A DNA stretch of 64,000 bases from an uncultured Verrucomicrobiae bacterium (GTDB lineage: Bacteria > Verrucomicrobiota > Verrucomicrobiia > Limisphaerales > Palsa-1400). Below, in pieces: positions 1 through 64,000 of this stretch; position 1 is the stretch's first letter; each line of letters begins with the position of its first letter. The stretch covers positions 1,248,001 through 1,312,000 of the forward strand of contig OY969763.1 of assembly GCA_963702845.1 (NCBI GenBank), read 5' to 3'. The translations under genes were made by a program, and so were the position numbers. The notes beneath the pieces are model-generated. The model was given only the letters and a program-made list of their open reading frames with translations. It ran no database searches and was not told the DNA's origin.

Positions 1-1
1 T

Positions 2-766
2 GTTCGTTCCAAACGATTGGTATCCGGGCCATCGATTCGAAAGGATCACTAGCGTATTGCCAGTGGTAAATGAATTGGTAACGCCGATACCGACTTCGTT
101 GGTAAAAATGATCGTGCCTGAGTTTGTGAAATACATCGTCACGTCGCGCGGAAACGTTTGGGTCGTTCTATTAAGGGCCGTGACGGCAAACGCGTTACTC
201 AATCCCAAAATGTACATTTGGTTTGTCTTCGGTGGAGTGAGGCTATTCGGTCGCGTGAACATGAGTTTCCGGGTAATGTTAAAAATATTCGCGTAAGTGA
301 CCTGATCGAGCGTAGGCACCGCAGGTTTGAATCCAACTATCAATCCTATGCCCCGCACGTTATCGTCTGCGGACAAAGTCGGATCGCTCGCTGCTTTGAA
401 TGGGCGCGCGATGATCTCAGCGTAGTTCGTTGTGACCTCCACCCAATTCGTGATGAGCGCCGTGACACATAGCTCATTGCTCACGACGCCAAATTGCGGA
501 CGAAAAACGGATGGAAAATCGAAATCACCGTCTGTGTGATTCGTTTGGTCGTAGGCATTGACCGCTTGTTGAAGAAGGTAGTGAACGCCGCCGTTATACC
601 GGACCAAAGGATTCGTACTGCAAAAAACGGGAATCTCGTTAACGCCAAACCCCCATTTCGGCCGCAGCAGTTGATCCGCGCGGTTAGTAAAGGCATTGAG
701 CGCGTCCTGGCCGCGTGCGCATAACGCGGCGCAAGCGACTAGAACTATGACAAAGGCGCGATTCAT
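2..766 (-). CDS. Secreted hypothetical protein, 5' part only (runs off the left edge)
   Basis: Manual translation from ATG at 766 gives MNRAFVIVLVACAALCARGQ (signal-peptide-like) and an open frame to the window start. Not in the ORF track because there is no stop in the window. Confidence 0.75.
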   Translation of the reverse strand, partial: MNRAFVIVLVACAALCARGQDALNAFTNRADQLLRPKWGFGVNEIPVFCSTNPLVRYNGGVHYLLQQAVNAYDQTNHTDGDFDFPSVFRPQFGVVSNELCVTALITNWVEVTTNYAEIIARPFKAASDPTLSADDNVRGIGLIVGFKPAVPTLDQVTYANIFNITRKLMFTRPNSLTPPKTNQMYILGLSNAFAVTALNRTTQTFPRDVTMYFTNSGTIIFTNEVGIGVTNSFTTGNTLVILSNRWPGYQSFGTN

Positions 767-946
767 TTGGTTGTCCCTATGTGGGCGCTCGGATTTTGAT
801 TCAACCACAGTGGAACATTGCTGGCGAGGTCGTTTTCGCCTGTCTTCCCGGACGGACACTGATCGGCTAGAAAGATATCGCCTGCTATCAAGTTGCCAGT
901 AACAATGAAACTCGCATCGTCCTATGATTCACGCAGCCGAGGCATT

Positions 947-2176
947 ATGAAACGCTGGCCCGCATGGCTTCTACTCACGGTGTTGGCGCTCATGCCATCG
1001 GCGACTGCACGGGCGGCGTTGGGCAAATTGGGAGCGATGGGAGACAGTTTGACCGACGAGTATTGGGACAGCGGCGTTTCAACTTACGCAACCAACTGGG
1101 CTTCGCTGGTTGTGATGTTTCGCGGGATCGATATGGGGCCGACCGCAGCCCAGGCCGGAACAAATTCTTGGGGCACACCGCGTAACCTTGGCTATAAATA
1201 CAATTGGGCACTGACCGGCGCAACCTCTGCGAGTCTTCTGACACAGGGGCAACACACCGGTCTGGCGAGCCAGTTCAATTCCGATGGCGTTTCCAACGCG
1301 GTGCTGGCGATTGGCCCAAATGATTTCAATCCCACGTCCTCGGCCTATACCAGTATTTATTCCGGACTATGGAGCGCGGGGCAGATTCAAACTTACGTAA
1401 ACCAGAGCATCAGCAACATTGAGACGGCGCTCAGCACGGTGAGAGCGGCGGGCATCCGCGTGGTTGTCGCGACCGTCATTGATCCCGGGTCGACGCCGGC
1501 CGTCGTGTCGTTTTTTACCAGTGGCGCGAATCGCGATCGTGTTGCCGCTGCTGTCCAAAGCGTCAACGCCGGTGTGAAAAATCTCGCGCAGAAATATCAG
1601 GTGCCGCTTGTGGACTGGTATGGATTGGAGAAAGCGGTTTTTGGCCCGAACACCAACCTCCGTTCGACGCTCAAGGTGGGCGGCATCACCATTAATCTTC
1701 GGGCCAGCGATCCCGGCCCGCCGACGTTGACGCCAACGAACGCCTTTGTGTCTGACGGATTTCATCCCAACACGGTCCTTCAGGCCGTTTTTGGCAACGT
1801 GATCCTGCAAGCATTTGACAGCGGCTATAACGCAAACGTGAGCTTGTTCTCAGAACAGGAAATCCTCAACCACGCGCTCATCACTTACGGCGGATCGAAC
1901 ACGCTCCAGTCCCAGATTGGCGACTACACGAATTACATCATCCTGCCAATGCTGCCCAGGTTTACGGGAATTAACGTAGCGGGCACGAATGTTGCCATGC
2001 AGTTTTCAACGGCGTCGAACCAGCTTTACGTCGTAGAGAGCCGTGACGATCTAAACGCCAGTTTGTGGACGGTGGCCACAAATAACGTTCCTGGCACAGG
2101 AGGAATTGTCACCGTGTCCAGTCCGTTGAGCGCCATTTCCCAAGAGCGATTTTACCGGCTTCGGCAACTGCCTTAA
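947..2176 (+). CDS. Secreted SGNH/GDSL hydrolase with C-terminal beta domain ending RFYRL
   Basis: Signal peptide, GDSL motif (MGDSL), GPND block and DGFHP catalytic motif. Start moved to ATG 947. Confidence 0.85.
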   Translation: MKRWPAWLLLTVLALMPSATARAALGKLGAMGDSLTDEYWDSGVSTYATNWASLVVMFRGIDMGPTAAQAGTNSWGTPRNLGYKYNWALTGATSASLLTQGQHTGLASQFNSDGVSNAVLAIGPNDFNPTSSAYTSIYSGLWSAGQIQTYVNQSISNIETALSTVRAAGIRVVVATVIDPGSTPAVVSFFTSGANRDRVAAAVQSVNAGVKNLAQKYQVPLVDWYGLEKAVFGPNTNLRSTLKVGGITINLRASDPGPPTLTPTNAFVSDGFHPNTVLQAVFGNVILQAFDSGYNANVSLFSEQEILNHALITYGGSNTLQSQIGDYTNYIILPMLPRFTGINVAGTNVAMQFSTASNQLYVVESRDDLNASLWTVATNNVPGTGGIVTVSSPLSAISQERFYRLRQLP

Positions 2177-2301
2177 GGCCTGATTTTCACAATCATCTTG
2201 ACGCCCAAACCAACGCAGTTCTAGCCTAATCCGTTGGCGCCGATGAAAAGCGATTCCCTCCTGCCGCCCGACGCGAAAGCTCAAATTCAATTCAGAAATT
2301 A

Positions 2302-2919
2302 GTGTCCATATTTCGTCTCATCATTTTTTGGATGACCTTGGGCGCGTGCATCTGCCGCGCGGAAGAATCCGCTTACTACAAATCTTTTCTCAGCGCTGTC
2401 GCCCCCGGAGATATGAAGCGCCCAACCCTTGTTTCCTCGTCGCTGCTGGTGGATACAAATAATACCGACCTCAAAGTGTCTGGAGGCCATACCAACAGCC
2501 TGTTAAAAATGTGGGGCAGGGGCGAGGTTGCAGGAATTTCCCTGCGCATGAGTATGTCGGACGTTATCGCCCAATGGGGCAAACCGGAACGACTCTGGTC
2601 CACTTGCGGGGGCGGGCCGCGAATGGTTTATCACGACGTTTCGCTTGTGTTTCACAAGGATGTTTTGTCCGAAATCATCATTTTTCCACGGGGCAAAAAG
2701 GGATGGTTCGAAAGCGGACTGAACACTGTTTCGCGGGCGAAAGATTTTGTTGGCGTGTTGGGACGTCCACACAGCCGAAAAGGCCCAGCCCGGTCGCCAG
2801 ATGTTTTACATTACGAATCGCCGGGGCAGATGTTCATGATGTCTTTTCAGCAGCACGGCGGCCAATTGCAGTATATCCGGCTGCTTACCACCAGCGCAGG
2901 GTTGGACAACCTTTATTGA
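2302..2919 (+). CDS. Hypothetical exported protein
   Basis: 205-aa ORF with hydrophobic N-terminus; no recognisable motif. Confidence 0.6.
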   Translation: MSIFRLIIFWMTLGACICRAEESAYYKSFLSAVAPGDMKRPTLVSSSLLVDTNNTDLKVSGGHTNSLLKMWGRGEVAGISLRMSMSDVIAQWGKPERLWSTCGGGPRMVYHDVSLVFHKDVLSEIIIFPRGKKGWFESGLNTVSRAKDFVGVLGRPHSRKGPARSPDVLHYESPGQMFMMSFQQHGGQLQYIRLLTTSAGLDNLY

Positions 2920-3683
2920 TTGAGGTGCCATCGAACGTTCGCACGTACCCGGCTGACGAGAAAAAAGGAACTGACAATTGCGCAGCGCAGCAGACGTCAG
3001 TCCCAACTATTTACACTAACTGCTGGTCTGCAGCGCTTTTCTCTTTGCAACTACCGTTACTACATGTTATAGAGAGTCGTTAGTCGCGTCGTAGCCTTGT
3101 GCGAAGACGGATGCTCTTTGAAAATTTGAATATCGACGTCGGTTGTCCTGACTTGTCACCATTCGTGACGAATCAGGACGCCTTACGCCCAATCGTGACC
3201 AAAACGGCCCGAATCCACCGTGTCCGGGCGAGTGGTATCCCCGCGCCACTCACCCTGTGAATTCAATACGGTTTCGGAGAGCTACGAGTGGTTTCGGTTA
3301 AAAAGACCTACCCCCTAAAAAAGGGCTCATTTCGTACGTTGACCTCTGTGGATGAGTAGCATACGTGGATGGAACACACCAAAAAATGCCGTGTTTTCAC
3401 TGCATAACGCCGCATCTTTCCGCAAGATTCCGTAAGACTTCGTAAAATCCGGAGGGATGACGTGGAGGTCGCTGGTAGGGCTCGTCACGCCGCGCGGGCC
3501 GTTTTTTTAAGTGTGTAAAAGCAGCTACAAATCGATGTTGAGGCGCTACGAGTTGCTGGTAGTAGCTAATTGTAGCAACTTGTAGCAACATTCCCGCGAT
3601 TTTTTTGGATGTCATAAGCATTGGGAGTCACCCAAATACGAAGGACTCACCGACTCAACGACTTATGGAGTTACGCTCCCTCC

Positions 3684-4418
3684 TCAAATTCCGCGGAGAA
3701 GCTTCTTCGCGCGTCGGATCCAAACGCGCTCGCGTTTGCGTTGGAACCCGGGAGCGTGGGCGTCGTCGGCTAACGTGGTTTGGAGTTCGGTGCGGGCGAG
3801 TTCGGGTTGTTGCTGGGCGATGTACAGTTGAGCGAGCTGGACGCGGGCACGAGCGTAGCTGTTGTTCTGCAGGACCTGTTTCCAGGCGCAGATTGAGGCG
3901 TCGGTTTCGCCCAAGGCTGCCAACGTTTCGGCGTAAGCCATCAAAGAATGGCCATAATCGTGGCGGGGATTTTCAGCGCAGACCTGTTGTAAAAGCAGTT
4001 GGGCCTGGTCGGGTTTCTTCTGGCGCAAAAGACACTGGCCAAGATGCGCACGAGTATCGATGTCCGAAGCGTCGCGTTCCAACGACGCGCGGTAAGAAGC
4101 TTCGGCTTTATCGAGCTTGCCTTGCTGGAAATAAATATCGCCAAGGGCGAGGTGGTGATGAGGTTTGTCGAGGTGATGAATTTGCGCCTGCAGCTCTTTA
4201 ATGCGTCGGCGGTCGTGGACGCCAGGCAATTGAAAGCCGGTCGTCGCCGAGGGCGTTGCGCGATAGACGTAGAAGAAATAACAGACGGCGCCGAACACTG
4301 GGAAAATGAAAATGAAGACGGCTCAGCCGTATTCCTCGCGGCGCACGGCGTCGATCAGCATCCAGATTTGGAAGGCTAATGGAATGGCGAGCCAGGGCTG
4401 CGCCCGGACCGTATCCAT
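3684..4418 (-). pseudogene. Membrane-anchored TPR protein interrupted by one in-frame TGA (4323-4325)
   Basis: TPR repeats in 3684..4298. The same frame continues upstream to ATG 4418 (MDTVRAQPWLAIPLAFQIWMLIDAVRREEYG*AVFIFIFPVFG). Confidence 0.65.
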
Positions 4419-4556
4419 ATCGAATGACAAAAAAGCCAAACAGCTCACGAGTGTGGGCGATTTGGTAGCAGAAACGGCTGTGCGCGTCTGCAAAAAAACT
4501 TGGTGCTTTTTGAAGCTGCCTGGAATTTTAGGTCGGGTCTGAGCGCCGCGTCGTGA

Positions 4557-5762
4557 TCAGGATTGGTATTTTCCTGCTTTGCTTTTAGGAACAACCAGAA
4601 CGGTTTTTTGTTTTTGCTTACGAATCAACACGAGATTTTCGGTGCGCATCGTTTTGAGTTTCTGGTCCCACCATTCGGGATGGTTGGTCTGTAAGGCTGC
4701 TTCGAATGCTGAGACCCATTCCTGGCCGTTCATGACGTGGTCACAGCCGAACTTGACGCTTCCGGCAGCGACGTCTTTATCAATCAGATAGCGCCAGCCG
4801 GAAACTTCCATGCATTGGTTTAAGAGTCCGTTAACGGAACAGCCCTCAACTGGCGAAATGGGGAAGGTGTAGTTGTCCGGATGACCGTAGCTGTTGGTCA
4901 TGTATTGCATCGCGGCAGGATCGCCAGTGGAATAGGTCGTTGCCCGAAAGTCAGCGGGGTTGAAGTCGGACTGTTTGATTTTTTGGATTGTGACGGTAGC
5001 TGTGCCGGCGAGGGCGAATACGCCGACGGCAACGACCGCTGCAGTTTTGAGTTTTGTCCAGGCCATGAGTTTGAGTGCTCCTTTTACGAGGGTTGCGGTT
5101 GAACTTCCGGCGGCAGCGCCCTTTGCGGCGGCAGGGGCGATAGTCATCGCTAGACCGAGCGGCGCGGCTTTGACTGAGTTGGCCGAAATGGCGCCGACGA
5201 TTGCGACCGCGGACATCGTCGCGCCGCGTTTGACAAAGAATTTGCGAAGCTTTTCGACCGCGCGGGAGACCCGTTTTTGGGCGGCGTCGGATGAAATGCC
5301 GAGGGCGTTGCCGATTTCGTCGGCTGGCATGCCGTTGTAGAAACGCAAGACGACTGCGTTGCGGTCGGGCTCGCTGAGTTTGGCGATGGCTTCGTCGAGG
5401 ATGGGAGCGAGCCGGGCCCAGTCGTCGGCACTGGAATCGTTAGCGAGAGATTGCATGTGAGCTTCGTGTTCGCGGCGGTATCGGCGAAATTCTGTTCTCA
5501 GCGCGTTGCGGGCGACGAAGTGGGTTGTGCGGCAAAGCCAGCCTGCGAGAACGGTGTTGCGGTTTAGCGCGCGCGCTTTTTGGGCGAGGATGGTGAAGAC
5601 GGCTTGGGCGACGTCTTCGGCGGTGTGAGGGTTGCGAATCTGTCGTAAGGCGGCGGAGTAAACGAGCGGGATGTAGCGTTCGACCAATTCGGCAAAAGCC
5701 TCGTTGGAATGCTGGTTCGCATAAGCGGAGAGCAGATCCGCATCGTTTAGTTCGCTCATCAT
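4557..5762 (-). CDS. ECF sigma-70 factor with TM segment and C-terminal extension
   Basis: AFAELVERY, AEDVAQAVF, LAGWL and region-4 HTH, then an Ala-rich linker and TM helix. Confidence 0.9.
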   Translation of the reverse strand: MMSELNDADLLSAYANQHSNEAFAELVERYIPLVYSAALRQIRNPHTAEDVAQAVFTILAQKARALNRNTVLAGWLCRTTHFVARNALRTEFRRYRREHEAHMQSLANDSSADDWARLAPILDEAIAKLSEPDRNAVVLRFYNGMPADEIGNALGISSDAAQKRVSRAVEKLRKFFVKRGATMSAVAIVGAISANSVKAAPLGLAMTIAPAAAKGAAAGSSTATLVKGALKLMAWTKLKTAAVVAVGVFALAGTATVTIQKIKQSDFNPADFRATTYSTGDPAAMQYMTNSYGHPDNYTFPISPVEGCSVNGLLNQCMEVSGWRYLIDKDVAAGSVKFGCDHVMNGQEWVSAFEAALQTNHPEWWDQKLKTMRTENLVLIRKQKQKTVLVVPKSKAGKYQS

Positions 5763-5769
5763 CTATAAT

Positions 5770-5794
5770 TGTCCGCACAATGAACGATCGGACA
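5770..5794 (-). promoter_or_regulatory. TGTCCG-N13-CGGACA motif, candidate autoregulated ECF promoter
   Basis: Inverted hexamers ending 7 nt upstream of the sigma factor ATG. Confidence 0.5.
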
Positions 5795-5852
5795 GGGTAT
5801 TTTTGGCTAATGACAGAAGCGCGATAGTGGTTGAGGTTGAAACGGGAACTCT

Positions 5853-8627
5853 ATGAAGCCGCGATTTCAAGTGCCGCCGGTGGGCGGTGATCGCCTGAAA
5901 GCTCGATTGGGGTGGGGCTTGCAAGACTTGCTGCCCGATCGGGAAGAAGCACTGCGCTTTGCTGATCTTGCTTTTGAAGCGCTACCCACTCCCATTCTGG
6001 TTCTGGATGAAGATTTGTGTGTGCAGAAGGCGAATCGCGCTTTCTACGAAACGTTCCAATTGACACCGGAGCAGACGGAGCACGTACCGCTCAACAAATT
6101 GCCGGGAGGAGATTGGAATGTTGAAGTGTTACAACGGATGCTGCAGCACAGCCTGCCTTGTGACGTGAGCTTCGGTGACTTTGAGGTGGTGCATGAATTT
6201 GAACGCATTGGCCGACGGACGATGCTGGTGGATGCGTGCGTGGTCGCCTTGGAATCTTTAGGCAAGAGATTCATTTTGGTGACGCTGGAGGATTTTTCAG
6301 AATGGCGAGTGCAAGCCGACCAGGCGTTACTCCGACGGGCGTCGTCGGTCGACGCTTCGATGGACGGCATTGCGTTGCACGATGCGAACGAGGCGTTTGT
6401 TTACATGAACCGGGCGCACGCCGAGATGTACGGCTATCAAGATCCAAACGAGCTCATTGGCAAGACGTGGGAGGTGCTTTACGAAGCATCGGAGCTGCTC
6501 CGTTTTCGGGACGAAATCATGCCGCTGTTCAGGGAGACCGGCCATTGGCGCGGTGAAAGCATTGGCAGAAGGAAAGATGGTTCATTGTTCCCGCAAGAAC
6601 TGTCGTTGTCACAGATGCCGACCGGCGGGTTGGTTTGCGTGGTGCGTGACGTTACCGAGCAAAAACGGCGGGAGGACGGTTATGCGCGATTGGCGCAGAT
6701 TGTGGAATGTTCGGCAGACTCGATTATCAGCGTTGATTTCGAAGGAATCATTCGTACCTGGAACAAAGCAGCGGAGAATGTCCACGGCTATACGGGGCAG
6801 GAAATGATTGGAAAACCGTTAACAGCATTGGCGGTGCCCGAACATGTTGCGGCGATGAAAATGCATCTCGAAGCTCCCAAACAGGGGAAAGATGTTTCAT
6901 TCGAAACCAAGCGAATTCGCAAAGACGGGCGGGAAATCGATGTCGCGGTGAAGTTCTCGCCCATTCGTGATTCGAGCGGAAGGCTGGTCGGTGCTTCGAC
7001 AATTGCCCGCGATATCACCGAGCGAAAACGGCACGAGGAGGCAAACGCGCGGTTGGCGGCGATTGTGGAATCCTCAGATGACGCCATCTACAGTACCAAT
7101 TTCAACGAGGTCATAACCAGTTGGAACAAGGGTGCGGAACGGTTGTTTGGTTACTCGTCCGCCGAAGCGGTCGGGAGTAGCGTCATAATTTTGTATCCGC
7201 CCGACATGCATGAGGTCGAACGCGCCAAGCTGGCGACGGTGCCGGGCAAGCAGGTTAAACAGTTTGAAACGGTGCGTCGGTGCAAGGACGGCAGTCTCGT
7301 GGACGTTTCGTTAAATATTACGCCAGTCATAAATCCTCGGGGCGAAGTGATCGGATTATCGAGGACTGCCCGCAACATCGGTGAGCGAAAGCGAGGCGAA
7401 CTGGAGCGAATGCGTGAGAATCGTCGCACCAAATTACTCGCAGACGCCGCCCATGCTTTATTGTCGTTGGAGTCGCCACGAAAGATCGTCCGCAGCATCT
7501 TCGCCCAGATTGGACCGGAGCTCGGGCTCGATGTGTATTTGAATTACCTGGTCGGGCGGTCAGGAGATGTGCTCGAGTTGAATTCTTACGCGGGTGTTCC
7601 GAAGGACGTGGTGAAACAACTGTCGAGGTTGCCGTTTGGGCAACCGACGTGCGGAGTTGTCGCGCAACAGCGGCGAGGGTGGACAGTTTCGCACGTGCAG
7701 GATCGGGATGATCCTGAGTTTGCCTTGTTGCGTCAAAGTGGGGTTCGTGCATACGCGTGCAATCCGTTGATTGCAGGAAAGAAGTTGATTGGGACACTGG
7801 CGTTTGGATCGTCTACGCACGATGAATTCAGCGAGAAAGAGATCAAGTATTTGCAGACGATTTGCGATTTCGTCGCGCTGGCACAGGAACGAGCGTTGCA
7901 TCAACAGACGCTCGAGCGCCGGGTTGAAGAACGCACGGAGAAACTGCAGGAGAGCATCGGTGAACTGGAGGCGTTTGCCTACAGCGTGTCACATGACATG
8001 CGCGCACCGTTGCGCGCGATGCGAAGTTTCGCTCGTATTTTGTTGGTCGACTATCGTCATCAGGTCGACCACGAGGGGACGTTTTACCTCGAGAAGATTA
8101 GTGAAGCCGCCAAGCACATGGACGAACTGATTGAGGATGTGTTGGCGTATACACACATTGTGCGCGCTGAAGTGAAAATCGAGCCGGTGGATCTGGACAA
8201 ACTGGTGTGCCATATCATCGCAACGTATCCGCAATTGACCGCCAACAATGCACGGATCGAGATCGTGGGCGCATTACCTACAGTTCTCGGCAATACGGCC
8301 AGTCTGACGCAGTGCGTCTCCAATTTGCTCACCAACGCGGTGAAGTTCGTCGCGCCGGGAGTTCAGGCAAGAGTTAGAATCCGCGCCGAAAGCGTCGATT
8401 CGAAAGTTCGCGTTTGGTTCGAGGACAATGGTATCGGGATTGACAACAAAATCTTGCACCGCATTTTCGGCATCTTCGAGCGCGGTACCGAAGGGCCTGA
8501 ATACGAAGGCACCGGTATCGGTCTGGCGATCGTCAAAAAAGCGATCGAACGCATCGGTGGCACTGTTGGAGTGAAATCTCAACTTGGAAAAGGAAGTCGC
8601 TTTTGGATCGAACTGCGCAAAGCGTGA
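5853..8627 (+). CDS. Multi-PAS/GAF sensor histidine kinase
   Basis: Several PAS/PAC repeats, a GAF domain, HisKA (SVSHDMRAPLR) and HATPase (NLLTNAVKF, DNGIG, GTGIGL). Confidence 0.95.
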   Translation: MKPRFQVPPVGGDRLKARLGWGLQDLLPDREEALRFADLAFEALPTPILVLDEDLCVQKANRAFYETFQLTPEQTEHVPLNKLPGGDWNVEVLQRMLQHSLPCDVSFGDFEVVHEFERIGRRTMLVDACVVALESLGKRFILVTLEDFSEWRVQADQALLRRASSVDASMDGIALHDANEAFVYMNRAHAEMYGYQDPNELIGKTWEVLYEASELLRFRDEIMPLFRETGHWRGESIGRRKDGSLFPQELSLSQMPTGGLVCVVRDVTEQKRREDGYARLAQIVECSADSIISVDFEGIIRTWNKAAENVHGYTGQEMIGKPLTALAVPEHVAAMKMHLEAPKQGKDVSFETKRIRKDGREIDVAVKFSPIRDSSGRLVGASTIARDITERKRHEEANARLAAIVESSDDAIYSTNFNEVITSWNKGAERLFGYSSAEAVGSSVIILYPPDMHEVERAKLATVPGKQVKQFETVRRCKDGSLVDVSLNITPVINPRGEVIGLSRTARNIGERKRGELERMRENRRTKLLADAAHALLSLESPRKIVRSIFAQIGPELGLDVYLNYLVGRSGDVLELNSYAGVPKDVVKQLSRLPFGQPTCGVVAQQRRGWTVSHVQDRDDPEFALLRQSGVRAYACNPLIAGKKLIGTLAFGSSTHDEFSEKEIKYLQTICDFVALAQERALHQQTLERRVEERTEKLQESIGELEAFAYSVSHDMRAPLRAMRSFARILLVDYRHQVDHEGTFYLEKISEAAKHMDELIEDVLAYTHIVRAEVKIEPVDLDKLVCHIIATYPQLTANNARIEIVGALPTVLGNTASLTQCVSNLLTNAVKFVAPGVQARVRIRAESVDSKVRVWFEDNGIGIDNKILHRIFGIFERGTEGPEYEGTGIGLAIVKKAIERIGGTVGVKSQLGKGSRFWIELRKA

Positions 8628-8646
8628 ATCCGTTTCACGAGGAAAT

Positions 8647-9147
8647 ATGGAAAGAAACATTTTGTTGGTAGAAGATGAAGACAATGATGTTTTCTTCCTC
8701 AAACGCGCGCTGAATAAAGCAGGAGTGACCGCGATGTTGAATGTCATCCCCGATGGCCAAAAGGCGATCGAGTATTTGGAAGGATTGGGTGATTTTAGCG
8801 ACCGTCACAAATTTCCAATTCCATCGCTTTTGTTACTCGACCTGAAACTGCCGCACGTGATGGGATTGGAAGTGCTGCAATGGATCCGCAGCCAGCCCGA
8901 GTACCGCCAGTTAATCGTCCTGATTTTGTCGTCGTCGCGTTTGCAAAGAGATATCGACGAAGCTTACCGAATTGGCGCCAATGGCTATCTTGTTAAACCT
9001 TCTACGCCCGAAGAGATGGTCGACATTGTGCAATCCATCAAGCAGTTCTGGTTCGAACATAACCAGCTACCATCCATTTGCCAGCCGGAGGTGAAGTTGC
9101 AAGCTTCGGTGTTAGCTCACAGTGTGGAGGCTTCGTCCGGTGCTTGA
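8647..9147 (+). CDS. Single-domain response regulator
   Basis: ILLVEDE, LLLDLKLP and YLVKP receiver motifs; directly after the kinase. Confidence 0.93.
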   Translation: MERNILLVEDEDNDVFFLKRALNKAGVTAMLNVIPDGQKAIEYLEGLGDFSDRHKFPIPSLLLLDLKLPHVMGLEVLQWIRSQPEYRQLIVLILSSSRLQRDIDEAYRIGANGYLVKPSTPEEMVDIVQSIKQFWFEHNQLPSICQPEVKLQASVLAHSVEASSGA

Positions 9148-9180
9148 TGAAACGAGCGGTGCGGGTTACAACCATGCGCA

Positions 9181-9933
9181 GTGATTGAGGTTTCGCACCT
9201 GGTAAAAAAGTTTGGGACGTTAACAGCCGTTAATGACGTGAGCTTGTCCGTCAAGCGTGGGCAGTTTTTTGCCGTGCTCGGACCGAACGCCGCGGGAAAA
9301 ACAACGCTCATCAAAATGCTCGCCGGATTGCTCAAGCCGACGTCGGGCTACGCCAAAATCGCCGGTTACGATGTGCAGACAGATCCGCTGGAAGCGCGGC
9401 GGCGATTGGCCTACGTGCCGGATTTTCCTTTTCTCTACGACAAGTTGACAGCTTGGGAATTTTTTCGCTTCATCGGCCAGATTTTCCAGATGAGCGAAGC
9501 GCGGATTCAGGCGTCCAGCCGGGAGCTGATTTCGAGGTTTGGTCTCGAAGCGTTTTTGGAAAAGCCAATTGAAGGGCTTTCGCATGGCACACGACAGCGC
9601 GTCGCCATCGCGTCGGCGCTGATGCATGACCCCGAGGTGTTTGTTATCGACGAACCGATGGTTGGGCTCGACCCGCATCATGCGCGCGTCGTGAAGGACA
9701 TTTTAAAGGAACGTACGTTGAAGGGGATGACCGTGTTTCTTTCCACGCACCAATTGTATGTTGCCGAAGAAATGGCGGACCAAATTGGAATCATGCACGA
9801 GGGAAAATTGATCGCATTAGGGACGGCGGACGAACTGAGGAAAAGGGCAGGCGAAAAAGGGTTGGAGCAGGTGTTCTTGACGTTGACGGCGAAAACCGCT
9901 GAACCAACCGAAGCGGAGAAGGTTAAAAAATAA
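9181..9933 (+). CDS. ABC transporter ATP-binding protein
   Basis: Walker A GPNAAGKT, signature-like LSHG, Walker B FVIDEP. Confidence 0.93.
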   Translation: MIEVSHLVKKFGTLTAVNDVSLSVKRGQFFAVLGPNAAGKTTLIKMLAGLLKPTSGYAKIAGYDVQTDPLEARRRLAYVPDFPFLYDKLTAWEFFRFIGQIFQMSEARIQASSRELISRFGLEAFLEKPIEGLSHGTRQRVAIASALMHDPEVFVIDEPMVGLDPHHARVVKDILKERTLKGMTVFLSTHQLYVAEEMADQIGIMHEGKLIALGTADELRKRAGEKGLEQVFLTLTAKTAEPTEAEKVKK

Positions 9934-9942
9934 GCGTCGACG

Positions 9943-10581
9943 CTAATCGGGATACTTGTCGTTCTTGATTGCAGCCCGCAGGTCGGTGCTCAGTGTCAGT
10001 CCGGCGGGTGGGCCTGCTAGATAAATGACACCGGGAATCTTTTGCACTTCGGGCAATGTTGTTTCGAGATTGAGCCATTCGAGGGTGACCGGAATTTCTT
10101 CAAACTGAACGCGGTTCGGCCGAGAGGCCAACATCCACAGGAGCGCAGCGCAACTGTGTGTGTCTTGCTGTCCGGTGATGCGAGCTTTGCGGAACGATTC
10201 GATGGCCCAACTTAACAACCGCGGACCAGTGAACAAAACCCAGCAGATAATGGCGAATACGATTTTGTAGCGAAGGAAAAGGATTTCAATAACGCCGTCG
10301 GGCGAGTTGTCTTCCCAATGATTTCTTTTGCGCCGTTCGCCCATCAGGTAATTGCCAAGAAACAGGAGCGGTATGCACGCGAGGGCGATCCAAAAAGCAG
10401 CCGTTCGCGGTCGACCATAGCGATCAGTGGTAAACATGGCGACAATGAGGAGCAGGAGCAGGAAACCGACAATGAGGCCGAGCGGAAACAGAACTAGTGC
10501 GAGAATTCCGCACAGTCGGTTCTTTGAGATGACCTTGGCGTTGTAGCGATCGAGCCATCCTTTGATGTAGTCAAAGTCCAT
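9943..10581 (-). CDS. Hypothetical membrane protein
   Basis: 212 aa with three hydrophobic segments. Confidence 0.75.
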   Translation of the reverse strand: MDFDYIKGWLDRYNAKVISKNRLCGILALVLFPLGLIVGFLLLLLIVAMFTTDRYGRPRTAAFWIALACIPLLFLGNYLMGERRKRNHWEDNSPDGVIEILFLRYKIVFAIICWVLFTGPRLLSWAIESFRKARITGQQDTHSCAALLWMLASRPNRVQFEEIPVTLEWLNLETTLPEVQKIPGVIYLAGPPAGLTLSTDLRAAIKNDKYPD

Positions 10582-10641
10582 TCGATTTGTTCTTTCGTGA
10601 TTTCGGTTGTTTGAACCAATGCACGGAGCGACGCGCTCTGC

Positions 10642-11658
10642 CTATAACAGACGCGACTGGTTGCCGCCCATTTTCAGGCCCAGTTTGCGATAGCTCAGTT
10701 CGGTGGCGACACGACCCTGTGATGTGCGGTTGAGGTAACCTTCCATGATTAGAAACGGCTCGTAGACTTCTTCGAGGGTGTCGGGTTCTTCGCCTACCGC
10801 GACTGCCAATGAACCGACTCCGACGGGGCCACCGCTGAATTTTGTAATGATGGTTTCGAGAATGCGTTTGTCCATTTCGTCGAGGCCATTTTGGTCGATG
10901 GCGAGCATGGCCAACGCCTTGTCGGCGATGTCACCGGTGATGTGGCCGTCGCCTTTGACTTGAGCGTAATCGCGGACGCGACGCAGAAGATTGTTGGCAA
11001 TGCGCGGCGTGCCGCGGCTGCGTCTCGCGATTTCTAACGCTCCCTTTTCGTCGATTTGGATGTTGAGGAGGTTGGCGGAGCGGGTGACGATTGTTTGGAG
11101 GTTGTCGGATTGATAATAGTTCAGGCGCTCGCGAATCGGAAAACGAGTGAGCAGGGGAGCCGTGAGCAAACCGCTGCGAGTCGTTGCTGCGACGAGCGTG
11201 AACTTCGGCAGGTTGAGACGAACGCTGCGAGCATTCGGGCCCTGGTCGATGATGATATCGAGTTTGAAATCCTCCATCGCGGGATAGAGGTATTCTTCGA
11301 TGGTCTTTTGCAAACGATGGATTTCATCGATGAAGAGAACGTCTCCTTCTTCGAGATTCGTCAGAAGTCCGGCGAGGTCACCGGCTTTCTCAATCGTCGG
11401 CCCGCTGGTGCACTTGATATTTGTACCCATCGCTTTGGCGATAATGTAGGCGAGGGTCGTTTTCCCGAGGCCGGGTGGACCGCTAAATAGGATATGGTCG
11501 ATGGCTTCGCCGCGTTGCTTGGCGGCTTGAACTGCAATTTCGAGGCGCTCTTTAACTTGCGGTTGGCCGGTGAAATCCGAGAAGAGCGACGGGCGCAGCG
11601 TCATTTCCAAAGCCGCATCGGGCTTGATAAGAACATCGGAAATGATTCGGTCGGCCAT
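10642..11658 (-). CDS. ruvB: Holliday junction branch migration helicase RuvB
   Basis: [43 protein letters not shown] and EPFL motifs. Confidence 0.98.
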
Positions 11659-11797
11659 TGAATGCAGCATGCGGGAAGTTGCCGCGAAGCGACAAGGAAA
11701 ATTGCTCTACGCTGCGTCGCGATTGCAAAAACGTATGACGTTACGGAGCGTTGTTGCCACTGGTCTTTCAACTCAAATCGGTTACTGTTCAGCGCCA

Positions 11798-12577
11798 ATG
11801 GATTTGAAGATAAAGCTGATTTCGACGGACTTCGATGGGACCCTTTTCGCAGAATTCGAAAACCCTCCAATTCCGGTTCATCTGCAAGAGTTAATTGCTG
11901 GTTTTCAGAAACGCGGTGGCAAATGGGTCATCAATACCGGTCGCGAAATGTCGAGCCTGATGGAAGCCTTAGCGCGAGCGCAGGTGAAAGTGAGGCCTGA
12001 TCACCTTGTTTTGGTGGAGCGCGAGATTTATCATCATCACGAGGCGCAATACGTTGAGCATCACTCGTGGAACGCGGAATGTAACCGCGCCCATGCCGAA
12101 CTCTTCACGCGCGTGCGGAAGGATGTTCCGCATTTGACGGACTGGGTGAACAAGCGTTTTGCAAACGCTACGATCTATGAGGATCTATACTCGCCATTCT
12201 GCTTTATTGCCGGCGCAACCAACCACGCGGAGCAAATCCACGAGTTTCTCGACGAGTATTGTAAAACGGTGCCGCACCTAGCGGTCGTCCGAAATGATGT
12301 TTACGCCCGATTCTCGCACGAGGCCTATAATAAAGGCACCGCTTTGGCGGAGTTAACCCGGCAATTGGGTATTCAGGCCGACGAAATCCTGGCGGCGGGG
12401 GATCATCTCAATGATATCCCAATGTTGAAGGGGCAATATGCGAAATGGCTCGTCGCGCCGTCCAATGCCATCGATGTGGTCAAAACAGCCGTCCGGAAGC
12501 AAAATGGGCACGTGAGCGAGCTGCACGCCGGTCACGGGGTGGCCGAGGGGATCGCGCGGTTCCTCGGTAACGGCTGA
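11798..12577 (+). CDS. HAD-superfamily subfamily IIB hydrolase
   Basis: DFDGTL, NTGR, NKG and GDHLNDIPML motifs. Confidence 0.88.
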   Translation: MDLKIKLISTDFDGTLFAEFENPPIPVHLQELIAGFQKRGGKWVINTGREMSSLMEALARAQVKVRPDHLVLVEREIYHHHEAQYVEHHSWNAECNRAHAELFTRVRKDVPHLTDWVNKRFANATIYEDLYSPFCFIAGATNHAEQIHEFLDEYCKTVPHLAVVRNDVYARFSHEAYNKGTALAELTRQLGIQADEILAAGDHLNDIPMLKGQYAKWLVAPSNAIDVVKTAVRKQNGHVSELHAGHGVAEGIARFLGNG

Positions 12578-12721
12578 GTATCAGCAGGAGAGATAATGTT
12601 GGGTTAAGTGGGTTAGTGATAAAATAAGAATGCCTTATACATTTGGGCGCCTTTCTTGACCGCTATCATCATTTTTGCCTAAGTCTTTTTGTGTCAATGG
12701 CCTACGTATTGGGTTCACTAT

Positions 12722-12750
12722 TTGACATTCTTATGCACGCCTGATAGTCT
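12722..12750 (+). promoter_or_regulatory. Sigma70-type promoter for the korAB operon
   Basis: TTGACA (12722-12727), 17-bp spacer, TAGTCT (12745-12750) with an extended -10 TG. Confidence 0.65.
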
Positions 12751-12853
12751 GCTAGTTGCAATCGCTGACCCATGTTTGGGTCGGGGTTGACCGCAGAAAA
12801 GGAGCCTGACTGAGCACGGCAAATTTCCCGCGGCAAAAATTTATAAAAACAAC

Positions 12854-14674
12854 ATGAGCGAATCTACAATTTCAGCCGCTGTTTCGAACGGCAACGGCTC
12901 GCCCCAGGTCTCGAAGATCACTGAGGCTGTTATCCGTTTCGCGGGCAACTCACAGGATGGTATTCAAGCCATCGGCGGTTTTCTGGCGCGGTTGGCCGGA
13001 CGCAGTGAACAGGAAGTCATGACTTTCATGACCATTCCGTCGACGATTTCAGGCGGTCCTTCCATCTTCCAGGTGCGCATTGGTTCTGGCGAAGTGCTCA
13101 GCGCCGGTGATGAAGCTGACGTGCTGTTTGCGTTTTATCAACATTCGTACGAGGACCACATCAATTCGTTGAAGAAGGGTGGCATCGTCGTCATTGATTC
13201 CGACCACGTCACCGCAAATCCGGAATTCGAAAAAGAATTCCGTCATGTGCCAATTCCGATTTCGAGCCGCACGATTGAAGCGATCGGTGGAACGGCGAAG
13301 GACAAAGGTAAAAACCTGTTCGCGCTGGGTCTGGTTGCGAAGATGTTCGATTTGAATTTGCCGAAAATTGAAAAGCTGATTTCGGAGCGTTTCACCGGCA
13401 AAGACGAAAGCGTGATGAAGAACGCGTTGATGGCGTTCCATGCCGGTTACGGTTTCTCGGTGGGGCATCTAATTCAAAGCTTCCAATTCGCGGAAGCGCA
13501 GAAGAAGGGCACGACGCAGGTCGTGATGAACGGCAACGAAGCGCTTGGTTTCGGCTTGATTGCCGCGGGCGTGCGTTTTGGCGCGGCTTATCCGATTACA
13601 CCATGGTCCGACATCATGGAATTGCTCCGCCGTGAGTTGCCGAAATACGGCGGCACCTTCGTCCAATGTGAAGATGAAATCGCGTCGATTTCGATGGCCA
13701 TTGGTGCAAGCTATTCAGGACGCGTGGCGGTGACGGGATCGAGCGGCCCTGGTATTGCGCTGAAAACCGAAGCAATCGGTTGGGCGGTCATGGCGGAAGT
13801 GCCGTTGATCGTCTGCAACGTTCAACGTGGCGGCCCGTCGACGGGTATGCCGACGAGCGTCGAACAATCTGATTTGAATCTGGCGGTATACGGTGGTCAC
13901 GGTGATTGCCCGCGCGTGGTTGTCGCGCCGACGAGCGTGAAGGATTGTTTCTACCTTGCGATCGAAGCGGTGAACATCGCGCGCAAATATAATGTGCCGG
14001 TCATCATTTTGAGCGATCAGGCAATTGCCACTCGCATTGAAGCTTTTGAAGAGCCGAAGCTGAAAGATCTCTGTCAGGATATCACGCCGGATTTATCGCC
14101 GGTCCAGGATTATGTCCCGTATAGCCTCGGCGGCGTCACAACGCGAGTTGTGCCGGGCACGCGCATCGAGAGCGGAAAATATCCGATTGCTACTGGTCTC
14201 GAACACGACGAAATGGGCCACCCGACCGGCTCCCCGAAACTGCACATGCAGATGACGGGTCGCCGTCGTATGAAACTGCAACGGCTCGCCGCTGAATTGC
14301 CGACGCCGCAAGTTTATGGGCCGCCTGAAGGTAATATCCTCTTGGTCGGTTGGGGTTCAACGCTCGGTCCGATTCGCGAAGCCGTGGATCGTGCTCGCGC
14401 CGCTGGTGACAGCGTTTCGTCGTTGCACATTCGCAACATCAGCCCGCTGCCGAATGGCCTCGAAAATGTTTTCGCAGGGTTCAACAATGTGTTCGTCGTT
14501 GAGATGAACGACGAAGGTTTGTATGGCTATGGCCAGCTCTGCGGATTGCTGCGTGCGCGCTTCTGCGATCCGAAGATTCGCGGGCTCACCAAGACCGATG
14601 GTTTAACCTTCCGCGTGCGCGAAATTCTCGAGCGCGTGAAGACCGACGTTGCGACTGGTTTGCGCAAAATGTAA
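12854..14674 (+). CDS. korA: 2-oxoacid:ferredoxin oxidoreductase alpha subunit
   Basis: YPITP, QCEDEIAS, SSGPG, QRGGPSTGMPT and VGWGST motifs. Confidence 0.93.
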   Translation: MSESTISAAVSNGNGSPQVSKITEAVIRFAGNSQDGIQAIGGFLARLAGRSEQEVMTFMTIPSTISGGPSIFQVRIGSGEVLSAGDEADVLFAFYQHSYEDHINSLKKGGIVVIDSDHVTANPEFEKEFRHVPIPISSRTIEAIGGTAKDKGKNLFALGLVAKMFDLNLPKIEKLISERFTGKDESVMKNALMAFHAGYGFSVGHLIQSFQFAEAQKKGTTQVVMNGNEALGFGLIAAGVRFGAAYPITPWSDIMELLRRELPKYGGTFVQCEDEIASISMAIGASYSGRVAVTGSSGPGIALKTEAIGWAVMAEVPLIVCNVQRGGPSTGMPTSVEQSDLNLAVYGGHGDCPRVVVAPTSVKDCFYLAIEAVNIARKYNVPVIILSDQAIATRIEAFEEPKLKDLCQDITPDLSPVQDYVPYSLGGVTTRVVPGTRIESGKYPIATGLEHDEMGHPTGSPKLHMQMTGRRRMKLQRLAAELPTPQVYGPPEGNILLVGWGSTLGPIREAVDRARAAGDSVSSLHIRNISPLPNGLENVFAGFNNVFVVEMNDEGLYGYGQLCGLLRARFCDPKIRGLTKTDGLTFRVREILERVKTDVATGLRKM

Positions 14675-14693
14675 CAACAAATTTCGTACTTAT

Positions 14694-15650
14694 ATGAGTG
14701 AACAAACAATTGGAATTCCTGCCCGTGGCAACATCACGGCGCCGGTCACGACTCCAGCCACTGTCCTGCCGGCCGGTGAGCGCAAGGGTTTGACCAAAAA
14801 AGAAATCGCTGCCGACCATCCGACGTGGTGCCCTGGCTGCGGTGACTTCTCCGTTCTCGCGCTTTATTTCAAGCTGATTGAAAAGCGCAAGATATGGCAT
14901 GAAAAAATCACGACGGTTGCCGGCATCGGTTGCTCGAGCCGTTTTCCGTATTTCGTGCAAGCGCATGGTGCCCACTACATCCACGGTCGCGCATTGCCGT
15001 TTGCCAGTGGTGTTTCGCTGAGCCGGCCTGACCTGCACGTGTTCGTGTTCGGTGGTGACGGCGATGCTTTCTCGATCGGTGGCAATCACGTCAATCACAC
15101 CGCGCGTAAGAACATCAAAATGACTTACGTGATCATGGACAACTGGGTCTACGGCTTGACGAAGAAACAGACTTCGCCAACGTCGCCGCTCGGTTTCAAG
15201 AGTAAGACGGATATTTGGGGCGCGGTTGATCAACCGATCAATCCGATGAAGCAATTGATCTCCGCTGGTGCAACGTTCGTCGCCCGCGCGACGCACACCA
15301 ATCCAAACCATCTGTTGCAAATGATGGAAGCGGCCATGGATCACGACGGCTTCAGCGTCATTGAATGCTTGAGCGAATGCGTTGAGTTTTACGAAGGCGC
15401 GTTCGATGCATCGAACCCGCGCAAAGGCGGCAAGTTTGAAACCGTTCCCGCTGACCATGACGTCACAGACGAGGTCGCGGCTTATAAGCTGGCCGACGCA
15501 AAGTTCCCCGGTTACTTCGGCATTTTCTACAAGAACAATCGCCCGACAAAAAATGCGCTCGAAGCGAAACTGAATGCGACCTTCCAAGAGAAGGTGAAGG
15601 GCAAACAGGATTGGGAAATTCTGCAGGCGTCATTCAGCCGTATGAAATAG
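14694..15650 (+). CDS. korB: 2-oxoacid:ferredoxin oxidoreductase beta subunit (TPP-binding)
   Basis: WCPGCGD, GIGCS, HGRALP, GGDGD...GGNH and YGLTK motifs. Confidence 0.93.
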   Translation: MSEQTIGIPARGNITAPVTTPATVLPAGERKGLTKKEIAADHPTWCPGCGDFSVLALYFKLIEKRKIWHEKITTVAGIGCSSRFPYFVQAHGAHYIHGRALPFASGVSLSRPDLHVFVFGGDGDAFSIGGNHVNHTARKNIKMTYVIMDNWVYGLTKKQTSPTSPLGFKSKTDIWGAVDQPINPMKQLISAGATFVARATHTNPNHLLQMMEAAMDHDGFSVIECLSECVEFYEGAFDASNPRKGGKFETVPADHDVTDEVAAYKLADAKFPGYFGIFYKNNRPTKNALEAKLNATFQEKVKGKQDWEILQASFSRMK

Positions 15651-15727
15651 GGCGCTAACCTATTTACTGGCCGCGCTTGCGGCTTTACGATTTTGGCGAG
15701 TGTTGGAAACGACGCTCGCCAAATTTT

Positions 15728-16225
15728 ATGCCGATATACGAATTTGCCTGTCCTGATTGCCGGAAGATTTTCAGTTTTCTTTCGAAGACGATGAATCCGT
15801 CGCGGATGCCCACGTGCCCGAAGTGCGGCAACAAAAAGTTGGTCAAACAGCTCAGCACTTTTGCGATGACGCACGGCGGTAAAGAGTCCACTGGCGAAGC
15901 TGAAGGCGTCGGATCGATGCCGGAGTTGGATGATCCACGTGTCGAACGCGCGATGTCCGAGCTCGAACGCGACATGGAACATATGGATGAAAATAATCCG
16001 CGACACATGGCGCATCTGATGAAGAAGATGAAAGAGGTGATGCCGCCGGGGACGATGCCCAAGGAAATGGACATCGCGATTAAGCGGCTGGAAGCGGGCG
16101 AAGACCCGGAGAAGATCGAGGCGGATATGGGCGATGTGTTTGGCGATCTTCTCGATAGTGAAGTAGGCCAGGCCGGAGGAGCAGGGAGCTCCTACTCTCG
16201 CGACAGCGGGTTGTATGACTATTAG
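15728..16225 (+). CDS. FmdB-family zinc ribbon protein
   Basis: MPIYEFACPDC...CPKCG. Confidence 0.88.
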   Translation: MPIYEFACPDCRKIFSFLSKTMNPSRMPTCPKCGNKKLVKQLSTFAMTHGGKESTGEAEGVGSMPELDDPRVERAMSELERDMEHMDENNPRHMAHLMKKMKEVMPPGTMPKEMDIAIKRLEAGEDPEKIEADMGDVFGDLLDSEVGQAGGAGSSYSRDSGLYDY

Positions 16226-16235
16226 TTAATTATCC

Positions 16236-17600
16236 TCAATACTGCGGCGTGCCGGGGACGACGTTAGCGCGATGTTTTTCCCCTTCGGCGTTCAGTTCGG
16301 CGATAACGTCGGGATGTTGCGCGGCAATGTCGAATTTTTCGCCGGGATCCTCTTCGACGTTGTAGAGAATCGGCGTTTCGTGTTTCACCGGTTTTTCTTT
16401 GGCGTAACCAGGCCAGGTGATGAAGTGGGCTTTAAATGGACCTTTGCGCACGGCGTAGAGTTCGCTGCCGTTGTAGTAAAACATGACCTTGCGTTGATTT
16501 GGTCCATTGCCGAATAGAAATCCGCTCATGTCAAAGCCATCGTAAGGACGGTCAATCGGCATTTGCGTGCCGGCAAGGTTCATAATCGTGGGAAACAGGT
16601 CGAGACTCGACGCGAGTTCGTGCGTGACGATGCCGGGTTTGATGTGCTTCGGCCACCACGCAATGCCGGGTTCGCGCATGCCACCTTCATAGCTGCTGCC
16701 TTTACCATCACGCAATGGACCAGCGGAGCCGCCCGCGAGATCTTTGATTAACCATGGACCGTTGTCGCTCGTGAAAAAGACGAACGTGTTGTCGACCAGT
16801 TTTTCTTTGCGCAACGTTTCGAGAATCTGGCCCACGCTCCAGTCGAGTTCCTCGACAGCATCACCGTAGATTCCGCGCTGGCTTTTGCCGCTGAATTTCT
16901 CGGAAGCGAACAATGGGACGTGCGGATACGTGTGTGCGAAGTAGAGGAAGAACGGTTTCTTCTTGCTGTCCTTGATGAAGTGAATTGCTTCTTCCGTGTA
17001 ACGTCGGGTGAGTTGATTGAGCTGTGTTGGTTGCTCGATGATTTTATCGTCACGGAAAAGGGTAGGGTTCCACCATTCCTGTTTCGGATGCAAACTGGCC
17101 GTTGCGTTCCTGGGAATGCCTTCATTCGGTTCCATGTCATTGGAGTAACGCAGACCAAACCAATGATCAAAACCGCGGTGACACGGAAGATATTGCGGTT
17201 CATGGCCGAGGTGCCATTTGCCGATGCATTGTGTCGTGTAACCTTGGGGTTTTAGCGCTTGTGCGATCGTGATTTCATTGTCGGGCAGGCCACGTTTGGA
17301 ATCGCGCATGATGACACGCTTTTGCGGCCCACCGGCCATGCCGCTCCGAATCGGTAAACGCCCGGTGATGAGTGCCGCACGACTCGGCGTGCAGACGGTG
17401 GCGGCAACATAGAAATCCGTGAATCGCATTCCTTCGGTAGCCATGCGATCGAGGTTCGGAGTGCGAATGGTTGGATGTCCGTAACAGCTCAAATCGCCGT
17501 AACCAAGATCATCCGCGAGAATGATAATAATGTTCGGTTGCTTGGCTGCGAACGTAACAAAGCCGGTCAACAGAAAGGCAAGCAGGAGGAGTCGTTTCAT
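16236..17600 (-). CDS. Arylsulfatase A-like sulfatase
   Basis: ILADDLGYGD, CTPSR formylglycine motif, GKWHLG and SDNG. Confidence 0.95.
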   Translation of the reverse strand: MKRLLLLAFLLTGFVTFAAKQPNIIIILADDLGYGDLSCYGHPTIRTPNLDRMATEGMRFTDFYVAATVCTPSRAALITGRLPIRSGMAGGPQKRVIMRDSKRGLPDNEITIAQALKPQGYTTQCIGKWHLGHEPQYLPCHRGFDHWFGLRYSNDMEPNEGIPRNATASLHPKQEWWNPTLFRDDKIIEQPTQLNQLTRRYTEEAIHFIKDSKKKPFFLYFAHTYPHVPLFASEKFSGKSQRGIYGDAVEELDWSVGQILETLRKEKLVDNTFVFFTSDNGPWLIKDLAGGSAGPLRDGKGSSYEGGMREPGIAWWPKHIKPGIVTHELASSLDLFPTIMNLAGTQMPIDRPYDGFDMSGFLFGNGPNQRKVMFYYNGSELYAVRKGPFKAHFITWPGYAKEKPVKHETPILYNVEEDPGEKFDIAAQHPDVIAELNAEGEKHRANVVPGTPQY

Positions 17601-17690
17601 TCGCAATAATGGATACAGTCTTCCGCAGAACCGTCCAGCAAATTGCTTTTTGTAACCTGATGTAGCGGTGGGCGGTCTGGATAAACGACC

Positions 17691-19205
17691 ATGATATTTC
17701 GAAATTGGCGTTGCGGGATGCTTGTAGCGGCAGTTCTACTCGCTCAATTCTCTGCACATTGTGCCGAGCAAAAATTGAACGTGCTGTTCATCGCGATCGA
17801 CGACTTGCGGCCGCAACTCGGATGTTACGGCGTAAAAGATATCAAGACGCCGAACCTCGATGCATTTGCCAAAGGCGGTTTGTTGTTTAATCGCGCCTAT
17901 TGCCAACAGGCGGTTTGTTCGCCGTCACGGACATCGCTGCTGACCGGACGGCGACCGGACACCACGAAGATCTACAATTTGGAGGATCATTTTCGCGATA
18001 CGATCCCGGACGTGGTGACCTTGCCGCAGCATTTCAAAAACAACGGATATTTCTGCCAATCGTTCGGCAAGATTTTCCACGACGGATTGGACGATCCCAA
18101 ATCGTGGAGCGCCCCATCAATGGCTGCAACCAGTCATGAAATCGAATTGGAAGATGGCCGTTTCATCACCCGCGACGTGCGGACTGCAACCTATCCGCCA
18201 TACATATTAGCCGCAAACACGTCGGCACAGCAGCAGGCGAAACAGGACCTTACGCAACAGCGAAAGGATGCCAAAGCCAAACTTTCGCCGTGGTCAGCGC
18301 CCGACGTCGGCGACGAAGACCTCAGTGATGGACAAATTGCTGCTCGCGCTATTGAAGTCATGAAAGCGCACAAGGATGGTCCATTTTTCCTCGCCGTCGG
18401 TTTTCGCAAGCCCCATCTGCCCTTTGATGCGCCAAAAAAATATTACGACATGTATCGGCTCGAAGGCATGAAGCTCGCCGCAAATCCATATCCGCCAAAG
18501 GACGTTTTCGAGCCCGCGATGATCAATTGGGGCGAGTTGCGCGGTTACAAAGGGATGCCCAAGGAAGGTCCGCTGACCGAGCGACAGTCGCGCGAACTGA
18601 TTCGCGGTTACTACGCGTCGACCAGTTACATCGACGCCCAAATCGCCCGCGTGCTGGAAGCGTTGGAACGACTGGGCTTGCGCGACAATACCATTGTGAT
18701 TATCTGGGGCGATCATGGTTGGCAATTGGGCGAGCACGGGATGTGGTGCAAGCACACCTGTTTCGAAACATCCACGCACACTCTTCTGATGCTGAGCGTG
18801 CCGCACCAAAAACATCGCGGCGCAAAGAGCGATGCTCTCGTCGAGTTTGTCGACGTTTATCCAACGCTCTGTGACCTTGCCGGACTCAAACAGACTGTTG
18901 GATTGGAAGGCACAAGTTTCGCGCCACTTCTGAATAACCCAAAACGGCCATGGAAAACCGCTGCCTTCAGCCAATATCCGCGCGGATGGTTGATGGGATA
19001 TGCAATGCGGACTGACCGGTATCGCTACGTCGAATGGGTGAGCCGTAAAAATACATCAAGAGTAGAGGGCAGGGAACTATACGATCACAAAACCGATCCC
19101 GACGAAAATGTGAATATCGCCAACCATCCGGAGAATGAGGAACTTATCGTCAAATTGAGTAAGCAGCTAAAAGCCGGTTGGCACTCGGCGCTGCCGAAGC
19201 AATGA
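17691..19205 (+). CDS. Sulfatase (iduronate-2-sulfatase-like)
   Basis: IAIDDLRP, CSPSR, GKIFH, KPHLPF and GDHG. Confidence 0.93.
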   Translation: MIFRNWRCGMLVAAVLLAQFSAHCAEQKLNVLFIAIDDLRPQLGCYGVKDIKTPNLDAFAKGGLLFNRAYCQQAVCSPSRTSLLTGRRPDTTKIYNLEDHFRDTIPDVVTLPQHFKNNGYFCQSFGKIFHDGLDDPKSWSAPSMAATSHEIELEDGRFITRDVRTATYPPYILAANTSAQQQAKQDLTQQRKDAKAKLSPWSAPDVGDEDLSDGQIAARAIEVMKAHKDGPFFLAVGFRKPHLPFDAPKKYYDMYRLEGMKLAANPYPPKDVFEPAMINWGELRGYKGMPKEGPLTERQSRELIRGYYASTSYIDAQIARVLEALERLGLRDNTIVIIWGDHGWQLGEHGMWCKHTCFETSTHTLLMLSVPHQKHRGAKSDALVEFVDVYPTLCDLAGLKQTVGLEGTSFAPLLNNPKRPWKTAAFSQYPRGWLMGYAMRTDRYRYVEWVSRKNTSRVEGRELYDHKTDPDENVNIANHPENEELIVKLSKQLKAGWHSALPKQ

Positions 19206-19209
19206 AGCT

Positions 19210-19629
19210 TCAGATATAATACATCTTCCCTTTAGCAGCCGATTGTTCGACGAGCTGCTGAAAGTTGATGGCATCAGCGGCGTCGTTGAGAGATTTCTGC
19301 AATGTTTCCCAGGCCCGACGCAGCTCAGTTGGGCAATCGGCATCACTGAGTGCCGTCGAATCAAAGACCTGCCCATGAATACAGCGCAGCACATCGCCCA
19401 TTGTAATTTCCACCGGTGGACGCGCGAGTAGATACCCGCCTTCCTTGCCGCGAACGCTTTTCACAACGTGCGCCGATTTCAATTCGATCAAAATCTGCAC
19501 GAGATAATTCGACGGAATTCCCTGGTCTGACGCCATTTCCTCAACGCGATGGGCGGCCTTGTCCGTATAATGCTGCGCGAGCCAGAAGACGGCGCGGACG
19601 GCGTAGTCGCTTTTTACGGACAATTTCAC
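19210..19629 (-). CDS. Rrf2-family transcriptional regulator (CymR-like)
   Basis: DYAVRA, YLVQIL and SVRGKEGGY; C-terminal MYYI; no three-Cys Fe-S motif. Confidence 0.9.
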   Translation of the reverse strand: MKLSVKSDYAVRAVFWLAQHYTDKAAHRVEEMASDQGIPSNYLVQILIELKSAHVVKSVRGKEGGYLLARPPVEITMGDVLRCIHGQVFDSTALSDADCPTELRRAWETLQKSLNDAADAINFQQLVEQSAAKGKMYYI

Positions 19630-19904
19630 GCGCCAATAATTAGGTGTGAAAGTCGCTGGCGCAATCCAGAAACGCGGTTATAGTGCGCGGCTTTTGGTCT
19701 GCAAGCGTCGGAACCGCAAACTTTTTTCAAAAAGTTTTGAACATTTCTCGGCGGATTTGTCCAACTGGTGTTGCGTCTTTAAAGACTCAGTAGGGCTTGT
19801 GTTTAGCCAATGCTGAGGGTAGACAGTCAGATTCTCGAAAATGCCTGAGCTGACGCTCAGTGCCAAAACCGACCCGGCAACTGCGGGTCATCGGAGCAAC
19901 TGAA

Positions 19905-20861
19905 ATGATTAGAGTTGAGAACTTAACGAAACATTTCGGCCCAAAGGTGGCCGTCAACAGCCTTTCGTTCACCGTCGAACGCGGTGAGGTGCTCGGCTTT
20001 CTCGGGCCCAACGGCGCCGGAAAGTCCACCACCATGCGAATGGTTACCGGCTTCATCCCTCCGACCGGTGGCAAAGTCACCGTCGGCGGCTTTGACATGG
20101 TCGAGAATCCAATTCCGGCCAAGCGCCTGATCGGCTATCTGCCGGAAAATGCGCCGTGCTACGCCGACATGACCGTCGAAGGCTTCCTCGGTTTTGCCGC
20201 CGAACTTCGCGGTTTCCGCAAAGACGCAAAAGTTAAAGCGGTCAATCGCGCGATCGAAATGTGCTTCCTCGAGAACGTGCGCTATCAAAGCGTCGAAACG
20301 CTCTCCAAAGGTTATCGCCACCGCACCTGTTTCGCTCAATCGATCATTCACGATCCCGAAGTTCTCATTCTCGACGAACCGACGGACGGCCTCGACCCCA
20401 ATCAAAAGCATGAAGTGCGCAGTTTGATCCGTCGCATGGGCGAGAAGAAAGCCATCATTTTCTCAACGCACATTTTGGAAGAAGTGGATGCGGTTTGTTC
20501 GCGCGCGATTATCATCGATCGCGGCCAGATCGTCGCCAACGGCACGCCTTCAGAACTTCGGCAGAAGTCCGAATACTCGGGCGCGGTGTTGGTCGTGGCA
20601 AGTGGCGTCAGCGGTGGTCAACTGGCCGATCGTCTGGCACAAGTCCCGAATGCGCGGCGCGCTGCGATCGTCAAGGAAGACCACGGCAAAACGTGGGTCC
20701 GCGTTTATCCAAAATCTGATACCCGTAATGGCGACCTGGCCCGCAATATCATGGCCGCTGCTAATTGCTGGCAAGTTGAAGAGCTTCACACCGAAGAAGG
20801 CCGGTTGGACGAAGTTTTCCGTAGCATCACCCTGCCTGACACCTCGGAGGCAAAGAAATGA
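19905..20861 (+). CDS. ABC transporter ATP-binding protein, GldA-like
   Basis: GPNGAGKS, LSKGY and ILDEPT; first gene of a GldA/F/G-type operon. Confidence 0.92.
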   Translation: MIRVENLTKHFGPKVAVNSLSFTVERGEVLGFLGPNGAGKSTTMRMVTGFIPPTGGKVTVGGFDMVENPIPAKRLIGYLPENAPCYADMTVEGFLGFAAELRGFRKDAKVKAVNRAIEMCFLENVRYQSVETLSKGYRHRTCFAQSIIHDPEVLILDEPTDGLDPNQKHEVRSLIRRMGEKKAIIFSTHILEEVDAVCSRAIIIDRGQIVANGTPSELRQKSEYSGAVLVVASGVSGGQLADRLAQVPNARRAAIVKEDHGKTWVRVYPKSDTRNGDLARNIMAAANCWQVEELHTEEGRLDEVFRSITLPDTSEAKK

Positions 20862-21604
20862 ATTCCTGCGCGAACATCCGCACCATAACTAAACGCGAAC
20901 TTGCGGCATATTTTACGTCGCCGCTCGCCTACGTCGTCATCGTTATCTTCCTGCTGTTGATGGGGTTTTTCACCTTCATGGCGGGCGGATTTTTTGAAGC
21001 CGGCCAGGCCACTTTGGATTCATTCTTCCGTTGGCATCCGTGGCTGTATCTCGTTTTGGTGCCTGCAATCGGCATGCGACTTTGGGCGGAAGAACGTCGC
21101 GTTGGCACGTTGGAATTATTGCTCACGATGCCAATTACTCCGTGGCAAGCGATCGTCGGAAAGTTCCTCGCGTCGTGGATATTTCTCGCAATCGTGCTGT
21201 TGCTGACGTTGCCGATTGTCATCACCGTCAATTGGCTCGGTGCGCCGGATAATGGCGTCATAATTGCGGCATATGTCGGCAGCTTTTTGATGGCTGGCGC
21301 ATATCTGGCGATCAGTTGTCTGACCTCTGCGCATCACGCGCAATCAGGTCATCAGCTTTATTATTGCTGTCGTCGCGTGCTTGTTGTTGGTGCTTGTGCG
21401 GATTCCCGCCAGTGACCGCGATTCTTTAGCCGCATGGATAGCCATTGGCTAATGGACACCGTCGCCGGTTTCAGTTCCTTGACCCACTTCGAAGGATTCA
21501 TGAAGGGCATCCTCGATTCGCGCGACGTAATCTACTTCTGCTCGATCATCGTCTTCGCGTTGTTCAGCACGGGAGTGATTATTCGCGGTCAACGCGCCGG
21601 ATAA
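20858..21604 (+). pseudogene. ABC-2 permease, GldF-like, with about 3 apparent +1 indels (probably assembly errors)
   Basis: Intact to ISCLTSA. The expected continuation (ITRNQVISFI...LTHFEGFMKGILDSRDVIYF...) lies in shifted frames up to TAA 21602-21604. Confidence 0.8.
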
Positions 21605-21607
21605 AAG

Positions 21608-21634
21608 GTAGGGCGCGTCGCTCCGCGCGCGCCG
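21608..21634 (+). repeat. GTAG-type REP-like palindrome
   Basis: GTAG-GGCGCG-tcgctccgcg-CGCGCC. A related inverted copy lies at 10621-10642. Confidence 0.55.
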
Positions 21635-21675
21635 TAAAATAAAATTTGAAATCTGAAATCTGAAATTTTCATCCA

Positions 21676-23579
21676 ATGAAACAAAAGAATTTCGAGACAG
21701 TTCTGTATTCAACAGCCGGCGTGCTCGCGATGTTCGTCGTGCTGCTGGCCTTCTACGTCATCACTGGCGCTGTTAAAGACGCGCGTCGATTTGACCGCTG
21801 ACAAGGTCTACACCTTATCGCCCGGCACGAAGAAAATCCTGAGCAGACTGGATACGCCGGTAACGATTCGCTTCTATTCAACGCAGAGCGACAACAACCC
21901 GCAGCTCGTCCCGCTAAAGGCCTATGGCCAACGCATCGACGATTTACTCAGCGAATACAAGCAAGCGTCACACGGCAAAATCAAAGTCGAGAAATACGAT
22001 CCCACGCCGGATTCCGACGCTGAAGACCAGGCGCATTTGAACGGCATCGACGGTCAACCGACCTCACCGATGGGCGGCGATAAATTCTACATGGGCATCG
22101 CTGTCAGCATGCTTGATGAAAAGGTCGCGATTCCGTGGCTCTCACCTGACCGCGAAAAATTGCTCGAATACGACATCACTCGCGCCGTCGCACGCGTGAT
22201 CAATCCGAAGCCCGCCACGGTTGGCGTCATGAGCGCACTGCCTGTGTTTGGCAATCAAATGCCGCCGCAATTGGCACAGCGCATGGGCCGCCAGAATCAG
22301 GACCCGTATATTTTCCTCAGCGAATTGAAAAAGGACTTCACAGTTAAAGAAGTTCCGATGACCACCGAGAAAATTGATGAAGACATCAATGTTCTCGTCG
22401 TAGTGCATCCGCGCGACATCAGCGAAACGGCACAATACGCAATCGACCAGTTCGTTCTGCGCGGCGGCCATTTGCTCGCGTTCCTTGATCCACACGCCTA
22501 CTTCGACCAAAAGCAGGATCAGATGTCGCAAGTAATCGGCGAAAGCTCTGGCCAATCGAGCATGGACAAATTGCTGCGGGGTCATGGGGACTCGAAATGG
22601 ACATAAACAAAGTCGCCGCCGACATGACCTATTGGCAATACGCGCGGTCAAGTCGATGCCGACAGTGTTGATGCTGCCGAAGAACGGGCATTAACCAAGA
22701 TGATACCGCGACCAGCCAGGCCGATTCACTAGTCATGGCATTCCCAGGCGCCTTCACCGGCAAACCGGCTCGATGGCTTGAAAGAAACTGTATTGCTGCA
22801 CACCTCGCCACGTTCCCAACTCGTTGATGGCGTCATGTCCAGCATCGGCGGCGACCAACATCATGAAAGATTTCAAGGAATCGAACATCAACTATGCGTT
22901 GGCCGTTCGATTGACCGGCAAATTCAAGACAGCCTTCCCTGGCGGCAAGCCGAAGAAAGCCGACGACAAGGACGATAAAGATAAGCCGGCCGACACAGAC
23001 AAGGGCCTTAAAGAAGCGACCAAAGAAGGCGCGGTCATTCTCGTCGCCGACTCAGACATGTTGAACGACCAAGTGTGCGCGCAAGTGCAGGACATCATGG
23101 GTTACAAGCTGGTCCAGCCGAAGAACGGCAACCTCGCCCTCGTGCAAAGTTTCGTGGAAAACCTCAGCTGGCGACAGCGACCTGATTTCCATGCGCAGTC
23201 GCGCCAGCGTGACGCGTCCGTTCACAAAGCTCCAGGACATGGAAGCTCAAGCCAATCAGAAATGGCAGGCGAAGCTGAAAGAGATGGAGGAAAAGAAACA
23301 GGAAACCGAACGCAAGATCAGCGAACTGCAACAGAAGAAGGAAGGCGCGCAGCAGAAATTTATTCTCTCGCCTGAGCAACAGAAGGAATTGGAAAACTTC
23401 CGCAAAGCGAATGTGGAAATCAACACGCAATTGAAACAGCTCCGTAAAGATCTGCGCCGCGACACCGACACCCTGCAGTTCCGCACCAAGATGGCGAACA
23501 TCTTCGCCATGCCGGTGGTCGTCGCATCGCTGGTGTAGCCCTCGCCTTAGTGAAACGCAAAAAAACAGCCGCGAAGTAA
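21676..23579 (+). pseudogene. GldG-family ABC auxiliary protein, multiply frameshifted (probably assembly errors)
   Basis: DLTADKVYTLS, LEYDIT, YAIDQFVLRGG, VILVADSDML and a C-terminal coiled coil spread over successive frames. Confidence 0.8.
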
Positions 23580-23633
23580 CCAATTCGAAATCTGGTTTGA
23601 AATTTGAAATCTGAAATCTGAGATCACACTCCC

Positions 23634-24848
23634 ATGAATCGTAAACAACTCAGCATTCTTGTGGTTCTCGCTGTCATCATTGGCGGCGCAGGTATCTGGG
23701 CATTAAAAAGCCGCGACCAATCGTGGACCGAATCCTCGACCGCAATTGGCCAAAAACTAATGCCGGAATCTGCCGGTGAATGACGTCACCCAAATCCACA
23801 TCAAAGGTTCCAGCGAATTGAACCTCGTCAAAAAAGACGATAGCTGGCGCGTTGCGGAACGTGGCGATTATCCCGCTAACTATTCAGAAATCAGCGATTT
23901 CATTTTGAAATCGGCTGACCTGAAAGTTGTGCAAGCCGAACCAATCGGCGCTTCACAGTTGGCTCGCATGGAACTTGAAGAGCCCGGCAAAAGCGGTGGC
24001 AACAGCGCAACCTTGCTCGAATTCAAAGGCGCAGGGGGCAAGTCGCTCCAATCTGTGCTCGTCGGCAAAAAACATGCGCGCAAATCCGACCGCCCATCGC
24101 CCTACGGCATGGCTGATATGGCCGATGGCCGTTACGTCATGCGCGCAAACGACACGAAGAATGTGCTGTTGATTTCCGATCCCTTGACCAGCGTCGAGCC
24201 CAATGCCGACCATTGGTTGAACAAGGACTTCTTCAAGGTCGAGAAGGTCAAGAGCATCGCCTACAATTCAACCAACGCGCAAGCTCATGGAAAGTGACTC
24301 GCGACACCGAAGCTGGTGCGTGGAAATTGGTGGATGCCAAAGTCGGTGAAGTGCTCGACACCAACAAAGTGTCTTCGCTCGGCAGCACGCTCGGTGCTCC
24401 TGGCTTTGTCGATGTGTCGACGAATTCCGCGACCGATGCTGGTCTCGATAAGCCCGTCACGCTCGCGCTGGAGACATTCGACAACTTCACTTACACCATC
24501 AAGCTCGGCAAAGTGACGCCCGAGAATAATTACTACACGCAAGTTTCAGTCACCGCCAATCTCCCGAAAGAACGCACGCCGGGTAAGGACGAGAAGCCTG
24601 AAGACAAGGCGAAGCTCGACAAGGAATTCGCGGACAAAAATAAACCGCTCCAGGAAAAACTGGCGAACGAGCAGAAGCTCGACAAATGGACTTACGTCGT
24701 TGCGTCGTACACAGTCGATCCGCTCGTGCGCAATCGCGCCGATCTTCTCGAAGTGAAAAAGGAAGAGAACAAGGCGACCGCAACGACGAACAAAACCGTC
24801 ACCGTCACATCGCCTGTCGTTAAGCCGACCAAAACCGCCGCGAAGTAA
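23634..24848 (+). pseudogene. DUF4340-like membrane-anchored protein, with frameshifts near 23766 and 24280
   Basis: MNRKQL plus TM helix at 23634, continued by ORFs 23776..24297 and 24213..24848; usual position after GldG. Confidence 0.72.
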
Positions 24849-24931
24849 GCAGAGCCGCGCAGGTCAGCAAGCGGTTTGAAGGATTACATTACGATGCGTA
24901 AAGCCGCTTGCTCAAACCCGTGTCTCTGATA

Positions 24932-24967
24932 TTGTGTCAACCATGACATCAACAATGGTTGACGCAA
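24932..24967. promoter_or_regulatory. BirA operator-like palindrome
   Basis: TTGTGTCAACCAT-N10-ATGGTTGACGCAA (12/13 arm match), i.e. TGTCAACC-N14-GGTTGAC, at the bioB start. Fits the known BirA consensus TGTaAACC-N14/16-GGTTtACA. Confidence 0.75.
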
Positions 24968-25994
24968 AACCAGTCATGTCCAACCACGAGCGCATCGCCG
25001 CTCTCACTCGCGCTGCCCTGAACGGTGAGCGGATTTCCCGTGAAGAAGCCAGTGGTGTTTCGAGCTTACGAACACCGCCGACATTTTCGATTTGATGGCC
25101 GGCGCCAATCGCATCCGCGAGCACTATAAGGGTAACAAGATCCACCTTTGCTCAATCGTGAACGCGAAAGCCGGTTCGTGCTCCGAGAATTGCAGCTTTT
25201 GCGCCCAATCATCGTTTCACCAAACCGGTTCACCGAAGTATGGCTTCGTGGATCCCGAACCCGTTTTGGAAGCGGCTGACGAAGCGAATCGCAACTCTGT
25301 CACTGCCGTCGGCCTCGTCGCTGCATGGCGGGGACTTAAAGAAGGCCCGATGCTCGATGAAGTTTGCGATCGCATCCGTGACCTTGCAAAAAGCGGCAAG
25401 ACCCGTCCCGACGCATCACTTGGTTTGATCAAAAGCCAAAACGTCGCCGATCGGCTCAAAGAAGCCGGCCTCGAATGTTACGGCCACAATCTCGAAAGCT
25501 CGCGCCGATTTTTTCCGACCCATTGCACCACGCACAGTTTCGAGGACCGTTTGGAAACAATCGGTTACCTGAAGAAAGCCGGCATCAAAATTTGCTCTGG
25601 CGGAATTATCGGTATGGGCGAGACACGCGAAGATCGTCTCGAACTCGCGATGTCGTTGCGCGAAATCGGCGCGAACGTTGTCCCGATCAACATTCTCAAT
25701 CCCATCAAAGGCACGCCGCTCGAAAACGTCCCGCCGGTTCCTCCAATGGAAATTCTTAAAACGATCGCCTGCTTCCGTTTCATTTTGCCGAAACAGGAAA
25801 TCATGGTTGCCGGTGGTCGCACCGTGAACCTGCGCGATATGCAAAGCATGGTCTTCACCGCTGGCGCGAGCGCGTTGATGGTCGGCAACTATCTGACCAC
25901 GCTTAATCAGTCCGTCGAAAAAGACCTGCAGATGCTCAAAGACCTGGGTCTCGATCCCGATTGGGAAAATCACGACTTCGTCGACCAACAATAA
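24943..25994 (+). CDS. bioB: Biotin synthase (one apparent 1-bp deletion near 25050)
   Basis: CSENCSFC radical SAM motif, HNLESS, CSGGIIGMGET, VPINIL and GNYLTT. The N-terminus lies in another frame upstream of about 25050. Confidence 0.93.
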
Positions 25995-26001
25995 TCGGGT
26001 G

Positions 26002-26023
26002 GGGACGACTTCCACGTCGTCCC
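26002..26023. repeat. REP-like or terminator hairpin after bioB
   Basis: GGGACGAC-ttccac-GTCGTCCC, perfect 8-bp stem. Confidence 0.55.
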
Positions 26024-26104
26024 AAACTTTCTGCAGTCTTACGACATCCTTAGTGCGCATAGAGCACATCTTGCGCACCCCGCGCTGGGAGGTAAGATTT
26101 CAAT

Positions 26105-26887
26105 GTGCAGCGGCTCGGCAAAAACATCGGACGTTATCTTGGTGAATCGATAGACATCGACGGCGTCCTCCAGCAAATCGATCGGGCGATTGCCGACAAA
26201 GGTTGGCACAACGACCGCATTCGTCTGCAAACCACTTCCGGCTCGCGCACGTTGGAGTTCATTGCATATCGACTCGGTGTTACAAATCCGCGGAATCGCA
26301 TCTATATATCCACCGGCATTCACGGTGATGAACCTGCTGGCCCGCTCACAGTCCTGCAATTGCTGCGCGAAAACAATTGGCCGAAGGACGCCGCCATCTG
26401 GTTGTGCCCGTGTTTGAACCTCACCGGTTTTCCGAACAATCGCCGTGAAAACTACGCGGGCGTTGATCTCAATCGCGATTATCGCCAGCCGCAAACGGAG
26501 GAAATCCGCACCCACGTGAGTTGGTTGGGCGAACAGCCGACTTTCGACATCACCCTGTGCTTGCACGAAGATTGGGAATCGCAGGGATTTTATTTGTTCG
26601 AACAGAATCCCGATCATAAAGGTTCCTTCGGCGAGAAAATCATCGCAGCCGTCGAAGAAGTTTGCCCGATTGATCGCTCCGAAAACATCGAAGGCTGGCC
26701 TGCCAAGGGAGGAATCATTAGTCCCGGCGTCAACCCCGACGAACGCCCGCAATGGCCCGAATCGATTTACCTCATCAAAAACAAGACGCGACTGGCCTAC
26801 ACTTTGGAAGCGCCATCGGATTTTCCGCTCAACGTGCGCGTGGCTTCTCTAGTCGCCGCGGTCCGCTGCGTTCTTAAAACAATTTGA
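26105..26887 (+). CDS. M14-family zinc carboxypeptidase/desuccinylase-like protein
   Basis: GIHGDEPAG, NRREN, DLNRD and LHED motifs. Confidence 0.88.
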   Translation: MQRLGKNIGRYLGESIDIDGVLQQIDRAIADKGWHNDRIRLQTTSGSRTLEFIAYRLGVTNPRNRIYISTGIHGDEPAGPLTVLQLLRENNWPKDAAIWLCPCLNLTGFPNNRRENYAGVDLNRDYRQPQTEEIRTHVSWLGEQPTFDITLCLHEDWESQGFYLFEQNPDHKGSFGEKIIAAVEEVCPIDRSENIEGWPAKGGIISPGVNPDERPQWPESIYLIKNKTRLAYTLEAPSDFPLNVRVASLVAAVRCVLKTI

Positions 26888-27165
26888 ACGATGACGAACC
26901 AATTCAGCTACCGATCGATGGCGTGCTCGATTTGCACACGTTCCGCCCGAAGGAAATTGGCGACCTCGTTCCAGATTATCTCGCCGAGTGTCAGCAAGCC
27001 GGAATCCTCGAAGTCCGCATCATTCACGGAAAAGGCATCGGCAATCTGCAACGTTCAGTGCATGCCATCCTGTCGCGCCATCCGACCGTAGAACGATTCG
27101 CCACCGCAAGCGTCACCTACGGCGGCACCGGCGCAACGATTGTGGCGTTGCGTTCCAAATCGTAA
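26884..27165 (+). CDS. Smr/MutS2 C-terminal domain protein
   Basis: LDLHTF, IIHGKG and GGTGAT motifs. Confidence 0.9.
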   Translation: MNDDEPIQLPIDGVLDLHTFRPKEIGDLVPDYLAECQQAGILEVRIIHGKGIGNLQRSVHAILSRHPTVERFATASVTYGGTGATIVALRSKS

Positions 27166-27232
27166 TCGTCCTTCCCAAAAACACTTTGCTTTATCAGGGT
27201 AGGGGACTATAACTCCCGCACGCCAAGACAAT

Positions 27233-29419
27233 ATGGTTGCCAAGCAGGTTACGTGCATTCGCCAGGGACTACGCAGGCTCGCGCTGTGCGTTTTGACGCT
27301 TGGTTTATTTCTCCCGGTTTTTTCCAAGGCCAACGTTCGTTTTGACGCCTTCGTCGGCTACGACGGACTGGTGCCGACCTGCGCATGGTTCCCGATTACG
27401 TGCGAGTTGCAAAACGACGGCCCCGGGTTCACAGCCGACATCGAAATTTCCTCAGATCAACTCTCCGGCGGCTACAGCCGTCGTGTGCGGGTTGAACTGC
27501 CCACCGGCACGCAGAAGCGCATTTTCATTCCCGTGTTTGCCACGCACTCACGGTTTTGGTCCGCTCAATTAGTGCAAGGCCGAAAAGTCATCGCAGAACA
27601 ACCGATGCTCCGTCCGCGCAAAGGCAGTTTACCCGGCATGCCGATCGTCGCCGCGATTTCGCGAACCGTCGCGGGCGTGCCAACCTTCCCGCCGATTCAC
27701 TCCAACAATTCTGACCTTCAACCGGTCGCCGCGCGTTTGCAGCCGGAAATGTTTCCGGATAATCCACTCGCGCTCGAAGGCATTAATGTTGTTTACCTGA
27801 ACTCCGAAAAAGCCCTGGCCCTCGATGTTCCCCGCGCGCAGGCGTTGATGGCCTGGTTGCAACGCGGTGGACGACTCGTCGTTGCCGTCGAGCAGGCCTC
27901 GGATATCAACGGCAATCCATGGCTGCGCGATCTCATGCCGTGCAAATTTGAGGGTGCCGCGATGGTCAAAGATCACAGCGATCTCCAGGACTGGATTCAG
28001 GATGCGAGCCACGCGGTCAGAGTTGTGGATTCGCATACGATCAAGGAGAACGGGTTCAACGTCGGAGTGAAAAAAACGGTTCCGGTTTTCGCTAATGGAG
28101 ATATTCACGCAGACGACCATTTCGAAGCCGCACCATTGCCAATCGTCACCGCAAAGTTATTGGACGGTGTCGTGACCATTGGCTCCGCCGAAAATCCGCT
28201 GGCCATAGAAGCCGTGCGCGGCCGTGGCAAAATCACCGTGCTTACCTTCAGCCCTGAGCGCGAGCCGTTCCTGTCGTGGACAAATCGCGATTGGTTCTGG
28301 GTGCGCACGGCTCGTGCGTCCGACTCTCTTTTCAAAGCCGAGGAACTTCGGTCCGATTCCGGCGGACGCTTCAGCACCGATGGAATTTTCGGCGCGCTGA
28401 TCGACAGCAAACAAGTTCGCAAATTGCCGCTCGGTTGGTTGCTGTTGCTGCTCGGCGGTTACCTTGTTGTCATCGGTCCGCTCGACCACTATTGGCTCAA
28501 GAAAATCAATAAACAGATGCTGACCTGGATAACATTCCCGTGTTACGTCGTAATTTTTTCCGGTCTGATTTATCTCATCGGCTTCCATCTGCGCGCGGGT
28601 GATCTGGAACTGAACGAACTGAACATCGTCGACATTCTGCCGGACAACGAACAACACGCCGTGTTCCGCGGCCAAACTTATTTGTCCATCTACTCACCCG
28701 TCAACGCGCAGTATCCGATCGCCGGCAAGCAGACGTTCGCTTCATTCCGCGGTGAATACGGCGGCAATTACGGTGCTTCCACTGAACGCAGTCGTGCTAG
28801 CGTGCTTCAACACAGCGCCGGCTTCGAAGCGGAAGCGTATGTGCCGGTTTGGACCAGTCAGCTTTTTGTGAGCGACTGGCTCGAGCCGGGTAACGCTCCA
28901 TTATCCATGACAGCGACCGGCAAGGGGCCAACGTGGAGAGTGACGATCACCAACGAAGGTGACCGCGCGTTTCCAAACGCACACGTGGTCGTTGGCGGGC
29001 GCGTTCACGACATCGGTTCGCTGGCTGCTGGAAAAACCAAAACGTTCGAGTTGGACGATTCGCAAGGCACCCCGATCCAGCAATTCACGCAACGCTACGC
29101 CGACACGTTTCGTAACGCCGTTCAGCAACGCAACCAAAGCTTCGGCGGAAGCTCCGCCGCGATCGACAGTGTCCCCCGCGCCTGTGTCGCCGCTTCGTTC
29201 GCGAGCCAGGCGAATGCGGCGAATGTGGGCAATGCATATAACAACTTCAGTCCAACCGATGGATTGGATTTGTCGGCGTTCGCCAACAACACAACGGCAA
29301 TTCTGTTTGCTTGGGACGAAGGCCATTCCTACACGCAGCCATTTAATCAGTTCAAAGCCGGACGAATGCATCGCAATACGATGCTGCGCCTCGTCCAACC
29401 CGTGAAAAACCAAATTTAA
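27233..29419 (+). CDS. Hypothetical membrane protein associated with an ABC transporter
   Basis: Signal peptide, two central TM helices (YLVVIGP...WITFP); 1 bp from the downstream ABC ATPase. Confidence 0.8.
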   Translation: MVAKQVTCIRQGLRRLALCVLTLGLFLPVFSKANVRFDAFVGYDGLVPTCAWFPITCELQNDGPGFTADIEISSDQLSGGYSRRVRVELPTGTQKRIFIPVFATHSRFWSAQLVQGRKVIAEQPMLRPRKGSLPGMPIVAAISRTVAGVPTFPPIHSNNSDLQPVAARLQPEMFPDNPLALEGINVVYLNSEKALALDVPRAQALMAWLQRGGRLVVAVEQASDINGNPWLRDLMPCKFEGAAMVKDHSDLQDWIQDASHAVRVVDSHTIKENGFNVGVKKTVPVFANGDIHADDHFEAAPLPIVTAKLLDGVVTIGSAENPLAIEAVRGRGKITVLTFSPEREPFLSWTNRDWFWVRTARASDSLFKAEELRSDSGGRFSTDGIFGALIDSKQVRKLPLGWLLLLLGGYLVVIGPLDHYWLKKINKQMLTWITFPCYVVIFSGLIYLIGFHLRAGDLELNELNIVDILPDNEQHAVFRGQTYLSIYSPVNAQYPIAGKQTFASFRGEYGGNYGASTERSRASVLQHSAGFEAEAYVPVWTSQLFVSDWLEPGNAPLSMTATGKGPTWRVTITNEGDRAFPNAHVVVGGRVHDIGSLAAGKTKTFELDDSQGTPIQQFTQRYADTFRNAVQQRNQSFGGSSAAIDSVPRACVAASFASQANAANVGNAYNNFSPTDGLDLSAFANNTTAILFAWDEGHSYTQPFNQFKAGRMHRNTMLRLVQPVKNQI

Positions 29420-29420
29420 C

Positions 29421-30368
29421 ATGGACGCTTCTACCATTCCTGCCGTTGAAACTATCGGTCTGACACGCCAGTACGGCGCCATGACCGCGCTGGATAATTT
29501 GAACCTGACCATCAACCGCGGCGACCTCTTCGGTTTCATCGGTTCGAACGGGGCAGGGAAGACAACGACCCTTCGTATCTTGGCGACCTTTCTCGCGCCG
29601 TCATCCGGCACCGCCAAAGTGCTCGGGCACGATGTCGTGAAAGATGCAGACGCCGTTCGTCATGTCATCGGTTACATGCCCGATTTCTTCGGTGTCTATA
29701 AAGACATGGAAGTCACCGAGTATCTCGATTTCTTCGGCGCCTGTTACAAAATTCCCACCGCGCAACGCGAGAAGACGGTTAACGACGTTCTCGAACTGGT
29801 CGGGCTCACCGAAAAACGCGGCGCGATCATCGGCGCTTTGAGCCGTGGTATGCAGCAACGTCTCGGCCTCGCTCGCGTGCTCATTCACGATCCCAAAGTT
29901 CTTTTGCTCGACGAACCGGCGAGCGGTCTCGACCCTCGCGCCCGCATCGAGATGATGGCCATTCTCGAAGAACTCAAGCGTCTTGGAAAAACCATCATCA
30001 TTTCATCCCACATCCTGAGCGAGCTGCAAAGCCTTTGTAATCGCGTCGCCATCATCGAACATGGCAAACTGATCTACAGCGGCCCCGTCCAAGGCGTCCG
30101 CGATCAAATGTCGACTGGCCTCATCTATTGGGTGACCGTTCGCGGCGATTCGGCCCCTGCGATTGAACTTTTGAAAGCATGCGCTGAAATCACCGACGCC
30201 GTTGCGGTCGATGGCCAAATCAAAGTCGCCTTCAAGAGCCACGACGTCGATCCAAGTTTTCTTCCCGAAACCCTCGTGCGCGGTGGCGTAAAATTCACCG
30301 GCCTCTGGGAAGACGAACTCGGCCTCGAAGAAGTGTTCTTGCGTGTCACCCGCGGCGAGACGCAGTAG
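29421..30368 (+). CDS. ABC transporter ATP-binding protein
   Basis: GSNGAGKT, LSRGM and LLLDEP. Confidence 0.94.
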   Translation: MDASTIPAVETIGLTRQYGAMTALDNLNLTINRGDLFGFIGSNGAGKTTTLRILATFLAPSSGTAKVLGHDVVKDADAVRHVIGYMPDFFGVYKDMEVTEYLDFFGACYKIPTAQREKTVNDVLELVGLTEKRGAIIGALSRGMQQRLGLARVLIHDPKVLLLDEPASGLDPRARIEMMAILEELKRLGKTIIISSHILSELQSLCNRVAIIEHGKLIYSGPVQGVRDQMSTGLIYWVTVRGDSAPAIELLKACAEITDAVAVDGQIKVAFKSHDVDPSFLPETLVRGGVKFTGLWEDELGLEEVFLRVTRGETQ

Positions 30369-30377
30369 TATTCCGCG

Positions 30378-31178
30378 ATGTCTCGAGTTCCAGACTATCA
30401 CATACACACGCCGCTGTGCCGGCACGCGAGTGGCGAGCCGACGGAATACGCTGCGCACGCGGTGGCGGTTGGCCTGACCGAAATCGGTTTTACAGACCAT
30501 TCACCGATGCGTCAGGACGATTTCGATAACTGGCGCATGCGTTTCGACCAGCTCGGTGAATACATCGAGAAAGTTGAAAAAGCGCGCAAGGACAATCCGC
30601 GTTTGCAGATCAAGATCGGGCTGGAAGTCGATTACTTGCCGGGTCACGAAGCTTGGATTCGCGAACTGGCGGCGTTTCACAACTGGGACTACTTCATCGG
30701 TTCCGTTCACTACATCTCCGACACCTGGGCCGTAGATAATCCGGAGCAGCTTTCCAAATGGAAAGAGCGCGACGCATTTGAAGTGTGGAGCATCTATTTT
30801 GATCGTTTGCGCATGGCCGCTGAAACGGGTTTGTTCGAAATTATTGGACACGCCGATCTGCCGAAAAAATTTCGCATCGTTCCGAAACAGAACTGTCGGC
30901 CACTGTTTGAAACATTCCTCGACGCGGTGCAGAAGACCGGGATTGCCATCGAACTCAACACCGCCGGCTTGCGCAAAGATTGCAAAGAAATCTATCCGAG
31001 CCGCGCCTTGCTCGAAATGGCTTTCGTTCGCAACGTGCCCATCACCTTTGGCTCCGACGCTCACGCGATAACGGAAGTTGGCGCTGATTTTGGAGCGGCC
31101 ATCGAACTGGCGCGTTCGGTCGGGTACACAAAATCAGTCCGGTTCGACCAACGTCAGCGCAGCGAATTAGCTTTGTAG
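30378..31178 (+). CDS. Histidinol-phosphatase, PHP (HisJ/HisK) family
   Basis: DYHIHT..CRHA, FTDH, GSVH, ELNTAG and FGSDAH. Confidence 0.9.
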   Translation: MSRVPDYHIHTPLCRHASGEPTEYAAHAVAVGLTEIGFTDHSPMRQDDFDNWRMRFDQLGEYIEKVEKARKDNPRLQIKIGLEVDYLPGHEAWIRELAAFHNWDYFIGSVHYISDTWAVDNPEQLSKWKERDAFEVWSIYFDRLRMAAETGLFEIIGHADLPKKFRIVPKQNCRPLFETFLDAVQKTGIAIELNTAGLRKDCKEIYPSRALLEMAFVRNVPITFGSDAHAITEVGADFGAAIELARSVGYTKSVRFDQRQRSELAL

Positions 31179-31235
31179 CAGTCGACTTGTAATTCCAGAC
31201 TAGTCACTCAGTAACCGTTGCGCTAACGTGCTCCA

Positions 31236-32168
31236 ATGGACGCGCTGCCCAAGCCAGAGGCTATTCTTACACACGAAAGCGATTTAGACGGTTTTGTTTC
31301 CGGACTGCTTCTGCAACGGTTGAGCAAACATCTGTTCGGCACCGATATTCCGCTCGAGGCTTATCACTACAATAGCTGGCGCATGCGCGAGATCCGCGAG
31401 AAATCCGGGTGGGTTTGCGATTTCAGTTTCGAGCCGCGCCTCGACAAGATGGACTGGGTCGTGATCGACCATCACGCCACTGAAGCGCAGCCGAAGAATG
31501 CCCGCCTGATTCACAATCTGCAAAAGTCCGCCAGCTTGCTCTGCTACGAACTCTGTCAGCATTATGGCCTCGGCTCACCCGAGTTGGATCGACTCGTTAA
31601 GATTACCAATGTCGGCGACTTGTTCCTCGAAGATGATCCCGATTTCATTCTTGCGAGCGATTACGGCAATCTAGTGAAGACTTACAATTTCTGGAATCTG
31701 CACGCCGTCATCGCCGGCAAACTCGAAGCGTTGCTCGATCATCCGCTGCTGCAGGTGATGGAAGTCAAACGCCGGATCGAAGACCCGATCGGATTTGAGT
31801 GGAGCAAACGCAACGTCATGGAATTGAGTCCGACTGTCGGTTACGTCGATACGGTCGTTGGCAACAATAACCTCATCGTCCACCAATTGCTTGATGGCAA
31901 AGCGATCAAATTCCCTGTCCTTCTGACGCTCTTTCGCAAAGGCAACAACACCGTCATCGTGAGCTTGCGCAGCCGCAATGGTGAGGCGCTGAAGATCGCC
32001 GAAAAACTGCAGGGTGGGGGACATGCGAATGCCTCTGGCGCGACGCTTCCAAAATCCGTTCGCACGATTCCTGATGCCATCGAATATTTGCGCCACGTGC
32101 TGAGCCCCGAGGCAAAATCCATTAATAGTTTGGAGAACGCCTTTGCCGCGTTGGAATTGAAGCAATAA
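31236..32168 (+). CDS. DHH/DHHA1 phosphoesterase
   Basis: HESDLDG, IDHH, SLRS and GGGHANASG. Confidence 0.88.
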   Translation: MDALPKPEAILTHESDLDGFVSGLLLQRLSKHLFGTDIPLEAYHYNSWRMREIREKSGWVCDFSFEPRLDKMDWVVIDHHATEAQPKNARLIHNLQKSASLLCYELCQHYGLGSPELDRLVKITNVGDLFLEDDPDFILASDYGNLVKTYNFWNLHAVIAGKLEALLDHPLLQVMEVKRRIEDPIGFEWSKRNVMELSPTVGYVDTVVGNNNLIVHQLLDGKAIKFPVLLTLFRKGNNTVIVSLRSRNGEALKIAEKLQGGGHANASGATLPKSVRTIPDAIEYLRHVLSPEAKSINSLENAFAALELKQ

Positions 32169-32247
32169 CAGGTCGGGCGAACCGCGCGCAACGGAAACGG
32201 CATTTCGAACGTGGCCGCAACATGACGCTCCTGACGGAGCTTTGCGT

Positions 32248-32607
32248 TCACTCAACCGCCAACACCTGTTCGAGCAGGTGCGGCAATTGCCCGAGAATGG
32301 CACTGCTGCTCGCCACCAGCGCAGCGCCTGCCTGTCGCGCCTTTTCCAACTCGGCCGCTTCCGAGAATGCCAACACCGGGATGTGTTGAGTTTTCGGGTT
32401 CGCTTTGATTTTGGAAATTGCGCCACAGATATCCGCCTGCTTCGATACTTCCGCCACAATCAGCATCGGTTTATCGCGATCGGCCGCGGTATCGAGCTCA
32501 CCTGGTTGGGTCGTTTGCACGGAATAGCCCAGGTCCAGCAGTCGATTGGCAATCTGACTGCCGGGCAACAGGTTCGAATAACAGACAAGCGCCAACGGTT
32601 TGCTCAT
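32248..32607 (-). CDS. Receiver-like (pseudo-receiver) domain protein
   Basis: CheY-like pattern (P.LIV.E, TQHIPVLAF, ARQAGA) without the phospho-Asp. Confidence 0.7.
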   Translation of the reverse strand: MSKPLALVCYSNLLPGSQIANRLLDLGYSVQTTQPGELDTAADRDKPMLIVAEVSKQADICGAISKIKANPKTQHIPVLAFSEAAELEKARQAGAALVASSSAILGQLPHLLEQVLAVE

Positions 32608-32763
32608 GGCGCGCTACACTGAAGGACGTGAGAAAAAATTGCAAGAGATGCGCTTGCAATCGTGCAAATTGTAAAAGATGCAAATTGTAAAACGGCATTG
32701 ACGATAACAGCGGAGACGGAGCACCCTGCCGCAGCCTAATAGCAATAAGCCGTTCGCAATGGC

Positions 32764-35208
32764 ATGCGCGTCTGGAGAATCATCATTTGTATAACGCTGG
32801 TTACTTTAGGAATCGCAATCGGCGTTGTCCTCCATAGCTGGCTGCTTTCTCGCAAAGCCAGTCCGAAATCCAAAGCTCCCATTACGGCGTTTCTGTTTCA
32901 GGATGTCATCACCACAAACGAGCTGGTGGCCGAGTTCCAGAGTTTGCGCGGCGTGCAGCCGCCAGAATTTCGAAATGCTGCGGAAGTTTTGGTGAATCAC
33001 ATCACACCGGACGCTTTGCCGATGGCTGCTCGCATTGCTGTGACACAGTTTTCTGGCTCACAATCGAGCGTGCTGTTGAATTTGATTTTCCCGAAATGGG
33101 TAAACACCGATCCAGATGGGGCGCTTGACTTCGCGAGTCACCAGCCATTCGGCGAGTATCAACTCGGTCACCTTCTTGACGTTTGTGCAGAGCGTGACCC
33201 CAAAATAATCGAGCAATGGGCCAGCACTAATTCCGATTCGAAATTACAGTCGAAAGCCTTACGAAGCGCTGTCCAGGTGATACTTGAGAAAGACCCAGAG
33301 GCAGCCTGGCGCCTGAATGAAAAAAATCCATTGCACCACGACCGCGACTCACTCCGGCAGCACATAGTAATAAGCTGGGGGCGAAAGGATCCTCGTGCGG
33401 CAGTGGAACGCGTAGTCCAACTTACAAATTCTTCGGACGCGCAGATGTTGTTTCATACGGCATTCGGCGCCTGGGTACAATCAGACGGCGCAGCCGCCCT
33501 GAAATGGTTGGATAACGTGCCCGACAAGCGATGGCGTGATGGCGCGATTCAACAAGCCACATCGCTAATCATTCGCGAACCAGAATTGATTGCACCGTTG
33601 GTGGCAACGTTGCCTCACGGGGAAGACCGACAACGATCCATCGCAAACCTCGCCCGCGGTTGGGCTTCAAAGGATATTGATGCCGCTTGGAAATGGGCGC
33701 GCACGCTTCCTCCAGGTGACGCCGAGGTCGCATTGCAAAGTATCGGCAATCAAGCCATCGCTGCAGGTAATATTTCGGTTGCCGCAAAGATAGTTGAGCA
33801 AAATGCCAACGCAACATTCGCGCCACCGTTAGCTGGTTCAGTGGTTGGTCGGCTCGCCCAAACCGATGCCTCCGCTGCGGCTGACTGGATCGCCCACTTT
33901 CCAGCAGGACCGACGCGCAACCAGGCTTTGCCGATTGCTTTGAATGCGACCGCTCGAACAGATCCTGCCAAAGCAACCCATCTGTGTATCGATGACGTGC
34001 CGGTTGTTGACCGTCAATTTACCTTGCCCGCCTATGTTCGGGCCTGGGCTCAATCCGCTCCTAAAGCCGCTGCAGACTTCGTTGTTCACCTGCCGGCAAA
34101 CGGTGAAAGAGTGCAGTTGGTAAGGACTGTAGCAGCCGCGTGGTCGGAATCAGACACGACCGCCGCAGTACAATGGGCGATCTCGTTGCCAGCCTCAGAA
34201 AGGTATTCTGCACAATTGGCATTAGTGGATGCTCTGGCCAAAACCGACCTGTCGGCTGCGGCGCGGCTTCTGGAAGCAACACCATTCACTGGTGCAGTGA
34301 CGAATACCGCGAAGGCGATTTTCTCCGACTGGGCCAAGCAGGACTTCAGTGCTAACTCGCAATGGGCTGAAAAATTGCAGCCAGGGCAGCTACGTGATTG
34401 TGCCTTCTATGCTCTATCAAAGTGGCGTTTGGATTCTGGAGACGTGCCCGCTGCGCAGGCCCTAGCCGATCGCATCCAAAACAAAGAGACCGCTGGTTCA
34501 TTGCGGTTTGAAATTATTCGGAATTGGGTCGATCACGATGCCAGGGCCGCTGCGGAGTGGGTGGGTAAGCTGGGAGTATCCAACTTCAAATACGTTGAGT
34601 TACCCTCGGAGCACCGGGCAATCTTACGGCCTCAGAGTCAGTTTCGAAGTGCCCAAGGCCAGGATTCTCAGGCATACGTTCAACATCCCGATGCTTTGGA
34701 TTTGACGCTGGGCAAATGGGCAAGACAAGAACCTGCGCTCGCGGCTGAATTCGCCGCCACCAAACTTACTTCGTCAGATCAAAAGCGCGGCGAATCTATC
34801 GTGACACGAATTTGGATGCAGACCGATTATAAAGCTGTCACTGCCTGGATTGTGATTCGCACGCCGGTCACCCATCACGAGTTCCTGTTGAAGCAGGTTG
34901 CTTCATGGTTGAGTCACGATAATCCTGCCGCGTTGATGTCATGGGCGGATTCAGTTCCCCCGGATGCGGTGCGGGATAATGTTCTCTACTCCCTTGCGAT
35001 GGAAATGCGGTTTGAAAAAACAAGAACGGCGGGCCAGCTGGTGCTGGAAATTCTCGATGATGAACGCCGCATGACTTGCTTACGCAGTATCGCCAGCCAG
35101 TGGTCGCGCCAATCCCCGAGCGAGTTCAAGAATTGGATGAGAACAAATTCGCTCCCAGCGAGCACGAAATCCGATCTACTTCGAACAGTCGGGAATGCGG
35201 CTCGATAG
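32764..35208 (+). CDS. Large membrane-anchored helical-repeat protein
   Basis: N-terminal TM helix; many W-x-x-x-D-P/x-x-A-A-x-x-W repeats. Confidence 0.85.
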   Translation: MRVWRIIICITLVTLGIAIGVVLHSWLLSRKASPKSKAPITAFLFQDVITTNELVAEFQSLRGVQPPEFRNAAEVLVNHITPDALPMAARIAVTQFSGSQSSVLLNLIFPKWVNTDPDGALDFASHQPFGEYQLGHLLDVCAERDPKIIEQWASTNSDSKLQSKALRSAVQVILEKDPEAAWRLNEKNPLHHDRDSLRQHIVISWGRKDPRAAVERVVQLTNSSDAQMLFHTAFGAWVQSDGAAALKWLDNVPDKRWRDGAIQQATSLIIREPELIAPLVATLPHGEDRQRSIANLARGWASKDIDAAWKWARTLPPGDAEVALQSIGNQAIAAGNISVAAKIVEQNANATFAPPLAGSVVGRLAQTDASAAADWIAHFPAGPTRNQALPIALNATARTDPAKATHLCIDDVPVVDRQFTLPAYVRAWAQSAPKAAADFVVHLPANGERVQLVRTVAAAWSESDTTAAVQWAISLPASERYSAQLALVDALAKTDLSAAARLLEATPFTGAVTNTAKAIFSDWAKQDFSANSQWAEKLQPGQLRDCAFYALSKWRLDSGDVPAAQALADRIQNKETAGSLRFEIIRNWVDHDARAAAEWVGKLGVSNFKYVELPSEHRAILRPQSQFRSAQGQDSQAYVQHPDALDLTLGKWARQEPALAAEFAATKLTSSDQKRGESIVTRIWMQTDYKAVTAWIVIRTPVTHHEFLLKQVASWLSHDNPAALMSWADSVPPDAVRDNVLYSLAMEMRFEKTRTAGQLVLEILDDERRMTCLRSIASQWSRQSPSEFKNWMRTNSLPASTKSDLLRTVGNAAR

Positions 35209-35350
35209 CCAATCAGTCGTTAAAACCAGCGCCAACAGTTTGCTAGTGGCTGTCTCCGCCGAAGGAGGTAACTAGATTTGGCAACGATTAATCCTGACGG
35301 TTGTTGAATGGTTTCGCTTGGCTGGCGCAATAATAACCAAACAGTGGCTA

Positions 35351-35794
35351 TTACTGGCTGATTACCGCTTCCACCAACTGTGCCAACAAAGTCAATGACT
35401 CCTGCCACCCGAGATAACATGCCTCCGTCGGAATCATATCTGGAATGCCTTCCTGGACGACGTTTAGCTCCGTTCCGACCGATACCTTTTTGAAAGTGAT
35501 TGTTACTGTCATCTCGCCCGGCAGGTTCGCGTCGTCGAACTTGTCGGTGTAACGGATCTTTTCGTTTGGCACGAGTTCGAGGTAGGTGCCGCCGAAGGAA
35601 TGGCTTTGGCCGGTGGTGAAATTGGTAAAGGACATCCGGTGGGTTCCGCCGACGTTGGCGTCCATGTGGTGGACCTCGCCGGTAAATCCATTCGGGGGAA
35701 GCCATTTGGCCATGGCATCGGCATCCAAAAAGGCGCGGTAAATTCGTTCGGCGGGTGCGCGGAGAACACAGTGAAGTCGAATGGTGTTTGGCAT
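35351..35794 (-). CDS. SRPBCC/AHSA1-family protein
   Basis: APAERIYRAFLD, KWLPP, YLELVPNE and CYLGWQESL. Confidence 0.92.
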   Translation of the reverse strand: MPNTIRLHCVLRAPAERIYRAFLDADAMAKWLPPNGFTGEVHHMDANVGGTHRMSFTNFTTGQSHSFGGTYLELVPNEKIRYTDKFDDANLPGEMTVTITFKKVSVGTELNVVQEGIPDMIPTEACYLGWQESLTLLAQLVEAVISQ

Positions 35795-35942
35795 GTGGTT
35801 ACATTGCCTTGGTTTTCGATGGGTGAAAAGTCTGCTGTCAGTCATTGCGATTTGACCTGCGTGCCAGCAAGACGACAATCAACGGTTAGGGTTAGCCAGT
35901 TTTGGTTTAGTGGCAGGGCAACGAGGACCGTCCAATTTCGAA

Positions 35943-37481
35943 ATGAATTTACCGAAATTTATCGGCGGCCTGGTGCGTGTCGGACAGATCATAATCGCCA
36001 TTGGGCTGTGCGGCGTCGCGCGAGCGGAAGGCGCGGGATTGGAAGACTTGGCGCGACTCACGCCGGGGCGAACCCGCGCCGAAAATGCTCTGTGGATTGA
36101 GAATGATTTGAGCGCCCGTTTCAATTCATCCAAAAGCGTGGTGGTGGCGAATCTAAAAGGGCCCGCCGTTATCACGATGATTCATTTTGCATTGCCAGCG
36201 GTGCGGACACTCAATCGTGACGTGCTGGTGCGCATGTATTGGGATGGCGAAACTTCGCCGAGCGTGGACGTTCCGCTGGTCGATTTCTTCTGTGATCCGG
36301 CGGGGCTGCGCGATGTGGTGAACACGGAACTGATGAACAAGCGGCGCGGGTTTAATGCTTATTTTCCGATGCCGTTTCGGAAATCGGCCAAAATTGAATT
36401 GGTTTATGACGGAGCGGTCGAGCCGGGCGAGAAACTTTGGAAGATGATGCCGTGCTATAGCTACGTGAATTACCGCACGGCAAAAAACATCCCGTCGGAC
36501 ACCGGCTATTTCCACGCCACTTGGCGGCAGGAAGGTTTGTTAATGGGCAAACGCGATTACCTGGCGCTGGATGCGCATGGGAAGGGCAAATTTGTCGGCT
36601 GGAACGTGACGGTGCGCCGGCCATGGATGGACAGTTATCCGGTCGATGAAAACGAAAAGTTCTTTATCGACGGCGAGACGAACGCGTCGGTGGAGTATCA
36701 GGGGCTGGAAGATTCGTTCGGGTTTAGTTGGGGATTTCCGGAGAGCGATAATTTGTTTCCGTTGACCGGCTATTTCAAATTTATGAAAGGAGCGGCGGCT
36801 TATCGTTTCTTTACGCAGGATGCGATTAGTTTCGAAAAATCATTGCGGGTGATGATCGGGTTTGGCGAAAAAGAGAGTCCGTTTTTCAGACGGGAGTTTT
36901 CCCGCACGGGTTCGACGTTGCAGTTTTCAACCACGGCGTATTGGTATCAAATCGAACCGCACGCGCCCTTGCCAGAGATGCCCGCAGCCACCGAGCGCGA
37001 GCCGGCACCCGAGCAACCATTTTGGCCCGACAAGGAAACCCCGCCGTCAACAGTTGAACTGAAGAAGCGCGGCGTGAAGCTGGAGATGTTATGCGGACGG
37101 GCAGGGGAGGAAGTTGTTTTGGCGGATGACGGTTATGGTGCCACGGTTAAACATGGTTTCGTCTGGAATGGGTGGGGACTTCCAGTCTATCACGCGCGTG
37201 CGGACAAGAAGAAGGTGGAACTGGAGTTGTCCGTGCCGAAGAACGCGGCGGGACTAGTGCGCGTATATGTGATCGCCCCGGACGATTACGACGGCGGTCG
37301 CAAACAAACACTTGGGATTGCTGGTGAGGAGATACCGATGGAGCATTTCCAGGACGGCAAATGGATCGAACGGCGCATTGGCAGCGACCAAACCGCCAGT
37401 GGTAAAGTAAAAATCCGCGCGTCGAATTCACGAAAAGGTGGGAACGCGGTGATTTCAATAGTTGAGTGGGTGCAACGTTGA
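35943..37481 (+). CDS. DUF2961 / GH172-like glycoside hydrolase
   Basis: YWDGE..PSV.VPL.DFF, NAYFPMPF, GLEDSF and AYWYQ; signal peptide. Confidence 0.85.
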   Translation: MNLPKFIGGLVRVGQIIIAIGLCGVARAEGAGLEDLARLTPGRTRAENALWIENDLSARFNSSKSVVVANLKGPAVITMIHFALPAVRTLNRDVLVRMYWDGETSPSVDVPLVDFFCDPAGLRDVVNTELMNKRRGFNAYFPMPFRKSAKIELVYDGAVEPGEKLWKMMPCYSYVNYRTAKNIPSDTGYFHATWRQEGLLMGKRDYLALDAHGKGKFVGWNVTVRRPWMDSYPVDENEKFFIDGETNASVEYQGLEDSFGFSWGFPESDNLFPLTGYFKFMKGAAAYRFFTQDAISFEKSLRVMIGFGEKESPFFRREFSRTGSTLQFSTTAYWYQIEPHAPLPEMPAATEREPAPEQPFWPDKETPPSTVELKKRGVKLEMLCGRAGEEVVLADDGYGATVKHGFVWNGWGLPVYHARADKKKVELELSVPKNAAGLVRVYVIAPDDYDGGRKQTLGIAGEEIPMEHFQDGKWIERRIGSDQTASGKVKIRASNSRKGGNAVISIVEWVQR

Positions 37482-37557
37482 CCGGAATTTGGTCCTGCAT
37501 TACACAAGCACTTCTTGCTCGCGCTCGGGTGCGGTTGTGCTAGTATACTATTCAGCT

Positions 37558-37842
37558 ATGAGTTCCTCCTCTGTGGTCCGCCATTGGGTTGCGGGCGTGT
37601 TTATTTTCCTCGCGATCGCGATGGTCGTGCTCGGTCAGACGGTGTTTGCCAGCCGGTTAAAAGATTACGATTACGTGCTTTATTGGGGCGCGTGCATGAT
37701 TATGACCTTGCTTGCGGCGTTCGCGGCGTTGTTCGACATGGCGGTGATCCGACGACAATCCCGCCGTGAGCACCATCAGCTCGTCGAGGAGAGTTTCAAA
37801 AATGTCGATTCCGACTCGTTTTCGGGCGAGTCCGAAGCGTAG
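37558..37842 (+). CDS. Small two-TM hypothetical protein
   Basis: Two hydrophobic helices and a charged tail. Confidence 0.7.
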   Translation: MSSSSVVRHWVAGVFIFLAIAMVVLGQTVFASRLKDYDYVLYWGACMIMTLLAAFAALFDMAVIRRQSRREHHQLVEESFKNVDSDSFSGESEA

Positions 37843-37986
37843 TCGCCGATTCGAGTTTGGGCGTGATTTCCGCCATTCAACCGGCTTCTACTTGACACAT
37901 TTCAGAAAGTCTGATTGTAACCCTGACCGCTTCCTCAGTTTTCTTGATTGAACTTTGTCGGGGATTTTGCCATTGTGGCGGCTGCT

Positions 37987-38976
37987 ATGAATCAGGCCCA
38001 AGCCAAGTTGCTAGGACAACTCGGAGACGCGCAACGTAGGGCGTTGATAAGTCTTTTGGCTGACGATGACTCGTCGGTATATCAGGCTGTCCGGCAAAAA
38101 CTGCTTTCTTACGGGCCTGAAGTCGTGGAATGGGTTAAGCCTGAAACTCTTAGCGATAATCCGGTCCTCCGCCGCCGCGCTCTCGAAGTTCAAGATTTCT
38201 TTGGCAAACAAATCGCTGACGAACAATTTCTACGGTTTTGCCAGTCGCAGGGTGAAGAATTCGACATCGAACAGGGTGCTTTACTTCTGGCCCGCACGCA
38301 GTATCCCCGGATCAATCCAGCGGGTTACACCGCTCTGATGGACGATTTTGCGTCCGAACTGCGCGAGCGCCTCGATCTGAACGGTCCGGCTGAATACATC
38401 CTGCACGTGGTCAATGACTACTTGTTTGATGAGCTGAAGTTTGGCGGGAACGAGAAGGATTATTACGATCCAGAGAATAGTTACTTGAACCGTGTCCTGG
38501 ATCGTCGCACCGGTAACCCAATTAGCATTTGTTTGACTTACTTGCTCATCACCAAGCGGTTGCGCCTGCCAATGGCTGGCATCGGTTTACCGGGACATTT
38601 CCTCTGCCGATATCAAAACAGCCGTTACGAGATTTACGTCGACGCTTTTAATAAAGGCAAGTCATTGACCCGGGCAGATTGCATCAAATACTTGATGAAA
38701 ATCCGCCATCGCCTGGACGAAAGCTATCTCGCGCCTGTGACGCCGCGGCGGATTTTGCTGCGCATGTGCGCGAACCTGCACCAGATTTACACGCAAACGA
38801 AGGCAGCCGCAGAAACAGAACGTCTCCAAAAGTATCTGGTCGCCTTGGCGAATAAGAACCTGCAACTGGCTCGCTTCCGCCGGTTAAGGCGCAGGCTGAG
38901 GCAGGTTGCAAACCTGCGATACGGCAGGTTAAGAATCTCGGCTGGATTTCGTCCTCGGGGCAGCCAACGCCACTGA
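37987..38976 (+). CDS. SirB1/transglutaminase-like protein with extended C-terminus
   Basis: YYDPENSYLNRVLDRRTGNPI, GLPGHF and ILLRMCANL. Confidence 0.88.
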   Translation: MNQAQAKLLGQLGDAQRRALISLLADDDSSVYQAVRQKLLSYGPEVVEWVKPETLSDNPVLRRRALEVQDFFGKQIADEQFLRFCQSQGEEFDIEQGALLLARTQYPRINPAGYTALMDDFASELRERLDLNGPAEYILHVVNDYLFDELKFGGNEKDYYDPENSYLNRVLDRRTGNPISICLTYLLITKRLRLPMAGIGLPGHFLCRYQNSRYEIYVDAFNKGKSLTRADCIKYLMKIRHRLDESYLAPVTPRRILLRMCANLHQIYTQTKAAAETERLQKYLVALANKNLQLARFRRLRRRLRQVANLRYGRLRISAGFRPRGSQRH

Positions 38977-40079
38977 TACCGCGCCACCGCGACGTCTACA
39001 CGCGCTAAAATCCAGTAGGCAAACCGCGCTTTTACCCGTTCCCAAATCGTTCGCGACTTTCGCCACGTCCTCCACTCGATCCGTTTGCAGTACGGCAACT
39101 TCGCGTTGAAAATTTCGCGTCCTTTCGCCGCCAGATCGGGGTTCGGCAAGCGCAAGAGCAGTTCGTAATTAATGTGAAAACTGCGGGCGTCGAGATTAGC
39201 TGAGCCCACGTAAACCAGGTCGTCAATCAGCATCAGTTTCGCGTGCAGGATTTGCGGCTGGTATTCGTAAATTTCCACTCCTGCGGCCAGCAATCGAGTG
39301 TAAAAGCTGCGGGCAGCCATTAGCGAGAGCGGCACATCTGTTTTGGACGGCAGAATTATTTGCACTTTCGCACCGTGTCGGGCCAACCGCGTGAGTGATC
39401 TGCGCAAACGCCATGTCGGCAGGAAATAGGCGCAGATAATTTGGACCTGTTTCGGGTTCTTCAGGTCTACGCGGAGCGATTTTTTTACGGGATTATTGCG
39501 GCCGGGTCCGCTCAGTAGCAATCGGCCCTCGGGCAAGCGAATCATCTTGGATCGTCGCGAGCGCCTGAGCGTTCGGAAGGGCCTGAAGTGGAACTCGGAA
39601 TGGGCAAACAACTCATCGAAGGCCGTCGCTAGTGCATGAGCCAAACGACCTTCAAGGCGAATGCCAATGTCGCACCAACCACAATTGATGCCGTCGCCTT
39701 CGTATTCGTGGCCGACATTGAAGCCACCGACAAAGGCCACTTTTTCGTCGCAGACCACCATTTTGCGATGATCGCGGAAACCGAGGCGATTCAGTTTCAG
39801 CGGGTTAAACAAACGAACGTCACCGCCAGCCGCGCGTAGCGTGTCCCAAAAATCATCCGGCAATGCCATCGAGCCCAGTGCATCGATCATTACGCGGACA
39901 TGCACCTTGCGTTGTGTTGCGTCGATGAAGGCCTGCCGAAACTTTTCCGCTGTGGCGCTTTCGTGGAAGATATACATTTCCATCCGCACCGTTTCGCGCG
40001 CGGCCTCGATGGATGAAAGCATCTGGAGGACGGCTTCGGCACCTGTCTCCAACCATTCAAATTTCGGGTCTTGGGCCAT
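38787..40079 (-). CDS. Phospholipase D-family cardiolipin synthase (ClsB-like)
   Basis: Two HKD motifs (HRKMVVCD, HAKLMLID) and GSANLD. Confidence 0.9.
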   Translation of the reverse strand: MAQDPKFEWLETGAEAVLQMLSSIEAARETVRMEMYIFHESATAEKFRQAFIDATQRKVHVRVMIDALGSMALPDDFWDTLRAAGGDVRLFNPLKLNRLGFRDHRKMVVCDEKVAFVGGFNVGHEYEGDGINCGWCDIGIRLEGRLAHALATAFDELFAHSEFHFRPFRTLRRSRRSKMIRLPEGRLLLSGPGRNNPVKKSLRVDLKNPKQVQIICAYFLPTWRLRRSLTRLARHGAKVQIILPSKTDVPLSLMAARSFYTRLLAAGVEIYEYQPQILHAKLMLIDDLVYVGSANLDARSFHINYELLLRLPNPDLAAKGREIFNAKLPYCKRIEWRTWRKSRTIWERVKARFAYWILARVDVAVARYQWRWLPRGRNPAEILNLPYRRFATCLSLRLNRRKRASCRFLFAKATRYFWRRSVSAAAFVCV

Positions 40080-40177
40080 CGGGTGACACAAGATGAAACG
40101 GCTGAGGGCGAGATGCAACAGGGTTTGTGCTGATACAAAAATATTGCGCAACGCCGTGCCTCTCTTAAGTTGCACGG

Positions 40178-41092
40178 ATGAAATTTACTCACGCTTTTGT
40201 AATTTTCGGGCTAAGCACGATGTTTGTTCTGGCGGAAAACCCGCCGGCGCAGCAGCCAAAGATTCCGCTGTTGCAAACACAGCCTTCCATTAGCGCTAAC
40301 ACCGCTCCCAGCGAACCTCTCGACAAGAAGAAGACCGGCTATGCGCTCGGGTTAATGCAGGGCAACGACATGAAGCGCCGCGATCTGAACGTTGATTATC
40401 CAAGCATGCTCGAAGGCATGAGCGATGCGCTGAACGATAAAACGCCTAAAATGACGGAGACCGAAGCGCGCGATCTTTTGACCAAATGGCAAATGGAACG
40501 GCGCAATGCGATGATGGAAAAGCGCAAGCAAGAGGACGAAAAACGCAAAGCCGACGCGCCCAAGAATAAAGCCGCCGGTGAAGAATTTCTCGGCAAGAAA
40601 GCTAAAGAACCCGGCGTGGTTAAACTGGACGACGGTTTGGAATACAAGGTGATCAAAGAAGGCACCGGCGCGACGCCGAAACCCGGTGACACCGTCAGCA
40701 CGCTTTACAAAGGAACATTCACAAACGGGAAAGAATTCGACAGCACCGCCAATCGCGGCAATCAGCCGTTTAAGTTTGTTGTCGGCCAGGGACAAGTCAT
40801 TAAAGGTTGGGACGAAGCCGTGCAGAAAATGAAAGTTGGTTCGAAGTTGGAAATTTATGTTCCGTCGGATTTGGCGTACGGCGAAGGCGGTCGCGGCCAG
40901 ATTGGGCCCGCTGAAACATTGGTGTTCGAACTCGAATTGCTCGACGTCACACCGGCACAACAGCCCGCTGCAAACGCGGGCGGTGCCGGTAGCCAGGTCG
41001 TTAGCGGTGAGATCATCAAAGTGCCTTCAGCGGAAGAGTTGAAGAAGGGCGCGAAGATCGAAGTGATTCACCCGGATCAGCAGAAAAAGTAG
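40178..41092 (+). CDS. FKBP-type peptidyl-prolyl isomerase (FkpA/Mip-like)
   Basis: N-terminal dimerisation domain, YKGTF.NGKEFDS, VIKGWDE and LAYG. Confidence 0.95.
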   Translation: MKFTHAFVIFGLSTMFVLAENPPAQQPKIPLLQTQPSISANTAPSEPLDKKKTGYALGLMQGNDMKRRDLNVDYPSMLEGMSDALNDKTPKMTETEARDLLTKWQMERRNAMMEKRKQEDEKRKADAPKNKAAGEEFLGKKAKEPGVVKLDDGLEYKVIKEGTGATPKPGDTVSTLYKGTFTNGKEFDSTANRGNQPFKFVVGQGQVIKGWDEAVQKMKVGSKLEIYVPSDLAYGEGGRGQIGPAETLVFELELLDVTPAQQPAANAGGAGSQVVSGEIIKVPSAEELKKGAKIEVIHPDQQKK

Positions 41093-41111
41093 TTGATTGC
41101 GAGAAAGGGGG

Positions 41112-41140
41112 TTGACAATGTGGTCACGCGTGACTACATT
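41112..41140 (+). promoter_or_regulatory. TA operon promoter with overlapping palindromic operator
   Basis: TTGACA (41112-41117), 17 bp, TACATT (41135-41140). The 24-bp palindrome AATGTGGTCACG/CGTGACTACATT (one mismatch) spans 41117-41140. Confidence 0.8.
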
Positions 41141-41146
41141 GAGTTT

Positions 41147-41476
41147 ATGAAAACGAAACAATCGGCGAAATACAAGATTTCGGAGCCGGTATCTCTTGAA
41201 TTGAGAGAGGTCGCGACTATGCCGGAGATTGGGCTGGTTATCCCTCTTCGCGCAGCTAAGGCAAAGCTATCAGCATTGCTGGAACTCGTCGCGTCGGGAC
41301 AAAGAGTGACTATCACCAGCGCTGGGGTACCAAAGGTGGTGCTCTCTCCGGCATCTGCGGACGCCGGGCGCAAGCCTTTCACCGGCATGGGAGATTTTCT
41401 CCTCTCACAGCGTGTGCATGGCGGACCTTCCGCAGAAGAATTGGTTCGTGAAGATCGCGATTCTCGCGGTTGGTGA
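41147..41476 (+). CDS. Phd/YefM-family antitoxin
   Basis: AKAKLSALLELVASGQRVTIT..G.P motif; directly upstream of a PIN toxin. Confidence 0.88.
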   Translation: MKTKQSAKYKISEPVSLELREVATMPEIGLVIPLRAAKAKLSALLELVASGQRVTITSAGVPKVVLSPASADAGRKPFTGMGDFLLSQRVHGGPSAEELVREDRDSRGW

Positions 41477-41934
41477 TCATGTATCTGGACACCGCGATTA
41501 TCGTAAAACTATTAGTGCGCGAACCGGACAGTGATTGGTTCAACACAGCGCTCCTCGGCCAACATTTCGAAACATCGGAACTGGCTTTGGCCGAGGTGCG
41601 TTCAGCGTTGCTCGCGAAAGAACGTGGCGGCGCAATTAATTCAGTCGAACGCATTCGCGCAAGCGAACGGTTCATTGCGTTGATTGAAGATGAGTTGTTG
41701 CGGGTATTGCCGCTCAATGGCCAAACAGTCGAACGCGCCATCGCGATTCAGCAAGCTTGCCACCCCCGAGTGCCGCTGCGAACTCTTGACGCGCTGCATA
41801 TTGCAACTTGTGATTTGCACCGCAGCGCAACGCTTGCGACGACCGATGGTCGCATGCGCGACGCTTGCCGCCAATTGGCGATCGATATTTTTCCCGCCAA
41901 TGTCGAAGATATCGCGCTGACTCGCAGTCGGTAA
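41470..41934 (+). CDS. vapC: PIN-domain toxin VapC
   Basis: YLDTA, LAEV, TLDALHIA and TTD acidic residues. Confidence 0.9.
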   Translation: MVIMYLDTAIIVKLLVREPDSDWFNTALLGQHFETSELALAEVRSALLAKERGGAINSVERIRASERFIALIEDELLRVLPLNGQTVERAIAIQQACHPRVPLRTLDALHIATCDLHRSATLATTDGRMRDACRQLAIDIFPANVEDIALTRSR

Positions 41935-41942
41935 TTCGACGG

Positions 41943-44543
41943 CTACTTCGCCGACGTCTTCATCTCTTTCGACGACGTTACCCAAAACGGACTGCCCCAG
42001 GCGATCTCGTCATCGCCCTGGATAACGCGCACGTAGTAGTAAGTCGCCTTGCCGTATTCGGGCAGGGGAGGCGTCCAGGTCAGGCGAACTTCGTTCTTGT
42101 TGATCGGCTTCTTCACGTCGCCTTCGGCGTGAACAATTTTGCCGTTGCTGAAAATCTCGACCTGCCGAATCGGCGCGGTGCCGCGTGCGTAAACAGAAAT
42201 TTCCGCCGGCTTATCCAACGAAAATTCCTCGCCCATGAAATGGTCGCCCATGCGTGTATCCAATACGAGTCCATAGGTGGTTGAAGCGTAGCAGCGCCGA
42301 TCTTGCAAGCCTTTGAATGCTGCCTGTCGCGAATTTTCGGTTGCGTAGGCAACAGCGTAAGCCGTGCCCCAACCGTGGTCGCTCGAGCAGATAAAGCCCA
42401 TGTGATAATCTTTCGCCAATCCGTCCTGCACGAAACAATTCTTCTTTGTCGCATTCACGTGCTGACGCGGGCAGCCGTCATATTCGTACGAACCGCGGCA
42501 CGCCTGGAACATTTCGATCAACCGCTCGTATTTATCGTTGTGCACATCAAAACGCGTGCCCATGCCGGGATCCGCGCTCGTGTGCGGAATCGTCAGCGCA
42601 GGCCGGCCAATCTTATCCAGCGTGGACCAAAGGCCTTCAATCGTATGTGTGCCTTCCAGCGAATGCCGCAAAATCGGAGCCGGCTTTTCCGCCCAAATCA
42701 CGTTGTGATGTCCGACCGGCCAACCTGCGGTCCATTCATAGCCATACAGCACCGAGAAATATCCCGGCACATTGTAAAGGTCGGCGAGCTTTTGAATCCG
42801 CCACCAATTGAAATCCGTCGTGTGCTCCGCGTGATCGCTCATGCACAAGAAATCGTATTGGCAGATGTCGTGCGAATACTTGTAATGATCATCTGGCGAC
42901 GGTTCATTTCCGGTGCTGCAACGCGAGATGTTTGAGTGCTTGTGCAAATCGCCCCAGAGCAATGTGTATTTTTGGCCGTGAATTTCCGTTTCATAATGGG
43001 CCGCATCACGTGACACTCGCGGGTAAGTCGTCGCGTCGATAATCTTACGCGGAATCAAGCTAGTCGCCGCCGCATCGCCGTCAGCGCTGCGATTAAGTTG
43101 CGCAAAATAAATATCACCGTTGTAGCCGTATACGCGGCCGAAGTCGCCGTGATGGTCTTCCGGTTCGCCTTGGGTGTCTTGATACGCTTCAGGTTTGCGT
43201 GCAAAAAACGGCGCGGACAAACGACGGCGATGCTCCATCTCATACGAGATTTGCACGCCATTCGACGACGGCAACATCGCAACTTCCTCCAGGTTGCCAT
43301 CGCTCGATGGCAACATCTCTGGCCCGCTCCATTTGCCGCCACGGTAAGATTGCACAAAAACATCCCACCAATATGGCCCGCGGAGTTTGTCCTTAGCTTT
43401 CTTCGCCTGCTGACCGCCGGCTTGCGCTTTTGCCTTTTTCCCTTTTCCTTTCGCCTTCGGTTGTTCTTCCGTTCCCGGAGGTTGGACCTGTTTGATCAAC
43501 GCGCGATAAGCGACCCAAACCGTTCCGTTCCCATCAATCGAAATTCTCGGCACCGCCGTGTGTGCTAATTTATATTCGTCGGGCGGCTGTAACGATTTTG
43601 GTGTGTTCGGCAAGGTGAGAAACTTTCCATCGTCTAAAACCGCCATGCGCACGCGCGCGATCAACGGCTTCTGATTCGGGTTCTCGGGATCGTTCAATTG
43701 CTCAGTCGGCCGCTTCTTCAGATTCGCACCGGTGATCGTCATGTTGCCCGATTCGCCATGCCGCGGCACCTTCACCGAATCCCACACCAACCAAACGCGC
43801 CCATTTTTGTCAGCCGCCATCGAAGCGTGCAAATCATATTCACCACGCGCGCCCAGCCGAATCTCCTTTGCATCGGGAACATCCGCGCGCTTCACAAACA
43901 AGTCGTAGTCGCCCTCGCGATAACTCGTCCACGCAAACCAAAGTTGATTGCGCGAGTCATAAACAACCGCCGGATCCCAGTCGTCGTATTTATCGTGGGT
44001 GAGCGCGACCGCGTCGCTCCACTTTCCGTCCGCAAAAGTTTTCAGCACGATGTCATACTGGCCTTCACGAAACTCCTGCCAAACCACCGCGAGCTTGCCG
44101 TCTTTGGCGACCGCGACTTCCTGGTTCTGCGCGGCGTATTGGGGTGTCGATATCACGACCGGCTCCGACCAGGCGCCGGATTTGCGTTCCGAATACATGA
44201 TGCTCGCCAGCTTGTTATCGGCGCTCTCTGTCCAAAGCGCACAAACCGAATCATTGAGCCGTGCGAGAGTGGGCCGGACAATTTGCGCGCGCGTTTTATT
44301 CACCTGTTCCGGCGCCGACCATTTGCCATCCTTCTTCGAAACGACCATGACCGCGTCGCCTTCGGGATGGTGATAGCCGACATAACCCGTCCAGACCGTC
44401 CCGTCCGCCGTCTCGCACATCGTCGGCTGCGTATCGTAAGTCGTCTTGGGCGTGAGCAAATAAGGCTTAACCTTCGCCTCATCACCAAACGCGACCAACG
44501 TCTGCAAAATCGCAAGACCAACCAGGAGCTCTTTTTTCATCAT
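41943..44543 (-). CDS. Secreted protein: beta-propeller-like N-terminus plus PHP-type metallohydrolase (DUF3604/CehA-McbA-like)
   Basis: WGDLHKHS, SDH, GYEWT, GHHNV, SSDH and YYYVRV.Q...AWGSP. Confidence 0.8.
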   Translation of the reverse strand: MMKKELLVGLAILQTLVAFGDEAKVKPYLLTPKTTYDTQPTMCETADGTVWTGYVGYHHPEGDAVMVVSKKDGKWSAPEQVNKTRAQIVRPTLARLNDSVCALWTESADNKLASIMYSERKSGAWSEPVVISTPQYAAQNQEVAVAKDGKLAVVWQEFREGQYDIVLKTFADGKWSDAVALTHDKYDDWDPAVVYDSRNQLWFAWTSYREGDYDLFVKRADVPDAKEIRLGARGEYDLHASMAADKNGRVWLVWDSVKVPRHGESGNMTITGANLKKRPTEQLNDPENPNQKPLIARVRMAVLDDGKFLTLPNTPKSLQPPDEYKLAHTAVPRISIDGNGTVWVAYRALIKQVQPPGTEEQPKAKGKGKKAKAQAGGQQAKKAKDKLRGPYWWDVFVQSYRGGKWSGPEMLPSSDGNLEEVAMLPSSNGVQISYEMEHRRRLSAPFFARKPEAYQDTQGEPEDHHGDFGRVYGYNGDIYFAQLNRSADGDAAATSLIPRKIIDATTYPRVSRDAAHYETEIHGQKYTLLWGDLHKHSNISRCSTGNEPSPDDHYKYSHDICQYDFLCMSDHAEHTTDFNWWRIQKLADLYNVPGYFSVLYGYEWTAGWPVGHHNVIWAEKPAPILRHSLEGTHTIEGLWSTLDKIGRPALTIPHTSADPGMGTRFDVHNDKYERLIEMFQACRGSYEYDGCPRQHVNATKKNCFVQDGLAKDYHMGFICSSDHGWGTAYAVAYATENSRQAAFKGLQDRRCYASTTYGLVLDTRMGDHFMGEEFSLDKPAEISVYARGTAPIRQVEIFSNGKIVHAEGDVKKPINKNEVRLTWTPPLPEYGKATYYYVRVIQGDDEIAWGSPFWVTSSKEMKTSAK

Positions 44544-44579
44544 AAAAAATCTGTGTTTCATCAGTGGCTAAAAACAATT

Positions 44580-45719
44580 TCAAAACGGCATCAACTTCAA
44601 ATTGAACGCCCGTTCCACCAGCCAGACCGCTGCAATCAGTACAATCCCACACGACCCACCTGCGAGCACAATCCGCGGATAAACCCACGACACTCTTAGC
44701 GCATACGCCACCGGCAAAAATGCCCAAACAATCGCAAGCTGTCCCGCCTCAACGCCAAGGTTATAACCCAGCACCGTCACCGCCAGATTTTGCCGCGTGA
44801 TCCCCATGTCACTCAGCCCGCTGGCAAAGCCGAAGCCGTGGATCAATCCAAATCCAAACGCCACCATCCATTCGCGTCGCGTGAACAGCGGAAAAATATT
44901 GTTGGCCGCCGCAATCACCACCGAAGCCGCAATCGCCGACTCCGTCAGTCGCGATGGCAATTGCACCACGCCGAGTGTGGCCAACGAAAGTGTAATCGAA
45001 TGCGCGACGGTAAACGCCGTTACGACCTTCAGCACGTTCACCAAAGCCTTGCGAAATTCTCCAACCGGTTGCCAAGTTTTCTCACGTCGCCACAAAACCG
45101 ACGGCAACAGCAACGCCAACAAAAACAAAATGTGATCGAACCCACTCCAGATGTGCCAAATGCCTTCGCGCACAAACCCAAAAAATTGCCGTGCCAACTT
45201 TGGTTGAGTTAACTCAAACGTCTGCGTGGGCGCGTCGATTGTTAAACTGATCGTCCGTTGCTGTCCGTTCGCCTCAAGCGAAAGGCGGTTCAAAAACTTT
45301 GGATTCAGGTCATAAAACAAATCGCACGTGACCTGCAATGTCTCCGGCGCGACCGGTCCATCCAAATTCAACAACAATCCCACGTAAACGCCATTGAGGT
45401 GCGTTTCCAATTTATGCCCGGTGATCGTGATCTTGCGCTCCACCCCTTCAGTTTTGACATGGAGATGCGGCAGCACAAACGCGAGGATTGCATCATTGTG
45501 CGCCTGCAGCTCGTCGTCGGAAACCGTGCCGTCATCATTGTCGTCCAGTCCCAGCGCCGTATCTAAATCTGAAACGTTGAGATCCCATTGCCCGGTGACT
45601 GCGCCATTGGTGAAAGAAAAATTTAACCAACTATCATTCGCCTGATGCGCGCAAGCATGTGAACTGGCCATTGCCAGACACACGACCACACCGAGCCAAA
45701 CTTTTTTTGCGGAAAACAT
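44580..45719 (-). CDS. HupE/UreJ-family membrane protein
   Basis: GIWHIWSGFDHILFL, FTVAHSITL, FGLIHGFGFA and NLGVEAGQ. Confidence 0.9.
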   Translation of the reverse strand: MFSAKKVWLGVVVCLAMASSHACAHQANDSWLNFSFTNGAVTGQWDLNVSDLDTALGLDDNDDGTVSDDELQAHNDAILAFVLPHLHVKTEGVERKITITGHKLETHLNGVYVGLLLNLDGPVAPETLQVTCDLFYDLNPKFLNRLSLEANGQQRTISLTIDAPTQTFELTQPKLARQFFGFVREGIWHIWSGFDHILFLLALLLPSVLWRREKTWQPVGEFRKALVNVLKVVTAFTVAHSITLSLATLGVVQLPSRLTESAIAASVVIAAANNIFPLFTRREWMVAFGFGLIHGFGFASGLSDMGITRQNLAVTVLGYNLGVEAGQLAIVWAFLPVAYALRVSWVYPRIVLAGGSCGIVLIAAVWLVERAFNLKLMPF

Positions 45720-45825
45720 CAGCCAACCAATTCTGCGCGTTTCGGTCCGAGCGCTCAAGCTTAGGACGGTGTTGGAGTTAACGTGGATACACAAAATTCT
45801 GTAACTCAACCCGTGTGGTCGCCCG

Positions 45826-46023
45826 CTATCCCTTGGGTTTCCGTGAAGTTCCCCAGATCAGCCAGCCGGCCAGTGCCACGAGCAGGATCAGCCACCAAAA
45901 AACGCGCAGCTCGCGCGCCGCTAATTCGACAAATTCCTGGGCGGCCGGAAATGCGATGATTAGAACCGCAATGACCACGAGCAGGATAATCAACTGGATC
46001 AGTGCGCGAAGCCCGGGATTCAT
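45826..46023 (-). CDS. Small two-TM protein
   Basis: 65 aa, overlaps the stop of the upstream SPFH gene by 4 bp. Confidence 0.75.
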   Translation of the reverse strand: MNPGLRALIQLIILLVVIAVLIIAFPAAQEFVELAARELRVFWWLILLVALAGWLIWGTSRKPKG

Positions 46024-46841
46024 TGGCTCGTGGATTTTTCTCCGGATTCAAGCGGCAGGAGCAGGCCAGCGTTGCCGCCACTCACCACCGCGGGCACAAC
46101 AAGCGGCGATTTGCCGTTCCAACGTTCCACGATCTGCAATCGCAGGAAAGCCGGGTTCAGCTTCAACGCTTCGCCGCGCACTTTGAGAGCTTCCGCTTCG
46201 CCTTTCGCCTTGATGACTGCCGTCTCGGCTTCGACCTGCGCCTGGACCTGAAAAAAGCGCGCTTGTGCCGCTTGTTGCTCGGCGACCATCTTCGCTTCGA
46301 TCGCGCGCTCGAGTTCCTTTGATAAATCAATATTTCGAATCACGATATCGTCCACGTCGAGCTTCGACCCGATTTTAGCCTTCGCTGCCGCCAACGCTTT
46401 TTCTTTAATCTCTTCGCGTTGCTTGACGATTTGCTCCGCCGTCTTCATGGCAGACACTTCTTTGATCGCCTCCTGGACGCGTGGCGCAATCAAGCTATCG
46501 AACGGATCGCCGGCAAACTGCTTATAAATTTGAACGACCGAATCCTCCGGAACGCGATAGAGAATTCGCAAGTCCATTATGACCTGTTGCATATCGGAGG
46601 AGAAGCAATCCGCCCGCAACGATTGCGTGCGTTGGCGCACGTTCATCGGAACGATCGATGTAATAAAAGGAGCCTTATAGCCAAATCCGCTCGGCAGGAA
46701 ACGATCCTCCGCTTTCCCAAGCGTTACTTTGATGCCGCGCGTTCCGGGTTCCACGACATACGTCATCGACGAGACGGTGATGATCGCAACGAATACGAGC
46801 ACTCCGGCCCCGATGACTTTCAGCAGCGAGAACTGGTTCAT
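46020..46841 (-). CDS. SPFH/prohibitin-family protein
   Basis: N-terminal TM helix; AIEAKMVAEQ and AKGEAEA coiled coil. Confidence 0.9.
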   Translation of the reverse strand: MNQFSLLKVIGAGVLVFVAIITVSSMTYVVEPGTRGIKVTLGKAEDRFLPSGFGYKAPFITSIVPMNVRQRTQSLRADCFSSDMQQVIMDLRILYRVPEDSVVQIYKQFAGDPFDSLIAPRVQEAIKEVSAMKTAEQIVKQREEIKEKALAAAKAKIGSKLDVDDIVIRNIDLSKELERAIEAKMVAEQQAAQARFFQVQAQVEAETAVIKAKGEAEALKVRGEALKLNPAFLRLQIVERWNGKSPLVVPAVVSGGNAGLLLPLESGEKSTSQ

Positions 46842-46842
46842 A

Positions 46843-47706
46843 TTATTGGCGCCGGCGTTGTGGGGCGGGCGCTGGGTGTTGGGTGCTGTCGGCATTGTTT
46901 TGCTGCGGGCGTAAACGTTCCAGGTCTTGCAGTGGTAACATGGTTCGGTCCCCGCCGCCGATGACCAGCGGAATCAGGCCGTCCCACTTCTCCACGATTT
47001 TCAAATCAAGCACCACCGGATTTTCTTTCAATGCCTGGCCGCGAATGCGAATGGATTCAGCTTCGCCTTTGGCTTTGATGACCGAAGTATCGGCATCGAT
47101 CTGCGTTCGCTGTTGAATATACTTCGATTTGGAAGCCTCTTGTTCCTGCACCATTTTCGCCTCAATCGCGCTTTCGAGTTCCTTCGTTAACGTGATGTTT
47201 TGGATCACGATGTCATCGACCACCAGCAGCGCTCCGACCTTTTTTCGCGCGATGTCGAGGGATCGTGTTTTGATTTGCTCACGGTTTTTGACGATTTGTT
47301 CCGCGCTTTGTAATGCGACCACCTCTTTCAAAGCTTCCTGTACGCGCGGCGCGACAAGGCTGTCGAACGGGTCGCCGTAATATTCCTGGAACAATTTCAC
47401 CACCGTGTTTTCCGGAACCCGAAACAGCACACGAAGCTCAACCTGAATTTGCTGCAAATCAGAAGAATAACATTCCGCTTTGTCCTCTGCCGTTTGTTGG
47501 CGGATTGAAACAGGGTAAATCGTGGTGATGAACGGCGACTTCATCCCGAAACCCTCTGCTTTAAAAGTTGGCGAAACTTTACCCATCGTCACCTCCACTC
47601 CGCGGTACCCTGGCGGGACAACGTATGTCCCGGCTGCTGCCATAATGATGACGATAAAAATGAGAATCGCCACACCGATTAATCGCGCGATTGTGCGTCC
47701 GGTCAT
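46843..47706 (-). CDS. SPFH/prohibitin-family protein (tandem paralogue)
   Basis: Same motifs as the neighbour (SSD.QQ, GDPFDSL.APRVQEA, AIEAKMV). Confidence 0.9.
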   Translation of the reverse strand: MTGRTIARLIGVAILIFIVIIMAAAGTYVVPPGYRGVEVTMGKVSPTFKAEGFGMKSPFITTIYPVSIRQQTAEDKAECYSSDLQQIQVELRVLFRVPENTVVKLFQEYYGDPFDSLVAPRVQEALKEVVALQSAEQIVKNREQIKTRSLDIARKKVGALLVVDDIVIQNITLTKELESAIEAKMVQEQEASKSKYIQQRTQIDADTSVIKAKGEAESIRIRGQALKENPVVLDLKIVEKWDGLIPLVIGGGDRTMLPLQDLERLRPQQNNADSTQHPAPAPQRRRQ

Positions 47707-47849
47707 GTCTTGTGAGCGCAGTCTATTTTGGCCCACCGACGAAACAAGCACTATTTAACGGGTGCGAGATCGGCAGACGTGTTTCCTCAAATTTCTTGAA
47801 TCCCGCATCCGTCGCGTCATTATTCGCGAAATCAACCAACCATCGGGCT

Positions 47850-49736
47850 ATGAAACAACCAAACTTCACTAAGGTCGGGTTTCTAAAAACGTACGTTCTA
47901 CCCGCCATCGTCATATTTCTCATTCCCGGCTTCGGCCTCTGGTTTTTCGACCACGTTGAGAAATGGCACGACACTCAATTTCGCGATCGGTTCGTCGCAC
48001 AGATTCGGGCTGACGGCAGTCTCACCGAGGAACAAAAACAAAAAGGCCTGGTCTTTTACCAGACCGTCTCCGTCTCAAAGATTCTTGCATCCAACAAACC
48101 CGAAATAAAGCCGCTGCAGGACAATTTCAAAAGTGTCAAAACTCGTTACGCAACGTTTCGTTGGATGAAGCGCGCCGCCAAACTCTGCCTTGAAAGTGGC
48201 CTGTTTACCTTTGTCGCCGTCGGCATCGGCGTGATGTTTTCGTTCACGTCACAAAAAGCTCAATATTGGAGCCTGCGCATCGGATGGATGATTCTGCGCC
48301 CCGTCGCTGTGATCCAGGTCGTGAGCCAGGGCGCCTTAGCCTTGGCGCTCTCCTATTGGGTCACGGCTTTTTATACAGAAAGCTACTATCCAAAACTGGT
48401 TCTCGTCGCCGGCTTGTTTGCCATCATTGGCGTCCTGGCCCTGATCGTAGCCATCTTCACCAAAGTCCCGCAAGACGCGGAGATTGAGGGACAGCTTTTG
48501 ACCAAAGAAGCCGCACCGGAACTTTGGCAACGTGTCGCCGAAATGGCCACCAAACTTGGCATCACTCCGCCGGACCAGATCTTCATCGGCATCGACGACA
48601 ATTTCTTCGTGACCGAACATCCCGTGACCGTTGGTGAGAAAAAATTCACCGGTCGCACGCTCTTTGCCAGCATTTCAATGTTGAAGACGATGACCCGCAG
48701 CGAAGCGGATGGCGTCCTTGCGCACGAACTCGCGCACTTCAGCGGCGAGGACACCCTCTATTCAAAACGCATCTCGCCACTCCTCGGCAAATATGGCGCT
48801 TATCTCACTGCGCTTTATCAAGGCGGTATCTCGCGTCCTGTGTTCCATTTCATGCACCTGTTCTGGAACCTCTACCAACTCTCGCTCCGCAAAATCAGTC
48901 GCGAACGCGAATTTCGCGCCGACCGCATCGGCGGTGAAATGACCTCGCCCGACAACATGTCACGCGCCCTCGTCAAAGTCGCCGCCTACTGTCGTTACCG
49001 TGCGCGAGTGCAACGAACGCTCTTCGGCACTGACGCAAAAGTGCAAACGATGAACGTTTTCGAGCGTCTCGAAAAAGGCTTCCCCGAGTTCATCACTGCG
49101 TGCGTCGGCGGCAAAGAAATCGCCGAATCGCGCACGCCCCATCCGTTTGACACTCACCCGCCGCTGTCCGGCCGTATCACCAACCTCGGCCTGCAACCCG
49201 AGACGATCCTTCATTCCGCCGTGAACCTGCCCGCCGTTTCCGATTCCTGGTTTTCCGCGATCGAAAACGCCGACACCATCGAAGCGGAGCAATGGAAACA
49301 ATTCGAAGACCGCTTTCATAAAGCCCACGAAGAATCCCTCGCCTGGCGTTTCAAACCTGAAGGCGAAAAAGAAATCGAACACGTCACCAAATATTTCCCT
49401 GCCATCGAATTCAAAACCGCCAAAGGCGCAACCATTGCGTTTACCTACGAAAACATCATCGCCTCGGAGTGGGGCGCCCCAATCGCTTACGCTTCAATTT
49501 CAAAATGTCGCCGCGAGGAAAGCTGGGGCAGGGAACGTTTGATCATCGAACACCACAACGACGATCGCACCAAGATTTTCAAAGTGAAGTTCGCCTACAA
49601 AGACTATAAACTCGACGGCGCCGACATCCTGAAAACCTTCGAACGCTACTACGGCCGCCATCTCACCGCCAAAAAATACGCCGAAGCCAAAGCCGCCGGA
49701 AAAGTCGACGAACTCGAAGAAGACGACGCTGAGTAA
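47850..49736 (+). CDS. M48-family membrane zinc metalloprotease
   Basis: LAHELAH, REFRAD and DTHPP motifs; several TM helices. Confidence 0.9.
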   Translation: MKQPNFTKVGFLKTYVLPAIVIFLIPGFGLWFFDHVEKWHDTQFRDRFVAQIRADGSLTEEQKQKGLVFYQTVSVSKILASNKPEIKPLQDNFKSVKTRYATFRWMKRAAKLCLESGLFTFVAVGIGVMFSFTSQKAQYWSLRIGWMILRPVAVIQVVSQGALALALSYWVTAFYTESYYPKLVLVAGLFAIIGVLALIVAIFTKVPQDAEIEGQLLTKEAAPELWQRVAEMATKLGITPPDQIFIGIDDNFFVTEHPVTVGEKKFTGRTLFASISMLKTMTRSEADGVLAHELAHFSGEDTLYSKRISPLLGKYGAYLTALYQGGISRPVFHFMHLFWNLYQLSLRKISREREFRADRIGGEMTSPDNMSRALVKVAAYCRYRARVQRTLFGTDAKVQTMNVFERLEKGFPEFITACVGGKEIAESRTPHPFDTHPPLSGRITNLGLQPETILHSAVNLPAVSDSWFSAIENADTIEAEQWKQFEDRFHKAHEESLAWRFKPEGEKEIEHVTKYFPAIEFKTAKGATIAFTYENIIASEWGAPIAYASISKCRREESWGRERLIIEHHNDDRTKIFKVKFAYKDYKLDGADILKTFERYYGRHLTAKKYAEAKAAGKVDELEEDDAE

Positions 49737-49813
49737 CGGAGCGTGGCGCGAAGGGGAAACCGGATGGGTTAAACTTCAGGATGCAAAGCTTCGTTATCTT
49801 TGGTTCGGTTCGT

Positions 49814-50113
49814 TCACGCTTTATGGCGATCCGGCGATTCTGGTTTCGAACTTTGCCAGCGCGACTCGATTAGCAGGAGCCCGCCGGCGAACGTAAACAG
49901 ATTGCCGACGAGACCGGCCATGCCAACATACGCAAGTTTTCGCAAGGAAAGGCTAATCACTTTTGATGATTCTGATCCCGCGTCGTTTTTGCTCCCGACG
50001 ATACAACTGCTAATGTGCTCCATCGCCGCGTGCGATGCTGGGCCGATCGCGACAAAACACAGTAGCGACCAGATAAAACCACCAAAGATCAAACTCAAAG
50101 CTATTGCACGCAT
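49814..50113 (-). CDS. Small two-TM hypothetical protein
   Basis: 99 aa with two hydrophobic segments; left edge of the accessory island. Confidence 0.55.
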   Translation of the reverse strand: MRAIALSLIFGGFIWSLLCFVAIGPASHAAMEHISSCIVGSKNDAGSESSKVISLSLRKLAYVGMAGLVGNLFTFAGGLLLIESRWQSSKPESPDRHKA

Positions 50114-50122
50114 TTTTTTTAA

Positions 50123-50160
50123 ACGAACAGCGGGTTGTATATCACCAACCCGCCGTTCGT
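50123..50160 (-). terminator. Strong 15-bp hairpin downstream of the 206-aa gene
   Basis: ACGAACGGCGGGTTG-8 nt-CAACCCGCTGTTCGT on the minus strand (one G-U pair); no canonical U-tract. Confidence 0.55.
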
Positions 50161-50170
50161 CGAAATGTTA

Positions 50171-50791
50171 TTACGGTTTGCAACTGACCACGACTTCGTT
50201 GCTGAAGTTGCCGACGACTTCATTGCCGGTCATGAATTTGGCGCGGTATTCGCGCAACTCGGCTTTGCCGACGGCGAGCATGGGCCGGTCGTCGAGGTAA
50301 GGAAAATGCAGGACGACGGTCAAACGCGTGAAGTCCGGTTCATCGCCGCGTTTGCAATAGATGCAGATCGCCTCGCTGACGCCGAGCGTGGCGCGCAGTT
50401 CGACGATGCCGCCGCCTTTATCGACGGCGCTCAATACCGGCGCGGATGTGTTCAGGTCCTCGGTAATTTCCGGGCCGACGATGCCGAGAGCGTCGGCGAT
50501 GGCCGGTGTCAAACCGCTGGAGGCGCGGGCTTTTTTGGCGGCGAGCCGGGCGTGGGTTTCCGCGCCGAGACGACTCATCGTTTTGGCGTCGGCGGCGGCT
50601 TTGGCGGCTGCTTTGGCCGCGACGTTGGCGGGGAACTTGATGTGAAGATCGGTGTTATCAGCCGTAATCGCGGCAGTGTCACCGGGAACTAACCCAAGAG
50701 TGGCCGCATTGGCCAACAGCTGGGTCTTAAAGTTGTCATGCCAGGCCAGGAAGGCGTCGTCTGAATGGGGAATGAATCCGTCTCGTTGCAT
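50171..50791 (-). CDS. Uncharacterised protein: helical N-terminus plus FN3-like beta C-terminus
   Basis: 206 aa with strong codon bias; FIP..D..FLAW..NF and REYRA......G.FS.EV patterns. The fold call is inference. Confidence 0.82.
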   Translation of the reverse strand: MQRDGFIPHSDDAFLAWHDNFKTQLLANAATLGLVPGDTAAITADNTDLHIKFPANVAAKAAAKAAADAKTMSRLGAETHARLAAKKARASSGLTPAIADALGIVGPEITEDLNTSAPVLSAVDKGGGIVELRATLGVSEAICIYCKRGDEPDFTRLTVVLHFPYLDDRPMLAVGKAELREYRAKFMTGNEVVGNFSNEVVVSCKP

Positions 50792-50854
50792 ATGTTTCTT
50801 GTTTCTAAGGGTTTATACCATTGTTTAGGGCTAGTTTTTGGAGACGTAGAAGGT

Positions 50855-51052
50855 TTGTCCAGAGCCGCTGGCGTGTTGTCCAGCGCCGCTGGACAGTTGG
50901 CTGGAGCCGCTGGACAGTTGTCCAGAACGGCTGGATTGCTGGCCAGAACCGCTGGCTCCTTGTCCAGAACCGCTGGACAATTGGCCAGAGCCGTCAGCCA
51001 CTTGGCCAGCGCCTTTGGACAGTTGGCCAGAACAGCTGGCCACTTGGCTGGA
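50855..51052. repeat. Tandem array of about 9.5 x 21-bp internally palindromic units
   Basis: Consensus TTG(T/G)CCAG-a(a/g)ccg-CTGG(A/C)CAx. The unit at 50960-50980 is a perfect TTGTCCAG-N5-CTGGACAA. Confidence 0.95.
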
Positions 51053-51212
51053 GGGAATATTTGCTCGAACGAAGGAAGGACCCATTGCGCCCAAGTTCCG
51101 GATACCAATTCCGAAATGCCCGACCATGCTTTTTTGAACCCGCCACATTTTCCGGCGGCGTTTGTGCCAAAGGCCCAAGGCGAGGTCAAGTGCCATTTAG
51201 TTTACAAGCCGC

Positions 51213-51294
51213 CGCCAAACCTGCGCGCCACCTTTAAAACCCTTGTTCGCGGATTGAAAGTATGCGAACTGTTGGCGCAGATTAGTTGTTAGCT
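51213..51294 (+). mobile_element. attI-like recombination site, copy A1 (core GTTAGCT)
   Basis: 73/78 nt identical to 54737-54814; similarity ends within the GTTRRRY core, 7 nt before an ATG. Confidence 0.7.
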
Positions 51295-51301
51295 CGAACA
51301 G

Positions 51302-51763
51302 ATGACCGTCTTGCGCCAAATATTTGGGTTTGCTTCCGCCTGCTTCGTGGGCGTGCTTCTCCCAGTCGCTGCCGAGGTTTACGACGGAGTGTACCGGCAT
51401 TCACATGGTTCTCCAGCTCCATGGCCGAGCAGCCTCTTCCCCAAGGTTCAATTCGTTGCTCTAGGCAGCGCATTGGTCGGTCTGCTTGTCGGAGTTATTG
51501 GTGTCGGCCTGTTGCATTGGGCGCACCGCGTCAGACTAAAAGACTACGTGATTGCAGGGTTGGTTTTGGGAGCAGGGAGTGGAGCGTCTTTCACAGCGAT
51601 TTCCCGCATCCCGACTGACCCTGCTGTGTCTTGGGTCGTATTCATCGTGCTGCCGTCGCTCTCGATGGCCATTGGTTTTACCTGCTATTGGTGTATTTGT
51701 ATTCGTGGTGCAGCTAACAAGCTCACTGGAGCGAATGCGGGCGAAACTCCCGAGCTTAGTTGA
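51302..51763 (+). CDS. Gene-cassette-like four-TM hypothetical protein
   Basis: Flanked by GTTAGCT (51288-51294) and complementary AGCTAAC (51712-51718); reads through the attC remnant. Confidence 0.75.
   Translation: MTVLRQIFGFASACFVGVLLPVAAEVYDGVYRHSHGSPAPWPSSLFPKVQFVALGSALVGLLVGVIGVGLLHWAHRVRLKDYVIAGLVLGAGSGASFTAISRIPTDPAVSWVVFIVLPSLSMAIGFTCYWCICIRGAANKLTGANAGETPELS
51712..51743 (+). mobile_element. Truncated attC (left half only)
   Basis: AGCTAAC-aagctc-ACTGGAGC-gaatgcgggcg (R'' box, spacer, L''-like box); no right arm seen. Confidence 0.6.
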
Positions 51764-51906
51764 TAAACAACGCCTCATTCGTCGCTGTTCACGCGGGGAC
51801 TGCGGCGGCAACGAAGGCGTTCTCGGTGGATGCGGGTTTCGGCACCACCACCGTCTTCATGACCTCCATCGCGGCGAGTTTGCGCCACCATTCTTCGGCC
51901 TGCTCG
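51744..51906 (-). repeat. Repeat C1+B1: conserved 31-bp site plus orphan gene 3' end (EQAEEWWRKLAAMEV...AAAVPA*)
   Basis: Homologous to 55452-55599 and, for the B part, to 54655-54738. Confidence 0.9.
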
Positions 51907-51957
51907 AAACAAACAGGGCGCGGTGCGCGGGGTCAAGAAGGCAGAATACCGGCAAGC

Positions 51958-53574
51958 TCAAGGGTAGGGCTCGCCATGAACGGTTCGCGGCGCGGGTTGG
52001 AATGCCGCAGAGAAAATGTCATGGCGAGGATCGTAATAATCACCGGCGATGCCCATTAATCCGAGCAGCGTGTGGTCAAGTCGATCGGTTTGGTAAGGCC
52101 GGTTACGCAACTTGGAGTCGGTCTCAGGTTGGGTGCGGAAGGTCGAAGAGCGCCAGAAAATCATGGGGATTTCAAACTGCTCCCGCGCCCGTACGTTAAT
52201 ACCTGCAAAATTGTTGTGGTGGGCGACGTCCTGGCCGTGGTCGGAAACGAAGAGCCAGGCCACGGGTTGCGAGGACGCGCGGCAGAGAGCCAGCGAACGT
52301 TTCAGAACATGGTCCATGTAAAGTATGGCGTTGTCGTAGTAGTTGCGCTGGCTAATGGCCCAAAACGCGCGGCCTTCGGCTTTCAACTGCGTGGTGACGG
52401 CGTCGTCGGCGTTATTGAACCGCGCGAAGGATTTGGGGTAGCGGTAGAAATAGGCCGGATGGGCGTTGAGCAGGTGCACGATTATCAGTTTGCGGGGGCC
52501 GGGGTCGCGCAAGGCCTCCTCCAAAGCCGGAAGCACCGCTTCGTCATAGGACCCTGCGCCGCGCGAGGAGCCGCGATTTGCCATAACGGTTTTGTCGGCG
52601 TGTGAGGCGAAGACGGCAACCAATCCGTTTGCGTCGGTGCTATGATTGCTGATCCAGAAACTTTTGTAGCCGGCCTTTCTCGCCATCAGGAGCACGTCGG
52701 GCTTTTTCAGCCACAGGTCCGGGTGGGAGAGGTCCGCCGGGGTCAGGATATTTCTAAGCGCAGGGATGGTGGACGAATCGCAACTGACCACATCGGAAAA
52801 CCAGGTCAACTCATCGCCCATCGCATTCAGTTCGGGCGTGGTTTCCCGTTGGTAGCCGAAGCTGGGCAGGTTCAGCCGGGTGACACTTTCGCCGATGACA
52901 AAGACAAGCGTGCGAGGGGACGAGTCGGCGCAGTGCAAGGAATCGAGCTGCGGATCGGCAGCTGCAGTGGCCATCTTGGATTGCAGCGCGCGCGTCGCTT
53001 CGACGTCCCGCGCCCATTCCCGGTAGCGAATCGGAAAGAAGAGCGCCGGGTTATGGTTGCGAATGGACGAATTTAGATGAAACAGGAGGAACAGAATGGG
53101 GAAGGCCACGGCTGGTTTCCATGCGGCGCGCCGGACGTCGGCGGTCCGTGCCTGCGCCACGCCAACCCGCCTGCGCATTATCAGGGCGAATAGTGCCGCG
53201 AACACGGCCACGAGACCCGCGTGCTTGAGGAGAGCCAACATGTGGTGTTGGAGAAACTCAACCGCCTCCGCGCGGTCGGTGCTGAACATGGCTCCTACAA
53301 CAAAGTCTTCGTCAGGCCCAACGCCCAGGAATTCGCCCACGAAAGCGTGGAAACCGAGGAGCAGCAGGAATGGAATTGCTATAGCGAGGACGCAGGCTGT
53401 TCCGACTTTGGTTTCGTCGCCATGACGCGTGGTCCAGGCAGACACCGCCAGCACCGCGAGAGCGCCCAGCACCGCGATTTCGCTCGCCAGTTCCAAATTG
53501 ATCCAGCCCAGCATCAAATAGACAGCCGGGATCGTGATGAATGCTAGCGCTCTTGTTAACAGTATCATGCCCAT
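51958..53574 (-). CDS. Phosphoethanolamine transferase (EptA/CptA family)
   Basis: N-terminal TM helices, VIGES, catalytic-Thr region SSTIPAL, HLLNAH, YDNAI and SDHG. Start uncertain. Confidence 0.88.
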   Translation of the reverse strand: MGMILLTRALAFITIPAVYLMLGWINLELASEIAVLGALAVLAVSAWTTRHGDETKVGTACVLAIAIPFLLLLGFHAFVGEFLGVGPDEDFVVGAMFSTDRAEAVEFLQHHMLALLKHAGLVAVFAALFALIMRRRVGVAQARTADVRRAAWKPAVAFPILFLLFHLNSSIRNHNPALFFPIRYREWARDVEATRALQSKMATAAADPQLDSLHCADSSPRTLVFVIGESVTRLNLPSFGYQRETTPELNAMGDELTWFSDVVSCDSSTIPALRNILTPADLSHPDLWLKKPDVLLMARKAGYKSFWISNHSTDANGLVAVFASHADKTVMANRGSSRGAGSYDEAVLPALEEALRDPGPRKLIIVHLLNAHPAYFYRYPKSFARFNNADDAVTTQLKAEGRAFWAISQRNYYDNAILYMDHVLKRSLALCRASSQPVAWLFVSDHGQDVAHHNNFAGINVRAREQFEIPMIFWRSSTFRTQPETDSKLRNRPYQTDRLDHTLLGLMGIAGDYYDPRHDIFSAAFQPAPRTVHGEPYP

Positions 53575-53712
53575 ACCCGCAAAGCCGCCTCGGAATGCAG
53601 CAATACTCGGGAGTTCCGGATTGCTGTGCCTTCTTCTTGCACGGAACATTGCCCGACGTCAACTATAGAAAATGTGCTGGTTCCGCTTTCGGAACTAGCT
53701 AAAGTCCCGTTT

Positions 53713-54633
53713 GTGAAGAATCCCTTACGCAAAAAGACCGTAAGAGTCGGGGCGATTTGCCTGGCGTCCATTTTGGTGGCTTATCTGATTCTTGGTTTTA
53801 CCGGCGGAGGATGGAGCCCTCGGTTGGACGATACGTTTCAATGGGACGGCGATTCGATGCTGCTTTTCGCCCACCGGGGGCTGGGTCGAAGCGTCCCGGA
53901 GAACAGCTTGGCGGCTTTCGCGGAAGCCCGGCAGCTTGGGTTCAAGGCGGTGGAGCTCGATATCCGAAAAACGAAAGACGGCCAACTGGCGATACTTCAC
54001 GACCCAACCCCTAAGCGGACGCTGGGCTTGGACGTCCGGTTCGGCGATTTAACCCTGGCGGAAATCAAACAGCGCAGAATGCTTTTCAAAGGGCAGGAAA
54101 CAACCAATTACATTCCGACCCTTCGGGAGGTGTTTGAAGCGGAAGGTAAGAATCTCCGGTTCTATCTTGATATGAAAGAGAAGAAGTTCCGCGACGCGGA
54201 CCAAATCGCGAGCCTCATCCAGGAGTTTGACCTTTATGACCGGACGATTCTTGCTTCGGTAGATCCGCTGTTTGTGGTGTACGTCGAGCATAAGTATCCA
54301 AGGATCAACACCACCCTTGAAAGGTTTGATACCGCCCAGTCATGGCTTTACCGACTGATCCCGAAAAGATGGAAACCTGATTATCTCTCCGGAGATGCCT
54401 CCAAGGCGGACTGCCAGCAGCACTGGCTGAAGGAAAACAATTTGCTGTCCAAACGAATCGTCTACTCGGTTGATCGGACGACTTACCAGCTGACGCTGAA
54501 CTCCGGCATCAGAAAGGCGATCGTAGATAACGATTTCAGCCTTTACTCAGACTCGCTGTCAAAACAGGTGCCGAGCTACCCGCATGAGACGGCTGTCTCA
54601 ACCGAACGGCTGAGTGAACCGCACTCGCAGTGA
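53713..54633 (+). CDS. Glycerophosphodiester phosphodiesterase family protein
   Basis: AHRG, PENSLAAF, VELDI, TKDG...HD and IPTLRE motifs. Start uncertain. Confidence 0.88.
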   Translation: MKNPLRKKTVRVGAICLASILVAYLILGFTGGGWSPRLDDTFQWDGDSMLLFAHRGLGRSVPENSLAAFAEARQLGFKAVELDIRKTKDGQLAILHDPTPKRTLGLDVRFGDLTLAEIKQRRMLFKGQETTNYIPTLREVFEAEGKNLRFYLDMKEKKFRDADQIASLIQEFDLYDRTILASVDPLFVVYVEHKYPRINTTLERFDTAQSWLYRLIPKRWKPDYLSGDASKADCQQHWLKENNLLSKRIVYSVDRTTYQLTLNSGIRKAIVDNDFSLYSDSLSKQVPSYPHETAVSTERLSEPHSQ

Positions 54634-54654
54634 GACATCTGTCAGATAATCATT

Positions 54655-54738
54655 GTTCACGTGGGGATTTCGGCGGCGATGGGTTTTCCGGTGGATGCGG
54701 GTTTCGGCACAACCCCGGTTTTGGCGACCTCCATCGCG
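54655..54738 (-). repeat. Repeat B2: shorter orphan gene 3' end (AMEVAKTGVVPKPASTGKPIAAEIPT*)
   Basis: Aligns to B1 and B3 with the TGA at the same position. Confidence 0.85.
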
Positions 54739-54818
54739 CCAAACCTGCGCGCCACCTTTAAAACCCTTGTTCGCGGATTAAAAGTATGGGAACTGTTGTC
54801 CCAGATTAATTGTTAGGC
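54737..54818 (+). mobile_element. attI-like recombination site, copy A2 (core GTTAGGC)
   Basis: 73/78 match to A1; core 10 nt before ATG 54829. Confidence 0.7.
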
Positions 54819-54828
54819 GCATGTCGAC

Positions 54829-55431
54829 ATGTCACTTCTAAAACCACTTACTGATTTGCAGCAGGGAAATCGATGCCTTTTTGCCAAGGATTATGAAAGG
54901 GCAGTCGAGTATTTCTTGCGCCATGCCCAAGCGCATCCGCAGGAGCGCGCCACAGCTTACGTGCAGGTCGCGGAATGCTGTCGCCGTTCAAACATCATCC
55001 CTCAACCTCAGCCCATCGCCCCGGGAGTCACGCTGGCATCGGCGAGTGATCGGCCTTCAGCAGAGTATTACTACCGTTTGGCACTTCAGAGCGAACCAGA
55101 CCACTTTGGCGCGTTGGGGGGACTAGCCGAGGTTTTGCCGGAGGCCGCTGATGAGCGCTTGTCGATTCTAGAGCGGGCCGCGGCTCTCCAGCCCAGTTGT
55201 TTGATCTTGGTCGCTCTCGGCGATTTCTATCGAAGCCATCGCAAGGATTTCTCTCGAGCGTACGAGAGCTATCGCCGCGCACAGGAGCAGAGTCCCAGAG
55301 ACGAAACCGCCTATCGTCGCCTGAATGACATGTGCCGGCGTCTCGGCAGGCCTGACGAAGCAACGGAGTGGAGCGAGCGATGGAGAGAGGCGAAAGCGAC
55401 GAAAAAGCGAGTGGACGGGAAAACAGCATGA
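54829..55431 (+). CDS. Gene-cassette-like TPR protein
   Basis: TPR-like helices; flanked by GTTAGGCGCAT and its exact 11-bp complement ATGCGCCTAAC (55435-55445). Confidence 0.8.
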   Translation: MSLLKPLTDLQQGNRCLFAKDYERAVEYFLRHAQAHPQERATAYVQVAECCRRSNIIPQPQPIAPGVTLASASDRPSAEYYYRLALQSEPDHFGALGGLAEVLPEAADERLSILERAAALQPSCLILVALGDFYRSHRKDFSRAYESYRRAQEQSPRDETAYRRLNDMCRRLGRPDEATEWSERWREAKATKKRVDGKTA

Positions 55432-55451
55432 CCGATGCGCCTAACAAATGA

Positions 55452-55599
55452 AAACTCCCGGCCTTAATTAATAAACAGCGCCGTTCACGCGGGGACTGCG
55501 GCGGCAATGGGGCTATCGGCTGACGCGGGTTTCGGCACCACCATCGTGTTCAATCACCTCCAGCGCGGCGACTTGCCCCACCATTCTTCCGCCTGCTCG
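55452..55599 (-). repeat. Repeat C2+B3: conserved 31-bp site plus orphan gene 3' end
   Basis: C2 is 26/31 identical to C1; B3 ends at the same GCCTGCTCG boundary as B1. Confidence 0.9.
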
Positions 55600-55741
55600 T
55601 GGCCCCACTGGTTTGCGGCTGCGAAGCGTCTCAATGCCAACTCCAAACGGGTGCGCGCGCGGGGCGATCGGCCGGGTTCTTGGTCAGCGGGTCATGATTT
55701 CCGCAATGGATATTCCGGTAAAGAGGGGATGGGCCCCGTTT

Positions 55742-56122
55742 TCACGATGCTTTGAGCTTCAGGGTAAAACGAACTGGTATGTGACCAACGCTTCCCACAA
55801 TCGCCACGTTGCCAGGAATGATCATATTCTGGGTCGTGTGAATCGGCGTACCGAGCGGAACCCCTGGTGACGAATTTGTATCGGTTACACTGAGGTCGCC
55901 TTCGATCACGACGGCGAACTTGCCATCCGCCAGCGGCGTTGCGGTCAGAATGCAGTCCTTGCCCTCAAGTTGCAGATGCGTTGGAGTGCTGGCGGTAACC
56001 TCCACTACGCCCCAGTCCGTGACCTGGATGGCGCCATCCTGATTTTTGACAGCGGAGGATTTATTGCAGCCGGCTAGCATTAAAATGCTGGCCGCAAATG
56101 CAGGGAGGACGAGCTTTTTCAT
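55742..56122 (-). CDS. Putative lipoprotein
   Basis: MKK, hydrophobic stretch and LAGC lipobox; starts about 40 nt after attI-like copy A3. Confidence 0.78.
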   Translation of the reverse strand: MKKLVLPAFAASILMLAGCNKSSAVKNQDGAIQVTDWGVVEVTASTPTHLQLEGKDCILTATPLADGKFAVVIEGDLSVTDTNSSPGVPLGTPIHTTQNMIIPGNVAIVGSVGHIPVRFTLKLKAS

Positions 56123-56161
56123 CGTGTTAATTGTGAACACCGCATTGTAAAACAAGTTTCG

Positions 56162-56218
56162 GTTCAACAATTAATGTGTGACAACTGTTCGCACATTTTT
56201 ATTACGCGAACAAGAGTT
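56162..56218 (-). mobile_element. attI-like recombination site, copy A3, inverted (core GTTGAAC)
   Basis: Reverse complement matches A2 at 44/53 positions without gaps, ending at GTT. Confidence 0.65.
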
Positions 56219-56241
56219 GCAACACTCCGAAGAACCGGCGC

Positions 56242-56637
56242 TCAGATCCAACGCTGTACCGACTCACCTATATCGCTCGGCAACTGATTGAAGCACAGTT
56301 TGGATTGAGGCGCGTGTTCATGCACCACGTTTACCAACTTCTCAAACAGCATAAAGTTGCTCGGAACCGTTCTAACACCTGCTCCAATAAGGACGCAATC
56401 GAACCGCTTCTGCTTGAGCTGGCTTTGAACCACGGCCTCAGCGGTTTCGCCAAAGTCGGTCATACACGTTTGCACACTGTAACCGAGACGAGTCAGTTCC
56501 TCTTCAGAGGACTTGACACCAGCCAGCACCTTGGCTGCGCTCATGCCCGGCGGATAGCCGGGTTTTGAGAAATCAATCAGTGCCGGGTCCAGGCCAACCA
56601 CGAGTACACTTTTCTTGTCTGTCATAGATATGTCCAT
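56242..56637 (-). CDS. Conserved-looking hypothetical protein
   Basis: Alpha/beta pattern (FDCVLIGAGVR, LFEKLVNVVHEHAP); function unknown. Confidence 0.78.
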   Translation of the reverse strand: MDISMTDKKSVLVVGLDPALIDFSKPGYPPGMSAAKVLAGVKSSEEELTRLGYSVQTCMTDFGETAEAVVQSQLKQKRFDCVLIGAGVRTVPSNFMLFEKLVNVVHEHAPQSKLCFNQLPSDIGESVQRWI

Positions 56638-56955
56638 GTAGTTATTGAGTGACGGATGCAGGGATGCGGCGAAGCTAGGCCGTGCCGGGAAGGGCGTCAA
56701 GCTATACCGCGAGGCACGGAGGTTCCGGTTGCGAGGTAATCTTATTACTACATAATTGACGAATGAGTAACTTCATGCCACGCTGCTGCCATGAAACTAA
56801 AGCGTTTCGATAGCAAATCCGAGCAGCCACGTCCCACTCTCACCCAGCGGAACACCGAAACGCTTGTACCCATTCGGCTTTCGAACGCTCGCACCACCCA
56901 ATATCTGCGAAATGGCTTTTCCCTTCCCGCAAACCTCAATAAAAAGTCGGCAAAA

Positions 56956-56992
56956 GTCACCTGCTGCCACCTACGGTCACCTACTGTCACCC
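56956..56992. repeat. Four 10-bp tandem repeats next to an A-tract
   Basis: GTCACCTGCT GCCACCTACG GTCACCTACT GTCACCC, then A8. Confidence 0.75.
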
Positions 56993-57195
56993 AAAAAAAA
57001 TGTTTTATAAACACCACAGAAACTCAGTTTTTTCCACGCCCGCTTGCGTTTCGTTCACTTTTACACGTCGTTTTTACCCCCGTTTTTCGCGCATTTTCGC
57101 GCACGCTCGGCGCTGTCACGTGTTCAGAACTCATTTTCCCGCTTGGCTTTCGGCAAAAGGTGGTCTCATATCGTCCTACGTACAACCAAAACGCT

Positions 57196-60100
57196 ATGCA
57201 TAAACTTAGCCGCATCGCCCTGGCTTTCGCGCTAACCACACTCAGCGCCACCGCCACCCTCAAACCCGTCGCCCTTCAATGCGAGTATCTCGATAACCCG
57301 CTGGGGCTCGACGAAACCTCGCCGAGCTTGAGCTGGAAGGTCGAAGCTTCCGAGAACAACCAAAAACAAACCGCCTATCAGGTCCTCGTTTCCACCAACG
57401 AAGTCGTGAAGGCCGGCGACCTCTGGGACAGCGGCAAAGTGAATAGCGACGAAACCGGCGCAATCTATTACCAGGGCAAACCGCTGAAGACCGGCCAGCA
57501 TTGCTATTGGAAAGTCGAAGTGTGGGACAAGGACGGCAAATCTTCTGGTTGGAGCAAACCAGCGATGTGGAGCATGGGCCTGCTTCAACAGTCCGATTGG
57601 AAAGGTGACTGGATCGGCTACGACAAAGCGCGGACCGCTTCGAACGCCGACGCGCCTCTTGATGATGCCAAGTGGATTTGGTTTAGCGGCGATAAAGGCC
57701 CGAACTTTCCCAAGGCAAATCGTGTCTTCATGAGTGAGATCGCTGTCGCTGAGAAATCCAAAATTCAAAAAGCCGAACTCTACTTGTCCGCCGACGACCT
57801 TTGCTCGTTCAACATCAACGGCCAACAAGTCAGCCAACCCGGCGACAATCTCGTCAAACGTTGCCTCTTGCTCGATGTCACGCCACAAATTAAACCCGGG
57901 CTTAACACCCTGCGCGCGCAAGTCGACAATGCCTCCGTGGGTCCCGGTGGCCTTATTGCCAAACTCGTCGTCACTACCAGTGATGGTCACAAATTCACTG
58001 AAGTCACCGATGAATCGTGGCACGCCACCGATAACGGCGGGGCCAATTGGCACGCCCGTCCAATCACCGACAAAGAGTGGCCTTACGTCCAGGTCATCGG
58101 CAATTACGGCACGGAGCCGTGGGGCAAACTCAAATATTCAACGCTCTCGTTGCCACCGCCGGCGTATTTGCGCAGAGAGTTCGACGTCGAGAAAAAGGTC
58201 ACGCGTGCCACCATTTACGCCACCGCTCTCGGCGACTGCGATTTGTATGTCAACGGCCAGCGTGTCAGTAACGATCGATTCACACCGGGCTGGACCGACT
58301 ACACCAAACGCGTCCACTATCGCACCTACGACGTGACCGATCTCGTCCGTAGCGATCGCAACGCAGTCGGCGCAATTCTCGCTGACGGTTGGTATAGCGG
58401 TTATATCGGCTGGGGCCAAAAACGCGACCACTACGGCACCAAACCTCGTTTTCGCGCGCAGTTACAACTCGAATACGCCGATGGCACCAGCGAAACACTC
58501 GCCACCGATGCCAGTTGGAAAGCCTCCACCGGCCCAGTTCGCGAAGAAGATTTTTTGATGGGTGCAACCTACGACGCTCGCCTGGACTCAAATTGGGACC
58601 AGGCACATTTCGACGATAGTAAATGGGATCCTGTCGTGACTGGCGCCGAAATGCATCCGCCCATCCAGGCCCATCCCGGTCCGGCCATTCACACCTTTAC
58701 CGAAGTGGTTCCCGTTGACCTCAACGAACCGAAGCCCGGCATTTATATCTTCAACCTTGGCCAAAACTTTGCCGGGGTAGCGCGATTGAAAGTGCGTGGA
58801 GACGCCGGACAAAAAATCACGTTGCGCTTTGCCGAACGCCTCAACTCTGACGGCACCGTTTACACAACCAACCTTCGTGGCGCTCGTGCCACCGATACAT
58901 TTATTTGCCGAGGCGGCGGACTCGAAATCTGGGAACCTCGTTTTACGTTTCACGGTTTCCAATACGTCGAAGTCACCGGCCTTAAACAAGCGCCGACTAA
59001 AGCAACCATCACCGGAATCGCTTTGAGCAGCGATACCCCGCACGTCGGTTCATTCGAATCATCGGATCCGATGCTCAATCGCCTCGCGAGAAATATTTAT
59101 TGGACCCAACGCGCCAACTTCATCGACATCCCCACCGATTGTCCGCAACGCGATGAACGCCTCGGCTGGACCGGCGATGCGCAGGTTTACGCCCGCGCGG
59201 CCACGCTCAATTGCGACGTGCACGCGTTCTTCGACAAATGGCTGGTCGACCTCGACGACGGCCAACGTGCCGATGGCCAATTCCCAATGATCGCTCCAGT
59301 TAAAATCGCCGGCGACGACGGTGGCCCCGCCTGGGCGGACGCCGGTGTGATTTGCCCCGTGACAATGTATTGGGTTTACAACGACCGCCGCGTTCTCGAA
59401 CGTCATTACCCGGCGATGACGAAGTTCATCGAGTTCTGCAAAAACCGCAGCACGCCTGATCTGCTGCCGCCGAAACAATTTCACTGCTTTGGCGACTGGC
59501 TCAGCATCAACGCCGACACACCCAAAGAAGTCATTTACGAAGCCTACTTCGCTTACAGCACGAAGCTCGTCGCCCGCGCCGCACAAGATCTTGGCAAACC
59601 GCAAGACGCCGCCAAATACAACGAACTCTTTGACCAGATCAAAGCCGCGTTCAACAAAGCTTACGTCGACGCCGACGGCCGCATTAAAGGCAACACCCAA
59701 ACCGCTTACGTTCTCGCGCTCGCTTTCGAGCTGCTCGACGTCGACAAACAAAAGCTCGCCGCGAAATATCTCGTCGAAGACATCGAGAAACGCGATTGGC
59801 ATCTCTCCACCGGATTTGTCGGCACCAAGAACCTGATGCTCGTCCTCGCGAAAATCGGCCGCGACGACGTCGCCTATCGTCTCATTCACAACACGACATT
59901 CCCGAGCTGGGGCTTCTCCATCGAGCAAGGCGCCACCAGCATTTGGGAACGCTGGGACGGTTGGCGTCCCGACAAAGGGTTTCAAGACCCCGGCATGAAC
60001 TCCTTTGCGCATTATTCATTTGGCGCAGTTTATCAGTGGATGGTCGAAAACATCGGCGGCATTCACTCCGACGGTCCCGGCTACAAACACCTGGTCATCG

Positions 60101-60303
60101 CCCCCGTTCCCGACGGCCACATGCAATGGGCCAAGACCAGCTACAGCAGCATTCACGGCCTGATCTCAAGCGATTGGAAAATGGAAAATAAAAAGCTGAA
60201 GCTCGACGTCACGATTCCCGCCAACACAACGGCGACTGTGATACTCCCCGGTCAAACCGGCAAAGAAATCGGCTCCGGCACCTATCACTTCGAATCGATG
60301 TAA
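57196..60303 (+). CDS. Alpha-L-rhamnosidase (GH78)
   Basis: Signal peptide, DLWDSGKV, NLGQNFAG, TFHGFQY, PTDCPQRDERLGWTGD, GATSIWERW and MNSFAHY. Confidence 0.95.
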   Translation: MHKLSRIALAFALTTLSATATLKPVALQCEYLDNPLGLDETSPSLSWKVEASENNQKQTAYQVLVSTNEVVKAGDLWDSGKVNSDETGAIYYQGKPLKTGQHCYWKVEVWDKDGKSSGWSKPAMWSMGLLQQSDWKGDWIGYDKARTASNADAPLDDAKWIWFSGDKGPNFPKANRVFMSEIAVAEKSKIQKAELYLSADDLCSFNINGQQVSQPGDNLVKRCLLLDVTPQIKPGLNTLRAQVDNASVGPGGLIAKLVVTTSDGHKFTEVTDESWHATDNGGANWHARPITDKEWPYVQVIGNYGTEPWGKLKYSTLSLPPPAYLRREFDVEKKVTRATIYATALGDCDLYVNGQRVSNDRFTPGWTDYTKRVHYRTYDVTDLVRSDRNAVGAILADGWYSGYIGWGQKRDHYGTKPRFRAQLQLEYADGTSETLATDASWKASTGPVREEDFLMGATYDARLDSNWDQAHFDDSKWDPVVTGAEMHPPIQAHPGPAIHTFTEVVPVDLNEPKPGIYIFNLGQNFAGVARLKVRGDAGQKITLRFAERLNSDGTVYTTNLRGARATDTFICRGGGLEIWEPRFTFHGFQYVEVTGLKQAPTKATITGIALSSDTPHVGSFESSDPMLNRLARNIYWTQRANFIDIPTDCPQRDERLGWTGDAQVYARAATLNCDVHAFFDKWLVDLDDGQRADGQFPMIAPVKIAGDDGGPAWADAGVICPVTMYWVYNDRRVLERHYPAMTKFIEFCKNRSTPDLLPPKQFHCFGDWLSINADTPKEVIYEAYFAYSTKLVARAAQDLGKPQDAAKYNELFDQIKAAFNKAYVDADGRIKGNTQTAYVLALAFELLDVDKQKLAAKYLVEDIEKRDWHLSTGFVGTKNLMLVLAKIGRDDVAYRLIHNTTFPSWGFSIEQGATSIWERWDGWRPDKGFQDPGMNSFAHYSFGAVYQWMVENIGGIHSDGPGYKHLVIAPVPDGHMQWAKTSYSSIHGLISSDWKMENKKLKLDVTIPANTTATVILPGQTGKEIGSGTYHFESM

Positions 60304-62597
60304 TTCGGTGACTCTTTGCGATTGAGGCGAAACATTACCGCGCAAGCAAACAGCCCGATTCCGGACAGCGCCGCGCCGGCGTAAAACGAGTTGCTGCGAT
60401 AAACAAATCGGATCGCATGTTTCCCCGCGGGAACTTCGATTGCCTGAAACGCTTCGTTCGCCCGGAGCACCGGGACACCCTTGCCGTCAACGAACGCATT
60501 CCAGTTGTGGTCGTAGGTTTGCGCCACCACGAACATCGTCCTGCGCGTGGCTTCCACTTCATATCGCTGTTCGTGCGTGCTCACCTTCTGCTTGATCACG
60601 CGAGCTGACTCATCGCGCGCAGCTGGCAGGTTTTTCAACTCCACCGGTAACAACACCGTTTCTCGTGGTTTAAAATTGCGCAGCAATTCCAATGTCGTTG
60701 TTTCATCCGCAAACACCGGTTGCTGTCCGACGGTGGCAAACGGCATGGCGTTGTCGGACGAATCCCACGCAAACAGATGCTGGTCTGATGTCACTTGTGA
60801 CACCCCTAGAAACTCAGACAGAGGTAGAGGTAAGTTCTCTGAGTAGAGCAGCTGTGTCACCGCTGCTTGCTCGCGAAAATGCAACGAATAAAACCCGTTC
60901 ACCTTCGGAATACATGTGTAGTCCACCGCATTGGTCCTGCCGCAGTCCAGCAGGTTGCAATTGCCGAACAACTCCAGCCGTTGCCCCATATACATATTGA
61001 GCGGATTAGGATGCGCCGAGTTCTCCATGATTATCTGCACGGGCAACGAAATCATCGCTCGCGATTCGCCGAGATTCGGAATGGTCTTCATTTGCGGTAA
61101 CCGCCGCTCGTACGCTGCGGTGATGACCGTTGGGTTCTGACTGGGCACGTGAAAGCAAACGTCGAGGCCAAACACCAACAGCGCGCCAAACAAACAAACG
61201 ATCTTTGTCTCTCGATTCAGCGACTTGCTGGCCAGGCTTAGCAAGCCAATCGCAGCCAACAACGCAACCAGTCGCAATGCCCCATTGATGCAAACTGCCG
61301 ATCGATATTTGTCCGACATGAGAAGCACAGCGAAAAGAATCGCAATCACCGGAATGCAAATGACAAACCCGACCTTTACGCTAATTCGCGTATCCATTCG
61401 TGATTGCAGATAAGCCGCTCCCGCTGCCCCGAGCAGGGGAAGTGCGAAGACCGTCAGCACGATATATTTGATTGGGTAGCGAATGAATCCAAGCATTGGC
61501 ACCGCGGTTTTCAACAACTTGAGCACGATCCCTGCATCACCCATCGCAAACACAATTCCAACGAGCGCAGCGACCAGAAGCAGCATCGTCTTCAATTTCC
61601 GGGTTTTGACGAGGGCGATCGCCGCTAGCAACAGCACGCCGAGACCGACGTAGTAGGAAGCGGTCCATTGTTGTTGATCTTGTGTCCAAACCCCAGCGAC
61701 CGATGGCGTGGAGCGAAAAAGCGGGACAAAAAAGTTGGCAATACCCGCCAACGGCATCGACCATGTGCTCGCGTCAAACGAACTGTTGCGATCGCCGTGT
61801 TTTAGTAAATCGACTGTCGGTAGCAGTTGCGCGGCACTTAGGACCGCGACTAGCATGACGCAGCCACACATCACCGACGTGTCGATCCAGCACCAACGCT
61901 TTCTTTGCCACGCGGCGGCGATGAACCAGCCGAAGATGATGAGCCAAGTGAACAGAATGAACTCGGGCGAGCCGGTCAGCATCTGGCACGCGCCCGCGAG
62001 GGCTGCCCAGACAAAGTCGCGTCGAGGGTTTTTCCAGGCGCGTTCACAGAGCAGAACGACCCACGGCATCCAGGCGAGTGCCACGAGGTTGCAAGGCCAC
62101 ATGATGCATTGGAGCGACAGCCCGTTCCAAGCGAACGCGAGTCCGGCGACCGTTGCGCCGAACCGGCTACCGAACAATCGGTAGGCGAGTTTGTACATCC
62201 CGACGGCGGCGAAGAACAGGTGTGCGAACAGGAAGGCGTTCATCGACCATGGCATTGGGAACGCGATGTAAATGAGCGACCCGGGATAGAGCGCCATCGT
62301 GTTCCATTGGGCGAGGAACGGTATGCCGCAATTGCTGTAAGGATTCCACAACGGCATTTCACCGTGCGAGAACGCGTTCTTGATGTAATAGGCCGCCGGA
62401 TAGCCAAACAGACCGGCATCACGATAGAAGAACGCGTGGCTGCCCAGAATAATTTCCGGGAAGCGACAGAGCATCATCAGCGCCAAAACGAGACACAAAC
62501 GTCCTGGAGTAAAAATCTCATCGACACCCGAAAAGGAAACAGGGTCTTCGGGAATTGGTTGTCTAGCCGCACGGCTGACGTGCTGCTCGTGGTGCAC
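60285..62597 (-). CDS. YfhO-family / GT-C membrane protein
   Basis: PLWNPY..CG.PFLA, many TM helices, C-terminal W.A.VDGK...RAN....I.VP.GKH. Confidence 0.88.
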   Translation of the reverse strand: MHHEQHVSRAARQPIPEDPVSFSGVDEIFTPGRLCLVLALMMLCRFPEIILGSHAFFYRDAGLFGYPAAYYIKNAFSHGEMPLWNPYSNCGIPFLAQWNTMALYPGSLIYIAFPMPWSMNAFLFAHLFFAAVGMYKLAYRLFGSRFGATVAGLAFAWNGLSLQCIMWPCNLVALAWMPWVVLLCERAWKNPRRDFVWAALAGACQMLTGSPEFILFTWLIIFGWFIAAAWQRKRWCWIDTSVMCGCVMLVAVLSAAQLLPTVDLLKHGDRNSSFDASTWSMPLAGIANFFVPLFRSTPSVAGVWTQDQQQWTASYYVGLGVLLLAAIALVKTRKLKTMLLLVAALVGIVFAMGDAGIVLKLLKTAVPMLGFIRYPIKYIVLTVFALPLLGAAGAAYLQSRMDTRISVKVGFVICIPVIAILFAVLLMSDKYRSAVCINGALRLVALLAAIGLLSLASKSLNRETKIVCLFGALLVFGLDVCFHVPSQNPTVITAAYERRLPQMKTIPNLGESRAMISLPVQIIMENSAHPNPLNMYMGQRLELFGNCNLLDCGRTNAVDYTCIPKVNGFYSLHFREQAAVTQLLYSENLPLPLSEFLGVSQVTSDQHLFAWDSSDNAMPFATVGQQPVFADETTTLELLRNFKPRETVLLPVELKNLPAARDESARVIKQKVSTHEQRYEVEATRRTMFVVAQTYDHNWNAFVDGKGVPVLRANEAFQAIEVPAGKHAIRFVYRSNSFYAGAALSGIGLFACAVMFRLNRKESPNYIDSK

Positions 62598-62627
62598 GCC
62601 TCATTAACGGCAAATTTCGCGGGCGCG

Positions 62628-64000
62628 TCAATGTGCAATCTGATAAACGCGTAGCGCCTTGGGAAAGGAATTGTTAGCGCGCAGCATGTCGAAGCTGCTG
62701 ATTAAAACAAAATCGGACGGATGCTGTTCGAGCGCCGCACGCAATATTTCAAAGTGTTTGGTTTGATATTCCTTGGGCACGGATTCGTCGAAGATGATGT
62801 AATCGACTGAATCCTTTTTCAGCAAAGTGGCGAGTTGGTCTGCGGTGGAGTATTCAGCACCAGTTTTGTCGGCCATTTTTTTTGCGTAGGTGAGGTGGTA
62901 AGCCCCACCTTCCCAGGTGCTGGCTGCGAGTTTTTTGCTGGCGCGTTGAACGAAGTGTCCCGGTCGCTTTTCGCGCATCGCGACTTCGCTGATGAACATG
63001 CCTTCGCCACGAGCGTCGGAGGCAACGAGAAGCACGGAATGCGGAGCGCTTGTTTTGATGAGGTCGTCGGCTACTGCTCTAAAACCGGCGTAGCCCTTGC
63101 GCGGTATGTGAAAGACGGTGAAGACAAAAACCACTGCAATAAAGCTGAACACAATCGCAGAAGTTTTTAAGAGCGACAGGCGAGGGGACGTGAGTTGGGT
63201 CGCAACCCAATTCGCACCAGTCCACGCAAAGTAAATGAGCGCCGGAACCGCCGGAATCAAATGACGCGCTTCAAACCCGGTCGGCACCAGCATGTGGAAG
63301 AAGACGATGCTCAGGAACAGCGCACCGAGTGCCGCATTTACCGAGGTCATCATGGATCGGCGGGCCAGCGTAAACGCCAGCCCAATCAGGCTCGCCAGCA
63401 ACAGGGTGAACCCGCACAACGCCGCGAGCTTACCGGCGTAATACGGAATGGCGACATGCGTGAATGACCACCCAAAAGCTTCGCCGGCCATTCCTTCCCG
63501 TGCGATTTTCAGCGTGGCAATCGTCCACGGTCCGGCAATGACAACAACGACAATGGCCGACGCCCAAAACGCGCGCGTTTTTAGCAGAGAAAATTTTCGT
63601 GTCAGCAAGAGCGAGAAAATGGGTACGAGTGCGAGGCTGAATCCGGAGAACTTCACGAGAATTGCGATCGCAGCAAATAGTCCGAACAAGATTGAGTCTT
63701 TGATGCGCTCACTTTCCAGAAATCGCGCCCAAAACAGGACAGCGATGAGCAGCAGAAAAGTCATCGGAATCTCAGTCATCACCGCCGAAGCGAATTGCTG
63801 GACGAGCGGCACGTAGAGGAATAACAAAGTTCCTGCTAACGCTTTCCACGCGCCGAACTTTGGTCGCAAGGATTTAAACAGAAACGTGGCTGCGCCGCCG
63901 GTCAGCACCGCCATTAGTAACATGATGGAGACGCGCGTTGGTGAAAAAATCAGCGTCCAAACTGATTGGATGATGTAGAACATCGGCGGCCAATGGCCGA
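62628..64000 (-). CDS. GT-C (ArnT/PMT-like) glycosyltransferase, 5' end outside the window
   Basis: GHWPPMFY, MTEIP, ILVK and ARHLIP motifs; many TM helices; frame open to the right edge. Confidence 0.82.
   Translation of the reverse strand, partial: GHWPPMFYIIQSVWTLIFSPTRVSIMLLMAVLTGGAATFLFKSLRPKFGAWKALAGTLLFLYVPLVQQFASAVMTEIPMTFLLLIAVLFWARFLESERIKDSILFGLFAAIAILVKFSGFSLALVPIFSLLLTRKFSLLKTRAFWASAIVVVVIAGPWTIATLKIAREGMAGEAFGWSFTHVAIPYYAGKLAALCGFTLLLASLIGLAFTLARRSMMTSVNAALGALFLSIVFFHMLVPTGFEARHLIPAVPALIYFAWTGANWVATQLTSPRLSLLKTSAIVFSFIAVVFVFTVFHIPRKGYAGFRAVADDLIKTSAPHSVLLVASDARGEGMFISEVAMREKRPGHFVQRASKKLAASTWEGGAYHLTYAKKMADKTGAEYSTADQLATLLKKDSVDYIIFDESVPKEYQTKHFEILRAALEQHPSDFVLISSFDMLRANNSFPKALRVYQIAH

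Follow-up and report, generated by a model that had tools for sequence, protein, structure and literature searches.

What is a non-coding site (site A) doing in three copies, A1, A2 and A3, each heading an unrelated small gene and none accompanied by an integrase gene? The window in which they lie, 64,000 nucleotides from an uncultured Verrucomicrobiae bacterium, had been given a sequence-only reading in which site A resembles the attachment site (attI) of an integron, the genes are cassettes inserted by the integrase IntI, and units of attI plus one cassette, loaded in trans, move as modules of a possibly undescribed kind of system. The repeat itself is as that reading had it, with ungapped identities of 73/78 for A1/A2 and 44/53 for A2/A3, to which we add 42/53 for A1/A3, and with ATG starts 7, 10 and about 40 nt beyond the respective cores. 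The cores lie where they had been placed (GTTAGCT, 51288-51294; GTTAGGC, 54812-54818; GTTGAAC, 56162-56168 on the minus strand), although GTTAGCT does not strictly fit GTTRRRY. Likewise, two inverse cores are present at 51712 and 55439, but the first ORF does not stop at its own and runs on for 52 nt to 51763; for gene 3, behind A3, we found no inverse core. An HMM of A gave 47 matches (E<0.01, a few of them partial) in the genome under study (G000: 6.03 Mb in one contig, CheckM completeness 89.8%; plasmids could be missing) and none in the reversed genome, so that the repeat in the window is not due to chance.

Table 1. Features of the window around site A (G/TT marks the crossover point)
Feature	Coordinates	Strand	Remarks
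99-aa membrane-protein gene	49814..50113	-	Headed by truncated fourth site; no Pfam or NCBIfam family
Truncated A-family site	~50103..50166	-	84-85% to A copies at G000:1826861 and 2638455
206-aa hypothetical gene	50171..50791	-	Occupies place expected for intI
21-nt tandem repeats (family D1)	50834..51060	+	Upstream of 206-aa gene
Upstream flank	51155..51212	+	Common to presumed donor locus G000:2346445
attI copy A1	51213..51294	+	Crossover G = 51288
Cassette 1	51289..51768	+	153-aa membrane protein 51302-51763; R'' 51712-51718; shortened attC
Ser/Thr kinase gene 3'-end scrap, antisense	51787..51906	+	98% to G000:2346104-2345987
Divergent gene pair between two kinase scraps	51958..54633	.	All NCBIfam matches below cut-off
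Phosphoethanolamine-transferase-like sulfatase-fold gene	51958-53649	-	NCBIfam matches below cut-off
GDPD-family gene	ends 54633	+	NCBIfam matches below cut-off
Second attI type (C type), last bases and G/TT	54646..54657	+	G = 54655
Gene-less 157-bp unit, G/TT to G/TT	54656..54812	+	85-nt kinase scrap, microhomology join, A2
attI copy A2	54737..54818	+	Crossover G = 54812
Cassette 2	54813..55482	+	200-aa TPR protein 54829-55431; R'' 55439-55445; attC remnant 55452-55482
Longer kinase 3' scrap	55483..55735	+	Internal deletion; begins at G/TT
Cassette-like gene 3, 126-aa probable lipoprotein	55742..56122	-	Weak YgdI/YgdR match below cut-off
attI copy A3	56162..56218	-	Crossover G = 56168

The sequence-only reading had passed over three kinase 3'-end scraps in this region, together with the terminal bases of another attI type and a fourth site of the A family, which is truncated. 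The fourth site retains its 5' arm and palindrome, has lost the simple site and G/TT, and is fused to the gene start. The 206-aa gene has paralogues that also diverge from attI copies (G000:2346445, 2198187, 5449045 and 5709466); it has no family match and no metagenome loci, and in the ESM Atlas it falls into unnamed clusters with a weak fn3 lead (15% of members). Over 51155-51291 the window is 93.5% identical to G000:2346445.

Judged by homology, site A is a real attI, that of a Verrucomicrobiota integron family. The 3' part of A matches the site by intact, divergently transcribed intI genes in related Verrucomicrobiota (L018-L022, L103, L108, L109 and L111), and the HMM of A matches directly upstream of IntI genes retrieved by protein search (L022, E=1.2e-4; L018-L020, weakly). 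Beside intI we did not find the full 5' arm; A in its complete 80-bp form turned up only as solo copies (G000, G002 L140, G153 L158 and L188). A degenerate pattern partly drawn from A retrieved 17 outside loci, four beside full intI, eight beside intI 5' stubs and five alone, and when an HMM of these loci is run on G000, A copies head the list (8 of 9 matches at E<0.05; best E in the reversed genome, 1.8); the window's three copies are not among these matches and are tied in via the A family. The A consensus contains a direct repeat of the L-box unit and an inverted arm, and similarity among copies stops at G/TT, the following bases belonging to the cassette.

That A might instead be an attC, a pdif/XerCD site or the end of an IS or MITE is hardly credible to us. 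XerC/D are the nearest tyrosine recombinases in the genome, and the simple-site spacing of A resembles that of dif; yet in each of the 77 attI sites of the genome, 4-9 of the 11 right-arm positions depart from the presumed XerD arm, and the right half of the site varies with the cassette and fits its R''. Nor does folding of A give a hairpin of the attC kind (bottom-strand z of -0.11, -1.42 and -2.12, versus -3.42 for a true attC), and its intI-adjoining homologue again speaks for an attI. Hallmarks of an IS or MITE were not found either, the 5' ends of the A copies being variable and a filled/empty pair showing no clear target duplication. Two further candidates were rejected: an attC/attI hybrid hairpin is unsupported by folding, and the LexA box has no match in A, whose half-sites are 17 nt apart rather than 4.

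Across G000 we count 47 A-type copies and 30 of the second (C) type, 77 sites in 35 clusters. With a mean column identity of 76%, the A copies are old; the C copies, at a median identity of 90%, are young. Many solo sites head one gene, but there are also many sites with several cassettes behind them or with a place inside an array, which they punctuate. Five hand-drawn prophage intervals amounting to 3.6% of the genome contain 36 of the 77 sites. BLAST of A and C against relatives matched G000 alone (1/61 and 1/31 genomes), so that it took degenerate patterns to reach the outside loci, and three patterns gave no match in IMG/VR, where free phages with the site were not found.

The genes behind these copies are, on the sequence evidence, cassettes loaded by IntI, as had been proposed for the window. 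Among the 51 sites with a GTT core, 23 are followed by a gene whose end carries the exact complement of that site's core (7/25 A, 16/26 C), whereas permutation gives a mean of 2.9 and reaches 23 in 0/5000 trials. Counting against the explanation that we favour below, only 52 of the 77 cores retain GTT and 24 fit GTTRRRY. The attC sites are cut short, as the sequence-only reading had noted, and mostly eroded: a rough pattern, which undercounts, recognises a full-looking attC in at least 15 of 75 first cassettes, and a detector with the same tendency places 10 distinct full attC sites within 6 kb of the 77 sites. Some other clusters hold several intact attC sites. In the window, no full attC was found, so that it contains no CALIN in the sense of an intact attC cluster without intI; the right part of the attC of cassette 1 (51744-51774) is common to cassette 2 and G000:1723572, and gene 3 has no attC left and is joined to a kinase scrap.

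Where, then, is the integrase? As stated for the 64 kb, neither intI nor a remnant was found in the window, nor was one found in the whole assembly, which thus offers no candidate for the trans-acting intI that had been envisaged: the best TIGR02249 score in the genome is 86 bits against a cut-off of 265, and tblastn and a 19-protein IntI profile returned Xer-like and phage integrases only, genome-wide. G000 consequently holds no complete integron, that is, no intI beside attI, and an attI-type cassette in an intI-bearing array was not encountered there. The IntI that did the loading must therefore have come from beyond this assembly or have been lost since, and its absence counts against our preferred explanation.

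A second question is what has been multiplied. First cassettes are almost all unique, with one duplicated pair among 77, while the part that recurs is a spacer made of a host-gene 3' scrap and attI, with identical joins and different genes behind them; attI plus one cassette is thus the wrong unit. In the window, the kinase scrap upstream of A2 (54655-54738) is joined to it in a way that recurs at G000:4285224 and 4318807 and in part at 4319144, and the resulting unit lies in the end of a C-type attI, whose 12-mer (54646-54657) occurs 19 times in the genome, 18 times at C-type sites and once here. Bounded by crossover points and with attI sequence as its downstream site, 54656-54812 has the make-up of an attI-type cassette. 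The five kinase scraps with a preserved start all begin on the stop codon, three of them at G/TT, including 51787-51906. As a sign of mobility, a related metagenome contig (L188) carries a 590-bp insert that includes A and kinase scrap, where G000 has nothing at the corresponding place. Of 22 phosphoketolase scraps, 19 adjoin a C site, at six join points; 6/22 start at the G/TT of an intact attC, and 13/22 begin on the stop codon or close to it and lack G/TT. The latter figure, and the fact that the scrap-attI joins are microhomologies rather than crossovers, count against the explanation that we prefer.

These observations leave the proposal of a dedicated system that moves attI-plus-one-cassette modules, loaded in trans, very improbable. 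It would suit the many solo sites with one gene, the window block 50123-51906 with its paralogue G000:2347827-2345987, and the filled/empty pair, but cassette genes are not copied along with the site, the units show no fixed ends, terminal repeats or clear target duplication, and we found no dedicated recombinase gene linked to the attI copies.

The locus is best read as part of a dispersed, integrase-less integron variant that extends the known attI-type cassettes. Probably, attI was freed from intI and multiplied in this lineage, with a dispersed integron as the outcome. Ordinary cassettes, to judge by their cores, were inserted by IntI at the G/TT of attI copies. At donor loci, a host or prophage gene convergent with attI and its cassette would have reached right up to them with its stop codon, and duplication or circularisation with a microhomology join may have fused the 3' end of that gene to the DNA upstream of attI, yielding a G/TT-bounded spacer of host scrap and attI that could behave like an attI-type cassette, whether or not it held a gene. 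Such units would then have entered other attC or attI crossover points via IntI, and homologous recombination between the repeated attI copies and scraps would have exchanged and stacked genes, chiefly within the cargo regions that five related prophage-like islands contain. The erosion of attC, which is seen, would have locked the genes in; IntI may have been lost later or have arrived on a passing element.

An alternative, to which we give a minor though real chance, is that IntI loaded cassettes only long ago and that the copies, now inert relics, were afterwards multiplied and stacked by homologous and illegitimate recombination (RecA or phage recombinases), with attI and scraps serving as arms of homology in the manner of phage cargo hotspots. 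The crowding of sites in prophages, the microhomology joins, the age of the A copies and the lack of intI are all in keeping with it, as is the duplicated cassette, whose flank switches inside attI and whose copies have a common mutated GGT core, which points to homologous recombination rather than IntI. However, the phosphoketolase scrap is preceded by different attC sites that end at the same G/TT, and the start of the kinase/A2 unit coincides exactly with the G/TT of the other attI type, without homology between them. Moreover, the young C copies have matching cores with different cassettes, suggesting that loading continued after C had spread.

In relatives, solo attI copies retain intI stubs that break off a short way before a putative Pc promoter: of 14 long stubs, 13 have their ends 2-51 nt upstream of a TTGATT-17-CATYCT box, which itself is located 251 bp before the crossover. 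This box is conserved in relatives and sits at a fixed position in C-type copies. Two of the C copies, aligned to the intI Pc region, exceed the 99th percentile for random DNA. For A, a consensus scan of 50000-56700 found no promoter, and a home-made promoter matrix gave 11.0, 7.7 and 11.3 for A1, A2 and A3, at differing positions (coding-DNA 95th percentile, 9.1). A site-specific left end of the stubs was tried and rejected, GTT lying within 12 nt in 2/14 and exactly at the end in one more, about as expected by chance. Each copy could be thought the leftover of a separately acquired complete integron, its costly intI deleted up to Pc. In relatives, the ragged stub ends fit this idea, as do the five stubs of G062, only 77-86% alike, and a stub downstream of an intact intI in G013:C192, the one place where we met the layout of an attI-type cassette within an integron. 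For G000 we hold it improbable, since no A copy there retains intI sequence, identical scrap-attI joins stand behind different genes, and 77 independent acquisitions are implausible.

How does the dispersed integron compare with known systems? The PeSL regulatory cassettes of T4-type phages also part unique small genes by a repeated non-coding unit and permit recombinational shuffling; they consist of a promoter and stem-loop, and their genes are without cassette cores, unlike the integrase site and cores seen here. A precedent is given by the attI-type (delta-attI) unusual cassettes of class 1 and 2 integrons, reportedly described by Partridge in 2009. As in those, attI sequence replaces attC behind a gene; unlike those, which lie inside intI-bearing integrons, the G000 arrays have full-length attI as the main punctuation, host-gene scraps and no intI. 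The system is accordingly not of an undescribed kind, a possibility that had been raised, because cassettes ending in attI are known and can be excised and inserted by IntI1 (PMC12901181). The same paper describes them as rare (96 in 1,685 class 1 integrons, mostly with 14-18 nt of attI), the long cases being delta-attI2 -238 and one complete attI1-gene-attI1, and report cross-class mixing of attI types. IntI1 excised attI1-gene-attI1 at once (PMC12901181), so that arrays of the G000 type would be stable only without an active integrase. Since IntI1 inserts attI into genomic sites no more than background (bioRxiv 10.1101/2022.09.11.507474), new solo loci would need an attC step or another route. 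Like CALIN/SALIN elements as outlined there, cassettes are scattered over the genome without a neighbouring integrase, and like phage-borne CALINs, one of which, in a Shewanella prophage, is headed by its own attI (PMC9892861), they sit in prophages. Whereas those elements are defined by attC, the repeated site here is attI and attC is mostly eroded, so that most loci would escape a search for attC. Complete integrons of the same bacterial family (L018-L022, L103, L108, L109 and L111) share the attI 3' part and attC style, and L022 also the direct/inverted repeat layout, but have one attI beside an IntI of 317-330 aa. On the scale of 77 attI sites without intI, our searches of the published literature found nothing comparable.

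Integron surveys search for intI and attC on the assumption that an integron has a single attI, and a genome with 77 scattered attI copies and eroded attC sites is therefore largely invisible to them. The likely benefit to the organism is that each gene would keep a loading point and also, at least for the C type and for the copies of relatives, a promoter of its own. It is tempting, if speculative, to see the dispersed integron as a stable strategy in this group of Verrucomicrobiota, in which minimal promoter-plus-attI platforms travel as IntI-mobile circles, reside in prophage cargo and are recharged by passing intI elements, so that every captured gene comes first in its array and is expressed. 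These findings suggest that solitary cassettes and CALINs may have a further origin, that the restriction of expression to the first cassettes of an array can be circumvented, and that prophages may acquire cassette-loading points in this way. They also provide two attI families from nature, an IntI clade to match and a defined 157-bp candidate substrate, with which attI x attI and attI x attC mobility becomes directly testable outside clinical integrons.

Judged from its sequence relatives, the repeated site A of the window is an attI. Its three copies are real, with the identities claimed by the sequence-only reading (A1/A2 73/78; A2/A3 44/53). Homologues adjoining intI, which that reading had named as support, do exist: IntI above the TIGR02249 cut-off occurs in 16 of 61 related genomes, and A HMM matches lie directly upstream of a clade of 317-330 aa IntI proteins (E=1.2e-4 at locus L022; weak at L018-L020). 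A pattern derived partly from A retrieved 17 loci from GTDB, every one with a Verrucomicrobiota title, which adjoin a full intI (4), a long 5' remnant of intI, or stub (7), or a short stub (1), or are solo (5). An HMM of these loci, run on the genome under study (G000), placed A copies on top (8 of the 9 matches with E<0.05); the ninth falls on the inverted arm of such a copy, and the best match in the reversed genome had E=1.8. The window's own copies are linked to outside attI via the A family, and the full A including its 5' arm was seen solo only. Two other identities were rejected: A folds unlike an attC, and it is without the XerD arm of an XerCD-type site.

G000 is a single contig of 6.03 Mb, the window being its positions 1248001-1312000, in which an iterated HMM found 47 A copies, a few of them partial (reversed genome, 0); a second, younger attI family, the C type, has 30 (control, 0). 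These 77 sites form 35 clusters, and 36 of them lie inside five prophage-like intervals, hand-drawn from terminase, portal, capsid, and integrase genes, that cover 3.6% of the genome; most sites in these intervals are antisense and stand either in the gap from terminase to portal or in that from integrase to repressor. Among the scanned proteins of the five related islands (table), none was noted as a tail protein. Multiplied attI also occurs outside G000, on a smaller scale. Five genomes chosen from pattern hits, mostly drafts, carry 7, 5, 7, 2, and 1 copies and no IntI above the cut-off, and order-wide the intI-side pattern is present in 7 of 301 genomes, with more than one copy in three, the two sets overlapping and their counts not being additive. 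Genome G231, with seven copies, likewise has no IntI above the cut-off.

Features and side observations (plain numbers, window; G, genomes; L, extracted loci)
Feature	Location	Strand	Remarks
A1	51213-51294	+	
A2	54737-54818	+	
A3	56162-56218	-	
131-aa gene	56242-56637	-	No known family; ends 24 nt before A3; may be more cargo
Block	50123-51906		Paralogue of the donor locus, with a different cassette
206-aa hypothetical gene and upstream 21-nt repeats	50171-51192		No family found; elsewhere in G000 (four loci), paralogues take the place of intI next to an A- or C-type attI
Phosphoethanolamine-transferase-like and GDPD genes	51958-54633		Divergent; flanked by two direct kinase scraps
Gene-less unit	54656-54812		157 bp, G/TT to G/TT, A2 at its end
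31-mer resembling attC right half, GAT end instead of GTT	51744-51774; 55452-55482		After different R'' (inverse core) sites
Same 31-mer	G000:1723131		Precedes a phosphoketolase scrap
A copy at presumed kinase donor locus	G000:2346445		Flanked by the Ser/Thr kinase gene
Degenerate A copy	L064:5563		~730 bp upstream of recA, divergent
IS110-family transposase	L061:12515-13666; L057:8159-9310		Six copies in genome; these within two cassette regions
KdpE-like response regulator 3' end and transporter fragment	L045:7348-7542; L043 near 10900		Further host-gene scraps; identities presumed from translations; joined via a common short element, cassette ends
Related prophage-like islands	L042, L047-L048, L050, L060-L061, L063		Terminase, DUF4055 portal, capsid; attI arrays in two cargo regions
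Arrays in another family	G231 L164, L167		A ~110-bp attI-bearing spacer recurs through the arrays
Intact intI and array, transposase-like ORF, then intI stub, attI, and cassette	L189 (G013:C192:987-3679)		Stub 89% identical, begins at a GTT

The genes behind the sites are recognizable as integron cassettes. The core starts with GTT at 52 of the 77 sites, and at 23 of the 51 GTT-core sites with an ORF the end of the gene carries an exact complement to the core of that very site (A, 7/25; C, 16/26), a number never reached when cores were shuffled among sites (5000 trials; mean, 2.9). Within the window, the cores, start codons, and two inverse cores lie where the sequence-only reading had put them, but the A1 core departs from GTTRRRY and ORF1, the cassette gene behind A1, runs 52 nt past its own inverse core; gene 3, behind A3, is without one. 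The proposed shortening of attC sites is borne out: a rough pattern that misses some full attC sites scored 15 of 75 as full, found R'' alone in 34, and found nothing in 26. The lack of intI extends to the whole of G000 (best TIGR02249 score, 86 bits versus a cut-off of 265), and the suspected intI acting in trans from elsewhere in this genome was not found by tblastn or by a profile of 19 related IntI, the only matches being Xer-like and phage integrases.

Among 14 long intI stubs, some with flanks in common, 13 stop short of a TTGATT-17-CATYCT box, at a distance of 2-51 nt on its upstream side; the stub at L114 extends further. The box is part of intI, ~251 bp ahead of the crossover, and is directed at attI. 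Such stub ends look like the outcome of selection keeping Pc, a putative integron promoter, with attI during integrase loss. A similar box has a fixed position in C-type copies, two of which show an alignment to the intI Pc region that exceeds the 99th percentile for random DNA; many solo copies are without a stub, and consensus and matrix scoring established no promoter in A. Genome G013 has an intact intI and, 2.4 kb downstream of it, a stub joined to attI that heads a cassette of its own.

The repeating unit is not an attI plus one cassette, as had been supposed. What repeats are spacers, that is, 3' ends of convergent genes (scraps) fused to attI; first cassettes are duplicated in one pair only, in which the flanks switch inside attI and a GGT core is common to both (a 78% partial match between another site's downstream DNA and an unrelated place was set aside in this count). 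Phosphoketolase scraps are joined to a C site in 19 of 22 cases, via six microhomology joins; six of the 22 start at the intact crossover point (G/TT) of different attC sites, three at a degenerate G/TT, and the remaining 13 at the stop codon or ≤9 nt from it. Terminase scraps behave in the same way. Most joins and many scrap starts are without G/TT, which argues against a spread of the sites purely through IntI, as does the finding that insertion of attI by IntI1 at genomic sites does not rise above background (bioRxiv 10.1101/2022.09.11.507474). Another paper reports that attI x attI-like reactions can take place at secondary sites (PMC10127599).

The window's scraps come from the Ser/Thr kinase gene at the presumed donor locus. 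All five kinase scraps that retain their start begin at the kinase stop codon, and the window's three begin at G/TT. The join within the gene-less unit is identical in two other copies, and the 12-mer just before the unit has 19 occurrences genome-wide, of which 18 form the end of a C-type attI; we interpret this as the insertion of an A-type attI unit at an attI of the C type. Such cross-type insertion, together with the same G/TT behind different attC sites, is hard to reconcile with purely homologous recombination as the route of spread. The divergent phosphoethanolamine-transferase-like/GDPD pair is not cassette-like and is apparently captured cargo. On the related metagenome contig L188, whose flanks are 79-87% identical to G000 genes, a 590-bp insert containing A and kinase scrap, either gained there or lost from G000, occupies a place that is empty in G000.

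The sequences show that the sites are attI, that cassettes were loaded at them, that scrap-attI spacers recur, that attC is mostly eroded, and that intI is absent. For the spread of the sites we infer a mixed route. The scrap-attI joins would have arisen at donor loci, through duplication or circularisation, IntI would insert the resulting attI-type units at attC or attI crossovers, and homologous recombination would later swap them, the acting IntI being either lost or visiting.

Cassettes of the attI type are known from integrons of classes 1 and 2 and can be mobilised by IntI1, and a complete attI1-gene-attI1 is excised at once by IntI1 (PMC12901181), so the gene-capture system cannot be called undescribed; a prophage CALIN (attC cluster without integrase) with its own attI is also on record (PMC9892861). 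In the literature searched, largely papers outside subscription, no genome was described in which attI is dispersed in dozens of copies. The multiplied attI is a real feature. The present sites may be relics, with recombination activity that is only putative, and the system of G000 is not a CALIN; it has an integron-like working but is not a complete integron.
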